NCBI GenBank assembly: GCA_038087875.1
Contig: CM075989.1
Coordinates: 10,602,001 to 10,666,000, forward strand
Direction: 5' to 3'
Length of the DNA stretch: 64,000 nucleotides
From: Malacoraja senta
Taxonomy: Eukaryota
The notes below the pieces were generated by a model. The model worked only from the letters and a program-made list of their open reading frames with translations. It was not told the DNA's origin and ran no database searches. This document shows positions 1-64,000 of this stretch, in pieces; position 1 is the stretch's first letter; the number at the start of each line of letters is the position of its first letter. The position numbers were made by a program, and so were the translations under genes.

Positions 1-509
1 AAAGATACAGCACTGAGGTAGAAAATCCCACATAGTTTTGATGAATGGCTGAGCGTGAAGAGCAAAATGGCCTACTTCTGATTTTGATTCTTATGCTCAT
101 CTATCAGTTAACATGGCTGAGGTAGATCTTAAACGTTAGGGTCTTGCATTGATCTCAGTGTGACGTTGTGCTCACAATTGGGGAGGGGGAGGGGGTGGGC
201 AATGGCATCTCGTGGGAAGGGGCAAGCGTCTGCAGAGTTAACGGCCACTATCTAAATTTTTGGCAACTGAACGGATGGCCTTTCCCTGATTGTGTCTGAT
301 TTGCTTGCAGGGTTGTGGCTGTGGTGTTTCCATTTGGTACACAATTCCATTCGTACTCAAGTAGCAATTCCAGGTATGACGCACTCCAAGCTGTTCAGAA
401 CTTTCAGACCATGACACATATACAGGTGTGAACTCTAATTGCAGGCAGTCTTGTATTTGCCGAGGTCTGGATTTGTTTTTGCAATTGTTCCAATTATCTG
501 ACAGCAACT

Positions 510-975
510 ACATAAGCTCATAAATTATAGGAATAGAATTAAGCCATTCGCCCATCTAGTCTACACCACCATTCAACCATGGCTGATCTATTTCTCCCTC
601 TCAACCCCATTCTCCTGCCTTCTCCCCATAACCACTAACACCCATACTAATCAAGAATCAGTCAAACTCCGCCTGAAAAATATTAATTGACGGCCTCCAC
701 AGCCGTCTGTAGCAATGAATTCCACAAATTCTACCTTCTGACGAAATAAATTCCTCCTCAGCTCCTTTCTAAAGGTATGTCCTTTGATTCTTAGGCTATG
801 GCCTCCAGTCCTAGACTCTCCTACTCATGGAAACATCCTCTCCACATTCACTCTATCCAGGCCTTTCACTATTCATGTAGTTTCAATGAGGTCCCCCTTT
901 CATCCTAAACTCCAGCGCTTACAGGCCCAGTGCCATCAAACGTTCATCATACGTTAACCCACTAATTCCTGGGAA
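510..975 (-). mobile_element. CR1 LINE 3' fragment
   Basis: Reverse complement matches the 3' ORF2/UTR of the CR1 copies at 1255-1900 and 10187-10620 (ggctgatcta, ttctcctgccttctccccata). Confidence 0.85.
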
Positions 976-1254
976 CTTAGGGACTTCCACGATGTGTAAC
1001 ATAATTTGGAAAGCCCGAGGTTGTTGCCAGTGTTGTTTGCAACCTTGTTCACTGCAGGTCGGCTCACATCACTCGATCTGATGTAAACTTAAGCATTTTA
1101 CAAAGTGATGCCTTTGCAAGTAGGCTGAAATGCTTGTATGAAGTCTGTGAGTTTTTATAGATTACTCTGCTGCAGACAATCCTGCCCTAATAAACCCATT
1201 TTATGCATGTACTGTAACTTCCTTATATGAAAATTCCAAAATGTAAGAGATTTT

Positions 1255-1900
1255 TTTGTAAGAATTTGAGTATAGGAGAGGATTTGAGTGTAGGAGTAAA
1301 GAGGTCTTTCTTCAGTTGTATAGGGCCCTGGTGAAACCACATCTGGAGTATTGTGTGCAATTTTGGTCTCCTAATTTGAGGAAGGACATCCTTGCTATTG
1401 AGGCAGTGCAGCGTCGGTTCCCGTGGCTAATCCCCGGGATGGCAGGACTGTCATATGAAGAAAGATTGGAAAGAGTGGGCTAGTATTCACTAGAATTTAG
1501 AAGGATGAGGGGGTATCTTATAGAAAAGTATAAAATTATAAAAGGACTGGACAAGCTAGATGCAGGAAAAATGTTCCCAATGATGGGGGAGTCCAGAACC
1601 AGGGGCCACAGTCTAAGAATAAAGGGGAGGCCATTTAAAACTGTGATGAGAAAAAACGTTTTCACCCAGAGAGTTGTGAATTTGTGGAATTCTCTGCTAC
1701 AGAAGGCAGTGAAGGCCAATTCACTGGATGAATTTAAAAGAGCGTTAGATAGAGCTCTAGGGGCTAGCGGAATCAAGGGGTATGGGGAGAAGGCAGGCAT
1801 GGGTTACTAATTATGGACGATCAGCCATGATCACAATGAATGGCGGTGCAGGCACGAAGGGCCAAATGGCCTCCTCCTGAACCTATTTTCTATGTTTCTA
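1255..1900 (+). mobile_element. CR1 LINE 3' fragment (C-terminus of ORF2 plus 3' UTR)
   Basis: ORF 1505-1810 contains TRGHSLRIKG and FTQRVVNLWNSL, typical of the CR1 ORF2 C-terminus; tatgtttcta tail. Confidence 0.93.
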
Positions 1901-2324
1901 TTTAATGCATGTTTTTGCTGTTTAAATCGCACGCGCAATTCCCTTTCCATCCAACGTGCTGTATTAATTTAATTTTTAAATCTTTCTTAGTTTGATGTGA
2001 CTGGAATTTTTTTTAAATGCAATTGACTACTCAGGCAGCCTACTGATGTCATTGTTGCTGGGCTTCAGGGATACCCCAGAACTGATGGTGGCAGATAGAT
2101 AGAGGGAGTTCATTTCCTAATTGCTCCACTACTGACCACAAGTTCCGAGCCGTTAATCTCACAGCTGATGATCAGTGTTAATATAGAAGCTTTATATTAG
2201 ATCCTGTCCATTCTAACACACTGAGGCACCACAATGCTAGCATATCTTGAGAAGCTAATGATCAACTCCATCGCCACAGACTTATCTGCTCAGAAATACC
2301 GGCAAATCCAAATAGATGCCACAG

Positions 2325-2533
2325 AATGGGAATTGTGTACTTTTTCATTCACATGTTTAAACTATAATGTTTTATTCTTAATGTTTTAATGTTTTATGTT
2401 TTATTCTTAATGGTTTACTGTATGTCGTGTTGTTACGTTCGAGCGGAGCACCAAGGCAAATTCCTTGTATGTGTACATACATGGCGAATAAACTTATTCA
2501 TTCATTCATTCATTCATTCATTCATTCATTCAT
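2325..2533 (+). mobile_element. LINE 3' end (Rex1/L2-type) with (TTCA)n tail
   Basis: caaattccttgtatgtgtacatac...aataaa followed by (ATTC)n at 2496-2533. Confidence 0.65.
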
Positions 2534-4484
2534 AATCAGTGCAGTGCCACAATGGGCTGAGGGTGAGATTTGAGGTCACTGGAAGAGTTGGTGCAGAGGT
2601 TGCTGGTCATATCAATGCTATGGGTAGTGCGGGGTCCAAACCAGTTATGGGGGTTGATGGTGGAGATGACAAGGATTGGAGTTGACCATTGCGACGGGGA
2701 ATGGATTATTAGGATTTGGAGCACCCATCAGGGGCTTTGGAGGCAACAGAGTGGTCTCGGGAATCAGTCTTCTGTTGAATCTGAGGGTTGGTTGATCAGA
2801 ATCTGGGTCTTGAAGACTTTGGCTTGAGATTGAGGGAGAGGGTTGTGTGGGACAGGAGACAAAAGTATAATTGGATGAAAAGTAAATGAGAAACTTACTA
2901 TATAGACCTGGGGATGGGACAAAAAAGTGGTTACTGCAAAGTGTTCTGTTATTTTTGAGATGACATGAAATGAAATTTTTGAGATGACTTAAAATATCCC
3001 ACAAATGATCATTATATTTCACTCCAAAAAAAATTGGTTTCGAAGTGAAGAAACAATGTTATGTGATGGAATATCCAAGCAGCCTTCTACCCTCAGTTCA
3101 GTAGGACTCACAGATGAAAAAGAAACCTTCCTTTGTCTTTCTGTGCACCCATGCCTGCCATAAGGACTCTGCAATGTTACCCAGTTTCCTCAAGAAAATG
3201 GAACCAGCAACATAAATGTACTATTACACTTTGACTGTCTGCTTCTGCTGCTGAGCCATAGTTCTCTCCAGTCTCAACAATGCACATTTTATAATGAGTT
3301 AACCAAGTGAAATCACTGTTGCATTGTAAGAAACCATGTAGTGCCAGGAACTTGCAAGATGTTATATAAATGCAACTGCTTTATTCCACCATATAAATTG
3401 GGACAATCATAGGTTTGATCCTTCGATCTGTTGAACTCGTGGAACTCAACCAAGGGAGTCGTTATGAGCTATAAATTCCTGTTTTCAAGGTGTGTAAATG
3501 AGATGTCATCCGAAATGTGAGTACTTCCTACACTGAGGTTAAAACTACAATAATTAAATGTCTTTATGGTTTCTTGCTTTGAATGTTCCCAAACTTTTGA
3601 CCTCTTGGGTAAGTTTGACCGGAACTATACATCTTAATATCATGGACTGCTGGTAAAGAAATAGAGGCTCACTCCAACACAGTTCAAAGGGAAACTATCC
3701 AATGATTAACTAATGACAGTCTCTGTTTATTTTGTCACCTCCCTGGAAATAATGTCCCATTATTAGACCGTCAAGTTAGGGCTCAGTTTGACCTGGCAAT
3801 AAATCATGGGTAAATGAAACCGTCCCATTCTGATTCACGGAGACACGTTGCCTTCCTTCACTTGCCACCTCTCAACCTCTCCTCACCTCACAAGCCTTCA
3901 CAAAAGGAGGCACAAATAATTGTGGCACAATTCATCCTGGCAGAAGGGCAGGAAAGTGAAAGTTTTGCTTTAGATGGATCTCAACGTATGCTCTGCTGTG
4001 ATCCTGGGCCAAAAAGAAAGGCTGGCATATCTTTCAAGGAAAAAAAAGTAGTGAAAACAATCTGCCCTACTTATCAGGCTGAGGATGGTCATTAGTGCAC
4101 AACACCGTGGGTGGTTAATGGATATCTGGTAGAAATAACATTCCCCTCCCAGCATATTATCCTCCTGCACACACAGGTCGCACAAGAAATAAACTGTATT
4201 TGGACAACTCATTTGTAACAAAACAAACATTAATTTGCTCTCATGTTTCCAAGCAAGAGATGGCTTTCCCTGGGAGTATTTCCGTGAATGCTGGCTGCTT
4301 CTCCAACCTTGACACGAACCATTGACTTAAAAACTCATGAACTTGAGTAACTCCTGCAGCCAGTGCAGTCTACAATGTGCTCCATTGTGATAAAACCAAC
4401 ACCTGATGGGGAACAAGTGAGAGAGCGACCAGAATTTCCTTATTGGCTTGTCCCCACTTCCTTAATAGAAGTGTTAGCCGTAAA

Positions 4485-4703
4485 TAGATACAACATGCTG
4501 AAGTAACACAGCGGTCAGGCAGCATCTCTGAAGAAAATGAATAGGTGATGTTTTGGGACAAGACCCTGCTTCAGACAGAAGAAGGTCTCAATCCGAAATG
4601 TGGCCTATTCGTTTTCTCCAGATACGCTGCCTGACCGGCTGAGTTACTTCAGCATATTGTGTCTATCTTCGGTGTAAATCCGCATCTGCAGTTCCTTCCT
4701 ACA
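4485..4703. mobile_element. Palindromic Penelope-derived short element with degenerate hammerhead cores
   Basis: Inverted arms (atgctgaagtaacacagcggtcaggcagc / gctgcctgaccggctgagttacttcagcat) homologous to the 3' end of the PLE at 26120-27072. Confidence 0.75.
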
Positions 4704-5597
4704 CGCGTTAGCTGTGAATTGTTGACTCGGATCCAGAATATGGACGGGTAAATGTGGTTGGTTACCAAGTCAGGCTTATGAGTTATGTATTATTTGCTGT
4801 AAATGGGAGGAAATTTCCATGTAAATCAATTGGTGACTTTAAAAGAAATCAGTGACATTTTAAACAAAGACGTTGCTTTATGCTTCAACCATTCAAAGCA
4901 AACCTTTATCCCCAAATCATCATTCTAAAGATATAGTTGCAAATAAGTAGGCAGAACGTCTAATCGCCAAGAACGGAAAATTGGGTGATGATGTGAAATA
5001 AATAAAAGTTGTGAGGTTTAAAGAGTTTGATGCTGTTAGGTTGTGTTCCTTATCTGGAAGGAACAACAGTAATATATCCAACAAAGCATCAACATATCTG
5101 AGACAGGTAGAAATTAATTCACTTAAAGGAATCTTCGGAATTCTCCATTTTGGAAGCATCATTGACTTTGTTCAAACTATAATCAGTAGATGTTTTGGTA
5201 CAAGGAAATGAAGCAAGAGTGTAGTGTGGAAAGTGTGTGTGGAGAGTTCTTTTAAGTTCTGACAACCTTTTCCATTGTTCAATGTGGCAAGAATGCAGAT
5301 GTTTGTAGCTTTTCTCTTGGCTCCTGTGGGTAGCTGCACATGCCCAGTTTTAGCAGGCCCGGTTATACTTGGAAACGAGCATGATGCCCTTCCTCATTTA
5401 TTTTTCACTAAATTTAGGATTTTCTGTGGGCATCTGATTGGGATTTATCAAAATGTGCAGTGCATGTTTAATCTAGTGTCCACTCCAGGCCGACAACCCC
5501 ATCACTGATCACATTCAGTCAGCTCTGTTGGACAGATTACATCGTTCGACTGCCTGACACAATGTGGTGGCCTAATTCTGCTCCAGCTCCAGCTCCA

Positions 5598-6485
5598 TCT
5601 ACACGTTTGCACATGATACCGCTGCAGTGGGCCGGACGTTGAACAATGATAACACAGAGCACAGGAAGGAGATAGAGAGCTTATAACAAAATGTCAACCC
5701 AACAACCTCTGCTCCAAAGTCAGCAAGATGAAGGAGATAGCTATTGACTTCAGGATGTGAGGTGGAGTACAAGCCCCAATCAGCATCAATAGTGGAGATG
5801 GTGGAGAGCTTCAAGTTCCCCGGCATGAATATCATCAACAATTTGTCCTGAACCAACCATGTTGAAGCTATGGCTAAGAAAGCACACCAACGCCTCTACT
5901 TCCTTGAAGATTGAGGTTTGTAATGTATCTAATAAACTCTTACTAACTTCGATAGATGTATCATAGAAAACCATCTTGTCGGGATCCATCACAGCTTGCC
6001 TTGCAACTGCTCTGCTCAAGACCACAATACATTACAGAGAGTTGATGATGTGGCCCAATCCATCACACAGACAAGTCTTACCCCATTGATTCCATCTAAA
6101 GTTCACTCTGCCTTGGGAAAGCAGCCAACAATAACAAGGACCAATTTCATCCCGTTGATTCCTTCTTCTCCCCTCTCCTGCCAGGAAGAAGACACAAATG
6201 CTTGAATTCAGCAGCAGCTTTTTTCCCGCTGTTATCAAAGTAAGCTACGATGTCGTCCTGACACTCCGAAGTACCTCAGTGCAAACCTTGCGCTTTTTCT
6301 ATGTAACTAATGCTATAATGCTGTAACAGTATATTTTGCACCCTGGTATTTTTCTCCCTGCACTAACTGTTGTACGTGTCCATGGTTTGATTGTACTCAA
6401 GTGTAGCATGATTTGAGAGGATAGCACGCAAATAATGTTTTGTTACTGTGTCTTGGTTCACATGATAATAATAAACAAATACCAA
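5598..6485 (+). mobile_element. Decayed Rex1/Babar-type LINE 3' part
   Basis: Degenerate F(A)DDT..VG..NND..YR.E coding remnant at ~5600, KKAHQRLYFL at ~5875, and family 3' UTR. Confidence 0.75.
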
Positions 6486-7259
6486 TTTCAATACAAGACT
6501 CCTGAAACAGACTGCCCATTCCATATTCTGTCATGGGAAGAGATGACTGAGCTGATAGAGGAACAGTTTGAAAAATGTTCTTAAAGCATTGTTGAAAATT
6601 TGCAGTATGTCCTCTAACTCTTGGGATATTCTTGGCCCATGCCTGGTTAAATCTGAGAAGAGGCATTTGGGATGGCACAGAGAGCTTTGAGTCTGCATGT
6701 CGGGAGCACATAGAAGTCAAAGTAAGTGGTGGAAGGAAAATACCTCATAACATCCTTCCCCCCTCCACCCCCCTCTCCCCACCCTCCCCCTCACCACCAC
6801 CCCCAATTCCCTCCCTCCTGCCCCATCTGTCAATGACTCTGGAGTTCACAAACTGGCCTCATCAGCCTTCTCAGAACCAACAAGATTGGAGGGGATGCGA
6901 GTTATCCTTCCTCTTGAGGGAAGGGAGCCGGGGGAGGAGGAGAAGAAGGGGAGATGAAGAAGAAGAAGGAGAACATGGGGGGGGGGGGGGAGGGGCATGC
7001 GGTGGAGGACAACAACATCAAAACCAGTAGTTCTGGATCTGTGATGCAGAGATAGGTGTTAAAATCCTATTACATATGCTAAAGAATTTAAATTCATGTA
7101 ATTAAATAAACCAAGAGTTCAATAAAAAAGCTGTCTTGAAGCTTCCACTTTTAGCCTTAGGACAAGCAGAACCAGAGTGGAAGCAATTCATCCTCGATTC
7201 TGTGCAGTGGCCTGTGCAGTGAGAAGGAGCAGATGGTGGTTCAGCAGTTAGTGGTGCTA

Positions 7260-7472
7260 CATAGAAACATCGAAGATAGGTGCACGATTAGGCCATTTGG
7301 TCCTTCGAGCCAGCACCACCATTCAATATGATCATGGCTGATCATCCCCAATCAGTACCCTGTTCCTGCTTTCTCCCCATATCCCTTGATTCCGTTAGCC
7401 CTAAGAGCTATATCTAACTCTTGAATACATCCATTGAATTGGCCTCCACTGCCTTCTGTGGCAGAGAATTCG
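7260..7472 (-). mobile_element. CR1 3' end fragment
   Basis: Homologous to 10187-10410; encodes GIKGYGEKAGTGY. Confidence 0.85.
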
Positions 7473-8539
7473 ACATCATGGCTGCCATGATATGGGTTCA
7501 ATCCTGACCTCGGCTGTGCGGAGTTTATGTGTTTCCTCCTCATGCCCCATTTCTTTCCCATCTCCAAAGACATGGGGGCTGGTACAGTCATTGACTTCTG
7601 TAAATTGCTCCTAGTCTGCAGGTCAGTGGGGGAACCCAGGGGGAATTATGAAAATAAAGTCAACTTATTATAGGATTAGTGGAAATGGGTGCTTGATGGT
7701 GGGTGTGGATCTGGTGGGCCGAGGAGTCCCTTTCTCGCCTATGTGAAAAAGAAGTAATGAGGAATAGAAATGAAATACAATGGAATAAATGAAGTGCTGA
7801 CAGAGAATTAAACACAGCAAGGAAGAAAAATATATCCTGACAATAATAACTCATAAAAATATACACATCAATACACACTCAGTTCAACCAAAGTTTAACG
7901 CTTGTGAAGAGATACGTTATAATTTAGAAGGGAAAGGAGAAGATAAAATAAGGGGAAAGGGCAGAAAGAGAGAATAAGTGAAGAATGGAAAAGGGAGGAT
8001 GTAAAATGGTGAGGGAGAAAGAGAACAAATAAGGGGAAAGAAACATAGGGAGAGGAGAGTGAAAAAGAGGAAAATGGACAGAAAACAGGAAAGGACAACA
8101 TTAAACAGAATTAAAGAAAGAGAAGAATAAAGAAAGAGTGAATAATTATGCTGAGCTCTTCAATAATTTGATCCTGAAATGTTTTCTCCATCTGGCTTGA
8201 TGAGATCAATTTTGCAAGACAATGTACAGCTATACTTGAAGGGTTGAATATTTGCTTTGGTGCCAAATAGCAAGTTTGACTGGACTGGTATGGTGTTGAT
8301 TAACTGAAACACGGGATTTGTTTAGGCTCAGCCACATACAGTCTGAGAGAGTAATCGAGTCATACGACGTGGAAACAGGTCCTTTGGCTCACCACGTTCA
8401 TGCAGACCTTTTTGCCCATCTACACTAATCCTATTTGCTCACAGATGGGAGAAAGTAAACTTCACTCTACAATCAACAGGACCACTGGAATTGGGAAATA
8501 GATGTTAGACAAGTATTGCCTCTGAGTCTTTGCTACACT

Positions 8540-8968
8540 TCAGAGCACATTGACTCCATTTACACTTGACGCTGCCTCAGCAAGACCAGCAGCATAATCA
8601 AGGATGGGTCTCACCCTGGTCACTCCCTCTTCCCCTCTCTCCCATCAGGCAAGAGGTATAGAAGTGTGAAAACGCACGCCTCCAGATTCAGGGACACTTT
8701 CTTCTCAGCTGTTATCAGGCAATTGAACCACTCTATCAACTACCAGAGAGCAGTCCTGAACTACTATCTACGTCATTGGAGACCCTCCGACTATCTTTAA
8801 TGGGATTTTACTGGACTTTATTTTGCACTTAAAGTTATTACCTTTATCATGTATCTGTCCACTGTAGATGGCTCAATTGTAATCATGTATAGTCTTTCTG
8901 CTGACTGGTTAGCACGCAACAAAAGCTTTTCACTGCACCTCGATACACATGACAATAAACCAAACTTC
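8540..8968 (+). mobile_element. Rex1/Babar-type LINE 3' end
   Basis: PSGKRYRS...RFRD.F remnant and 3' UTR shared with 20820-21205 and 44930-45230. Confidence 0.75.
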
Positions 8969-9047
8969 AATAATCCATGCATAATCCACAATTACATTGG
9001 AGAATACTCAACCAGTCAGGCACCTCTACGGACAGATAAACAAGGTT

Positions 9048-9427
9048 GTAGAAACAAGGAACTGCAGATGCTGGTTTACAAAAAAAGGACATAAAGTGCT
9101 GGAGTAACTCAGCGGGTCAGGCAGCATTCCTGAAAAACATCAATAGGTGATGTTTCAGGTCGAGACCCTTCTTCAGACTGATTGCAGTTGTGGGAGGGGG
9201 TGGGGGGTGGTCAGGAAGAAAGCTGGATGGGAGGAGGGGCCGGACAAAGTGTTGCAGGTAATGAGTGGACTTTGTACAACTATTACTTACTGCCTGCCCC
9301 TCGTTGTTCTACACCCCCTTCCACCCCCACCCATTAGAATCAGTCTGAAGAATGGTCCTGACCCGAAATGTCACCTGTCCATGATCTCCAGGCCACTGAG
9401 CTACTCCAGCAATTTGTGTCCTTTTCT
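9048..9427. mobile_element. Palindromic Penelope-derived element with hammerhead motifs on both strands
   Basis: Minus strand ctgaagaagggtctcgacctgaaacatc (9148-9176); plus strand ctgaagaatggtcctgacccgaaatgtc (9345-9372). Confidence 0.8.
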
Positions 9428-9887
9428 TTAGCCTTTCAGGTTAATGATTCTTCATTAGAACACGCATGATAATCTGGGGTTAGTTGACAGATAGGTATTG
9501 GCCAAAATAGCTTTGCTCCTGCAAGATCGTCCTGTGGGAATACCACGCTGGAGCCAAATTAAGATTTTGTGCTCAGATCCCGAACTGCACAGAGTGAATG
9601 AGTTAATAGTCTACCTGAAAACAGCAGATCCAGTTTATCTGTTAAACCTGCTCAACCATTCCAGTGAAAATTAGGTACAGGTGGGGCAAGAGGAGACAGA
9701 ACCTAAATTATTGCCTTGAGTCTCATATGTGAAAGGGTTCAGCCATTACAAAGTCCAGACAAGTATTATCTTAATATTCAAAACATGACCTTGTTTAACA
9801 GTAAATATGACGCACGTACTTAATACTGCACCCTCGGGCACTTTGGGTGAATGCTGATTGTATTTCTCTGTTCACAACTGAAAGAAT

Positions 9888-10087
9888 NNNNNNNNNNNNN
9901 NNNNNNNNNNNNNNNNNNNNNNNNNNNNNNNNNNNNNNNNNNNNNNNNNNNNNNNNNNNNNNNNNNNNNNNNNNNNNNNNNNNNNNNNNNNNNNNNNNNN
10001 NNNNNNNNNNNNNNNNNNNNNNNNNNNNNNNNNNNNNNNNNNNNNNNNNNNNNNNNNNNNNNNNNNNNNNNNNNNNNNNNNNNNNNN
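9888..10087. other. Assembly gap (200 N)
   Basis: Run of exactly 200 N. Confidence 1.
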
Positions 10088-10186
10088 GCCACCCTAATGG
10101 CATTTTTTTGTGAAATGTGGCAAACCAGGGATTGATGAATAGTAACACCAAGCTTGATGTTATGAAGCTTGAGGAGGGGAGAGTAC

Positions 10187-12873
10187 ACATAGAAACATAG
10201 AAACATAGAAAATAGGTGCAGGAGTAGGCCATTCGGCCCTTCGAGCCTGCACCGCCATTTGATATGATCATGGCTGATCATCCAACTCAGTATCCCATCC
10301 CTGCCGTCTCTTCATACCCCCTGATCCCTTTAGCCACAAGGGCCACATCTAACTCCCTCTTAAATATAGCCAATGAACTGACCTCAACTACCTTCTGTGG
10401 CAGAGAATTCCACAGATTCACCACTCTCTGTGTAAAAAATGATTTTCTCATCTCGGTCCTAAAAGTCTTCCCTCTTATCCTTAAACTGTGACCCCTAGTT
10501 CTGGACTTCCCCAACATCGGGAATAATCTTCCTGCATCTAGCCTGTCCAACCCCTTAAGAATTTTGTAAGTTTCTATAAGATCCCCCCTCAATCTTCTAA
10601 ATTCTAGCGTGTACAAGCCGAGTCTATCCAGTCTTTCTTCATATGAAATCCTGCCATCCCAGGAATGAGTCTGATGAACCTTCTCTGTACTCCCTCTATG
10701 GCAAGTATGTCTTTCCTCAGATTAGGAGACCAAAACTGTACGCAATACTCCAGGTGTGGTCTCACCAAGACCCTGTACAACTGCAGTAGAACCTCCCTGC
10801 TCTTATACTCAAATCCTTTTGCTATGAATGCTAACATACCATTCGCTTTCTTCACTGCCTGCTGCACCTGCATGCCTACTTTCAATGACTGGTGTACCAT
10901 GATACCCAGGTCTCGTTGCATCTCCCCTTTTCCTAATCGGCCACCATTTAGATAATAGTCTACTTTCCTGTTTTTCCACCAAAGTGGATAACCTCGCATT
11001 TATCCACATTAGACTGCATCTGCCATGCATTTGCCCACTCACCCAACCTATCCAAGTCACCTTGCAGCCTCCTAGCATCCTCCTCACAGCTAACACTGCC
11101 CCCCAGCTTCGTGTCATCCGCAAACTTGGAGATGTTGCATTCAATTCCCTCATCCAGATCATTAATATATATTGTAAATAGCTGGGGTCCCAGCACTGAG
11201 CCTTGCGGTACCCCACTAGTCACTGCCTGCCATTCTGAAAAGGACCCGTTTACTCCTACTCTTTGCTTCCTGTCTGCCAGCCAGTTCTGTATCCACATCA
11301 ATACTGAACCCCCAATACCGTGTGCTTTAAGTTTGCATACTAATCTCTTATGTGGGACCTTGTCAAAAGCCTTCTGAAAGTCCAGATATAACACATCCAC
11401 TGGTTCTCCCTTATCCACTCTACTAGTTACATCCTCGAAAAATTCTATAAGATTCGTCAGACATGATTTACCTTTCATAAATCCATGCTGACTTTGTCCA
11501 ATGAATTCACCACTTTCCAAATGTGCTGCTATCCCATCTTTAATAACTGACTCCAGAATTTTCCCCACTACCGATGTTAGACTAACTGGTCTGTAATTCC
11601 CTGTTTTCTCTCTCCCTCCCTTTTTAAAAAGTGGGGTTACATTAGCTACCCTCCAGTCCTCAGGAACTATTCCAGAATCTAAAGAGTTTAGAAAAATTAT
11701 CACTAATGCATCCACTATTTCTGTGGATACTTCCTTAAGTACTCTGGGATGCAACTTATCTGGCCCTGGAGATTTATCGGCCTTTAATCCATTCAATTTA
11801 CCTAACACCACTTCCCGGCTAACCTGGATTTCACTCACTTCCTCCATCTCATTTAACCCCCGGTCCCTTGCTATTTCCGGCAGATTATTTATGTCTTCCT
11901 TAGTGAAGACAGAACCAAAGTAGTTATTCAATTGGTCTGCCATGTCCTTGTTCCCCATGATCAATTCGCCTGTTTCTGACTGCAAGGGACCTACATTTGT
12001 TTTAACTAATCTTTTCCTCTTCACATATCTATAAAAACATTTGCAGTCAGTTTTTATGTTCCCTGCCAGTTTTCTTTCATAATCTATTTTCCCTTTCCTA
12101 ATTAAGCCTTTTGTCCTTCTCTGCTGGACTCTGAATTTCTCCCAGTCCTCTGGTAGGCTGCTTTTTCTGGCTAATTTGTACGCTTCATCTTTTGTTTTGA
12201 TACTATCCATGATTTCCCTTGTTATCCACGGATGCACTACCTTCCCCGATTTATTCTTTTGCCAAACTGGGATGAACAATTGTTGTAGTTCATCCATGCA
12301 GTTTTTAAATGCCTTCCATTGCATATCCACCGTCAACCCTTTAAGAATCATTTGCCAGTCTATCTTGGCCAATTCACGTCTCATACCCTCAAAGTCACCT
12401 TTCTTTAAGTTCAGGACCCTTGTTTCTGAATTAACAATGTCACTCTCCATCCTAATGAAGAACTCAACCATATTATGGTCACTCTTGCCCAAGGGGCCAC
12501 GCACAACAAGACTGCTAACTAACCCTTCCTCATTACTCAATACCCAGTCTAGAATAGCCTGCTCTCTCGTTGGTTCCTCTACATGTTGGTTTAGAAAACT
12601 ATCCCGCATACATTCCAAGAAATCCTCTTCCTCAGCACCCCTGCCAATTTGATTCACCCAATCTATATGTAGATTGAAGTCACCCATTATAATTGTTTTA
12701 CCTTTGTTGCACGCATTCCTAATTTCCTGTATGATGCCATCCCCAACTCCACTACTACTGTTAGGTGGCCTGTACACAACTCCCACTAGCGTTTTCTGCC
12801 CCTTAGTGTTTCGCAGCTCTACCCATATCGATTCCACATCCTCCAAGCTAATGTCCTTCCTTTCTATTGCGTT
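10187..12873 (-). mobile_element. Young 5'-truncated CR1 LINE (APE C-half plus RT), inserted in an older CR1 remnant
   Basis: 628-aa ORF continued by two frameshifted segments (10604-10999, 10287-10616); 3' UTR and (ctatgttt)n tail at 10187-10210. Confidence 0.97.
10960..12846 (-). pseudogene. CR1 ORF2 fragment: apurinic endonuclease and reverse transcriptase
   Basis: Motifs VYRPP, MGDFN, SDHN (APE); [43 protein letters not shown] (RT). Lacks the N-terminus; frameshifts near 10970 and 10645. Confidence 0.95.
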
Positions 12874-14526
12874 GCGTTCTTTATCATCTGGTACTCCTCA
12901 TTGGACAAGGAGATTAGACGAGCTCCTTAGAGTATAGAAGATGATGGACTGATCCAATTGAAGAGTTTAATTTGGGTAAAATAAAGAAGATAGGGTAATT
13001 ATTTCCCCTGGTGGGAGACCCAGAATAAGAGAGATAACACCTTCAAACAAGAGCCAGGTCACTTGGGGCTGATGTCAACAACTATTTCTTTAAACGGTGG
13101 TCAAAATTTGGAACACTTTTCTCTCAAGAACTGTTTGAAGTTCGAGCATGTTTTTTTTGGTCAGTTGGCAATCTTAAAATAGAGATTTAAAAAATTTATG
13201 TTGGGCAAGGGAATTATGGATTAAGCAACTGTGAAACATCTGGAACTGAGATATAAATCAGCTCGGATGAAACGGAATGGTGGAACACTCGAGTTAGTGA
13301 ATGGTCTCATCCCGTCCCTATGATCACTGAAATGAAACAGGACAGTAAATCATGACCTTAGTGCAGAAGGAATGGGGATCCTGCGGCAGAGGGCAGTTTT
13401 AAATTTAGATACAATGCAGGCGTTGTGGATATAAACTACCGCATGCATCACCCAACATGACCTTAAAGTTACCTGCAACTCCACAATCTTCTGGGCATCC
13501 ATCATCCCATTCTCCTTAACCTTCACCATGTTATCACATGAACAGCTAAGTAATAAAAGACAGAGTGCACTCCTGCAAAGCCCCCAGGAGCTCCCGTGTT
13601 TCAAGCACTAATCCTATGGTGGAAGCCTTTACTATTTAATTGCTGACCAAATACGGTGCCAAAGTTGGATGAGAGAAGCATCAAATGAAAAACGTCGATC
13701 AAAGCAGGGAGGTGTAAAAGAGTTCTGAATATCTGAACCTCACACTCATTGCCTTGTAATTCCCTCCAGGAACCAGTTTCAAAAATTCCGTGGCTCTCCG
13801 TGGGAATGTGAGGAATGTGTCTATCAGCTCCATCCGCCAATATTTGATTTAGATACAATGATCGACACAAGCAAAGTATCTGTTTTGAACAAATACCAGG
13901 CCACCGGCAGTAAGGTAACACTGGCTTCAATTTGCCCCTGACATACCACAGCATGCAGAGTAGAAATGTAATAAATATTTAAATTATTTAACAATAAGGA
14001 ACTTATGCAGTTCAAGAATGTATCAATTACACAAACTGGGACTGTATTCTATGGAATTTAAAAAGGTGCAGGGGATGTGACAGAAGTTTTCAGAATTTAA
14101 GCAGAAGTCCGGTGTTTTGCTGGTTGGAAATTTAGGATTTGGAGGCAGAATCTAAACGTTTGAGGCAAGTCCTCTCAAGGATAAAGGCAGGAAGCATTCC
14201 ACATGGTGGTTGGAATTTAGAATGTCCCTCTGGAAAAGACAATTGACACTGTATCAGTTATTCATTTTAAGTATGTGATTGAGAAATGTTGTTAAACAAA
14301 GAGAGATGGGGAGGTCAGAGGTTATTTATGATCTCATTGAATAGTGTTTAGTTCAGTTCAGTTCAGTTTTATTTGTCATATGTAGGTTAACACAGGGTCA
14401 ACGGTAAAATGATATGTTTTTGACAAGACAACGGGTCACCTCAGCAATGATATTACATGGATAAGACACAGCGCGGAAACAGGCCCTTCAGCCCTGAAAA
14501 CTATCCTGTGATTGAATGCAAATAAA

Positions 14527-14592
14527 GGCCCCAAAGCAGAAGCGTCCACGTCGCGGGGCTGGAAACTGGGAGTATCCTGAGCTAATTCTGCT
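14527..14592 (+). ncRNA. HDV-like (CPEB3-like) self-cleaving ribozyme
   Basis: P1 GGCCCC/GGGGCT with G.U at position 1; P2 AGCAGAA/TTCTGCT; P3 GCG/CGC; L3 TCCACGT; P1.1 CC/GG; P4 GGGA-GTA-TCCT; J4/2 CTAA (catalytic C14582). Confidence 0.9.
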
Positions 14593-14720
14593 ACCACTAT
14601 CATCTATTCCGACAAGTGGTGGCTTCCACTGATTGTCGCCAGAAGCTTGCGTCTTTTTCGGGACGGACGTTGACAGCGAGGCCAACATCTGTAACAAGAA
14701 GGACACGAAAAGAAGAAGAA
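14527..14720 (+). mobile_element. HDV-ribozyme-headed short retroposon, family A copy 1
   Basis: Same 5' start and body as 37828-38014(-); (GAA)n tail; degenerate TSD gaatgcaaataaa (14514-14526) / gaatgaaaacaaa (14721-14733). Confidence 0.88.
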
Positions 14721-15589
14721 GAATGAAAACAAATTCCGTTCTTCCCTCTAATCTTGAACCAAACTCCTTATATTCTTAGTACAATCAACAAGGTGTGTTT
14801 CATAATTCAGCCTTGATGTTGGCTGTGTCAATGCTCCCTGATTTACCCTGGGTACCTTCTCTAATCCTGCTGCTCACCAGCTCTCCAAATCAATGGGGTG
14901 AGTGCTAAAATCATGTTCCACACAGCGTATGGCAACAGGAAGTTTAGCTATCAATCATCCAGTTGAAGGTCAGCTTCACCAGGGAGCATTCCTGACTCTG
15001 GGAATGTTGGTTAGGAATTCAGGCTTGGAGCTCAACCAGACAGACATTTTCTAACCTATGTATTCTTATCAACCGTCATCACCTTCCCATTCATTACAGG
15101 GACAACCCTAACATAGACAGACCCTATCATGGGGCTGACGCTAGTATTCATTATAGAATCATGGGCACATTTAGAGTCATACAGCATGGAAACAGACTCT
15201 TCAGCCCAGACTCTTTAGTCTCACCTGCCTGTGTTTGGCCCATTTCCCTCTAAATATTTCCTGTCCAAATATCTGGAAGCAATTTAGGCCATTGTGCATG
15301 CTGTATCGTCCACTACTGAGTCATTCCTCATGGACCTGTAATCTCTCTCGCTTCAGGTTTATGGGATTCCTTTCTGAATTTAGCATTTGAATCTTCTTCC
15401 AAACCTTTCAGCAACATATTCCAAATCTCACCTTCTTCCTTTTTAGGAAATCGATTGGTCAAGTTACCTCTTGGGATTCTCCCACATGTCACCTTAAATG
15501 GTTCTATCCATTTTATTGCAAGTTGAGATTTAGGACACAGTCTCGAGATGAGTTGCTGAATTGGTTAGAAAATGTTTTAGGATGTTATA

Positions 15590-15930
15590 GACCCAGTGTG
15601 GAACAGTATGTACAAACCACTTGATCCAAACCAACCATTAAGCATCCATCTACCCATCTACAATAAACTCAATTTATTCTTCCCACATTCCCATCAATTT
15701 TTTCCCCATCCCGTTCTCCTTCTGAACATTTGGACTAGGGGAAAATTACAGAGGCCAGTTGACCTACGAACCCACATGTCTTTGCAATGTGGAAAGAAAC
15801 TACAGCACCTGGAAGTAATCCATGCAGTCATAAGAACAACACCAAACTCCACATGGACAGCACTGGAGATTAGGATTGAGCCAAGAATCTGGAGCTGTGA
15901 GGCATCTGCATTAACCACTGTTCCACTGTA
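15590..15930 (-). mobile_element. Older HE1/V-SINE-type tRNA SINE
   Basis: Diverged reverse-complement match to the HE1-type copies at 33583 and 61143. Confidence 0.75.
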
Positions 15931-15940
15931 TTCTAAGTGT

Positions 15941-16012
15941 AGGGGGGGGGGATGGGAAAGGGGGGGGGGCGGGGGGTGAGGGGGGAGGGACGGGGACGGG
16001 GGGGGGGGGGGG
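15941..16012 (+). repeat. G-rich tract (G-quadruplex-capable)
   Basis: Multiple runs of four or more G. Confidence 0.85.
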
Positions 16013-16944
16013 CTGACAATGTTTTCTTTTGTCTTTGTCCTTTTTCAGTAAACATAAGTAATTTAACTCATTTTTCCAAAGCTCTAAGGGCTAGTGAACT
16101 CATTGCTTGGGATGGTTAGAATAGACTGATGCAGTGAGGATATACCCCCATTCCCTTCATTACAGTGAACATATTCATCAGGGAATCATGAAGAAGCTAT
16201 GGAAATGCAAGTTAGTTCTTTATCATAAGAAAATGCATAAAAATGTATCTATTACACATGATGGCTCTTCTGATCTGATAAGAACACACAGACATGAAAA
16301 CATTGCCTCGGGTTCTAAGTGTACTATGCAGAGGTATTTCAATTAATCAGTGTTCTAAAATCCAGATGACTTGAGCCACAAAAATGTCAACATGTCTTAT
16401 CGGTTTGATCTTTTTAAGGGGCTAACAACAAGATATGTTGGTGTTTTCTGACATGAAAGATTGTAACTGGCAAAGAAAAGGCTTTAAAGTCATTCTAAGT
16501 TAACAAGTGATCTACTGTAAGCATTTCTTGGTTGGAGACTCAACATTGATGTTGATAATGTCTGGATGTTGCTTATTGTCACGTTGCAAGCTCTGCTGGG
16601 CTGAGATGCTTCCAATATAGTAACGTGTACGATGTGAATTGATACATGAGAGCCAAGAGGTTGTGGTATATCACTAAAGAGTCCAGAATTCACTTGACAA
16701 TCAGCGATTCGACCATGCGAGATCGGTCAATACCGTAAACCCACAGGAATCCTGGCAGCACTACACGCAAAAATATTAAAAACCTTATGAACATCTTTAC
16801 CTTTGGAAGATCCATTTACAGAGGAAAAGTATTAAAGTAGTTTCCAAATAATCTGAAGGGGGAGGCGAGATGAAATTTTTTATGCAACAGTCGAACTCGC
16901 TGCCTGAAAAGGAGGCTGAAGTATGGGTGGTAGAGTGCAGTAGG

Positions 16945-17400
16945 GCTGTGGTACAGCGTCAGAGACCCGGTTTCCATCCTGACTATGGGTGCTATCTTTA
17001 CAGAGTTTGTACATTTTCCCCGTGACTGCCCCCGTCCCCCCCCCCTGCACTTAGAATACAGTGGAACAGTGGTTAATGCAGATGCCTCACAGCTCCAGAT
17101 TCTTGGTTCAATCCTATTCTCCAGTGCTGTCTGTGTGGAGTTTGCGTGTTGTTCTTATGACTGCATGGATTACTTCCAGGTGCTGTAGTTTCTTTCCACA
17201 TTGCATAGGTTGTCTCTGGGTGCTCCGGTTTTCTCCCACTCCAAAGGCGAACAGGTTTGTCAGTTAATTGGCTTTGGTAAAATTGTAAATTGTCCCCAGT
17301 GTGTAGGATGGAGTTAGTTTGTGGGGTGGTCGCTGGTCGGCACAGACACAGTGGGCCAAAGGGCCTGTTTCCACACTGTATCTCTAAAGTTTAAAGTCTA
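16945..17400 (+). mobile_element. HE1-type SINE interrupted by an inverted ~177-bp local duplication (17029-17205)
   Basis: SINE sequence breaks at ccccgtgactg and resumes at taggttgtctctgggtgctccgg; the insert is the reverse complement of 15783-~15950. Confidence 0.85.
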
Positions 17401-17612
17401 AAATAGTTATTGTAAATTAGGATATGGAAAGTTTAACTCTCATAACTCAGCGCATTCCCTGTACCCAGGAGGGTGCTCAAGAGAATACAAGAAGCTGAGT
17501 CACTGTTAGATTGTTTTCAGCAATAATGTAGTCATTGAACCGAAGCATCTGCCTATGGTGACAATCCCTGCAAAAACTGAATAAAATGGGATTACTGTAG
17601 GATTAGTGTAGA

Positions 17613-17975
17613 TCATAAGGTCATAAGGAGTAGGAGTAGAATTCGGCCATTCGGCCCATCAAGTCTATGCCATTGAATCATGGCTGATCTATTTCCCTCT
17701 CCTAACCCCATCCTCCTACCTTCTCCCCATAACCTCTGACACCTGTACTAATCAAAAATCTATCGATCTCTGCCTTAAAAATATCCTCTCTTGGCCTCCA
17801 AAGCCTTCTGTGGCATAGAATTCCACAGATTCACCACCCTCTGACTAAATACATTTCTCCTCATCTCCTTTCTAAAAGAACGTCCTTTAATTCTGAGGCT
17901 ATGACCTCTAGTCCAAGACTCTCCCACTAGTGGAAACATCCTCTCCACATCCACTCTACCCCAGCATTTCACCAT
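17613..17975 (-). mobile_element. CR1 3' fragment
   Basis: ORF 17775-17975 TRGHSLRIKG...FSQRVVNLWNS. Confidence 0.9.
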
Positions 17976-18064
17976 TCTAATGAATGGGTGTTGTGTTAGG
18001 ATATGGGGTCAATAGGGCCTGTTGTTGTGCTGTGTCACTGCGGCTTGAGGTTGCAACAGGTTTG

Positions 18065-18545
18065 TATTTCATTAATTTATGACAATCACGTGTACTGTGA
18101 TCAGTGAAAACTTTTGTTTGCACGATATCCAGCCAAATTATACTCTACATATTGACGCGATACACAGTACAGTACTACAAAGGGCAGTGCAAATAGAAAA
18201 TTACAAATGTGAAGAATACGGTATTACATCTTTATAGTGTTACACTTACAGAGGAAAAGTGCAGGGTCCATTAAGAGGTAGGTTGGAAGATCGGGACTAC
18301 ACCCCAGATTATGGAAGGACCATTCAGTAGTCTTAATACAGCACGGATGAAGCTGTGAAGCTGTTCCTCAAGCTGGTGGTGCAAGCTTTTGTTTTTTCTG
18401 CTCGATGGAAGAGAGGGGAAGAGGGAATGACTGTAGTGAAATGTTCCTTGATTATGTTGGGTACTTGCCAAGGCAGCGTGAAGTGTCGACGGAGTTGATG
18501 GTTGGGCGGTTAGTGTGCGTAATGGACTGGCTTGTACTCACTTCA
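18065..18545 (-). mobile_element. Rex1/Babar-type LINE 3' remnant
   Basis: Homologous to 39700-40170 and 20820-21205. Confidence 0.7.
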
Positions 18546-18806
18546 CAACACTCAGCAGAGGAGCATTGTGAGAAGTAGCCGCAGATTCATCATGTGCTAT
18601 CCACCATCTAGCAATTCAGCTCCTGAGTTAGTCTAACTAACATCTATCTTGCCTGTTTGTCCAAAGTCTGAGAGTTCAGCTATAAATGGTTAGGTCATCT
18701 CAAGGAGTTTCACAATCCTAAAAGATTGTTCTTCAGTTCTAGGCAGACACAAAATGCTGGAGTAACTCAGGGGGACAGGCAGCATCTCTGGAGAGAACGA
18801 ATGGGT

Positions 18807-18834
18807 GACGTTTCGGGTCGAGACCCTTCTTCAG
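18807..18834 (-). ncRNA. Minimal type I hammerhead ribozyme core (Penelope-type)
   Basis: CTGAAGA-A-GGGT(CTCG)ACCC-GAAA-CGTC; palindromic ACGT stem III and GUC cleavage triplet. Confidence 0.8.
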
Positions 18835-19086
18835 TTCTTCAGTTCTACCTCTCTGGTCCTAATGGAGCAGTCAGAAACGGTGAGGTTTCTACCCAAGATT
18901 CAGTCAACATCTCTGTGCACTGTTTTGTTACATGGAGATGTTCTTCGGTCAAACACCGGTCAAGTCAGCATCTTTATGACATTACGCACAACACTGTGTG
19001 TACAGCCAGTTTTATCCTACAAATCACAAATAACTTGTCTACAGAAAGCCAGATAAGTGCTTGAATAACGGAAATTTATAGGTTCA

Positions 19087-19190
19087 CTAGACCAAGTGCA
19101 GACCCATTGGGTCTGTTTCCCCAATGTGCTTTTTTGCGGGGTGGGGGGGGGGGGGCTGTGGCGTCACACTCACACTAACCACCCCCCAAT
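19087..19190 (-). mobile_element. Helitron-like 3' terminus
   Basis: Palindrome cagaccca-t-tgggtctg (19099-19115), then 8 nt, then CTAG|T on the minus strand; 5' boundary not defined. Confidence 0.5.
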
Positions 19191-19774
19191 GGGGAAAGGA
19201 CAGATCTCTTCTCATTTCTCTACTTCTTAAAACTTGTATTTTTGAGTTAGATTTTTAAAGACGTCAGCTTGAACGCACTTGACTGAAGCTCCTTCCGAGT
19301 TCAGTTCCACTGGATGTGCTTTATAATTTCATGTTGCCGAGAGAGTGCCACATTAAACAAGCTGATTCCCACTGGAACAGCAGCATTGAAACACACCCTC
19401 TGGACACTGCGAGCTCGGGGAAAGCAAATGGGTAAACAAGGAAGAGGGGGCGGGGGAAGGTGAGAGGGCAAACACTCGATCTTCGTGGGATGATCACTGC
19501 CTCAAACTCAAAGCTAGAGTTTGGAAAATGGCTTTAATTTAAGAATCTTTTAAAAGAATTGAGAACACAATTGAAGAGTCGTGGTGCTTGTGATAGATTT
19601 GACCACATCATGTTTAGATTCAACAGGACAGGCAGCTTCTCTGGAGAGAAGGAATGGGTGATGTTTCAGTCCTTCAGACTGAGTTACTCCAGCTTTTTGT
19701 GTCTATCTTTGGATTAAACAGCATCTGCAGTTCCTTCCTACACATGTTTAATTCAGTCATAGATTCAAAAAGTC

Positions 19775-20340
19775 AGACAGCACAGACAGACGCCCTTCGG
19801 CCTAACTTGTCCATGCCGACCAAAGTGCCTATCTCTACTAATGTTATGTGCCTGCATTTGTCCAACACCCATCTAAAGTTTTCTTATCCATGCACCTGTC
19901 CAAATATCCTTTACACATTGTAACTGTACCTGCCTCTACACATTGTAACTGAACCTGCCTCTACCACCTACTTTGGAAGTTTGTTCCACATGTCCGCCCT
20001 CTGTGTGAAAAGGTTGCTCCTCAGATCTCCTTTAAAGCTTTCCCCTCTCACCTTAAACCTGTGCCTTCTTGTTTTAGACTCCCCTACTCTGGGAATAAAA
20101 TGTCACTATCTATGCCCATCACGAGTTTATCTATCAGGTCACTCATCAACCTTCTTTGCCCCAAGAAAAAGTCCTTTCTTATCCAATCTCTCCTTATAAC
20201 TCAACCACTTCCAGTCCAGGCAACTGTGAATCTTTTCTGCGCCCTCTCGAGTTTAATCACATCCTTCCTATGGTGTAGCGACCAGAATCACACGCAATGC
20301 TCCAAGTGTGGCCTAACAAAGGCTTTGTACAAATACAACA
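19775..20340 (-). mobile_element. HER1-type CR1 LINE 3' fragment
   Basis: LYKALVRPHLEHCV.FWS remnant; 3' end shared with the HE1 SINE tail (ggccgaagggc..tctgtgctgt). Confidence 0.8.
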
Positions 20341-20547
20341 TGTTTTTATGGTATTTTAAGATTATCTTGCAATTCAGAGTTGCTTATGTGCCATATTATG
20401 TGCCAAGTGATTCACTCGGTAGCACTGAATCAGAAGATTGTGGGCTTGAAACTGGGTCGACCTGGTCCAGGACAATGTTCCTGGTGCAGAACTGAAGAAG
20501 TCTGCTGTTGTCAAGAGGTAATGCCATCTTTCTGTCTGCCTTTTCAG

Positions 20548-21205
20548 GTTTAGTTTAGTTTAGTTTATTCTCACGTGTACCGAGGTATGGTGAAACGCTT
20601 TTATCGCATGCTAACCAGTCAGTGGAAACATAGAAACATAGAAACATAGACAATAGGTGCAGGAGTAGGCCATTCGGTCCTTCGAGCCTGCACCACCATT
20701 CAATATGATCATGGCTGATCATCCAACTCAGTATCCCGTACCTGCCTTCTCTACCTTTAGCCAATGAACTGGCCTCAACTACCTTATGTGGCAGAGAATT
20801 CCAGAGATTCACCAAAGACTATGCATGATTACAATCGAGCCACCCAGCATGTACAGATACATGATAAAGGGAATAACATTTAGTGCAAGATAAAGTCCAG
20901 TGAAGTCCGATTAAAGCTAGTCCAAGGGTCTCCAATGAGGTAGATAGTAGCTCAGGATTGGTCTCTAATTGATAAGATGGTTCAGTTCCCTGATAACAGC
21001 TGTGAAGAAACTGTCCCTGAATGTGGAGGTGTGCATTTTCACACATCTGTACCTCTTGCCTGATGGGAGAGTGGAAAAGAGGGCAGTAAGATTAGAATGG
21101 TTCGTGATTATGTTGGTGCCCTTGCCGAAGCAGCATGAAGTGTAAATGGAGTCAATGGAAGGGAGTTTGGTCCGTGTGATGGTCTGGGCTGCGTCCACAA
21201 TTCAC
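20548..21205 (-). mobile_element. Rex1/Babar-type LINE 3' part with a nested CR1 3' end (20627-20815)
   Basis: ORF 20965-21198 AQTITRTKLPSID...LPSGKRYR; CR1 tail (acatagaa)n at 20627. Confidence 0.8.
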
Positions 21206-21504
21206 TGTAACATGAAAGCATCCTGTTGTGGTATTTTGAAGACCATAGTCAAGGATAGCATGTGAAGATAATTTGCAGAGCGGCTCCTTCCACGAGGAGT
21301 GAATGCAATGCAATGAAGATGAAAACACGATGAGACATTTGTGCTCAGTTACTTCCTTTTTCTGTACTCACGGTTGTGCAGTGGACTCCCTCAGTGAGCC
21401 GAGCAACAGGTCAAGTATAGAATATACATTACATTCTATACAATTGTGCATGGGCCAGTACTCTCACGTAATCCCTGGATCTAATTTGACCTGGATTTTC
21501 CAGT

Positions 21505-22210
21505 ACATAGAACATGGAACATAGCACAGTACAGCACAGGAACAGGTTCTTTGGCCACAATGTCAGTAAAGAACATGACGCCAATATAAATTGCACATCT
21601 GCCTGTACATGGTCTATATACTTCCATTCCGTGCCAGTTCATGTCTGTTTAAATGACTTCAATGTTGCTATTGTATCTGCTTCCATCATTTCCCCTGGCA
21701 GCTTGTTCCAGGCACCCACCACTTTCTGTACAAAAAACTTGCCGCATAAAGGTTTAAACATTCCTTTTAAGCCATGTCCTCCAGTGTTTGACATTTCCAT
21801 CCTGGGAAAATAACACAATCTACCCTTCGTAATTTTGTAAACTTCCATCAGCTGCCTCTTAGCCTCCAATGCTCCAGTGAAAACAATCCAAGCTTGCCCA
21901 ATCTCTTCTTCTTCTACATCTTCTTGCATATGGCGTGCACAGCCTAAAGTTGTAGGACAACTTGTTCTATTTGATCTTATTTGATTGTGCACACCGGGTT
22001 GATTGCATTTGTTGAAAAAGGGCGGACCACGTGAAGGTTGCAATCTCCCACCCCAGCCCAATCTCTCCTTATAGCTAATACCCTACAATCCAGATAGCAT
22101 CCTGGTAAACCTGTTCAGCACCCGTTCCAAACCCTCTATCACCTTCCAGCAATGGGGCAACCACAAGCACCCACAATACTCCAAATGTGACCTAAACTAA
22201 GTTTTATACA
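21505..22210 (-). mobile_element. HER1-type CR1 fragment hosting the family B insertion
   Basis: FFVQKVVGAWNKLP in ORF 21639-22061; interrupted at 21907-22054. Confidence 0.8.
21907..22054 (-). mobile_element. HDV-ribozyme-headed short retroposon, family B copy 1
   Basis: TSD gcccaatctct (21896-21906 / 22056-22066); (GAA)n tail; the 5' 54 nt (22054-22001) fold as a P4-less HDV-like ribozyme; homologous to 62085-62210. Confidence 0.87.
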
Positions 22211-22424
22211 ATAGTGAATGACAATTACCTGGTATCTCCTGTCAATGGCTTGAGGGGACTCCAGGTTACCCAAACATGGGCCTGGCAACTGTGTGCCCAA
22301 AGTTACAGCATGAGCTCTGATTCGTGCATGCTCACTCACCCAACACAGGTCAGAAAGAGCTAGTTGCTGAAAGGTCTCTGAGTTTCTTCCTTGACCAGGT
22401 ACATTGAGCTGGCACATGAGTCAT

Positions 22425-22720
22425 TTAGTTTAGTTTAGTTTAGTTTAGAGATACAGTGTGGGACCAGGCCCTTCGGAGTCCGCGCCGACCAGCGATCCCC
22501 GCACACTAACTCTATCCTACACACACTAGGGACAATTTACAATTATACAAAGCCAATTAAACTACAAACCTGTACATCTTTGGAGTGTGGTAGGAAACCG
22601 GAGATCCCGGAGAAAACCCATGCAGATCCCAGGGAGAAGGTACAAACTCCGCATAGACAGCACCTGTGGCCAGGATGGAGCCCTGTAAGGCAGCAACTCT
22701 ACCGCTGCACCACCGTGTCA
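22425..22720 (-). mobile_element. HE1-type tRNA SINE
   Basis: Head gtggtgcagcggtagagttgctgcc, V-SINE-like core, (ctaaa)n tail. Confidence 0.9.
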
Positions 22721-23882
22721 CCCTTACTTCCTTATTAACCAAGAAAAAGCCACACAGCCCACCAAATCCACCCCATCTCCCAATAGACCATCTCCCATGA
22801 GTGCCATTCCCCTTCTCATTTCCCTATACCCCGATAACTTATTCAATTTTACTTGCCTGTCAACTCGCTCTTGATACTTTTGTCACTTATCTACACCTAG
22901 GGGTAATTTAAACCATTAGTAAACCTCCCTTTGGGAACCAGAGCATCCAACAGACACCCACACAGTCCGAGGGAGAACATGCAACTCCACGCAGAGATCA
23001 GGATCAAACCCAGACTGCAAGGCAGCCATACTAACTGCTGTGCCCAACATGGTGCTCCAAACGTGACAAGTTGAGGAGAGTAATGAGGAAAGCTGTCCTC
23101 ATCATGGATAGCTCAAGGTTCAGAACACAGATTCAAAGTAGGGGGAAATTCTTTGGCTGGCAGCAAGTAGTTATGATCTGGATGTCACTGCCGTCGTGAT
23201 AGAAACAGGTCAATCAGGACTTTCAAACAGGAAATTGGATAGTCGTTTGAGGGGGAGATAATCTGCAGGGGATGGAGGAAGAGGAACTGGTAAAGATTCA
23301 GTGGGTAAAATGGTTGCATTCTGTGCCATAACAGTTCAGTGATTCTATTCCCTCACCAGTTAGCCATTCTGCTCACAGTCACCCTCCAGTAATCCCTGTT
23401 GGAAAAATATGATGACGTCACTTGAGAGTCGAGGCTGCCTGCTCTGCCAACACTCACAGTCCAAACTCACAGGGAAGGTGTCCACTCGGGTGAGTGGTCT
23501 GATTTTTGCCAGTGTCCGCGGGACCACACCGGGGAAGATCACGGGAAAAAATTATAGACTGGCGGACACGGGAGGATAAAAACAAGCAATGCGGAGCTGG
23601 TCTGGGATATATGCTTGAGTCCCAATCCCACCATGCTTTTGAATTCAACACATCTGGTAATTTGTGGGTTGGCATCAGAATAAAAACAATCCTGGAAGTT
23701 GCCAGGTTATTATAAAAATCCAGCCGATTTCCTGATCCTCTTGTTGGTGCGGCTTGCACATTACTCCAGCCTCACTCTCTGGTTAACTCTTAACATCCCC
23801 CACTGTGGCCAATCATTGCACTTACTTGTAGATACAGTGCACCTCTACCTTGACCTCTACCTATGTAAGGCTGGTACAATGA

Positions 23883-24155
23883 GGGCAGCACGGTGGCACA
23901 GCGGTAGAGTTGCTGCCTTACAGCGCCAGAGACGCGGGTTCGATCCTGACTACAGGTGCTTTCTGAATGGAGTTTGTACGTTCTCCCCATGACAACGTAA
24001 GCCTTCCCCGGGTGCTCCAGTTTCCTCACACATTCCAAAGGCTTTGTAGGTTAATTGATTTCGGTAAATTAGTAAAATTGTCCCTAGTGTGTAGAATAGT
24101 GATGGTGTATGGGGATTGCCGGTCGGCGCGGACTCTGTGGGCTGAAGTGCCCGTT
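23883..24155 (+). mobile_element. HE1-type tRNA SINE
   Basis: A box tggcacagcgg, B box ggttcgatcc, family body. Confidence 0.9.
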
Positions 24156-25863
24156 AAAACGAAATAACAAATACGGTTGCTTGCATCCCAACATAAGAGA
24201 CATTCAAGATGCATGTGAAAGTGAGTTCTTGCCTTTCTCTGAGAGTTATAGAGAGGTACAGCACGGATAAAGGCCCTTCAGCCCATTGAGTGCGTGCTGA
24301 CCATGAAATACCCATTTGCACTAATCCTACACCAACCCATTTATTTCCCCACTCACGATCACCATTTCCCCCCACCCCACAGATTCTACTATTCACTTAC
24401 ACAAGATGCAATTTATAGTCGCCAAGTAGGCTACCAATCCACATATATTTAGGACATAGGTTCATGGAGCATCCGGGGGAAACGTGCAAACTCCGCACAC
24501 ACAGCACTCAGGTTTTCAGGTATTCTGTTAATTCTCACTGTCATCAGAGAGGACATGACCTCATTGTTGACCAGGTACATTTAGCATTAACTTTGTGAAT
24601 AAAAGCAGTGTGTAACTATTGAAACACAGCCACTATCATGCCAAGCCATTTCACCATTCACCAATGCCAGAAATGTTTTGACTCCACTTAGCGTTGAGTT
24701 TGAGAAATCACAGCTGTTTTCTATTTTCCCAATCTGTTGCTCGGAATCATATGTATGCATAACATTGTGTTCCTGCATGTTTATTGGTGACGGAAACCCA
24801 TCTAAATCCTCGGTGCACTGCACTTACTTTATTGCTAGTATCATTTGAAGACATTTTCCATTACAGAAATGCTATGTAATTCATATCCTGGGAAAATTCA
24901 ACATCACATTTAACCTTTGAGGTCCTGAGTTTCCTGTAGATGCGTCTGAAAGAGAGAGAGAGAGAAAGAGAAAGAGAGAGAGGAGGGAGAATGGGAGAAG
25001 ATGACTCCGAGGGTCAGACAGAATGAGATGGTGAGAGGAGTGGGGTGGGGCAGAATGATAAGTAAAGGGATATCCAGGCTAAGGAAGAAGCGTAGTGACA
25101 GAGAGGGAGAATGAGAGAGAGAGAGTTCCAGGAAGGGCTGGGAGTAAAGTATGTAGACAGAGAGGTGGAGAAAGGAGACAGAATGACAGAGAGAGCATCA
25201 AAGGCAGCACAGTGTCGCAGCTGGGAGAGTTATTGCCTCACAATGCCAGAGACTTATGATCCGGTGCTGTCTGTGCAGAGTTTGCACACTCTACCTATGA
25301 TCGTGTGGGTTTCCACCGGGTGCTCAGGTTTCCTTCCACATCTCAAAGACGTAGGTTAATTGGCCTCTGTAAATTGCTCCCAGTGTGCAGGAAGTGGTTG
25401 CAAAACTGGAATAACATAGAATTAGTGTGATCGGGTAATCGATGGACAGCGTGGACTCGGTGGGCCAAAGGCCTTGTTTCCATACTGTATCTTCCAATCA
25501 ATCTTTCAAAGCACTGCTGCCTGCCTAAGTATGTATATTCTGGGTGCATGCCTTTTTTCCTTTTCCTTCATTTGCTCTCCATGAGTCTCCAAGATGACCC
25601 CTTATACACATCCTGGCTGGCATCCAGCTAAGAGTTGTTTGTGCAATGTGTCTGCTGGCCTTCCAAACATTTCCTCAAGGCCTGCCTATCCTTCACTTTT
25701 AATGTCTGGACAACAGGCTTCTCATTAGTTATCCTTGGATGGGTGAGAGTTGGGAGTGAGGGGGCTAGACAGAGTGGATGTGAAGAGGATGTTTCTTCTG
25801 GTGAGAGAATCTAGAAGTGGGGTGAATGTTTGTAAATAGGTCGCCCAGTTAGGACAGAGATAA

Positions 25864-26041
25864 GTGTAGGAAGGAACTGAAAATGCTAGTTAACACCGAA
25901 GATAGACACAAAATGGTGGAGTAACTCAGCGGGTCAGGCAGCATCTTTGGAGAAAAGAATGACTGACCCTGAAACATCACCTATTCCAGTTATCCAGAGA
26001 TGCTGCCTGACCCGCTGAGTTACTCCAGCATCTTGTGTCTA
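25864..26041. mobile_element. Palindromic Penelope-derived short element
   Basis: gacacaaaatggtggagtaactcagcgggtcaggcagcatc ... gatgctgcctgacccgctgagttactccagcatcttgtgtc. Confidence 0.8.
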
Positions 26042-26119
26042 TTTAAAGAAAGAGATGAATTGTGAGACATTCCTCAAAAGCAGAGTCTAAATATTTTTAA
26101 GGCAGGTGTGGATAAATTC

Positions 26120-27072
26120 CACACCAGGACATCGGAAATGTCCTCATTCTTCAGGGAACGGGGGTTCCCCTCCCCTACTATAGATGAGGCTCTCACCAGG
26201 GTCTCTTCAATACCCCGTAACACTGCTCTCTCTCAACATCCCCCCACTCGTAACAAGGGCAGAGTCCCCCTAGTCCTCACCTTTCACCCCACTAGCCGTC
26301 ACATACAACAAATAATCCTCCGTCATTTTCGCCACCTCCAACGTGACCCCACCACTCGCCACATCTTCCCATCTCCCCCCCTGTATGATTTCCGCAAAGA
26401 CCGCTCCCTCCGTTAACTCCCTGGTCAATTCTTCCCTTCCCTCCCGCACCACCCCCTCCCCGGGCACTTCCCCTTGCAACCGCAAGAGATGCTACACTTG
26501 TCGCTTTACCTCCCCCCTCGACTCCATTCAAGGACCCAAGCAGTCGTTCCAGGTGCGACAGAGGTTCACCTGCATCTCCTCCAACCTCATCTATTGCATC
26601 CGCTGCTCTAGATGTCAGCTGATCTACATCGGTGAGACCAAGCGTAGGCTTGGCAATTGTTTCGCCGAACACCTCCGTTCGGTCCGCAATAACCAACCTG
26701 ATCTCCCTGTGGCTCAGCACTTCAACTCCCCCTCCCATTCTGAATCCGACCTTTCTGTCCTGGGCCTCCTCCACGGCCAGAGTGAGGACCACTGGAAATT
26801 GGAGGAGCAGCACCTCATATTCGCTTGTGCAGTTTGCACCCCAGCGGCATAAACATTGACTTCTCCAATTTCCGGTAGCCCTTGCTGTCTCCTCCCCTTC
26901 TCAGCTCTCCCTCAGCCCTCTGGCTCCTCCTCTTCCTTTCGCCTTTATTCTCCCTGCCCCCCCCCCACCCTACATCAGTCTGAAGAAGGGTTTTGGCCCG
27001 AAACGTTGCCTATTTCTTTCGCTCCACAGGTGCTGCTGCACCCGCTGAGTTTCTCCAGCACTTTTGTCTACC
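26120..27072 (+). mobile_element. Penelope-like element (Neptune-like), 5'-truncated, with GIY-YIG endonuclease
   Basis: Frameshifted ORFs with PLVLTFHP, Cys linker CNRKRCYTC, NLIYCIRCSRCQLIYIGET (GIY-YIG), VAQHFN; hammerhead core 26980-27007; perfect 12-bp TSD gtggataaattc (26108-26119 / 27073-27084). Confidence 0.95.
26980..27007 (+). ncRNA. Hammerhead ribozyme core in the PLE 3' terminal repeat
   Basis: CTGAAGA-A-GGGT(TTTG)GCCC-GAAA-CGTT. Confidence 0.78.
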
Positions 27073-27675
27073 GTGGATAAATTCTAGATGAGCAACAGGG
27101 TGAAAAGTTACCTCAAACACAGAGGAATGTAGAATGAAAGTTACCATTAGATCAGTCATGATCTTATTAAGGGCTCACGTCTTGAGGGACAGAGTAACCA
27201 GCCCACTGTTCCTCATTTGTGCGTTTACATGAGGTTCTTCTCAGAATTCTGAGGATCATCACAGGTTTTAGTGAGAATATTGTCCTTGCCATAAATATCC
27301 AGCCCTCTGGACCATTGCACAATAAAGCTCCAATATCCTGGCACCTCACAACTTTCATGGTGCTAGAATGGCTAATTTTCTGGACCATGTATATTATTCC
27401 TGTTCATAGCCAACACACTTATAATTCATTTCATTTAGTTGTTACGTGGTGATATAATGAATTTTCCGTTCAAACAGATGAGTTTAAAGGGAGCACAGGA
27501 ATCAAACCCTGGTGAATTTCAGGAGAGAGCGGAACCGGGTGAGCTGGATGCCAAATGGTTGGGATGTCTGAAAACCTGGTTAGCGGATTATCAGAGTTTT
27601 ACTGTACGACATCCTGGTTCCGATTTTCGTCCACTTTCTTTAATATTTTGATGCTTGTCAGTGTGGCAAAGCTGG

Positions 27676-27856
27676 CCACAAAATGCTGGAGTAACTCAGC
27701 GGGACAGGCAGCATCTCTGGGTGACATTTCAGAAGAGTCTCGACCCGAAACGTCACCCATTCCATCTCTCCAGAGATGCTGCCTGTCCCGCTGTGTTACT
27801 CCAGCATGTTGTGTCTATCTTCAGTTTATACCAGCATCTGCAGTTCCTTTCTACAC
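27676..27856. mobile_element. Palindromic Penelope-derived short element
   Basis: Inverted arms and a partial core ...cgacccgaaacgtcacc. Confidence 0.78.
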
Positions 27857-28218
27857 ATTTGGTAAAGGTGGGGTTGTCTTTACTATTGAACAAGTTAGTA
27901 GTTAAGAGAATCTAGATCTGTTGCTTGTGGCTGTACGGCAAGGATGGGCCATTATACCTGGACAAACATATTAAATTAATGTTTAACTAGCAGGAAGAGT
28001 TCTCCCCACTATTCTGATCAATATTTATCAACCAACAATGTTTCATAAATAGGACAGATAATTATTCTTACGCAGCTGGCCCTGTTAAGTGCTTCCAGAA
28101 TATTCTGTTATTATTTCAGGTATATGCCGGTTTTGAATTTCATTGTTATTGCCTCGTCTCTGATTTCCTTCTGCAATAAGATTGCAAATAGAAGTGGAAC
28201 TTGCCTTCAACACTCATA

Positions 28219-28789
28219 ACACTCATTCAACTTCTGTCAAGGAGAAGCTATACTTCACCCTCGTTAGACCTCATTTGGACTACGCAGTTGCAGCATGGGA
28301 CCCATACACAAATAAAAACATTTCTTCCATCGAACGTGTCCAAAGACAGGCAGCTCGATTTGTTACTAACACCTATGAGAGAGACGAGTGTTACCAAACT
28401 TCTGAATTCTCTGGGGTGGAACCCTCTCCAAGACAGACGTGAAGCTCACCGTTTGACCTGTTTTTACAAAATGTTAAATGGTCAGCTCGACATAGATTAC
28501 AAGACCTACACCGAACCCAAACCAATTAGGAGCAGACGAGGGCATTCGATCCAATTTGTGATTCCAGCTACCAAGACAGATGTGTACAGCAATTCATTCT
28601 TCCCCCGCACAATTACAGCATGGAATAATCTCCACCCTACTTTAGTTACCCAACCAGATGCAACTAAATTTAAGGTAGCTCTTTCTTCCCAAAAACCCTT
28701 TCTGGCTTAAGTCCTCCCTCCACCACCTCCAGTTTAAATTCCATTTGGAATATTTTGGAGGACCAAGAAACCAAGAACCAAGAACCAAG
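28219..28789 (+). mobile_element. CR1-group LINE 3' end of a distinct lineage (Crack/Daphne-like) with (CCAAGAA)n tail
   Basis: LYFTLVRPHLDYAVAAWDP, IERVQRQAARFV, SFFPRTITAWNNL; one frameshift near 28380. Confidence 0.85.
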
Positions 28790-30764
28790 GCATAAATTAG
28801 GTAATAATATAATGTAATTTAAATAGATTTCTTTTCAAATTAAGAGCAATTTGGAAAGAAACGGAATGCCAAGAGAATTAAATTTCAAGGAAGGCTTGCT
28901 GTGTGTTCTTGGTCTAAGTCTTGAAAGACCAGGCCTAAGATATCAGATCCACTTTTGATTTCCTCACAGGCAAATGGATGCATCTATACCTATACACGCA
29001 AATCACACATGTTATAATGTGATGGCCTCTAGTTCCCCCTTGGGAAATTGAACAGGCCATACCAGAGCCTGAAGACATGTCACGACCCGAAGCGTCACCT
29101 ATCCATTTTCTCCAGGGATGCTGCCTGAACCGCTGAGTTACTCCAGCGTTTGTGTCTATCTTTGGCCATTCCACAGCATTGTTCACCTTAACACGACTGA
29201 CATCATCAAGGTTTGCAACGCTCATCTCTGTCTTACCGATTAAAAGTGGAGTAATAATGTGCGACCCATAACCTTCAGTTGTAATACTTAGCAAACGCCA
29301 AAGCAAGTCGACCAAGAAATGTAAATTATAGACCCTGAGACATCGATCTACATCTGCCTTCTTGAGTTTACCATGCTGTGCATATGTGAGTGTTGTCAGT
29401 ATTGCTGGATGTCACAATGTTTATTGCAGACTTTCAAAGTCACACATAGCAAGAACACAGTGTAGCCCGTGGCTGAATAACAAGCCTATCCCACTTGCTG
29501 GTATGGGATCAACTACAACATGGGTGCAGTCTGTGAGGGTCGTGGGATGAGAGGACAAGGGTTGTGCCCACACAATGAAGACACATCTCACCTCAATTCG
29601 CCTCCTTTCCACCAGCACTCTTTTGCACAGCTGCGCTGTGGCTCCAGGGAGGAAGCTTGTTTCTTCAGGCTGTAAACTGCCTCACAGGACTCCTGGTGGC
29701 AAAGACATGGCAGATGCGACCTCTGCTGTCGAGAACATTGCAGGCCACATTTTTACGCAGCATTTGATGGGAAACCTTCACGTGAATGTTATAGCTAAAT
29801 TGTCCCAGTTTCTTTGAGCGCTCCCTTACTTGGCACGAGCATTAAAAGCAAAATCGGTTTAGTGACCAAATCAGTACAAAATAATCTTTCCAGGAAGGAG
29901 TGGCTTTGAACAGTCAAGAGTTGAATCATTGGTTTTAAGAACTAAAGTTCCAGAAATGGTTCAACAGAGTTTGGGAAACTCACAGGCGATATGATTGAAA
30001 TCTTTAAAATAATGAAAGAATTGAACCCAGTCCAAGGCAAGGGGCAATGTGAGTAAGATAAGTCAGGGAGAACGTGAGATCATAAATTACTGCAACATAC
30101 AGATAGTTAGATGCAAGAGAGTTCTCTGGAGAAAAAAATAACCAGCCTCTAAAATAGGCAGCAGGCATTTCTCACGAGCGCAGAATTGCTTTAAGTATTT
30201 AGAAAAGAAATGTGTATGTTTATTGCGGAGGTGCAGGTAGTAAAGCTGCTGTCTCACAGCTCCAGAGACGTGGGTTAAATCCTTACCTATGGTGCTGTCT
30301 GTGGGGTGTTGCAGGTGCTCCTATGTACTCCCATGTCACAAAGGCCTGCAGTTGGTTGCTTAATTAGCCACTGTAAATTCCCCCCCCCCTCCCCTCCCCT
30401 CCTCTACCCATGTGGAGATGAATGCTAGAATCTGGGGAGAGGCAAAAGGGATACATGAGAATAAAGTGGGGTCTGTGGAAATGGGTACTTAATGGTCGGT
30501 GTGGACTCGGTAGGTCATAGCTTGTCCCCATACTCTTTGATTCTGCACTGGGTTCATTGTTCTGATGCAGGGCATTTTATGAGGACAGATCCAGAAAGAT
30601 GGGCTAATATGCTCTAGGATTTAGATGGTAATATCAAAAGTCAGATTTTAAACAAACTTGACAGCAAAAATGCTGAGACAGTGTGTATCCTTGTCAGTGA
30701 CCTCAGGGTAAAGAATCAACTACTTAGAAACGGGCTGAGAAGGAATTTATTTATTTTTCAGGAT

Positions 30765-31468
30765 TCAGACATTTCCAGTAAGGCCAACACGTTTGTTTCC
30801 CATCTCTAACTGCTCTTGAGAAGATGTTGGTCAGAAGCTTTATTGAACCACTGTAGAAAATGTTTCCAGGCTACCGTTGAGGTGGGAGTCCCCACGATTT
30901 AGACCCAGTGGCAATGAAAGACGAGCAGTTTATTTCCAAATCAGGATGACGTCTGACCTGGAGTGGAATCTGCAGGTGGTGGTGTTCCCCGTGCATCTAC
31001 TGCCTTTGTTTCCAGTGGAGGCCGCAGGTTAGAGAGGTGGTCCTGGCATAGTCTGGACAAATGAATGTCATGCATTCTGTAGATGGTATGCACTGCATTC
31101 ACCTTGCACTGCAGTGGAGTGATTGAACGTTTTGGATGGCGGATAGGCTACTGATCAAATGAGCAGCTTTTCCTGGATGGTGTTCAGCTTCTTATGTGTT
31201 GTTGGAGCTGCAAACATGCAGGCAAGTGGAGTATATTCCATTCTGATCCTGACTTGTGCCTCGCAGATGTTGGAAAGGCTCAGAGGTGAATGCCTTGCTG
31301 CAGGATACCCAGCCTCTGACATGCATCTGTCGCTACTGTATATATGTGGCTGGTCCAGGCGAGTGCCAGACCAAATGCCCCCCAGGATGTTGATGGCGAG
31401 GGACTCAGAGATGATAATGCCATTGAATGTTGATGGTAGGTGGTTTGACTCTTTCATTGGAGAAAATG
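30765..31468 (-). mobile_element. Old LINE 3' remnant (CR1/L2 group)
   Basis: AQVRIRMEYTPLA..AAPTTHKKL.TIQEK remnant in ORF 31155-31457. Confidence 0.65.
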
Positions 31469-33582
31469 TTGGAAGGGAATTCCAGAGGTTAGAGCCTTGT
31501 CAGTTGAAGGTAGGATCACCAATAGGAATCAGAGAGAAACAGCATGGAAACAGCTCTTCAGCCCATCAAATCCATGCCAACCATCAAGCCCCCATTCACA
31601 CTAATCCTACCCTTACACACATTATTCTCCCCATTAATCCCCAGTTTCTACCATTTACCTACTCGCTACAGGGAATGTAAAATTGCCAATTAACCTACCA
31701 ACACGCAGGTCTTTGGGATGTAAAAACAGAAGTCTGGACGAAATCTATGTGGTCATAGGGAGAACATGCAAACACCACACAGACAACACCTGTGAGCCCA
31801 GGTCACTGGAGCTGTTGAGGCAGTGGCTCTACTGTCTGTACCACTGTGCCATGGAGGAGAGCAAGAGGCCAGTGAGGATGAGTATATAGATCTTGGTGGA
31901 TTGTGGACTCCAGAGTTTACAAGGGTCAAGAATGAGACCTTAACGCTGAAGACCCTGGGAATTATTAGAACCCACACATTTTCCCACCATGGAATGGCAG
32001 TCCAGGGTATAGTTATTCCAGATTGTGAGTCTGAAAAGCCAAGGGGAGTCCAATGCTATTAGCTACATTTAGTTATTTTGGAAATCACAAGAGCGAATCA
32101 ATACAGACTCATATCCCACGACCAGCTCTTGGGTTGATGACTAATCTGTTTTACCATTGTGTTAGCTGAAGGGGAGTAGTGAGCGGCACGAGAATGCAAT
32201 GGTCCACTTCCAATTGTGTCAACAAGATTTTTAAAAGGGCATTAACTAGGCAGATTCGAATCTGGTTTAGCAGAACATTTGAGCTCCCTCTGAACTCACT
32301 GCAACACCAGCTTAAGGCACTTTCAGGACCAGAATTCTGCGTATAATGATCAATGACTTAAAAAAACAGCCTAGGTCTATTAAATCCAGCTGCACTGATC
32401 CATTTTTGTCAATGACCAAGTTCCAGGCCTTGTTCATTATAAACAACAAGTTGTCGAGCTGTGTTTGTTTTTATAAAAAGGTTCCATTTAAGCAATCGGC
32501 TCCAGAAAGTACAAATTAAAGGGTTTATTGCAATTCAATCCAGGTGATGACATGCCTTGCTCCCCATACAGAATTACTTAAGTGGGTTGCCAGCGCTTAC
32601 AGCTTGGAAAGGAACAGCAGACCGAGTTTCAACCGCGGTTTAACCCTTGTCCCTTGCCCACCCAGAAGCATTTGACATTTGCATTGTGTGTTTTGTTCTG
32701 ACAGAAATTAACATCAGTCATTAATTAATAAGCATAATATTCAGTTGAGGAAATGGCTTCCAACTGTTCATTAATATTAATAAAGACCAGGTAGTCAAAT
32801 CTGGGCCGCAGCAAAATGGAAACAACCGAAGGTACATAAGTCCTTAGTGGTTTGGCAAAAAAGAGGACTGTTAAGGTTTGAACTTCTCAATCTTATCCTC
32901 CGCATCCTAAATTCAGATGAGATTCATAAAGAGTTTAATACATTCAACAGCCATGTCTAGATTTCCATGTTGGTGGTCTACAGTGCATATCTTAGCAGTA
33001 TTCTGATTCACGTTTAGCCATGGCACTGATTCCTGCCTTCCTACCCTTCCTCCACCCAGTCTCTGGAGCCTACTTGACTTGAGTACGTTTCTCTCTCTCT
33101 GCATACAAAGATCAAACAGATTCCAATTTAGCCTAAATCTTTCCATGGGGTGTTTTTTTCCTACCTCAAGTGTGATATTTTGTTATATTTCTACCGTTGT
33201 GAAATTCTTATTTGTTGAGGCTGAACATGTGGTGTTTTGACCTGTTCCAGTGGGTATAATGGAGTTAAAGAAGGTACATCATTTACACATACAAAGAGGG
33301 TACCTGGAGTGGAAACTCAGTTCAGAGGGTAATTGGTAATGAACAATAAACACCACCAATGTCCTGCTCCTGTGAACAAATAATTTTTTTAACGTTTTCA
33401 CAGGGGAACCTTCTGGAAAAACAGTTAAAAATAATCGCTGACATTCCCAGGAGTCAATTCGTACTGGAATTGTAGTTTCCCCTCTAGTTGCTGCGTTCCA
33501 CTCTCTCAGCTCACCTAATATGCAATTCAACTGCAGCCAATGAATTTTCCTGATGTTAAATTGTTGGACTGAGGAGACGTAC

Positions 33583-33895
33583 GGTGGCACGGTGGCGCAG
33601 CGGTAGAGTTGCTGCCTTCCAGCGCCAGAGACCCAGGTTTGATCCTGACTATGGGTGCTGTCTGTATGGAGTTTATACGTTCTCCCTGTGACCTGCGTGG
33701 GTTTTCTCTGAGATATTCAATCTCCTCCCACACTCCAAAGACGTACAGGTTTGTAGGTTAATTGGCTTGGTATAAATGTAAATTGCCCCCTGGTGTGTAG
33801 GATAGTGCTAGTGTATGGGCATCATTGGTCAGCGCGGACTCGGTGGGCTGAATGGCCTATTTCCACACTGTATCTCTAAACTAAACTAAACTAAA
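33583..33895 (+). mobile_element. HE1-type tRNA SINE, full length
   Basis: A/B boxes, family body, (ctaaa)n tail. Confidence 0.92.
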
Positions 33896-34882
33896 ATAAG
33901 TAGTTGGAAATGTTCCACAGGTTAGTCAACGGCAACCATAGAAAGAGAAAAGGGGTTCATGTCTCAGGTTTATGAACTTTCATCAGACAGTATAAAGGCT
34001 GACAGAATTAGAGAGCAGAGTAAAAGTTCCTCAAGGCTGGCAGCACACTTCGAAGAGAAATGGCAATGAAGTCAACAGCAGACATAAAACAAAGGAGTGA
34101 TATTGCAAAACTGAAAAACCAATGGAGACATTCAGTAGGTCAGGCAACGTCTATGGAAAGAGAAACAGTCAATGGTTCAGGGCCTTTATTGGAACTGATG
34201 TGCAGGGGAGTTATCCTGACTGATATCTTACGTCCTAACCCATACCAAGTCTGTAGACAAGCTGTGGCTTAGCATGTCTCTGACTCCTGCACCTGCGCGC
34301 CCAGACCAGGTCCAAGGTCAGATGCTGATGGCTGAGTGCTCCCCTGCTGGACAGTGTCGCCAATGCACCTGCAATCTGACTCTCAACTTAACACCACGTT
34401 AAATGAGATCAGTAACCCTAGGCAAAAATGGAAGTCATGATAGTGCTTGTAAATTCCTCAGTTAATTTTATTTGCATTATTTGCTACAATATTTAGCTAT
34501 TTTGAGTTATTTCAAAATTTGTATTTACTTTCATTAAATTAGTTACAGCCATTCTTAAAAGTCTTCAGCATCAAAAACACTTAAAAGATTATTCCAGGTG
34601 ACCTTGAAGCCAAGGGTTAGCTGTAAGATCCGATCCTGAGGTCTGCGGGAATTACTTAGACTGCTCCATCTCGTGGGGGTGGAGACCCAACCCAGCTGCA
34701 TACTGTAGCCCAAATTCAGTTTGTGCTGGTCACCAGATCCCATGGAATGGATCTGATCTAGAATGATGTAGTCCAACGTCCCACTGCTTGCCATGTGTAA
34801 ATTGGTTCCTATGTTACAGCAACCACATTTGAAAAAAAACTATTTATATCACTGCCTATTGAGCACATTCTGATGTTCTGAG

Positions 34883-35152
34883 GTTTAGTTTAGTTTCAAG
34901 TAGGCCTTTCAGCCCACCGAGTCCGCGCCGACCAATGATCACCCGTACACTAGTTCTATGCTACACACTAGGGACAATTTTTTCCAGATGCCAATTAACC
35001 TACAAACCTGCACGTCTTTGGGATGCGGGAGGAAACTGGAGCACGGAGTCACAGGGAGAACGTACAAACTCCATGCAGACAACACTGCTAGTCAGGATCG
35101 AACCAGGGTGTCTGGTGCTGTAAGGCAGCAACTCTACCACTGTGCCACTCTG
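34883..35152 (-). mobile_element. HE1-type tRNA SINE
   Basis: Reverse-complement match to 33583-33895. Confidence 0.88.
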
Positions 35153-35526
35153 CCATCACGGGTTGGAAAGGCACTGTAAAAATACAGTTCTTGCTTTACA
35201 ATATATCTATAAGCCAGCTTTCAAGTCACTAAACTAAGCTGAACAGTCCCTCTCATGGGTGGTGAGAGAGTTTGTACGCTGGAAAAGGGGGTTTGAGTCA
35301 CTGGAGCGTCAGCTGGGTCTTTCAGGAAGGTCAGGACAGTCCGTTCTGGGGCACCATCCACTGCTGGTGATGGAAACGTTCAGTTGTCATGCGCTGTAGG
35401 AGATGGGGTTAGATGGAAGGTTTAGAGGGAACTTGCGAAAGTTGATTGGAGTAGGTTGTTTGTGAGCAAAGAGACAGCTGGAACGTGGGTTGCTTTTAAA
35501 AGTCTGATTCTGCGAGTTCAAAGCAT

Positions 35527-35717
35527 GTAGAAACAATGAACTGCAGATGCCGGTTTATACCAAAGAGAGACACAAAGTGCTGGAGTAACTCAGCGGGTCA
35601 GGCGGCATCTCTGGAGAAAAAGAATGGGCGACGTTTTGGGTCGGGACCCTTCACCCATCCTGTTCCTTCATAGATGCTGTCTGACCCACTGAGTTACTCC
35701 AGCATTTAGTGTCTATC
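35527..35717. mobile_element. Palindromic Penelope-derived short element
   Basis: Inverted arms; centrally deleted hammerhead region. Confidence 0.78.
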
Positions 35718-37284
35718 TTAAAAGCATGCATGTACCGATTAGAGTGAAGGGAAAGAAAAGTGGGAGTAAGGAACTCTGGACGATGAGAGAGACTGAGGCT
35801 CTGACCAGGTTGCTCCATGTGACCTTTAACCTTCAAGAGCCATGAACTCCCAATATTATTGATTATTGTTACATCCACCACCATGGTTCTTTGCCTTCTG
35901 ATTGGCTAGTCTGAAAGTGAATAGCACTTTTATGACTCATTTCTTACTGTCACTTAATTGACATTTTTGCTCATTTCTGACCGGAGTTTATGCTCTGATA
36001 ATTTTACTCCAGGATTGCTTATGGAAATCTGATGATATTTTAATTCCCTGCAAACTGCAGCACAATCTGGGAGCGTTGTGAAGTGACGGTTGAAAGATAT
36101 AATGGGCAGGTTTCAACAGGGAGTGCTGGGCCCAAACCATGATGTAAGCTTGCAGCTCAAGCCATATAACCATAAGCAATGTAAAACAAAGGTTAAAGGA
36201 TTTCTAGGTGATCAACCATCCACTTTTTGACGTTCCCTTTTAATCATTTTCACTGTTACTAGAAGAGGCAGCTGAAGGCATGTGTGGAGATTAGAATGTA
36301 ACTGTTTGTTTAAGATAGTGCTCTGCTTTTTCCAGCTGACTTTGAGAGGCAGGAGCAGTGGTATAATTGTTGTCCGCTAGCCTCACTGCAACCTCCTCAG
36401 GTTCAAGAACCAGTAGAAATTCAGACTTCATCTGTTCCCGTTGTTATTAACCATTTAATGCACAACACTTCTGGTGGCTGTGTGATTGATATTCCCTACA
36501 GAAACCTACAGACACCTCTGCTTATCATCTCCTTTGCTCCCGAATCGTGAGGTCCATCTTCACCAGCCTCTTGGTAAGGACATTTCTCTTGAATTCTGCA
36601 TCATTATCACCCCTAGTTTTAGGTGCACCACTAATGAAACAACTTCCCATGATTTGTCTGATCAAACTCTGTCACTGTTCTATGGAGCTCTACTGAGTCA
36701 GCACTTTAACGCTTTGCATACTCTTCCCTGGAGAGATCAGGGCCAACCTGCTCAGTCTTGCGAGTTCTTTTTTGTTTTCTTCCAGCTAAAAATAAAAGAC
36801 ATCTTGGATTCTGCTTCCACCTGGATTCTGTCTTGCATTGCGGAAATGTCAGAACCTTCTCAAACTAACCCAGCACATTCTTTGGCTGAGCGCACAACGG
36901 AGATTGAGTTGTCGCCAGCAAGGTGTTGTCAGCACATCGTCAGCATTGAAAGCCCATGGACTGTGCAAGGTCAGAGTTTCCAAGCTCCCTCATACTCCGG
37001 TTGTTTCCAAGCAGGTTGCAAGTGCTGCCAGTTCCTGTCCTGGAGAAAGTCAGGCAGCAGCTCTGAGCAATCCAAAGCAAACTGCACCAGCCTGTCCCCA
37101 CCAAAACTATAGAGACAGCAATGGGAATAAGTGAAAAGGTCAACGCTGCTTGTTGCAAATGGATTCTGGAATTCGAGCCTGATATGAGGGAATTGAAAGG
37201 AGTTCACCGACTCAGACATTAATAAGAAATTGAACGTTATGGAAAATGTGTTTCAGAATTGCCAAAAACAGAACGGGTAGCACC

Positions 37285-37583
37285 ATCACACAACGGTAAA
37301 GTTGCTACCCCTTGTAGTGCCAGAGACCTGGGTTTGATCCTGACTATGGGTGCTGGCTGTGTGGAGTTTTATGTTCTCCCTGTGACCGTGCGGGTTTTCT
37401 ACGGGTCCTCCGGTTTCCTCCCACACTCCAAAGATGTACAGGTTTGTAGGTTAATTGGCTTCTGTAAATTGTAAATTGTCTCTAGAGTGTAGGCTAGCTC
37501 CATTGTATGGGATGATCACTGGTCAGCGCAGATTTGCTGGGCCAAAGGGTCTGTTTCCATTCTGCATGTCTAAAGTCTAAAGT
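37285..37583 (+). mobile_element. HE1-type tRNA SINE
   Basis: Family body and tail. Confidence 0.88.
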
Positions 37584-37827
37584 TAGGCGACTTAGGACAA
37601 ATTGGGCTGAAGGGGCTGTTTCTGTGTTATTTAGCTCTATGATTCTAACCCCTAGTGCTGAATGAACTGTTACTCAGGGTGTCTAGAGAAAAAGGTGAAC
37701 AAAATTCAGAAACCTGTAGAGGCTGGAAATTTGAAATAAAAGCAGAAAATGCACGAAACACTCAACAGATCAGACGACATCTGTGGAGAGAGAAATAGTT
37801 AATGTTTCTGGTCAAAGTCCCTTTGTC

Positions 37828-38014
37828 TTCTTCTTTCGTGTCCATGTTTCCAATGTTGACATTGCTGTGATCGTCCGTCCTGAAAAGGACGCAAGCTTCC
37901 GGCGACAATCAGTGGGAGCCATCACTTGAGGCAATAGTTAATGGTGGTAGCAGAATTAGCTCGGGATACTTCCAGTTACCAGCCCTGCGACCTGGACGTT
38001 TCTGCTATGGGGCC
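37828..38014 (-). mobile_element. HDV-ribozyme-headed short retroposon, family A copy 2
   Basis: Perfect 12-bp TSD agtccctttgtc (37816-37827 / 38015-38026); ribozyme at 38014-37948; GAA tail. Confidence 0.9.
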
Positions 38015-39699
38015 AGTCCCTTTGTCAGAAGTGGTTTATGTATACAGCCAGGCAAAGGAAAGTGGAGTTAGTGTGGACGAGTGAAAGATGAAGCCGGGTC
38101 ATGGTACCTAATGACCTGCCCTTTCTGCCTTGGGTCTCCTGCTGTGATATTCTTACACACCGCCATTGTTTTCATAAGTAGGTTTCTAGCTGTCAGATAA
38201 TATATATTACTCCCTCTCCTGTTTTATTCCCAAACTTCTCTTTTTTGTCGTAACTAGAAAGAAAAGCTTTCATTGACAGTCTTAAACCAGAGATTACATT
38301 TCAAGGAAAACAATAACTAGACATTGCTGACTAGTAGCTTATTTGTTCTGCATTAGTTCTTCAGGGCACTGCCGTACCAGGGTGTGGGACAAACCACCGT
38401 CTTGTTTCAGAGTGCTCTGCCTAAAGCTGAGCACAATAAACACACAGAGAAATCGATTCATTCCAGCTTTGCCCCTGACCTTGACCCTTGCGACAGGCTC
38501 CACCTCCTTGTGAATTATCTGATTGCTCAATGCAGGTAAGCTCCAGAGCCGGTGGAAACATGTGCAAAGCATTGCTATGTGAGTTGAACGTGGTCCGTTC
38601 ACATGGAAAGCAAATAGCAGTTGGCAATGTATGTTAAGCATCACTCAGCATATCTCCAGTCGTTGGAACTCTGTGCTTGTCTATACATGAGGTGGAAACT
38701 AAAATGAGCCTTGCTTCATGATTGAAGCGCATGCCTTCTAATCGAAAGCTCACGTTGGTATCACAGCTCAATCATCTTTCTAATCTGTCCTTTCTCACAA
38801 GATCACGCAATAAAATAGGAGCAGGAGTAGGCCACGCAGCCCCACAAGCCCAGCCCACCGTTCAATATGATCATGAATGATCTACCCCAGCATCAACTCC
38901 TCCTCTGTGCCAGTTCCACATAGGCCTCAATTCCTCAAACTTTCAAATATTTATTTATCTTCACCTTAATTCTATCCATCCTCTGAGGCAGAGATTCACC
39001 AATCTCTGACAGAAGCAATTTCACCGGTCATCATATATCAATATTGTAATTCAGGGGTAGATTTTCTCAATTTAGATTACTTTAGTTTAGAGATACAGCG
39101 CAGAAACAAGTCCTTCAGAAGAGAGGGCGATGGACCTGAAAGCATTTGTTTCCCCTTCCACAGATGCTGCCTGACCAGCTGAGTGTTTCCAACATTTGCT
39201 TTTCTTGTTGCACGTGGGATTGACCTGAATAAGAACCATATTGGATGGAGATTAACATAGAAATGTTACATTGCTTCTGTTAAAATCCAGTCTGTGCTAT
39301 TTAATGCAAGAGTTAACCAGTTAGTTCAAAGTGTTAGTACATCCATAACTCGAGGAAATTTAGTGTGTGTAAATGAACTTCGCTGATACGCACCTGGTGT
39401 GTTATACTAAAATGTGCATTAACTCAGACAAAACCTGTTGCAGTGTTTCTTTTGAAAATAATTCTGTAAGAAATTCAAGGAAAATCTTTGTATTTTCCTC
39501 TAAACCTGATCGGACTGAAGCTTTCAAGTAATTGAGATAAACTAACAGGGTGGATGGTGTACTGTATACTCGTGTAAGGGTACCTGTAAGAACTGAGTGT
39601 AGCATGAGATATGACCTTGACTTTGATGCACCCTCATGCCAGACAGTCATTTAGTTGAAAGTTACCTCCTTCAGTAACAGAGGCCCAGGTGATGTTGGT

Positions 39700-41725
39700 A
39701 TTGATATTGATATATTATTGTCAAGCATACCGAGATACAGTAAATAACGTTAGTTTGCATGCTATCCAGTTAAATCAAATTATGCTATTCATGGGTACAA
39801 TCAAGCCATATTCATGTACAACGGATAGTGTAAATAGAAATGTACCAGAGTGCAGAATATATTGTTACAGCGTTAAAGCATTGCAGTTAGAGAGCAAATG
39901 TCCAAGGTAGGTTGGAAGATCAGGATTACACCCGACATTATGGGAGGATCGTACAATAGTTTGACAACAGCGGGGAAGATGTTTCTGAATCTAATGGCAC
40001 AAGCTTTCAAGCTTTTATTTCTTCTGCCCAATGGGAGAGGGGAGAAGAGGGAATGACCAGGATGAAAAAGTTCCTTGATTATGTTGGCTGCCTTCCCAAA
40101 GCAGTGTGAAGTGCAGTTGGAGTTGTTGCTGGGGTACCTGGTCCATGTGACGGACTGGGCTACATGATTCAAAATTCTCCATAATTCTCTGCAATTTCTT
40201 GCGGTCTGTAATGATGCATCCCAATAGCATGCTTTCTACGATGCAGCTGTAGAAGTTGGTAAGAGTTATTGGAGACATGCATGCCAAACATCCTCAGTCT
40301 TCTGAGGAAGTAAAGGTGTTTGTGTGTTTTCTTGGCCGTAGCTTCAATGTGGTTTATTCTGGACAAGATGTTGGTGTTACTTTTGCCTAAGAACCTGAAG
40401 CTCCCGATCATCTCAACTTGCGCATCATTGATGCTGCTTTGGGCATATACTCTACCTTGCTTCCTGAAGTCAACAACTAGCTTCTTTATCGTACTGACAT
40501 TGAGGGAAAGGTGTTTAAGAAGGAACTGCAGATGCTGGAAAATCGAAGGTAGACAAAAGTGCTGGAGAAACTCAGCGGGTGCAGCAGCATCTATGGAGCG
40601 AAGGAAATTGGCAACGTTTCGGGCCGAAACCCTTCTTCAGACTGATGTAGGGTGGGGGGGGGGGGGGGGAACGGGGAGAAGAAAGGAAAAAGGAAGAGGA
40701 GGAGCCCGAGGGCTGAGGGAGAGCTGAGAAAGGGAGGAGACAGCAAGGGCTACCGGAAATTGGTGAATTCAATGTTTATGCTGCTAGGGTGCAGACTGCC
40801 CAAGCAGAATATGAGGTGCTGCTCCTCCAATTTCCAATGTTGCTCACTCTGGCCATGGAGGAGGCACAGGACAGACAGGGAAAGGTATTTGACCTGACAC
40901 TATGTTTCTAAGCTCTCTATCTCCTTTCTGTACATTGAATCATTGATCTCGGACAATGACGAGACAATGATTCAATGACACTGTATTGTCACATGTACGT
41001 ACAGTGAAATTCATAGTTTTTTCATACAATCCGGTAAAATCATACAGCAGCCCTCACCTAGGCAGTACTCAAAGAGTCGCCATGTTTCTGGCGCCAACAA
41101 AGTTACAAAAGTTCACTGAACAGTCTTATCTTATGGTCCGGCCCACTACAGTGGCATTGTCTGCAAACTTGTAACCTGTAAATTGAGTTAGAGGAGAATC
41201 TGACCCACAATTGTAAGTGTACAAAGAAAAGAGTAAGGGACTACATATGAGTGTGCTGACTCCTAGGTCTAGAGTTTGGGGATGAGTTTGGTTGGAATTA
41301 GCCCCGTTAAAGGTGGATTTAGGGCCAGGAAAATAGTATCTGATGTGGACCTGTTGTGAAGGTAGGCAAATTGCAGTGGATCAAGAAGTAGAAACAAGAA
41401 ACTACAGATGCTGGTTTACAACCCGAAACATCACCTCTGCATGTTCTCCAGAGAGGCTGTCTGACCCGTTGACTTACTCCGGCACTTTGTCTCTTTTTTT
41501 GCAGTGGGTCAAGGCTGGCTGGGAGGCTGGAGTTAATGTCCACTATGACTAGTCTTTCGCTGCATTTCATGGTGGTGGAAGTCAGAGCCACTGCACGGTA
41601 GTCATTAAAGGTAACTTGTTTTTTTGATACCTGGATGATAGTGGTCTTCTTAAAGCAGGTGGAAACATAAGAATGAAGTACGGAGCGGTTAAGGATATCT
41701 GAATACACCTGCCAGCTGGTCCACG
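39700..41725 (-). mobile_element. Fragmented Rex1/Babar-type LINE with nested insertions
   Basis: CFKKTTII.V.KK...NDYRAVALTS..MKC.ERLV and LDPLQF in ORF 41319-41708; KKTHKHLYFLRRLRMFG in ORF 40169-40411. Confidence 0.85.
40517..40876 (-). mobile_element. Penelope-like element 3' fragment with intact hammerhead core (40613-40640)
   Basis: Close match to 26750-27072; TSD agggaaaggt(g/a)ttt (40503-40516 / 40877-40890). Confidence 0.9.
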
Positions 41726-41728
41726 CAG

Positions 41729-42000
41729 GTTTAGTTTAGTTTTGAGATCCAGCGCGGAAACAGGTCCTTCAGCCCACCGAGTCCACCGACCAGCGATCCC
41801 CGCACATTAATACGATCCTACACACAAGGGACAATTTACAATTATACCAAGCCAATTAACCTACAAATCTGTACGTCTTTGGAGTGTGGGAGGAAACCGA
41901 AGATCTCGGAGAAAACCCACGCAGTCACCGGGTAAACGTACAAACTCCGCACAGTCAGTACCCATAGTCCGAATCGATCACGCTACCGCCACCGTGCCGT
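41729..42000 (-). mobile_element. HE1-type tRNA SINE
   Basis: Family match. Confidence 0.88.
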
Positions 42001-43749
42001 TCAGAGGACGTGGCAGGGGACTCCATGCGGGTCAGCAGCCCCACTTCTGTTATTTGGTGGTGTAAACTGCGATACAAGGCACTACAGATGGAAGGATTCT
42101 ATTTCCATGAGTCAGGTTAGTGGGGGGAGAACGGAAGGGGAGGGACTGTCTTGGAATTTATACCATAGTCTAAATGTTAGAGCCAGATCTTGCAGGAGTG
42201 AAGTTGGAAAACACTTCAACACATGAAGGTGGTGGAATTTGGATCTTAGTTCCACATATATGACAATTGATGCTGGGCCAATATTTAACTTAAAATCTGA
42301 GACTGACAAATTTTATTCATCAAAGGCTTTGCGGGAAGTGGGCAAAGGGCGAAGATATGTAGTGAGGACACTGATTAATCATGATCTTATAGGAAAATGG
42401 GAAAGGCCTAAGTAAACTATTTTCAGTCACTCTCTTACACACATACCGACTTGCACAAAACAAAAAACAATCAGGTACAAATACATACAGACATACATAA
42501 TTGCACATCCATGGAGACATGCACACGGAACCACATGGTCATTATGCACATGTATGCACATGCATACACATGTATGCACACGTATGCACACACACGGGAG
42601 AAATGTGGTTTTATTTTGAAGTGGGTGAGACAACTGGAATGTGAACAATAATCTAATGATCTCAGCCTCAAAGGCATTTGAAACTGGGCAAGTGCCAAAT
42701 TGGATGGGCCAAATGGAAAGGAATCCCTGTACATTGTCCAAGAGTCAGTCATCACTTAGCACATCAATCCAGATATAACCATTCATCTTTTTTCTCTGCA
42801 TGTAAGAGCATGGGGGCTGGATGGCTAGAGCTCGGTTGGATTTATGTCTCACAAAGCCTTGTGGTGAGGAATGTTCAAGCTGCAGAATGGGTGTGAACAT
42901 CAAGAAATCCCAGCATGGCAATCATAGAGTGAGACACAGATAAAATGGCCAATAAGCCCTTTGTGCATGTGTGGATGAACTCTGCACCTTGAGCTCTTTA
43001 CCTGTGGCCCTGTGCTCTTTTCTCCTACAACTCTCTACGCTGTATCCTTTTGCATGTTGCTATTGAATGTACTTCACTAGCATATTCTATATCACAACAG
43101 GTTGCTGCATGACTCCCTTGAAGTTCCCTCAGGTTCTTTTTCAAATCATTTAAATCTTTTTAAATCTACATCTTCAGGTTATCACCTGTCACTTAAAATA
43201 GAATTCTAGTCATAGAGAGGTATTGCACAGTAGCAAGTCCTTCAGCCGACCAAGCTTGTGTCAACCATGAAACACCCATTTATAAGCTCCCAACACTAAT
43301 TCCTTTCTTTTGTTCTCCCCATGTTTTCATCAACTCCCCCAGATTCTAGCTCCCACTGATACACTGGGAACAATTTACAGTGGCCTCTTTAACAACCTGC
43401 ACGTCTTTGGGGGCAACTTAGAGAACTCGAAGGCAACCTACACAGTCACAGGGAGAACGTGCAAACTCCACACAGATAGCACCAGAGGCTGGGATTGAAC
43501 CAGGTCTCGGCACAATGAGGGAGAGGCTCCACTCGCTGCATCAATGTGCTGCCCAGAGTTTGTTTTTCCCTGTAACTGTAAGGCTATAACACTAACACCA
43601 TGTAAGGCTTGAGTGCACTAATGTACAATGTGATTTATAATAATAATAATAATCATTTTATTTACTGGCGCCTTTCTAAAACCCAAGGACACCTTACAAT
43701 GCATAGAATCACAACTGGATAGCACGCAAACAGAGCTTTTCATGGCAGC

Positions 43750-44025
43750 TTAGTTTAATTTAGTTTAGTTTAGTTTAAAGATACAGCGCAGAAACAGGCC
43801 CTTCGGCCCACCATGTCCGCGCCGACCAGCGATCCCCGCATATTAACACCATCCTGCGCACACTAAGGACAATTTTGACATTTACCAAGCCAATTTACCT
43901 ACATACCTGTACGTCTTTGGAATGTGGGAGGAAACCGAAGATCTCGGAGAAAACCCAGGCGGTCATGGGGAGAACGTACAAACTCCGTACCATAGTCGGG
44001 ATCAAACCCGGGTCTCTGGTGCTGC
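43750..44025 (-). mobile_element. HE1-type tRNA SINE
   Basis: Family match; (ctaaa)n tail. Confidence 0.88.
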
Positions 44026-44929
44026 ATAGAATATGCTCACTCCATTCATCCACACAAAGCATGCCTCAGCCAAAACAAAAATAGAGCATGTGCCAGGCAA
44101 ACTAACTCTTTTTTGTGGCAATTGCCACTGAAAGGTGTGGGCCAAATTTTCAATTGAACCTCATTCAAAATGGGACAGCCATACACTGAAGATGAAGGGA
44201 ATATTTGCACACGGCGTGATCGCAAAGCTTTTGCAAACTGCAATAGAGTTTGACAAACATGGAGAGAGAAGCTGGCAATTTGAGTTCAGAACTATAAGGG
44301 GCATATTGATACAGACACACACTGATGGAGACAGACAGGTACATAACAAGCCCCAAGTGAGTCTAGAGAACAGAAGAATGTGCCACTGCCTGTCCCCAAG
44401 AGGTGGTGGATTAACACATTAGGATCCCAGCAGAATGTTATCTCAATTAGCACCCAAGGATTTGCAGTGAAGCTGGGATATTCAGGGATATCTGGAGGTC
44501 AGGATATGATCTATTTTCCGCGCTTTGGTGTGTGAGAGAAGGACAGTATCATTTGTGTGGAATGTTTGTTGAGGTGGAGCCAGGGAAATGTGGTGATGGA
44601 CTGGTATTTTAGAATTCTGATGTCTTACATCTGAAGATCAGAGAATATAGTTGCACTGAACATTTCCACAGGAGATTACAGGAAAAAGATAGATCCCGCG
44701 AGAATGTCAATTACACAGAGGCTAGAACGGGAGTGAGCTTAAGGCGCCAAATAATCTTTTCTCATTCTGCACTTCATGTAAGTATTTCACTGAAGTCACA
44801 GAAAGATCTGAAGTTGTAGCCTGCGCTGGATGGTCAATGTTCATCTCTCCGTAGCACCAGGATCCAATAGGTTACCTGGCAAACTGTATGTAGCAGCCAC
44901 GCTACATGTTGTGTGATCAGTCACAGAAT

Positions 44930-45230
44930 CAGTTTAGTTTATTGTCACATGTACCGAGGTACAGTGAAAAGCCTTTGTTGCGTGCTAACCAGTCAGCGGA
45001 AAGACAATACATGATTACAATCGAGCCATTCACAGTGTACTGGTGCATGATATGGGAATAATGTTTAGTGCAAGGTAAAGCCAGTAAAATCCGATCAAAG
45101 ATAGTCTAAGGGACACCTATGAGGCAGATAGTAGTTCAGGACTGCTCTCTAGTTGCAGCAGGATGGTTCAGTTGCCTGATAACAATTGGGAAGAAACAGT
45201 CCCTGAATCTGGAGTTGTGCATTTTCACGT
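44930..45230 (-). mobile_element. Rex1/Babar-type LINE 3' end
   Basis: Reverse complement of 8670-8968. Confidence 0.8.
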
Positions 45231-47582
45231 TTTAATCCTCCTCGTTTAAAGCATGAATATGGGCCACTCAGCCCGTCATGTCCATTCTTGCTATGAATGG
45301 TCTTCAGGGTAATGCCACTTCTTGGCTTTTGATTTGTAGGCCCAATTCTCCAAATGCTCTCCCTCGTGTGTTTTCTTACAATTTATAAAGTTATGCAGCA
45401 CAGAAACAGGCTCTTCGATCCAACTTGCCCATGTCAACCAAGATGTCCCATATATGCTAGCCCCACTTGCCTGAATTCCGCCTACATCCTTCTAAACCTC
45501 TCCTATCCATGTACCTGATTGTTTCTGCCTCCATTGCCTTCTCAGGCCGTGAATTCCAGACATCCCACCATTTGCTGAGTGAAATTTTTTTTTCTCAACT
45601 CCTCTCTAACCCTTCAAACAGATCACATAAATCTGAGCCCCGTTGTCATTGACTTCTTTGCTGAGAGAAATAGGATCGTGCTTGGGCCCCTCATTATTTT
45701 ATGCTCCTCCGTGAACCCATCTCTCAGTCTCCTTTCTTCCAAAATAAACAACTCTGACAGTCAGTGTCTCATCATTCTTACAATTTTCCGAACCAATCTG
45801 TGGAATTCATCCCAAATGGAATGTCTGTATCAACCAGTCCAGGGAGACTCCAGGCTCCTAGTTTGCACCCAAGTCGCTGGACCATGGAAGAGGCAGTGTA
45901 ATTTTCCTCCTTGACTTTCAATATCAGGGAAAATCCTGCCTCTATTTTATAACCTCTAATACAAGGCATTGAATCAGAGAAGTCTACAGTACAGAAAGAA
46001 GGCAGCTTTTCAGCCTACTATGTCCTTGACAACCAGAAATGGACTGAAAGGCGGTCACTAATAAATCTAATAGGGAGTTTGCAGAACCATCTCTACCCAG
46101 AGCGTAATGAGAATGCATAATCACAAGGACTGGGTGATGTGAAAAGTAGGGTTAAGGTTTATGCAGGAAGAATGGAGAGATGTGCTAAATAGGTGAAGAG
46201 GGTGCAGTCACAGATAACCCTAAGGGTTGTTTCATTACAATGCTTTCAGTCTCTATGCCTGGCAGTGCATATTCAGTACTTATATGGTGATGAGAAGATT
46301 AGGCTCAGCTATGATGTCCTAACTGTTATGGGTCAAGGTCCTGACGAGACTTACTGCCTGAGCGTGCAGAGCCAGTTGACTGGGGAAACTGCTGAGAACA
46401 GTGGACTGTGGGTTGTTTTAAGAAAGACAGTAGTACTTGTCCCGGTTCACTGAAAGGACTGGGAAATGTAAGCTGTCTTTGTTAAATGTTGCGCTGCAGA
46501 CTTGCTGAGTTGTCCGATGCTGACAAGCGCCCGGGAGATGCTGAAAAACATCCAGAAGTGAAAATCTAACGTTTCATTCAGGAAATGAGGATTTTGGCAT
46601 GGTGTGTTTGTGTACTGACTTAGGAAAACAGCAAATACCAGAGAGAAACCCTGGAGGCAACATACACACAGGTTACTGGAACTTTACAGCATCAAAGCCC
46701 TGAACTGGCGCCGAGGGCAAGTGTGGTGGAAACGTCTGAGTGCTTCTTCAAAAATGACCCTTCAAAAGAGAAATCCAGAACCTTATTTTTTCCAAGATTT
46801 TGCTGAACAGCCAAACTGTTCCTGGCAAAACCAGAAGGAACTCCAATTTCTAGCTACTGTGATCTCAGACAGGTTGTTCTGAAGATCGTATATCATGTGC
46901 CTAGCTTTCATATCCAATAGAACCCAACTGTTTCTTCAGAGTTAGTCGGACTGTATAAGGCAATGTTAATTGGGCCATCACACTAAATCCATTCAATAGG
47001 CACCTTCAAACGGACAGATACCTTCCTCTCCTTTTTTACCCTTGGACCAATTTTCTGTCTCCGCTTCTGCAGGCACTGAGCCAAGCTGAGATCTGTTCAT
47101 GAACGGGGCGTTTCATTAATAAGACTGCAGGAGCAAGAGTTAGGCCATTCATGCCTTCAAGCCTATTCCATTATTTAATAAGAGCACATTTGATATAAAC
47201 CCCACCTTCACTCCCTTCCATCATGATGCCCTCGAATGACAATCAGTCCGTCTGAAAAAAGTTCACGTTGCCTCAGTATTCCTGGCCTTTTGGAGGTGAG
47301 AGTCTTACAATCTGAATTCCTGACATCCAAACGCAATAGTGTAAAGTGTGTTCATGTGTCATACACTCCGGATATGAAGTGGAATATCTTATTTGAAAAT
47401 GGGGCTAGCTTAGATGGTGGATTTTTGTTGGCATGGACCAGTTGAGCCGAAGGGCCTGTTTCTGTGCTGTATGACTCCATGAATCTATCTGCTGCAGTTT
47501 TGCAAGCACGTAAGAATTCCGTTGGATGACCATAGTTGCAGTTGGAGTGTGACAATGGTGAAGCGGTTATGTTACTGAACAG

Positions 47583-47662
47583 TCAGTCTGAAGACTGGTC
47601 CCGACCCGAAACGTCACTTATCCATGTTCTCCAGAGAGTCCGCTGCCTGACCCACTGAGTCT
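47583..47662 (+). mobile_element. Penelope-derived fragment with a hammerhead-like core
   Basis: ctgaagactggtcccgacccgaaacgtc at 47588-47615. Confidence 0.7.
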
Positions 47663-50000
47663 TCCTTTGTTACCGAACAGCTGCCAGGGTAATGGGCCAT
47701 TGAGCCAAAGGCCTGAGTTTGCATCCCACCATGCCCATTGTTTTTTTTAAAAAAGGTTAACCTCACAAATAAAAACCACAAAACTGCCGGCTTGCTCTAA
47801 ATGGTTGCACCTGGTTCACCATTTTGTTCAGAAGAAAAAAATATTGTCCTTGCACAAAAATATGACACAAAAATGTATTGCCCTTCCTAGTTGTGGGTTG
47901 TGTGTGAATCTAGGCCCACCAAATGGATGACTGTTAACTGCCTCCTCAGATCAAGAGCAACCGAGGATGGACAATAAATGCTGACGCTGCCAGTGACATC
48001 CACATCGTGTCAATAAATACACTGAGAAAAATCTAACAAGAACTGAGCAGTACAGGTATATTCCAAACAATCCCGTTCCAATTTCCAGGTGCACACACAT
48101 GTGCATTCACACAGGCATACATTTTCAACAAGGGTTACTTGCTAGTGAACAAAAGCGAGGCCCTGACAAAATTCTCAGCTGCAGGCCAATTTTAGCGCGC
48201 TGGCACTGCCCTGGCTGAGAACTGCCAACACATCACACAGAGCGACTGAAGCTGGAGCCCAGTGTTTGCATTAACCGACGGTTAAAAGAAACAAAACAGC
48301 TCTCTCAGCAGCTTGCCCTAAGTGCATGAATCCTCCTGATCAAAGACTAGCACAACTCAGGAGGAACATGGTCCTGTCCTGCAGCTCATAAGGTGAACCA
48401 AGTACCTGGGGAATGGGTGAGAGTTTTGGGGGAGGTTGGTGGATGGAGCTTTGATATCTGAAAACCAAAGATCATTATCTAATGATGATGTTCAACCACG
48501 TGAGTGCCATTGAATCGGGAACGAGGTACCATGGTTTAAATTCAAACAGGGATGCTGAGTGTTCCAGATACAGATGAAGTGAAGGGCTGAACTGTTGGTT
48601 GGATGTCAGCTTTGCTGATGTTGAACCTAATTGATTCCATTAATAATGAATAGAAACATTTAGCGCATGCCTGGGGATGTGAAAGGACAGTGCATGGTGC
48701 CCTTTCCTGTTATCTGGGCCTTACACAAATGATTTGTGGCAATAGGTTTTGATTGAGATATAGACTTTTTTTTTACCAATAGGAAAATTAACTTCTCAAC
48801 TTTGAAGTTCCACAGACAACAAGAGAGATGATTGGTAGTTGGGTGATGGTGATTGAGGCCTGCTGTTTGCCACTCACTTTATCTTCATCATTAGCATTCA
48901 AATGAATAAAGAATGGTTTATCACCTTTAAATAAAAATACTTCTCAGAAAATGCTACTCTACAGAATTGTAGTGGCAATCTACTCGATCTTCTACAAGCT
49001 TCTATTTAGGGAAACCTCTGTGCGTTAGATGAACTGAGAACATTTTCATCTCACTAGACAATGGAAGAAAATGGCTTTTTATTTAAAATTGAAAATAATG
49101 TTTTGTCATATTCCATCGAAATGTACATGAAAGCTGAACTAGTCAATCCAAAAGAGTTCTGGTATGGTTGTTTCTGTGGTCTTCTGATATGTATAAGGCA
49201 TCCTTTGTTTCTTATATGGGTAGATGGAATGTCAAACATCCAATCTCTCCCTCTCCTTCTCCCCCTCCCCCTCCCCCTCCCCCTCCCCCCTCTCTCTCCC
49301 TCCCCCGGGGAGGGGGTGGGGGGGTGGAGATATGAGACACTTCATTAAAAAGTGTAGCTACCTACACTAGCTAGAAAAGACATCTTTGACTGGACATAAT
49401 CCTCCTCTTTGATATGAATTCCAACGGGTTCTAGCCCAAGCTCAGTTCCGTTGGTTATTTGACAACTGCCCTTGTAGTATCTTCCCTTGTCCAGTTGCCA
49501 TGTGATTGGATGGTACTTGACTATCAGTCAAACAGATCCTCAATATTGCCCAGTCCAATATTTTTAGAACAAATAACTTAAAGTTATTGAAGGAAAATTG
49601 GAAAACAATCGTTAAATTCCTTTGATTTATCTTCCGTGGTTGTCTGAAAATTGATCTTTAATTTCTGCTACCGGTCCTACATCGGGCAGCAGGGGCCCGC
49701 TCCAACTCCTGGCTTAGCAAGTAGTGGGCATGAAAGAAAGGGCAGCACTAACTCTTTACAACAGAGGGGATATTTTTTTAATTCATTCAGTGTTGTAATC
49801 TACGATGGTCAAGGCTTGTGTGTGCACACAGCAAGCTCACACAATCAGCAGTGGGATAATCATCAGATTGTTTTGGCTACAGTAATGGACATTTGCCAGA
49901 ACGCTGGAGAAAACTACCCAAATTCTTCCTTCAGCTGGTGCCAGAGATGCTTTACATTCGAGGGCAGTCAGCGCTGTGGTGAAACATCACACCCACTAGA

Positions 50001-50311
50001 CTTACTTACTTACTTACTGCCGATTATGCCTCTTGGCATGTAGGGCAGCAACAAAGGTCCTCCACTCAGTAGTGTTGATTCCTTCAGTTGCTGTTTCTGT
50101 AACATATTTGTTTTACGAGACAGGGTTGTTAGCCCTGTGCTCAACCTCCAACCTGGAGGACCAGTGGATCACTCTTCGTCTCGCCTCTACCCTTCGACCT
50201 GTCCAGCATGGGAGACCCTAACAGGAGACGAATCTCCCGCTGGCATAGCTCTAGGGGTCACTGAGACACACAAGCTCCCCGACCACGACAAGGTTGCAAT
50301 CCAACGGGGAG
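50001..50311 (-). mobile_element. RTE-derived bipartite non-autonomous retroposon (family C) with an HDV-like 5' fold
   Basis: Perfect TSD cacccactaga (49990-50000 / 50312-50322); (TAAG)n tail; 3' end reads WRTFVAALHA like RTE ORF termini; 5' motif ACCTTGTCGTGGT typical of RTE 5' UTRs. Confidence 0.88.
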
Positions 50312-51094
50312 CACCCACTAGAGCCAAGAGACTATGGATAGGATTAGGTGAGTCCCTGTCTGCTAAGGGAGGTCATGGCAGCGAGAGGGGAATATCTCTT
50401 CAAACAAAGTCAGTTTCATGAGGTCTGGGATGGAGAGCTAAACCGGCAGACATTGTGATTCCCAGAGTATTCAGTGCCACCTGCTGTTTAAAATTATCCA
50501 GGACAACAACCCTCTCTTGACGGTAAAGCAACTCAGAATGCTCACCCCCACGACACTTCTTACTACTCCCCAGGACAAATCCCAAAACAAAGGCAGGGCC
50601 CGGACTCCCTGTCGGTACAGAGACCTTATTAACAGCAGCAATTTCCCATGTCATCAACTAGTACACAAGGGAAAGACTGCAAAGATTTGTTTTTTCAACT
50701 GGGGGCTTTCATTCCAGACAGCAAGGTTCCCCAAGATCACAACAGAGACTGCTCGTCAAACTTGTTTCATTGGTTGTAAAACCCCTGCAACTTCATGAAG
50801 CCATGAAATTTACTCTCCTGCTTCAGAAGGTTTTGTCAGTGAGATTGGGGAAGTAGGTTAACTCGTAAGCTATTGACACTTTTAAATAACTTGATGCCCG
50901 TCATTCATTTGATGGTACTATCCAGCCCATTCTATTGATTTTCGTTGTTGGTGGAAATGCACAACCATTAAGGGGCAGAGCGGCAGAATAGCTAAATAAT
51001 TCAGCTGATATTTAGGAGCTTGGACTGTTAATGCAGTCCAAGTGACATTAGTGATATGGGTTCAAATCCCCTAACAGCAGCTGCAAATAACTAG

Positions 51095-51368
51095 ACTAGA
51101 CTTTTGAGATACAGTACAGAAATAGACCCTTTTGCCCACCAAGTCCGTGCTGACCAGCGATCACACTAGGGACAATTTACAATTTTTACCAAGGGCAATT
51201 AAACTACAAACATGTCTGTCTTTGGAATGTGGGAGGAAAACGGTGCATCTGGAGAAAACCCATGCGGTCACAGGGAGAACATACAAACTCTGTACTGACA
51301 GCACCTGCAGTCAGGATCGAACCCAGAGTCCCTGGCACTGTAAGGCAGCAACTCTACCACTGTGCTGC
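51095..51368 (-). mobile_element. HE1-type tRNA SINE
   Basis: Family match. Confidence 0.85.
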
Positions 51369-52370
51369 CAAAGTAATTAAATACATTTTAGTAATTGCTA
51401 GTCCAGTAATTTAGCCACGTTGCTACCACTCCCCCAGTAAATTATAGAGACAAATTACATAATCCTATATTTCTTTGAAGCTTAAGGGGTAATATAATTG
51501 TTTTGCTTAAAATTGCAAAGGGAGGTGATATGATAAGAACAGATCATTTATTTCCTCGGTTGAGGAATCAAGAATGAGGGGGCAGAACAAAAACTGGAGG
51601 CAGTCTGTTCCGGATTGGGATTGGGAAATAGATCTTCCCACAAAGGGCAGTGGAAACTTGAATTCTGATCTTTAAAAGGCTCTGGATGCTAAGTGTCAAT
51701 TGATGTTTGAAAAACAACAGATCTTTGTTACAGCAGTTTATCAAGAGATGTGAAGCAAAGTCAGGTAATGTAGTGGAATTACTGTCATCGGTCATGATCT
51801 GATTGAATGGTGGAACAGGTTCAAAGGGCCGAATGGACACCTTTTCTTTCTAAAGGTTTTTCTGTGATCATTGAAGTTACTTACAGGCTGCTACTGGTCA
51901 GATGATTCTGGTAGCAATGCCTGATGATTGTACAGTGAAAATACAGTTATTTTTCATCTCTTCCATCTGCCAGACCACACAGACCTTAGAAAGTAAAACA
52001 AAGGGACCTCTAATGTGCACATATCAAAGGCTTATTAATTTTTCGAGCCCAGTTTGCTTTGGTCCAAAAGCACCAACTGAAGAGCACTTCCTGTTAATGA
52101 CTAACAAAAGTCTTGCTGTGAATGATTGCAGCTTTCATTAATGTGCCAGATTGGCAATGCAAAACAAAATATTGGGGAATCTTACAACAGGTCAATGTGG
52201 GAGGTAGAGAAAAATACGGCAATGCATCGGTAATGTGTAAAGCACGACACACTCTTAATAATGGGGCAGATGAAATCTTGTCTGCAGTAATGTCTTAATA
52301 ATTAACATATTTAGCCAATCCACTGACTGGTGAGGGGTGAATTTCAGTTGGCAAAATGACTCTGTGTGTG

Positions 52371-52610
52371 ACTTTTTCACACAGAGAGTTGTGAGTCTGT
52401 GGAATTCTCTGCCTCAGAGGGCGGTGGAGGCCAGTTCTCTGGATACTTTCAAGAGAGAGCTTGATAGGGCTCTTAAAGATAGCGGAGTCATGGGATATGG
52501 GGAGAAGGCAGGAACGGGGTACTGATTGGGGATGATCAGCCATGATCACATTGAATGGCGGTGCTGGCTCGAAGGGCCGAATGGCCTACTCCTGCACCTA
52601 TTGTCTATTG
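52371..52610 (+). mobile_element. CR1 3' end
   Basis: FFTQRVVSLWNSLPQ...GYGEKAGTGY. Confidence 0.9.
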
Positions 52611-52891
52611 ACCTGCTTCTGTACTGTATGATTCTTCATTATTACTGAATGAAGAATCATCCAGCACAGAAGGAGGATATTTTGCTGACCATACCTCTGC
52701 TGGGACTTTAAGGAGCCATTCAATTTGTCTCCTTCCTCTGCTATTTTAATCTGCAAATTTATTTTTGATTATTTGTTCAAGCAGAGGACGGGGATGGTTT
52801 CATGCAAACTCAGCTAATCCAGTCCGTCTGCAAACCTCAGAACTAACTCGCCTGATCGTGCTGAAGGCTTGCAACGGCGCTATCGAGATAT

Positions 52892-53330
52892 GACATATGA
52901 TGAAAGAATGGTTCGACTGGGCTTGTATTCCCTGGAATTTAGAAGGATGCGAGGGGATCTTATAGAAACATATAACATTTTTAAAGGATTGGACAGGCTA
53001 CATGCAGGAAAAATGTTCCCCATGTTGGGAGAGTCCAGAACCAGGGGTCACAGTTTAATAATAAGGGGTAGGCCATTTAGGAGTGAGATGAGGAAAAACC
53101 TCTTCACCCAGAGAGTTGTGGATCTATGGAATTCTCTACCACAGAAGCCAGGTGTTTTCAAGAGATAGTTAGATTTAGCTCTTAGGGCTAAAGGAATCAA
53201 GGGATATGGGGAAAAAGCAGCGAAGGGGTACTGATTTTAAATGATCAGCCATAATCATATTGAATGGCAGTACTGGCTCGACGGGCTGATTGGCCTACTC
53301 ATGCACCTATTTTTCAATGTTTCTATAATT
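52892..53330 (+). mobile_element. CR1 3' fragment
   Basis: LGLYSLEFRRMRGDLIE...TRGHSL. Confidence 0.9.
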
Positions 53331-55828
53331 CTATGAGATGGGCCCCATTTTGCAATCCAAAGCCTGCCTTTGTAGAATGTGTCCAGCAGGTCAAGCCATA
53401 CTAAAGGAACGAGACAAACTGCACCAGTATCTCAGGTGAATGACTTACAGCAGAAGCGGCCAGTTCCAAGACTCAAGACAAGAGTGTTTAATTGTTATAT
53501 GCACCAGGATGAGAACAATGAAATTCTTACTTACTGCAGCCTTACAGGTACTTTAACGCAACTACACAATAATTTAACGTACAATAAACAATAATACAAT
53601 ACATTACCAGTTATATAAGGCAATCAGACTATAATAGTAAGCAAATAGAAAGCAAGTTGCCTGAATTTGTAGAATTTGATATTGGGCCCAGAGGAATGGA
53701 AAGCGTACTGGGGAAATATTAGGTGCTGTTCCTCAACTTTACATTGGGCCTTGTTATGACCGTGCAGGACACAGATAGATCAAAATGGGAGTGGGACAAA
53801 GAGGTAAAGGGGCAGGCAACAGGGAGCTCTATATTGCCCCCAATGGAGTGCACTCGAATGCTTTGCAAAATGGAGTTAGTCATGTTACAAATGCGCTTCT
53901 GCTTTATGCAAAGTTAGCCAGTCAGGCCCCTCTACAAACTCCAGTGGTAATGGGGCTGATTGTGTGGATTGCTAGCTTACAGCTTGGGCGATGGGCCGCA
54001 TTCCTGCATTTGTTGTGTTGTGTTCCCAACAACCATTGCCTTGGCTATCATCCCTTTTATCACTTAATCCCTCTTGCATGTGCCTGGTCACAGTCTTCCC
54101 CTATCATTCTTTCCTCCTCTCCCCTTCTTCTCATCGATCTAGACTTGTTTTAAACCCGTTACGTCACTGAAAGGCACTTGAACTGAAATATTAACATGGC
54201 TTCTCTCTACCAATGTTGTCTGATGTGACTGATATTTTCAGTTCTTGTTTCCTGCTCTCAGATCTGCTCCCGATGTGAAGATGTGAAGGCTAGCCAAGGG
54301 TATCTATCAGAGGGTGGACAATGTGGGACCATATCTCGGTAAGAAATTAATAACTTAAAATAAATAAAACCTAAAAGGAAAATACATTTAATTACTTTAT
54401 TTTTAATTTTGAAAGAGTCTATTATCTAATTTGACTTAAGCAAGGATTGCAGTGGACAGAGGGTAATATTATCATACACACAATCCTGTTGGTTTTGTGT
54501 CCGAGACTTGTATTAATCACTCCCATTATCTCTGTTTGAGGTCAGTGGACACATAGCAAGTGACATAACTGGGCCACTATGTTATTATGTAGCAGACAAC
54601 ATGGCTGCCAATGGTAAAACAATTAAATGGTTGACATGAAGTGAGAGAATTGGAGGAATGCAGGGATCTTGGAGGATTATGTACATTCCGCTGATGGGGA
54701 TGAATGAGGGGAAAGAGGATTTGGATTCAAAAATGTGAATGTTTAAACTGAGATGTTATCTGACTTGGATCTGGCTGAGAGAGTACTAGAAGGATCAGAC
54801 AGGCAGATGGAAGCCCTGGCCTCCTAAACTTGGATGTGAAGTGTGTTGGAATGACATCAGATTTTGAAAACCTCCACATTAATTAAAAACTCTCAAATGA
54901 AGGGATATACGTACTGGTTACAGACAAGTTAATTAAAACCTGAAAATGGCTTTTTAGTGGATGATGGATCTCTATCCCAGACAATATGTGCAGGCTAGAC
55001 ACAAAATGCTGGAGTAACTCAGCAGGATAGGCAACATTGCTGGGGAACAAGAAGATGATGCTCCTTCTTGAGTTACTTCAGCATTTTGTTACTTTCGTCA
55101 GTATAAACCAGCATCTGCAGTTCCTTCCTACACAATTTGTGCAGGCTTGTTCATTACAAATATTTATAGTTGGGCAGATCCATTTTTGAAAGATCGGAGC
55201 TTTGAGGGAAATGGCGAACTGACACAAAAAGACGAGTAGCAGCCTGGGACAGATCGGCCATGATTACATTGAGGGGCCGAGTGGCCTACTACTCCTGCTC
55301 CTGTATTGTGTGCTCTTGTGTTCCTTATAAACCCCTGTCTCACGGTGCGAGTTGACCCACGAGGAACCCCGAGCTTAAAACAAATTTAACTCATGGTAAT
55401 CACGTACGATTAACGTAGCGGGAACGTCGTAACTCGTGGACGCAACTTAGCGACTCGTGGCGCTAACGGCAGGTACCCGTGACACTTGTTAACTCTTGGA
55501 AAAATTCAAACATGTTTAAAGTTTTCCATGAGTAAAATGTACTCTTGAGGTTAAAAATTGAAACATTTAAACACGTTGTAAGAACGTAGTGGCCCGTGCG
55601 TTTACCTTAGTGACTCGTGAGTCTACCGTGGGAACTCTTTAACTCAGCGGGCAGGCAGCATCTCTGGAGAGAAGGAATGGGTGATGGGATGACATTTCCA
55701 AATTGGGGGGGGGGAGGAGGGGGAGGACAGAGAGTGGAGGGAGAGGAGGGGGAGACAGATGGGGGTGTCTTCATTCACTAGCGGCGGGTGCCTGTCACTG
55801 AAACAGGCAGGTGAGATTTCACATCCAC

Positions 55829-56530
55829 CGTGTGTGTGTGTGTGTCTCTCTCTCTCTCTCTCCCTCCTTCCCTCTCACACAGGCTGAGAGACTCTGCCTC
55901 TGTGAGTGTACGTCTCTTTCTCCCCCTCTTCCACACACAGTAAGACCGAGGTAAGTCCATCTGTGTAAGTCCATCTGTGTCTCCCACATACACAGTAAAA
56001 CTCTGCTTTGTGTGTGTATATACGTCTCCCCACCTCTCTCTTTCTCCCCCCCCCCACCTCTCTCTTTCTCCCCCCACACACAATAAGACCGATGTATTCT
56101 GCTTAGTCTCTCTTCCCTCCCACACACACAGATAGACCGAGGTCCTGTGCGCTCTTTCTCTCTCCACCACAGTCACGCCAAAGTACACCACACTGCCTCT
56201 GTGCCTCTCTCTGTATCTCTGTCTCTCTCCCCCTCTCTCCTTCATACACAGTCAGAGGCCCACACTGTCTCTGTGTCTCTCTCTCCCTTACACACACACA
56301 CAGACTGAGGTACACACTGCCCGTTGTGTATGTGTGTCTGCCTCTGCCTCTCTCTCGCACACACACAGTTAAAGGTACTCCACGCTGCCTGTGTGTGTGT
56401 GTGTCTCTCTCTCTCTCTCTCTCTCTGTCCCACCCCCCACACCCACACACAGTCAGTCAGTCAGAGGAACTCCACGCTGTGTGTGTGTGTGCGCCTCTGT
56501 CTCTCCCTATCACAGTCAGAGTGAGGTACT
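55829..56530 (+). repeat. Degenerate (TG)n(TC)n(CA)n-cag...gaggt minisatellite
   Basis: About 10 diverged units. Confidence 0.8.
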
Positions 56531-56714
56531 CCCCCGCAGTCTCTCCGCGGCCTCTCCCCGGGCAGGGTGCATCTGCCTCAGGCTGCCCAGGCAGTCAGAC
56601 ACGACTCCAGTGGCGGGCTCCATGCACAGCTCCTGCCGGCCGGCTGGGAGCGGCGAAGGAGGGCAGGGGGAAGTTGACCACCAGCGGGGCAGTCTCGGCT
56701 CTCCATGCAGTTCC

Positions 56715-56766
56715 ATGCAGTCCGAGTCTCGCTGGATCCTCGTAATCCTCTGCCTCTGTCAAATGG
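56715..56766 (+). CDS. Candidate signal-peptide-coding first exon (MQSESRWILVILCLCQM-G, phase 1)
   Basis: ATG at 56715, hydrophobic core, consensus donor G|GTGAGT at 56767, GC/CpG-rich upstream region; no downstream exon identified. Confidence 0.35.
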
Positions 56767-58194
56767 GTGAGTTTAACCTGAACCCCCCCCCCCCCCCCCA
56801 ACCTCCCTCCACCTCAACTCACGCCTGGGCACCAAAGCAGCTCAGGAGGCGAACCCTGAGCTCCGTCTCCCAACAATCTGATGTGCGCATCCGTGCACAT
56901 TCAAAGATTTCATCTCCAGTCTCCCCGCAGTGTGTAGACCTGGCAGTAAATTCAATTAAAATATAGCAAACCTCCGTCTGCTGGTCTTCTAACTACGTGA
57001 TGTGTGTTTCAAACAAATCATCAGTATAACTGCCCTGGCACTGGACGGTGCGCATTTTCCCTTTGTAGATCACATCAATAGATGCGGCCGCGCTGAATTC
57101 TATCTTTATCTCAAAGCCGCAGGATGGAGATGTTGCTTATTAAAACAGACCTTCATTGAAGGTTGGCTCAAGAGTAACTCGGGAAAGGAACTTGTTAACT
57201 CAGGGGACGAACTTGGAACATCGCAGAAATGACAGTTAACGGCAAACTTGAGTCATACCCGTGGGAACTCGGTTAAACTCTTGATCATACACTTGGAATC
57301 TCGTGCACAACCACGAGTCTTTCGCTCGAGGTACCTCGTGGGTCAACTCGCACCGTGAGACAGGGGTATCTGCTTCCTGCTGCTTTGCAGTTGTACAGAG
57401 AAATATGAAAGCTATAAATTCCCAAGCTGTCAAGTTACATGCCAGTATAGTCAGTCCCTGCCATAATAGTAGAATGATATATTGAGTGGAACCTGGTTTT
57501 ACACCATTTTCACAAATTTTAATTTAATGAACCTTTTTTCAGTTTGCTTATATATTATCAATTGATTACCATGTTTATAAACCTGTTGTGCTGTCTGCTG
57601 CAAATAATTATGGCATTTTTCCTTTTCAGGACATATGACTATAAAACACTTGACTCTTGACTCTACTCTTACCAATGAAGGATGATTTAATTCAGAGTTA
57701 TCCTTTGAATATTTCCCTTAGAAATCCGCGTGTGATATATAAGAATCATATTAAAAACATTGCACACTTAGCTACATCTTTGGCCAATCTGTTAAGTCAC
57801 CGTCCAAGGCAGATTATTTCACTCAAAGACAAGTTCTGGAATCTATTGCAGAGATCAGCTAAGACTTAATAAAATGAAAATGGTGATGCCTCACAAAAGT
57901 TATGCTCTACTGAGAATTTTCTTTGTGAATGACAGCGAGGAGGAAATTATTGCCATATGCTGTAAACAGGAAGAAAGACACCAGTCCAACCGCCCACACT
58001 CCAAAGCAATTAAAATCATCGCTATGGGAGGAACTAGATGTCCTCAAGAGGCAGTAGGGTCAGTGATCTTTGGCGGCCGGACATATGCCTCTTTTCCCCA
58101 CTTACTTTCTAATGAACGTAACCAAATAGTGCAGATCTAGAATACAAGGGAACACTGAGGATCAGAAATATGTCTGCACAGCCAACCCATCAGC

Positions 58195-58375
58195 ATCAGC
58201 TCAGTGGCTCAGCTGGATAGCACTCTAGATTTGGAGTCAAAATATTGGTCCAAAACCAACCCCATTACAAAATTGAGACAGAGACTGAGCGTGCAGTACC
58301 AAAGGAGTGCTGCTCTCTGTTGGAATGTTTCTTTTGGATGGAGTGTTTAAACCATGGTCATGTCTGCCGTTTTGC
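58195..58375 (+). mobile_element. Ancient Deu-domain-type SINE remnant
   Basis: tRNA-like head tggctcagctgg followed by gtgcagtaccaaaggagtgctgc...gtgtttaaacc; assigned from memory of the family. Confidence 0.5.
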
Positions 58376-58504
58376 CATGGCCTCAGATGGTTCACATCAA
58401 TGATTAGGTGCTCCTGCTGATGCTCTTGGCTTAATATTGGCTCATGTTTTTCTGACTCTGCTCAAAAAATAATAATTTGGTGAACATTTTGTAAAGTGCA
58501 ATAG

Positions 58505-59045
58505 TCACTGCGTATTAGAGTATTGGGTTCAGTTTTGGCCACCGTATTATGGGAACGATGTTGTTAAGCTGAAAGGGTGCAGAGAAGATTTACGAGGATG
58601 TTGCCAAGACCCGAGGGGCTGAGCTATAAGGAGAGGTTGAGTAGGCTAGGAATTTAGTCCTTGGAGTGCAATGGGCTGATGAGTGATCTTATAGAGGTGT
58701 AGAAAATCACGAGAGAAATAGATCGGGTAAATGCACAGAATGTCCTGTCCAGAGTAGGAGAATCGAGAACTGAAGGACAAGGTAAGGGGATGATGATTTA
58801 ATAGGAACCTGAGGGTGAACCTTCTTTTACACAAAAGGTGGTGGGTGTATGGAACGAGTTACCAGAGGAGGTAGTTGAGGCACGTACTATCGCAATGTTT
58901 AAAAAACATTTAGACAGGTACATGGATAGGATAGGTTTAGAGGGACATGGGCCAAACAAAGGTAGGTGGGACTAATGTAGATGGGGCATGTTGGTCAGTG
59001 TTGGTAAATAGGGCATAAGGTTGTTTCCACACTGTGTGACTCAAT
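58505..59045 (+). mobile_element. HER1-type CR1 LINE 3' fragment
   Basis: RVQRRFTRMLP and FTQKVVGVWNELPEEVVEA remnants; 3' end shared with HE1. Confidence 0.88.
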
Positions 59046-59875
59046 GACATAAAAGCAACTTTCAATTCCTTGGGATAGATTATTTGGCTACAAACAGATG
59101 AAAAAAGGACCACTACCCAAGAATTAACCAAAACGTTCCTTGATAACTTTTTCTATCTTTTAATTAATTTTAGAGATTAGTTTATTTGCCCTGGCAGTTG
59201 AAAGACCATCATGCTTGGCTTGTGGCTCATGTATCATGAGTGTCACCATGAAGCTGAGATTCATGGTCTGACCTTCTGATGACCCTGTGAGAATGGTGAG
59301 TACTGTGTGTCACGGTGATTGTTCAAGGGGCAAGTTCATGATCATAATAAACTTCTTTGCAGTTGAAGAGATTGAGGGGTGATCTTATTTTAAGTTCTTT
59401 AGGAGGCAGGACTGAGTGTATGTCGAGATGTTTTTATGAGTGAGTGCATAGTTATAAGATTAGGAGCGGGTCATTTAAACCTAAGCTGCATTGGAACTTC
59501 TAGCAGAGGGTGGTGAATCTCTAGGATTTTCTACCCCAAAGGGCTGTGGAAATAAGATGCTGAGGGATTTAAAAAGGAAATAGTTCATTTGTTGTAAGAG
59601 CAGGGTATTGAGGGCTTCAAGGAACTGGCACAGAAGAGGAGATGAAGCCTGGAACAGATGAGGTCTGATCATAGTGAATGGCAGGGCAGGTTTGAGGGGC
59701 TGAGTAGCCCACTCCTGCTCCTGGATGTGTCTATCTATTTGTCAATAGGGTTTACAACACTGAATAACAAACGCAACCGTTTGAATAAACATATAATAAA
59801 AGAAAAGAAATAAATGATTCTTTATATTTTGTCAGGACATTTCATATTCTCTCATGACAATGGAGAAGTTCAGTT

Positions 59876-60215
59876 TAGAAACAAGGAACTGCAGATGCCG
59901 ATTCACAAGAAAGGATATAGTAACTCAGCAGGTCAGGCAGCATCTGTGGAGAACATGGACAGGTGACATTTTGGGTCAGGACTCCTCTTTGAACTCATTA
60001 TGGACGGGGGGTGGGGGGGGAAGAAAGCTGGGAGAGAGAGAGACAGGGACCCCAAGACCCTTCCAGGTGAGACAAACATTGACATGCACCTTTTCAAACC
60101 TTGTCTACTGTATTGGGTGCAGTCATGTCTCTCCCAGCTTTCTACCCCCCCCCCCCCCCCACAATGAGTCTGAAGAAGGACCCTGACCCGAAACATCACC
60201 TATCCATGTTCTTCT
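59876..60215. mobile_element. Palindromic PLE derivative retaining a GIY-YIG coding remnant
   Basis: Inverted arms enclose PFQVRQTLTCTFSNLVYCIGC (60050-60120). Confidence 0.82.
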
Positions 60216-61142
60216 ACGTTTGTGATACAGCAGTGAAACAGGCCCTTCAGCCCACTGAGTCCACACTGACCATCGAGCACTTGATCACACCAGTCCTATG
60301 TTAACCCACTTTTGCATCCTCACCCTGCACATTAGGGGCAATTTACTGAGGCCACTTAACCTACACACCCACATGTCCCTGGGATGTGGGAGGAACCCGG
60401 GCACCCAAAGGAAACCCTAGCGGACACGGGGAGAACGTGCAAACTCCACTTGCAGCAGCTGAGGTCAGGATCAAACCTGGCAACAGGTCCACCAGCTGCA
60501 CCACACTGCCACCCCAGCTTCATTACCAGGAGCTCACAACACTGAAATTGTTGATCAGAAGATTTATTGCAAACTGAGTCACCGGCTTTCTGTACATCAT
60601 AATGAGGCTACTTAACAGGAGCATTATATTAGGCAACATCTATTCATACAATACTTCTACCTTTCATCAAGATACAAAGACACAGCTAAGTGTGAGCAAT
60701 ATTTCTCTAAATGTCAGTTCCAAATTTTAAACATAAAAAATGTTAACTTGTGGTTTTTGAACTGTAACTGATATAATGCAGGAACACTACAGCTAAGGTT
60801 TGCTTAATGTGCTTCCACTAACAACTAGAACATATATTATTCTATAATTTGCTTTCAGTGGTACTAAAAGGACACCCTTAGTCCTGTTCAAAATAGAGTT
60901 ACATGCTCTCTCAAGTGCACCTGACAGCAGCTTGGTTTAAGTCTCACTGTTAATACGGCCCCCACGAGTGCACCGGGCTTCAGTCCAGAGTTTTGTGCTC
61001 AAGTCTCTTTGTAGTGTTACTTTAAAAAATTCAGAATGATGGTGAAAAAAAGTGTGCATTCAAGGCACGTTGGTGAATAATCTAGCCTGTATGTGGCAGA
61101 GAGTAGCCCTGAGATCCCAGCTATGTTATTCGTGACAGATGT

Positions 61143-61478
61143 GGGCGCAGCGGTAGAGTTGCTGCCTTACAGAGCCGGAGACCCGGGGTCGATCCCGACT
61201 ATGGGCGCTGTCTGTGCGGAGTTTGTACCTTCTCCCCGTGACCGCGTGGGTTTTCTCTGAGATCTTCAGTTTCCTCCCACACTCCAAAGACGTACAGGAA
61301 TGTAGGTTAATTGGGTTGATGTATGTGTAAAAATTGTCCCTAAGAGTGTGTGTACGATAGTGTTAGTGTGCGGGGATTGCTGGTCGATGCGGACTCGGTG
61401 GGCCGAATGTTTCGATCTCTAAACTAAGTTGTTTAGATCTCTAAACTAAGATGTTTAGATCTCTAAGCTAAACTAAAC
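61143..61478 (+). mobile_element. HE1-type tRNA SINE with tandemly expanded tail
   Basis: Family body; gatctctaa(a/g)ctaa repeated three times. Confidence 0.9.
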
Positions 61479-62084
61479 AAAATTTGATTTTTTAGTGTTT
61501 TTTACAATTTTCAACAGATAAAATCAGGTCATAAAGAACCGAAATAACTCAGAAAGTCAGGCAGCATCTCTGGAGAAACATGTTCGCTTCAGATACTGCC
61601 TGACCTGCTGGGTGTTTCCAGGTTTTTTTGTTTTTATCTCAAACTTGTTTGATTATCATTTCCGATATCACAACCATTGGCATGTTTCAAACATACAATT
61701 GTGATGTTGAGTTGAGTAAACTGTGATAGAGATTTAAATCCATCATTACTTTCACAGTAAGTTGTTGAGGCAAATAGTGTGGGTCCCTTTAAGGAGAAAG
61801 GAGGGATAAGGTATAGAAGGTTGGGTTAATGCGGAGAGATGAAAAAGGATGGGAGAACACTTTGGTGGAGCAAGACAACATATTAGATCTGGGTTATCTC
61901 GTAACATGTTGCTAGAATAAAAGGTCAGATTTACTGTTTCTCTAGAGTGTTTAATTGTCATATGCACCTGGACTGGAACTAAATATTCTTACATTATGCA
62001 GCTTTAGGGACATTAACACAACAACACAACAAATAAACAATGATACAATATATTACCAGTTATGCTAGATTATCATACCTAATA

Positions 62085-62210
62085 GCGGTGGGAGATTGCA
62101 ACATTCACGTGGTCTGCCCTGTTTCGACGAATGCAATCAACCTGGCGTGCACAATCAAGTGAGATCAAATAGAACAACTTTAGGCTGTGCACGCCATACG
62201 CAAGAAGAAG
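62085..62210 (+). mobile_element. HDV-ribozyme-headed short retroposon, family B copy 2
   Basis: TSD atcatacctaata (62072-62084 / 62211-62223); ribozyme at 62085-62138; (AAG)n tail. Confidence 0.9.
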
Positions 62211-63289
62211 ATCATACCTAATAGTTGAGCCCAAAGAACACAGTGAACATCATGAAAACAGTCCATTGTAGTGTGTTGCTGGGGTAGACATGGGTTAGGG
62301 TTGCGCAGGGTGATTCAAGAGCCTGATGGTTGATGAGAAGATGTTATTCTTGAACCTGGAAGTATTGGTGCTCAGGCTCCTGTACCTTCTTCCTGATGGT
62401 AACAGCGAGACAAGAGCATGGCCGGGGTGGTGTGGATCTTTGATGATGATTGCTGTCTTCTCCGCTTCACCTTTGTGAGTGGATTTAAGCTTCACTCTGG
62501 TGCTGTGTAGCTTCACTCATCTCTGGCTGTTACTCAATGAACTGATCCAACTGGCTCAATAAGGTGCAGTGTCGGCAATAAGTAATGGCAAGTCTACCTT
62601 CCTGAACAATTTGGTCTCATCCATTCATGGAGCGCCTACAATTAATCAGCAAGGATATCAAGTGCAGCAAAGTTAGCTGCCACACCTGGTATTTTCCTTC
62701 CACTTCGGCATTTGGGGTATGATGTAAGGCATATTTTGACCCCTTGAAATCTCTTCAAATAAATCCATCAAGTTAAAAAAGTTTAGGCAAGCATTGCCTC
62801 ATCCAGAAAACAGCCAGAACTCAACTGTGAGCCACAGTGAAACCCAAGCTGCTGTAGATGTTGAGCAAGAAATGTTAGTTCATCAGGCCGAAATAGCAAG
62901 GCTGTGGAGTCATTGGCAGGTCCTTTAGTAACAGATAATAATACGGCTCCTTGGAAGTAAGTATTTTTTGGAACAGATCTCAAGCTGGCCACGTCTTCAC
63001 CAATCCACACATGCTGTGGCTCCACAAAAGGACCAGCGTTCTTTCCCTCACATACCTCTCCAAACTTGCACTGCTATGCAGACCGGTGTTGGTTTATTTG
63101 GTAAACACAATCATCTTTCTTTTATATAAAAGAGAAAACGTTTGAGGCGCTAAGCAGGGTTGAGATGGAAATTAAAGGTAAGTCTATATGGCAGAGTGCA
63201 TACACTTCATCGTGACATGCCTGTTACTTAAAGGAGCCTTTTTATGGAATGCAAAGAACTGAGAAACAATGGATTAAAAAGCAAAGAAG

Positions 63290-63750
63290 ACACAAGAAAC
63301 TGCAGCTGCTGCAACCTTGAATAAAAAACAAAGTGCTGGAGGAACTCAGCAGGTCAGACAGCATCAGTGGAGGGAATAGGCAGATGAGTTTCGGCCGGGA
63401 CCTTCATCAGACTGATGGAGTTGTGGGAAGAAGGCTGTGAAAGAGATGTGGGGGTGGGCCAAAGCCTGGCAAGTGAAAGGTGGATACAGGTTGGTGGGGG
63501 TGTTTGGTAGATGGGTGAAGTAGGATAGGAAGGCTAGAGATGAAAATGAGACAAAAGGGTGTCAGATAAGAAAAGAGAGGAGTGACATGTAAAGCTATTT
63601 TCTAAAGACCATTGTTCCAGAGCTGGGAAAGGGTCCCGAATCGAAAAGTCACTTATCCATGTTCTTTAGGGATGCTGTCTGACTCACTGAGTTACTCCAG
63701 TACTTTGTGTCCTTTTGTGTATTAAGCAGCATCTGCAGTTTTTTGTTTCT
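63290..63750. mobile_element. Palindromic Penelope-derived element
   Basis: Inverted arms; minus-strand ctgatgaaggtcccggccgaaac around 63388-63410. Confidence 0.78.
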
Positions 63751-64000
63751 ACGCTTTCCTTAAGCCTGACTTTGAAAGGCCACATTGACCAAACTAGCCA
63801 CAGTCAAGTGTTGGTAGAAGCAACTTCAAAGGTAAAAAACAGTGTTCCCAGAAAGCCCACAAAAATTCATTGGCTACAATGGGATATGTTATTATCGGGG
63901 ATTAGTGTTGTTCCTATATTTGAATTTTGCTGTCTCCTTCGATCGCTTACACACATCCTCCCTCTCTCTCTCTCTCTCTCTGAACATCTGTGGGAATGAC

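Follow-up and report, generated by a model that had tools for sequence, protein, structure and literature searches.

A 64,000-nt stretch of the genome of the skate Malacoraja senta (the window) contains two copies of a short retroposon, which we refer to as family A. The element begins at the first nucleotide of a ribozyme that shares its sequence family with the mammalian CPEB3 ribozyme. Comparison with LINEs from other organisms makes it probable that family A is a short non-autonomous retroposon that arose by internal deletion of a LINE, has its 5′ end trimmed by the ribozyme, and is copied by the enzyme of the LINE. The skate and mammalian ribozymes are, in addition, probably homologous. 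No self-cleaving RNA of mammals has been studied more closely than the CPEB3 ribozyme, for which a link to memory has been reported. We lean towards the further reading that this ribozyme was domesticated from the 5′ head of an ancient group of LINEs whose products are an apurinic-type endonuclease (APE) and a reverse transcriptase (RT); the group would still exist, its ribozyme conserved, in cartilaginous fishes, in ray-finned fishes and in one or more other eukaryotes. If this is true, the mobile copies are the first outgroups for the CPEB3 ribozyme, for which the literature gives none.

A helix-by-helix parse of the first copy, A1, revealed that positions 14527–14592 of the forward strand constitute a complete 66-nt HDV-like fold in which every helix pairs (Table 1). 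The G at the cleavage site, G14527, closes P1 as a G·U wobble with U14560, and C14582, which we take to be the catalytic residue from what is known of the HDV and CPEB3 ribozymes, aligns to the C of CGAA in the consensus of the Rfam family RF00622 (CPEB3_ribozyme). The first-pass annotation of this DNA had described the helices, the G1·U wobble and the catalytic C as intact, and our own parse of A1 agrees with it on every one of these points. In a cmscan search of Rfam, RF00622 matched positions 14515–14592(+) with a score of 43.0 bits (E = 3.4e-8), which lies above its gathering score of 35 bits, so that the alignment to the Rfam CPEB3 family that the annotation had suggested as a check turned out in favour of membership. 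RF00622 was the sole Rfam family to reach its gathering score within the window, where no other HDV-like Rfam family was detected even at E values up to 5. Over the positions outside P1 and P4, A1 is identical to the RF00622 consensus at 31 of 35. The annotation had also given block identities to CPEB3 of 19/20 and 11/12; we obtained the same counts against the Rfam consensus, which served as the reference in place of a human sequence. (Note that the nested minimum-free-energy fold of the 66 nt was no better than those of shuffled sequences, with a z score of +0.91; nested folding is uninformative for a double pseudoknot, so this outcome was to be expected, and it lends the fold no support.) HDV-like ribozymes are known to act at LINE 5′ ends, and by analogy with them A1 RNA would be expected to cleave itself 5′ of G1; the annotation predicted that the two-pair P1.1 would make cleavage faster than in CPEB3.

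Table 1 Features of the family A copies and of related LINEs. Positions are those of the window unless a contig is named.
Feature	Position	Strand	Description
Ribozyme A1, P1	14527–14532 with 14555–14560	+	GGCCCC/GGGGCU; 6 pairs including the G1·U wobble
Ribozyme A1, J1/2		+	AA
Ribozyme A1, P2	14535–14541 with 14586–14592	+	AGCAGAA/UUCUGCU; 7/7 pairs
Ribozyme A1, P3	14542–14544 with 14552–14554	+	GCG/CGC
Ribozyme A1, L3	14545–14551	+	UCCACGU
Ribozyme A1, P1.1	C14546–C14547 with G14561–G14562	+	GG of J1/4 able to pair with CC of L3; two pairs
Ribozyme A1, P4	14563–14581	+	19 nt
Ribozyme A1, predicted catalytic C	14582	+	First base of J4/2 (CUAA), directly after P4
Family A, copy A1	14527–14720	+	194 nt; begins at ribozyme G1
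A1, 5′ target-site duplication	14514–14526	+	GAATGCAAATAAA; ends directly at G1
A1, 3′ target-site duplication	14721–14733	+	GAATGAAAACAAA; 11/13 positions match GAATGCAAATAAA
A1, body assigned to LINE 5′UTR	14593–14700	+	ACCAC motif, hairpin, remnant of start-codon region
A1, ACCAC motif	14593–14597	+	Directly after ribozyme
A1, hairpin in body	14650–14654 with 14661–14665	+	Present in both copies
A1, 3′ end	14701–14720	+	LINE motif GGACACGAAA, then (GAA)n tail; same motif ends LINEs L019 and L020
Family A, copy A2	38014–37827	−	188 nt; identity to A1 across the full element, 84%
A2, ribozyme	38014–37949	−	One P1 pair and one P3 pair broken
A2, ACCAC motif	37948–37944	−	
A2, ATG remnant	37862–37860	−	
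A2, 5′ target-site duplication	38015–38025	−	ACAAAGGGACT; perfect 11 bp; abuts G1
A2, 3′ target-site duplication	37816–37826	−	Perfect 11-bp repeat of ACAAAGGGACT
L002, ACCAC motif	L002 2272–2277		
L020, ACCAC motif	L020 2468–2473		
L026, ACCAC motif	L026 688–683	−	
L019, LINE 3′ end motif	L019 5406–5426		Directly after stop codon; then target-site duplication
L020, LINE 3′ end motif	L020 5453–5468		Followed directly by target-site duplication

The 26-nt core of the ribozyme occurs twice in the window, whereas shuffled sequences give an expectation of zero. Homology between A1 and the second copy, A2, starts exactly at G1 and stops in the (GAA)n tail; because the two copies share these boundaries and have target-site duplications that abut G1, we consider both to be retroposed copies whose 5′ end lies at the predicted cleavage site. 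The end coordinate of 14720 proposed earlier for A1 is right, since the 3′ target-site duplication begins at 14721. The ribozyme of A2 scores 26.9 bits on RF00622, below the threshold of 35. Stop codons are present in all three sense-strand frames of the 194-nt element, which has no coding capacity, and a stop-free antisense frame that we translated and used to search other assemblies for copies gave no match. Family A may be old and no longer active, as the two copies from this one genome are only 84% identical.

Both ends of family A are shared with LINEs, which in each case come from organisms other than the skate. The 5′ end has its counterpart in L026 (CBDHDV010000085.1), a contig that we obtained from a scan of prokaryotic genomes and that is binned as a Rubritalea sp. 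MAG. Because this contig has a GC content of 41% and a CpG observed/expected ratio of 0.37, it looks like eukaryotic contamination, possibly fish-host DNA, in a bacterial MAG. It carries, in order, a CPEB3-type ribozyme, ACCACC, a 5′UTR, an ATG and an intact 178-aa APE N-terminus that is 50–53% identical to the APEs of other LINEs. The ribozyme has a decayed P1 and scores 48.5 bits on our own model, R1, and the 5′UTR through the start codon is 78% identical to positions 14620–14674 and 37858–37922 of the window. At the opposite end, the sequence GGACACGAAA(GAA)n with which family A terminates is the end motif, GGACACGAA(GAA)n, of the LINEs L019 and L020, the former being flanked by the duplication CGATCTGTA. 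As both ends match this group of LINEs, family A appears to consist of the first ~170 nt and the last ~20 nt of the LINE.

The first-pass annotation had referred to family A as a SINE. The element is indeed a retroposon, and its first nucleotide is G1 of an intact ribozyme; the classification itself does not hold, for there is no tRNA-, 5S- or 7SL-derived head and the ends are shared with a LINE. In particular, ARAGORN predicted no tRNA gene at positions 14300–14900, and even with an E value cut-off of 5 a search of Rfam matched the element to none of tRNA, 5S and 7SL, so that it is not a Pol III SINE in the usual sense. Judged from its sequence, family A is instead an internal-deletion derivative of a ~3.05-kb LINE that encodes an endonuclease and a reverse transcriptase, and its architecture is that of the R2 SIDEs (PMC3774820) and of NARTc (PMC3383444).

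To find relatives of the ribozyme, JGI metagenome contigs were scanned with an exact pattern of the P2–P3–L3 core. The scan yielded 6 contigs that represent two loci of one metagenome eukaryote. At both loci the ribozyme heads score 55.6–63.2 bits on RF00622, combine the mammalian P1 (GGGGGCC/GGCCCCU) with the L3 and J4/2 of the skate, and are followed by a decayed ORF with endonuclease (PF14529) and reverse transcriptase (PF00078) domains. The ORFs that neighbour these LINEs match no Pfam family, another retroelement ORF gave a weak hint of Cnidaria in a protein atlas, and a search of one of the LINEs (L008) for its 3′ end and target-site duplication produced only a chance-level 10-mer and no tail. 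Homologues of the metagenome endonuclease protein led to the teleost Aldrovandia affinis (GCA_029706075.1), in which a head on L016 scores 70.8 bits on RF00622 and is followed, after ~45 nt, by the ATG with which an APE-RT ORF opens. Relative to the mammalian consensus, this head has two compensatory changes in P1 and two in P2 (GGUAGAA/UUCUACC); its J4/2 (CGAA) and the start of its L3 (UUCAC) are both as in mammals, and its 18-nt P4 is closed by CAG/CUG like the mammalian P4. L020, also from A. affinis, is a full-length LINE copy of 3,066 nt whose first nucleotide is the G of the ribozyme and which has TACAGTCAA at its flanks. A further CPEB3-type head, on L018, scores 50.6 bits. As far as these sequences indicate, the CPEB3 family is the standard 5′ head of this group of LINEs. 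(Note that the clade labels "jockey" and "R1" in the source names of these LINEs are automatic.)

Upstream of the APE/RT homologues L010–L014, L017, L019, L021 and L022 we found no convincing ribozyme; the region upstream of L021 reached only 14.7 bits, and L019 is 5′-truncated at its ATG. A shorter CPEB3-type variant is present at positions 5292–5356(−) of L015 (42.2 bits on RF00622), with P2 UGCAAAA/UUUUGCA, a P4 of 4 A-U pairs and a long J4/2; the eukaryotic DNA around it is AT-rich, with no recognisable ORF adjoining. Six of the nine family members, drawn from different hosts, have ACCAC directly after the last base of P2, and this motif could mark what to seek downstream of the mammalian ribozyme.

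Several other features of the window were considered. An autonomous LINE partner for family A was sought in the 64 kb and was not found; an RT fragment at 10972–11280(−) was rejected as a candidate, being a different RT that is 29% identical to the RT of the group. Family C (50001–50311), described earlier as derived by deletion from an RTE element and as having an HDV-like head with a long P4, shows no similarity to family A and has no HDV-like match in Rfam at E values up to 5. Hairpin-like stretches at 60006–60159, 52610–52678 and 25920–26025 gave sub-threshold matches to miRNA precursors on both strands and are probably remnants of inverted-repeat transposons. Positions 9888–10087 are a run of 200 N.

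Covariation was assessed in an alignment of nine sequences that was built with R1, a model that encodes P1 and P3 only. Standard pairs occupied 96.7% of the cells of this alignment, compared with 38–55% when the 3′ partners were slid by 1–3 columns, and nine pairs had changed on both sides (5 in P1, 3 in P2 and 1 in P3). P2 was paired in 100% of cells and, since it is absent from R1, the way in which the alignment was made does not account for its covariation. That compensatory changes have preserved the helices in hosts distant from one another implies that the fold is under selection. Such selection argues against the idea that the head, though ribozyme-like, is defunct or has no role in mobility, and that the end at G1 reflects a transcription start or the end of the RT template. 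Also at odds with that idea are the retention of every pair and of the catalytic C in A1, and the fact that A1, A2 and the full-length L020 all have an element end at G1. We regard it as very improbable, even though the heads of A2, L026 and L020 have broken P1 pairs, the cleavage of A1 is a prediction, and L1Tc/NARTc illustrates that a ribozyme and a promoter can occupy the same first 77 nt (PMC3383444).

The fold and its family membership, the covariation, the element boundaries and the 5′ and 3′ ends shared with LINEs are evident in the sequences and underlie the mechanism that we propose. The parent would be a LINE of ~3.05 kb with a single ORF encoding APE and RT, from which family A would have kept the 66-nt ribozyme, part of the 5′UTR, the start-codon region and GGACACGAAA with (GAA)n. 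Having no promoter of its own, the element would be transcribed inside a longer host transcript; the nested double pseudoknot would then fold and cut immediately 5′ of G1, giving the RNA an exact 5′ end. The LINE reverse transcriptase would recognise the 3′ end of this RNA, and target-primed reverse transcription into a new site would generate the target-site duplications. Co-transcription and use of the LINE's enzyme are what HDV-like ribozymes at other LINE 5′ ends would lead one to expect.

The ribozyme of family A is a member of the CPEB3 sequence family and not an orthologue of the CPEB3 ribozyme: it is present in a non-mammalian genome as two dispersed copies with target-site duplications, whereas the CPEB3 ribozyme is a single intronic copy. 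Only about six nucleotides are invariant in the HDV-like fold (PMC8256844), so the identity at 31 of 35 positions is not forced by structure. By the same token, much of the similarity is confined to a few short helices, and the skate ribozyme could in principle be an independent HDV-like ribozyme whose P2, P3 and L3 match those of CPEB3 by chance, perhaps as a core that folds well. J4/2 CUAA and L3 UC..CGU are general HDV-like features, as judged from the RF02682 consensus, and a relaxed motif scan of IMG/VR returned one real ribozyme, on the 132-kb viral contig L042, that belongs to RF02682 (46.2 bits) and shares P2 AGCAGAA/UUCUGC, P3 GCG/CGC and L3 UCCGCGU (positions 6238–6168). In 596 Gb of prokaryotic genomes we obtained 16 motif matches, approximately the number expected by chance, 15 of which were discarded as bare local matches of 17–32 nt without a full-length ribozyme. 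These results suggest that the P2/P3 core can arise independently, but rarely, and that limited convergence occurs. Wide recurrence of P2/P3 in unrelated HDV-like ribozymes, which the annotation had named as the observation that would undermine kinship with CPEB3, was not what we found: the single instance in IMG/VR and the 596 Gb was that on L042.

Indeed, the phage case emerged only when IMG/VR and the 596 Gb of prokaryotic genomes were searched with exactly this motif, and the models tell the two ribozymes apart, as the one on L042 fails an E value of 0.1 on the CPEB3 model and the skate copy fails an E value of 5 on every other HDV-like model. Moreover, skate and mammal are connected by a graded series of animal ribozymes: the metagenome heads join the mammalian P1 to the skate L3 and J4/2, and the head from A. 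affinis resembles that of mammals in the start of its L3, in its J4/2 and in its CAG/CUG-closed, 18-nt P4. P2 varies within the family by compensatory change, which indicates that its sequence is not fixed by function. We therefore regard chance resemblance as improbable and favour homology. The suggestion that family A is a mobile relative of the CPEB3 ribozyme has gained strength, given that autonomous APE-RT LINEs in a teleost and in other eukaryotes have heads even closer to CPEB3 than that of the skate.

Contig L042 had features of its own. The ribozyme, of the HDV-F-prausnitzii type (6168–6238(−)), is closely followed by a ribosome-binding site and an ATG. Some 770 nt upstream of it on the same strand, a stretch of 137 nt (7004–7140(−)) matches positions 2115–2256 of bacterial 23S rRNA with 65.8 bits, and the 219-aa ORF between the two matches no Pfam family.

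If the ribozymes are homologous, descent might nonetheless have been reversed or indirect, with a host gene or an RNA agent as the source from which the LINE ancestor captured its ribozyme, or with the mammalian copy having come from something other than a LINE. Heads of this type are, however, found on LINEs of cartilaginous fish, of a teleost and of at least one more eukaryote, and the fact that they are shared although the APEs are only ~50% identical suggests a long association between ribozyme and LINE. The CPEB3 ribozyme, for its part, is single copy and has been reported from mammals only (PMC8233481), which likewise speaks against such a route. Against this stand the absence of any demonstrated LINE sequence beside the mammalian ribozyme and a debate in which the origin of HDV-type ribozymes in RNA agents is treated as open (PMC8256844). 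Taken together, these points make reversed or indirect descent unlikely in our view, and domestication of a LINE head the reading that we prefer. Relatives at the heads of fish LINEs would give the CPEB3 ribozyme a testable origin, namely a LINE head captured in an intron, and would be relevant to a long-standing proposal that connects HDV-type ribozymes with host transcriptomes. An earlier published suggestion of a retrotransposon origin is possible. What is new here is the sequence kinship with CPEB3 and the group of LINEs that carries such heads, a ribozyme-trimmed 5′ end being already known from R2, RTE and L1Tc. Among the papers that our literature search covered, we found no report of HDV-like ribozymes in LINEs of this kind from teleosts or cartilaginous fishes.

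Compared with known systems, the ribozyme of family A is closest to the CPEB3 ribozyme (RF00622), with which it shares the fold, an identical 7-bp P2 and an identical 3-bp P3, and from which its L3 differs at one base. It differs further in that its 6-bp P1 has another sequence, its P4 is unrelated, its P1.1 is able to form two C-G pairs, and its J4/2 is CUAA rather than CGAA; in addition, family A is a mobile, multi-copy element of a cartilaginous fish whose copies have target-site duplications, as opposed to the single intronic copy of mammals. The bacterial and phage ribozymes of RF02682 have the same fold, and one phage member shares the P2/P3/L3 core; that ribozyme has a different P1 and P4 and sits between phage genes, and the RF02682 and RF00622 models do not cross-match.

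Non-LTR retrotransposons with 5′ HDV-like ribozymes, including R2, RTE and others, have been described (Eickbush 2010; Ruminski 2011). As in family A, the ribozyme of these heads lies at the exact 5′ end, just upstream of the start of the ORF, and is thought to process co-transcripts; unlike family A, none of the heads described there is reported to share sequence with CPEB3. In Trypanosoma cruzi, the LINE L1Tc and its short non-autonomous partner NARTc share a 5′ HDV-like ribozyme (PMC3383444), although the 77 nt of L1Tc double as an internal promoter, and both the host group and the ribozyme sequence differ from those of family A. The R2 SIDEs (short internally deleted elements) of Drosophila keep the 5′ HDV-like ribozyme of the LINE together with the 3′ end that is recognised by its enzyme (PMC3774820) and, like family A, are non-autonomous elements in which a LINE 5′ ribozyme is joined to a LINE 3′ end. 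R2 and its SIDEs are site-specific in 28S rDNA and depend on a restriction-like endonuclease, whereas family A is dispersed and derived from an APE-type LINE, has a 3′ end of only ~20 nt, and begins with a ribozyme whose sequence is unrelated to that of R2.
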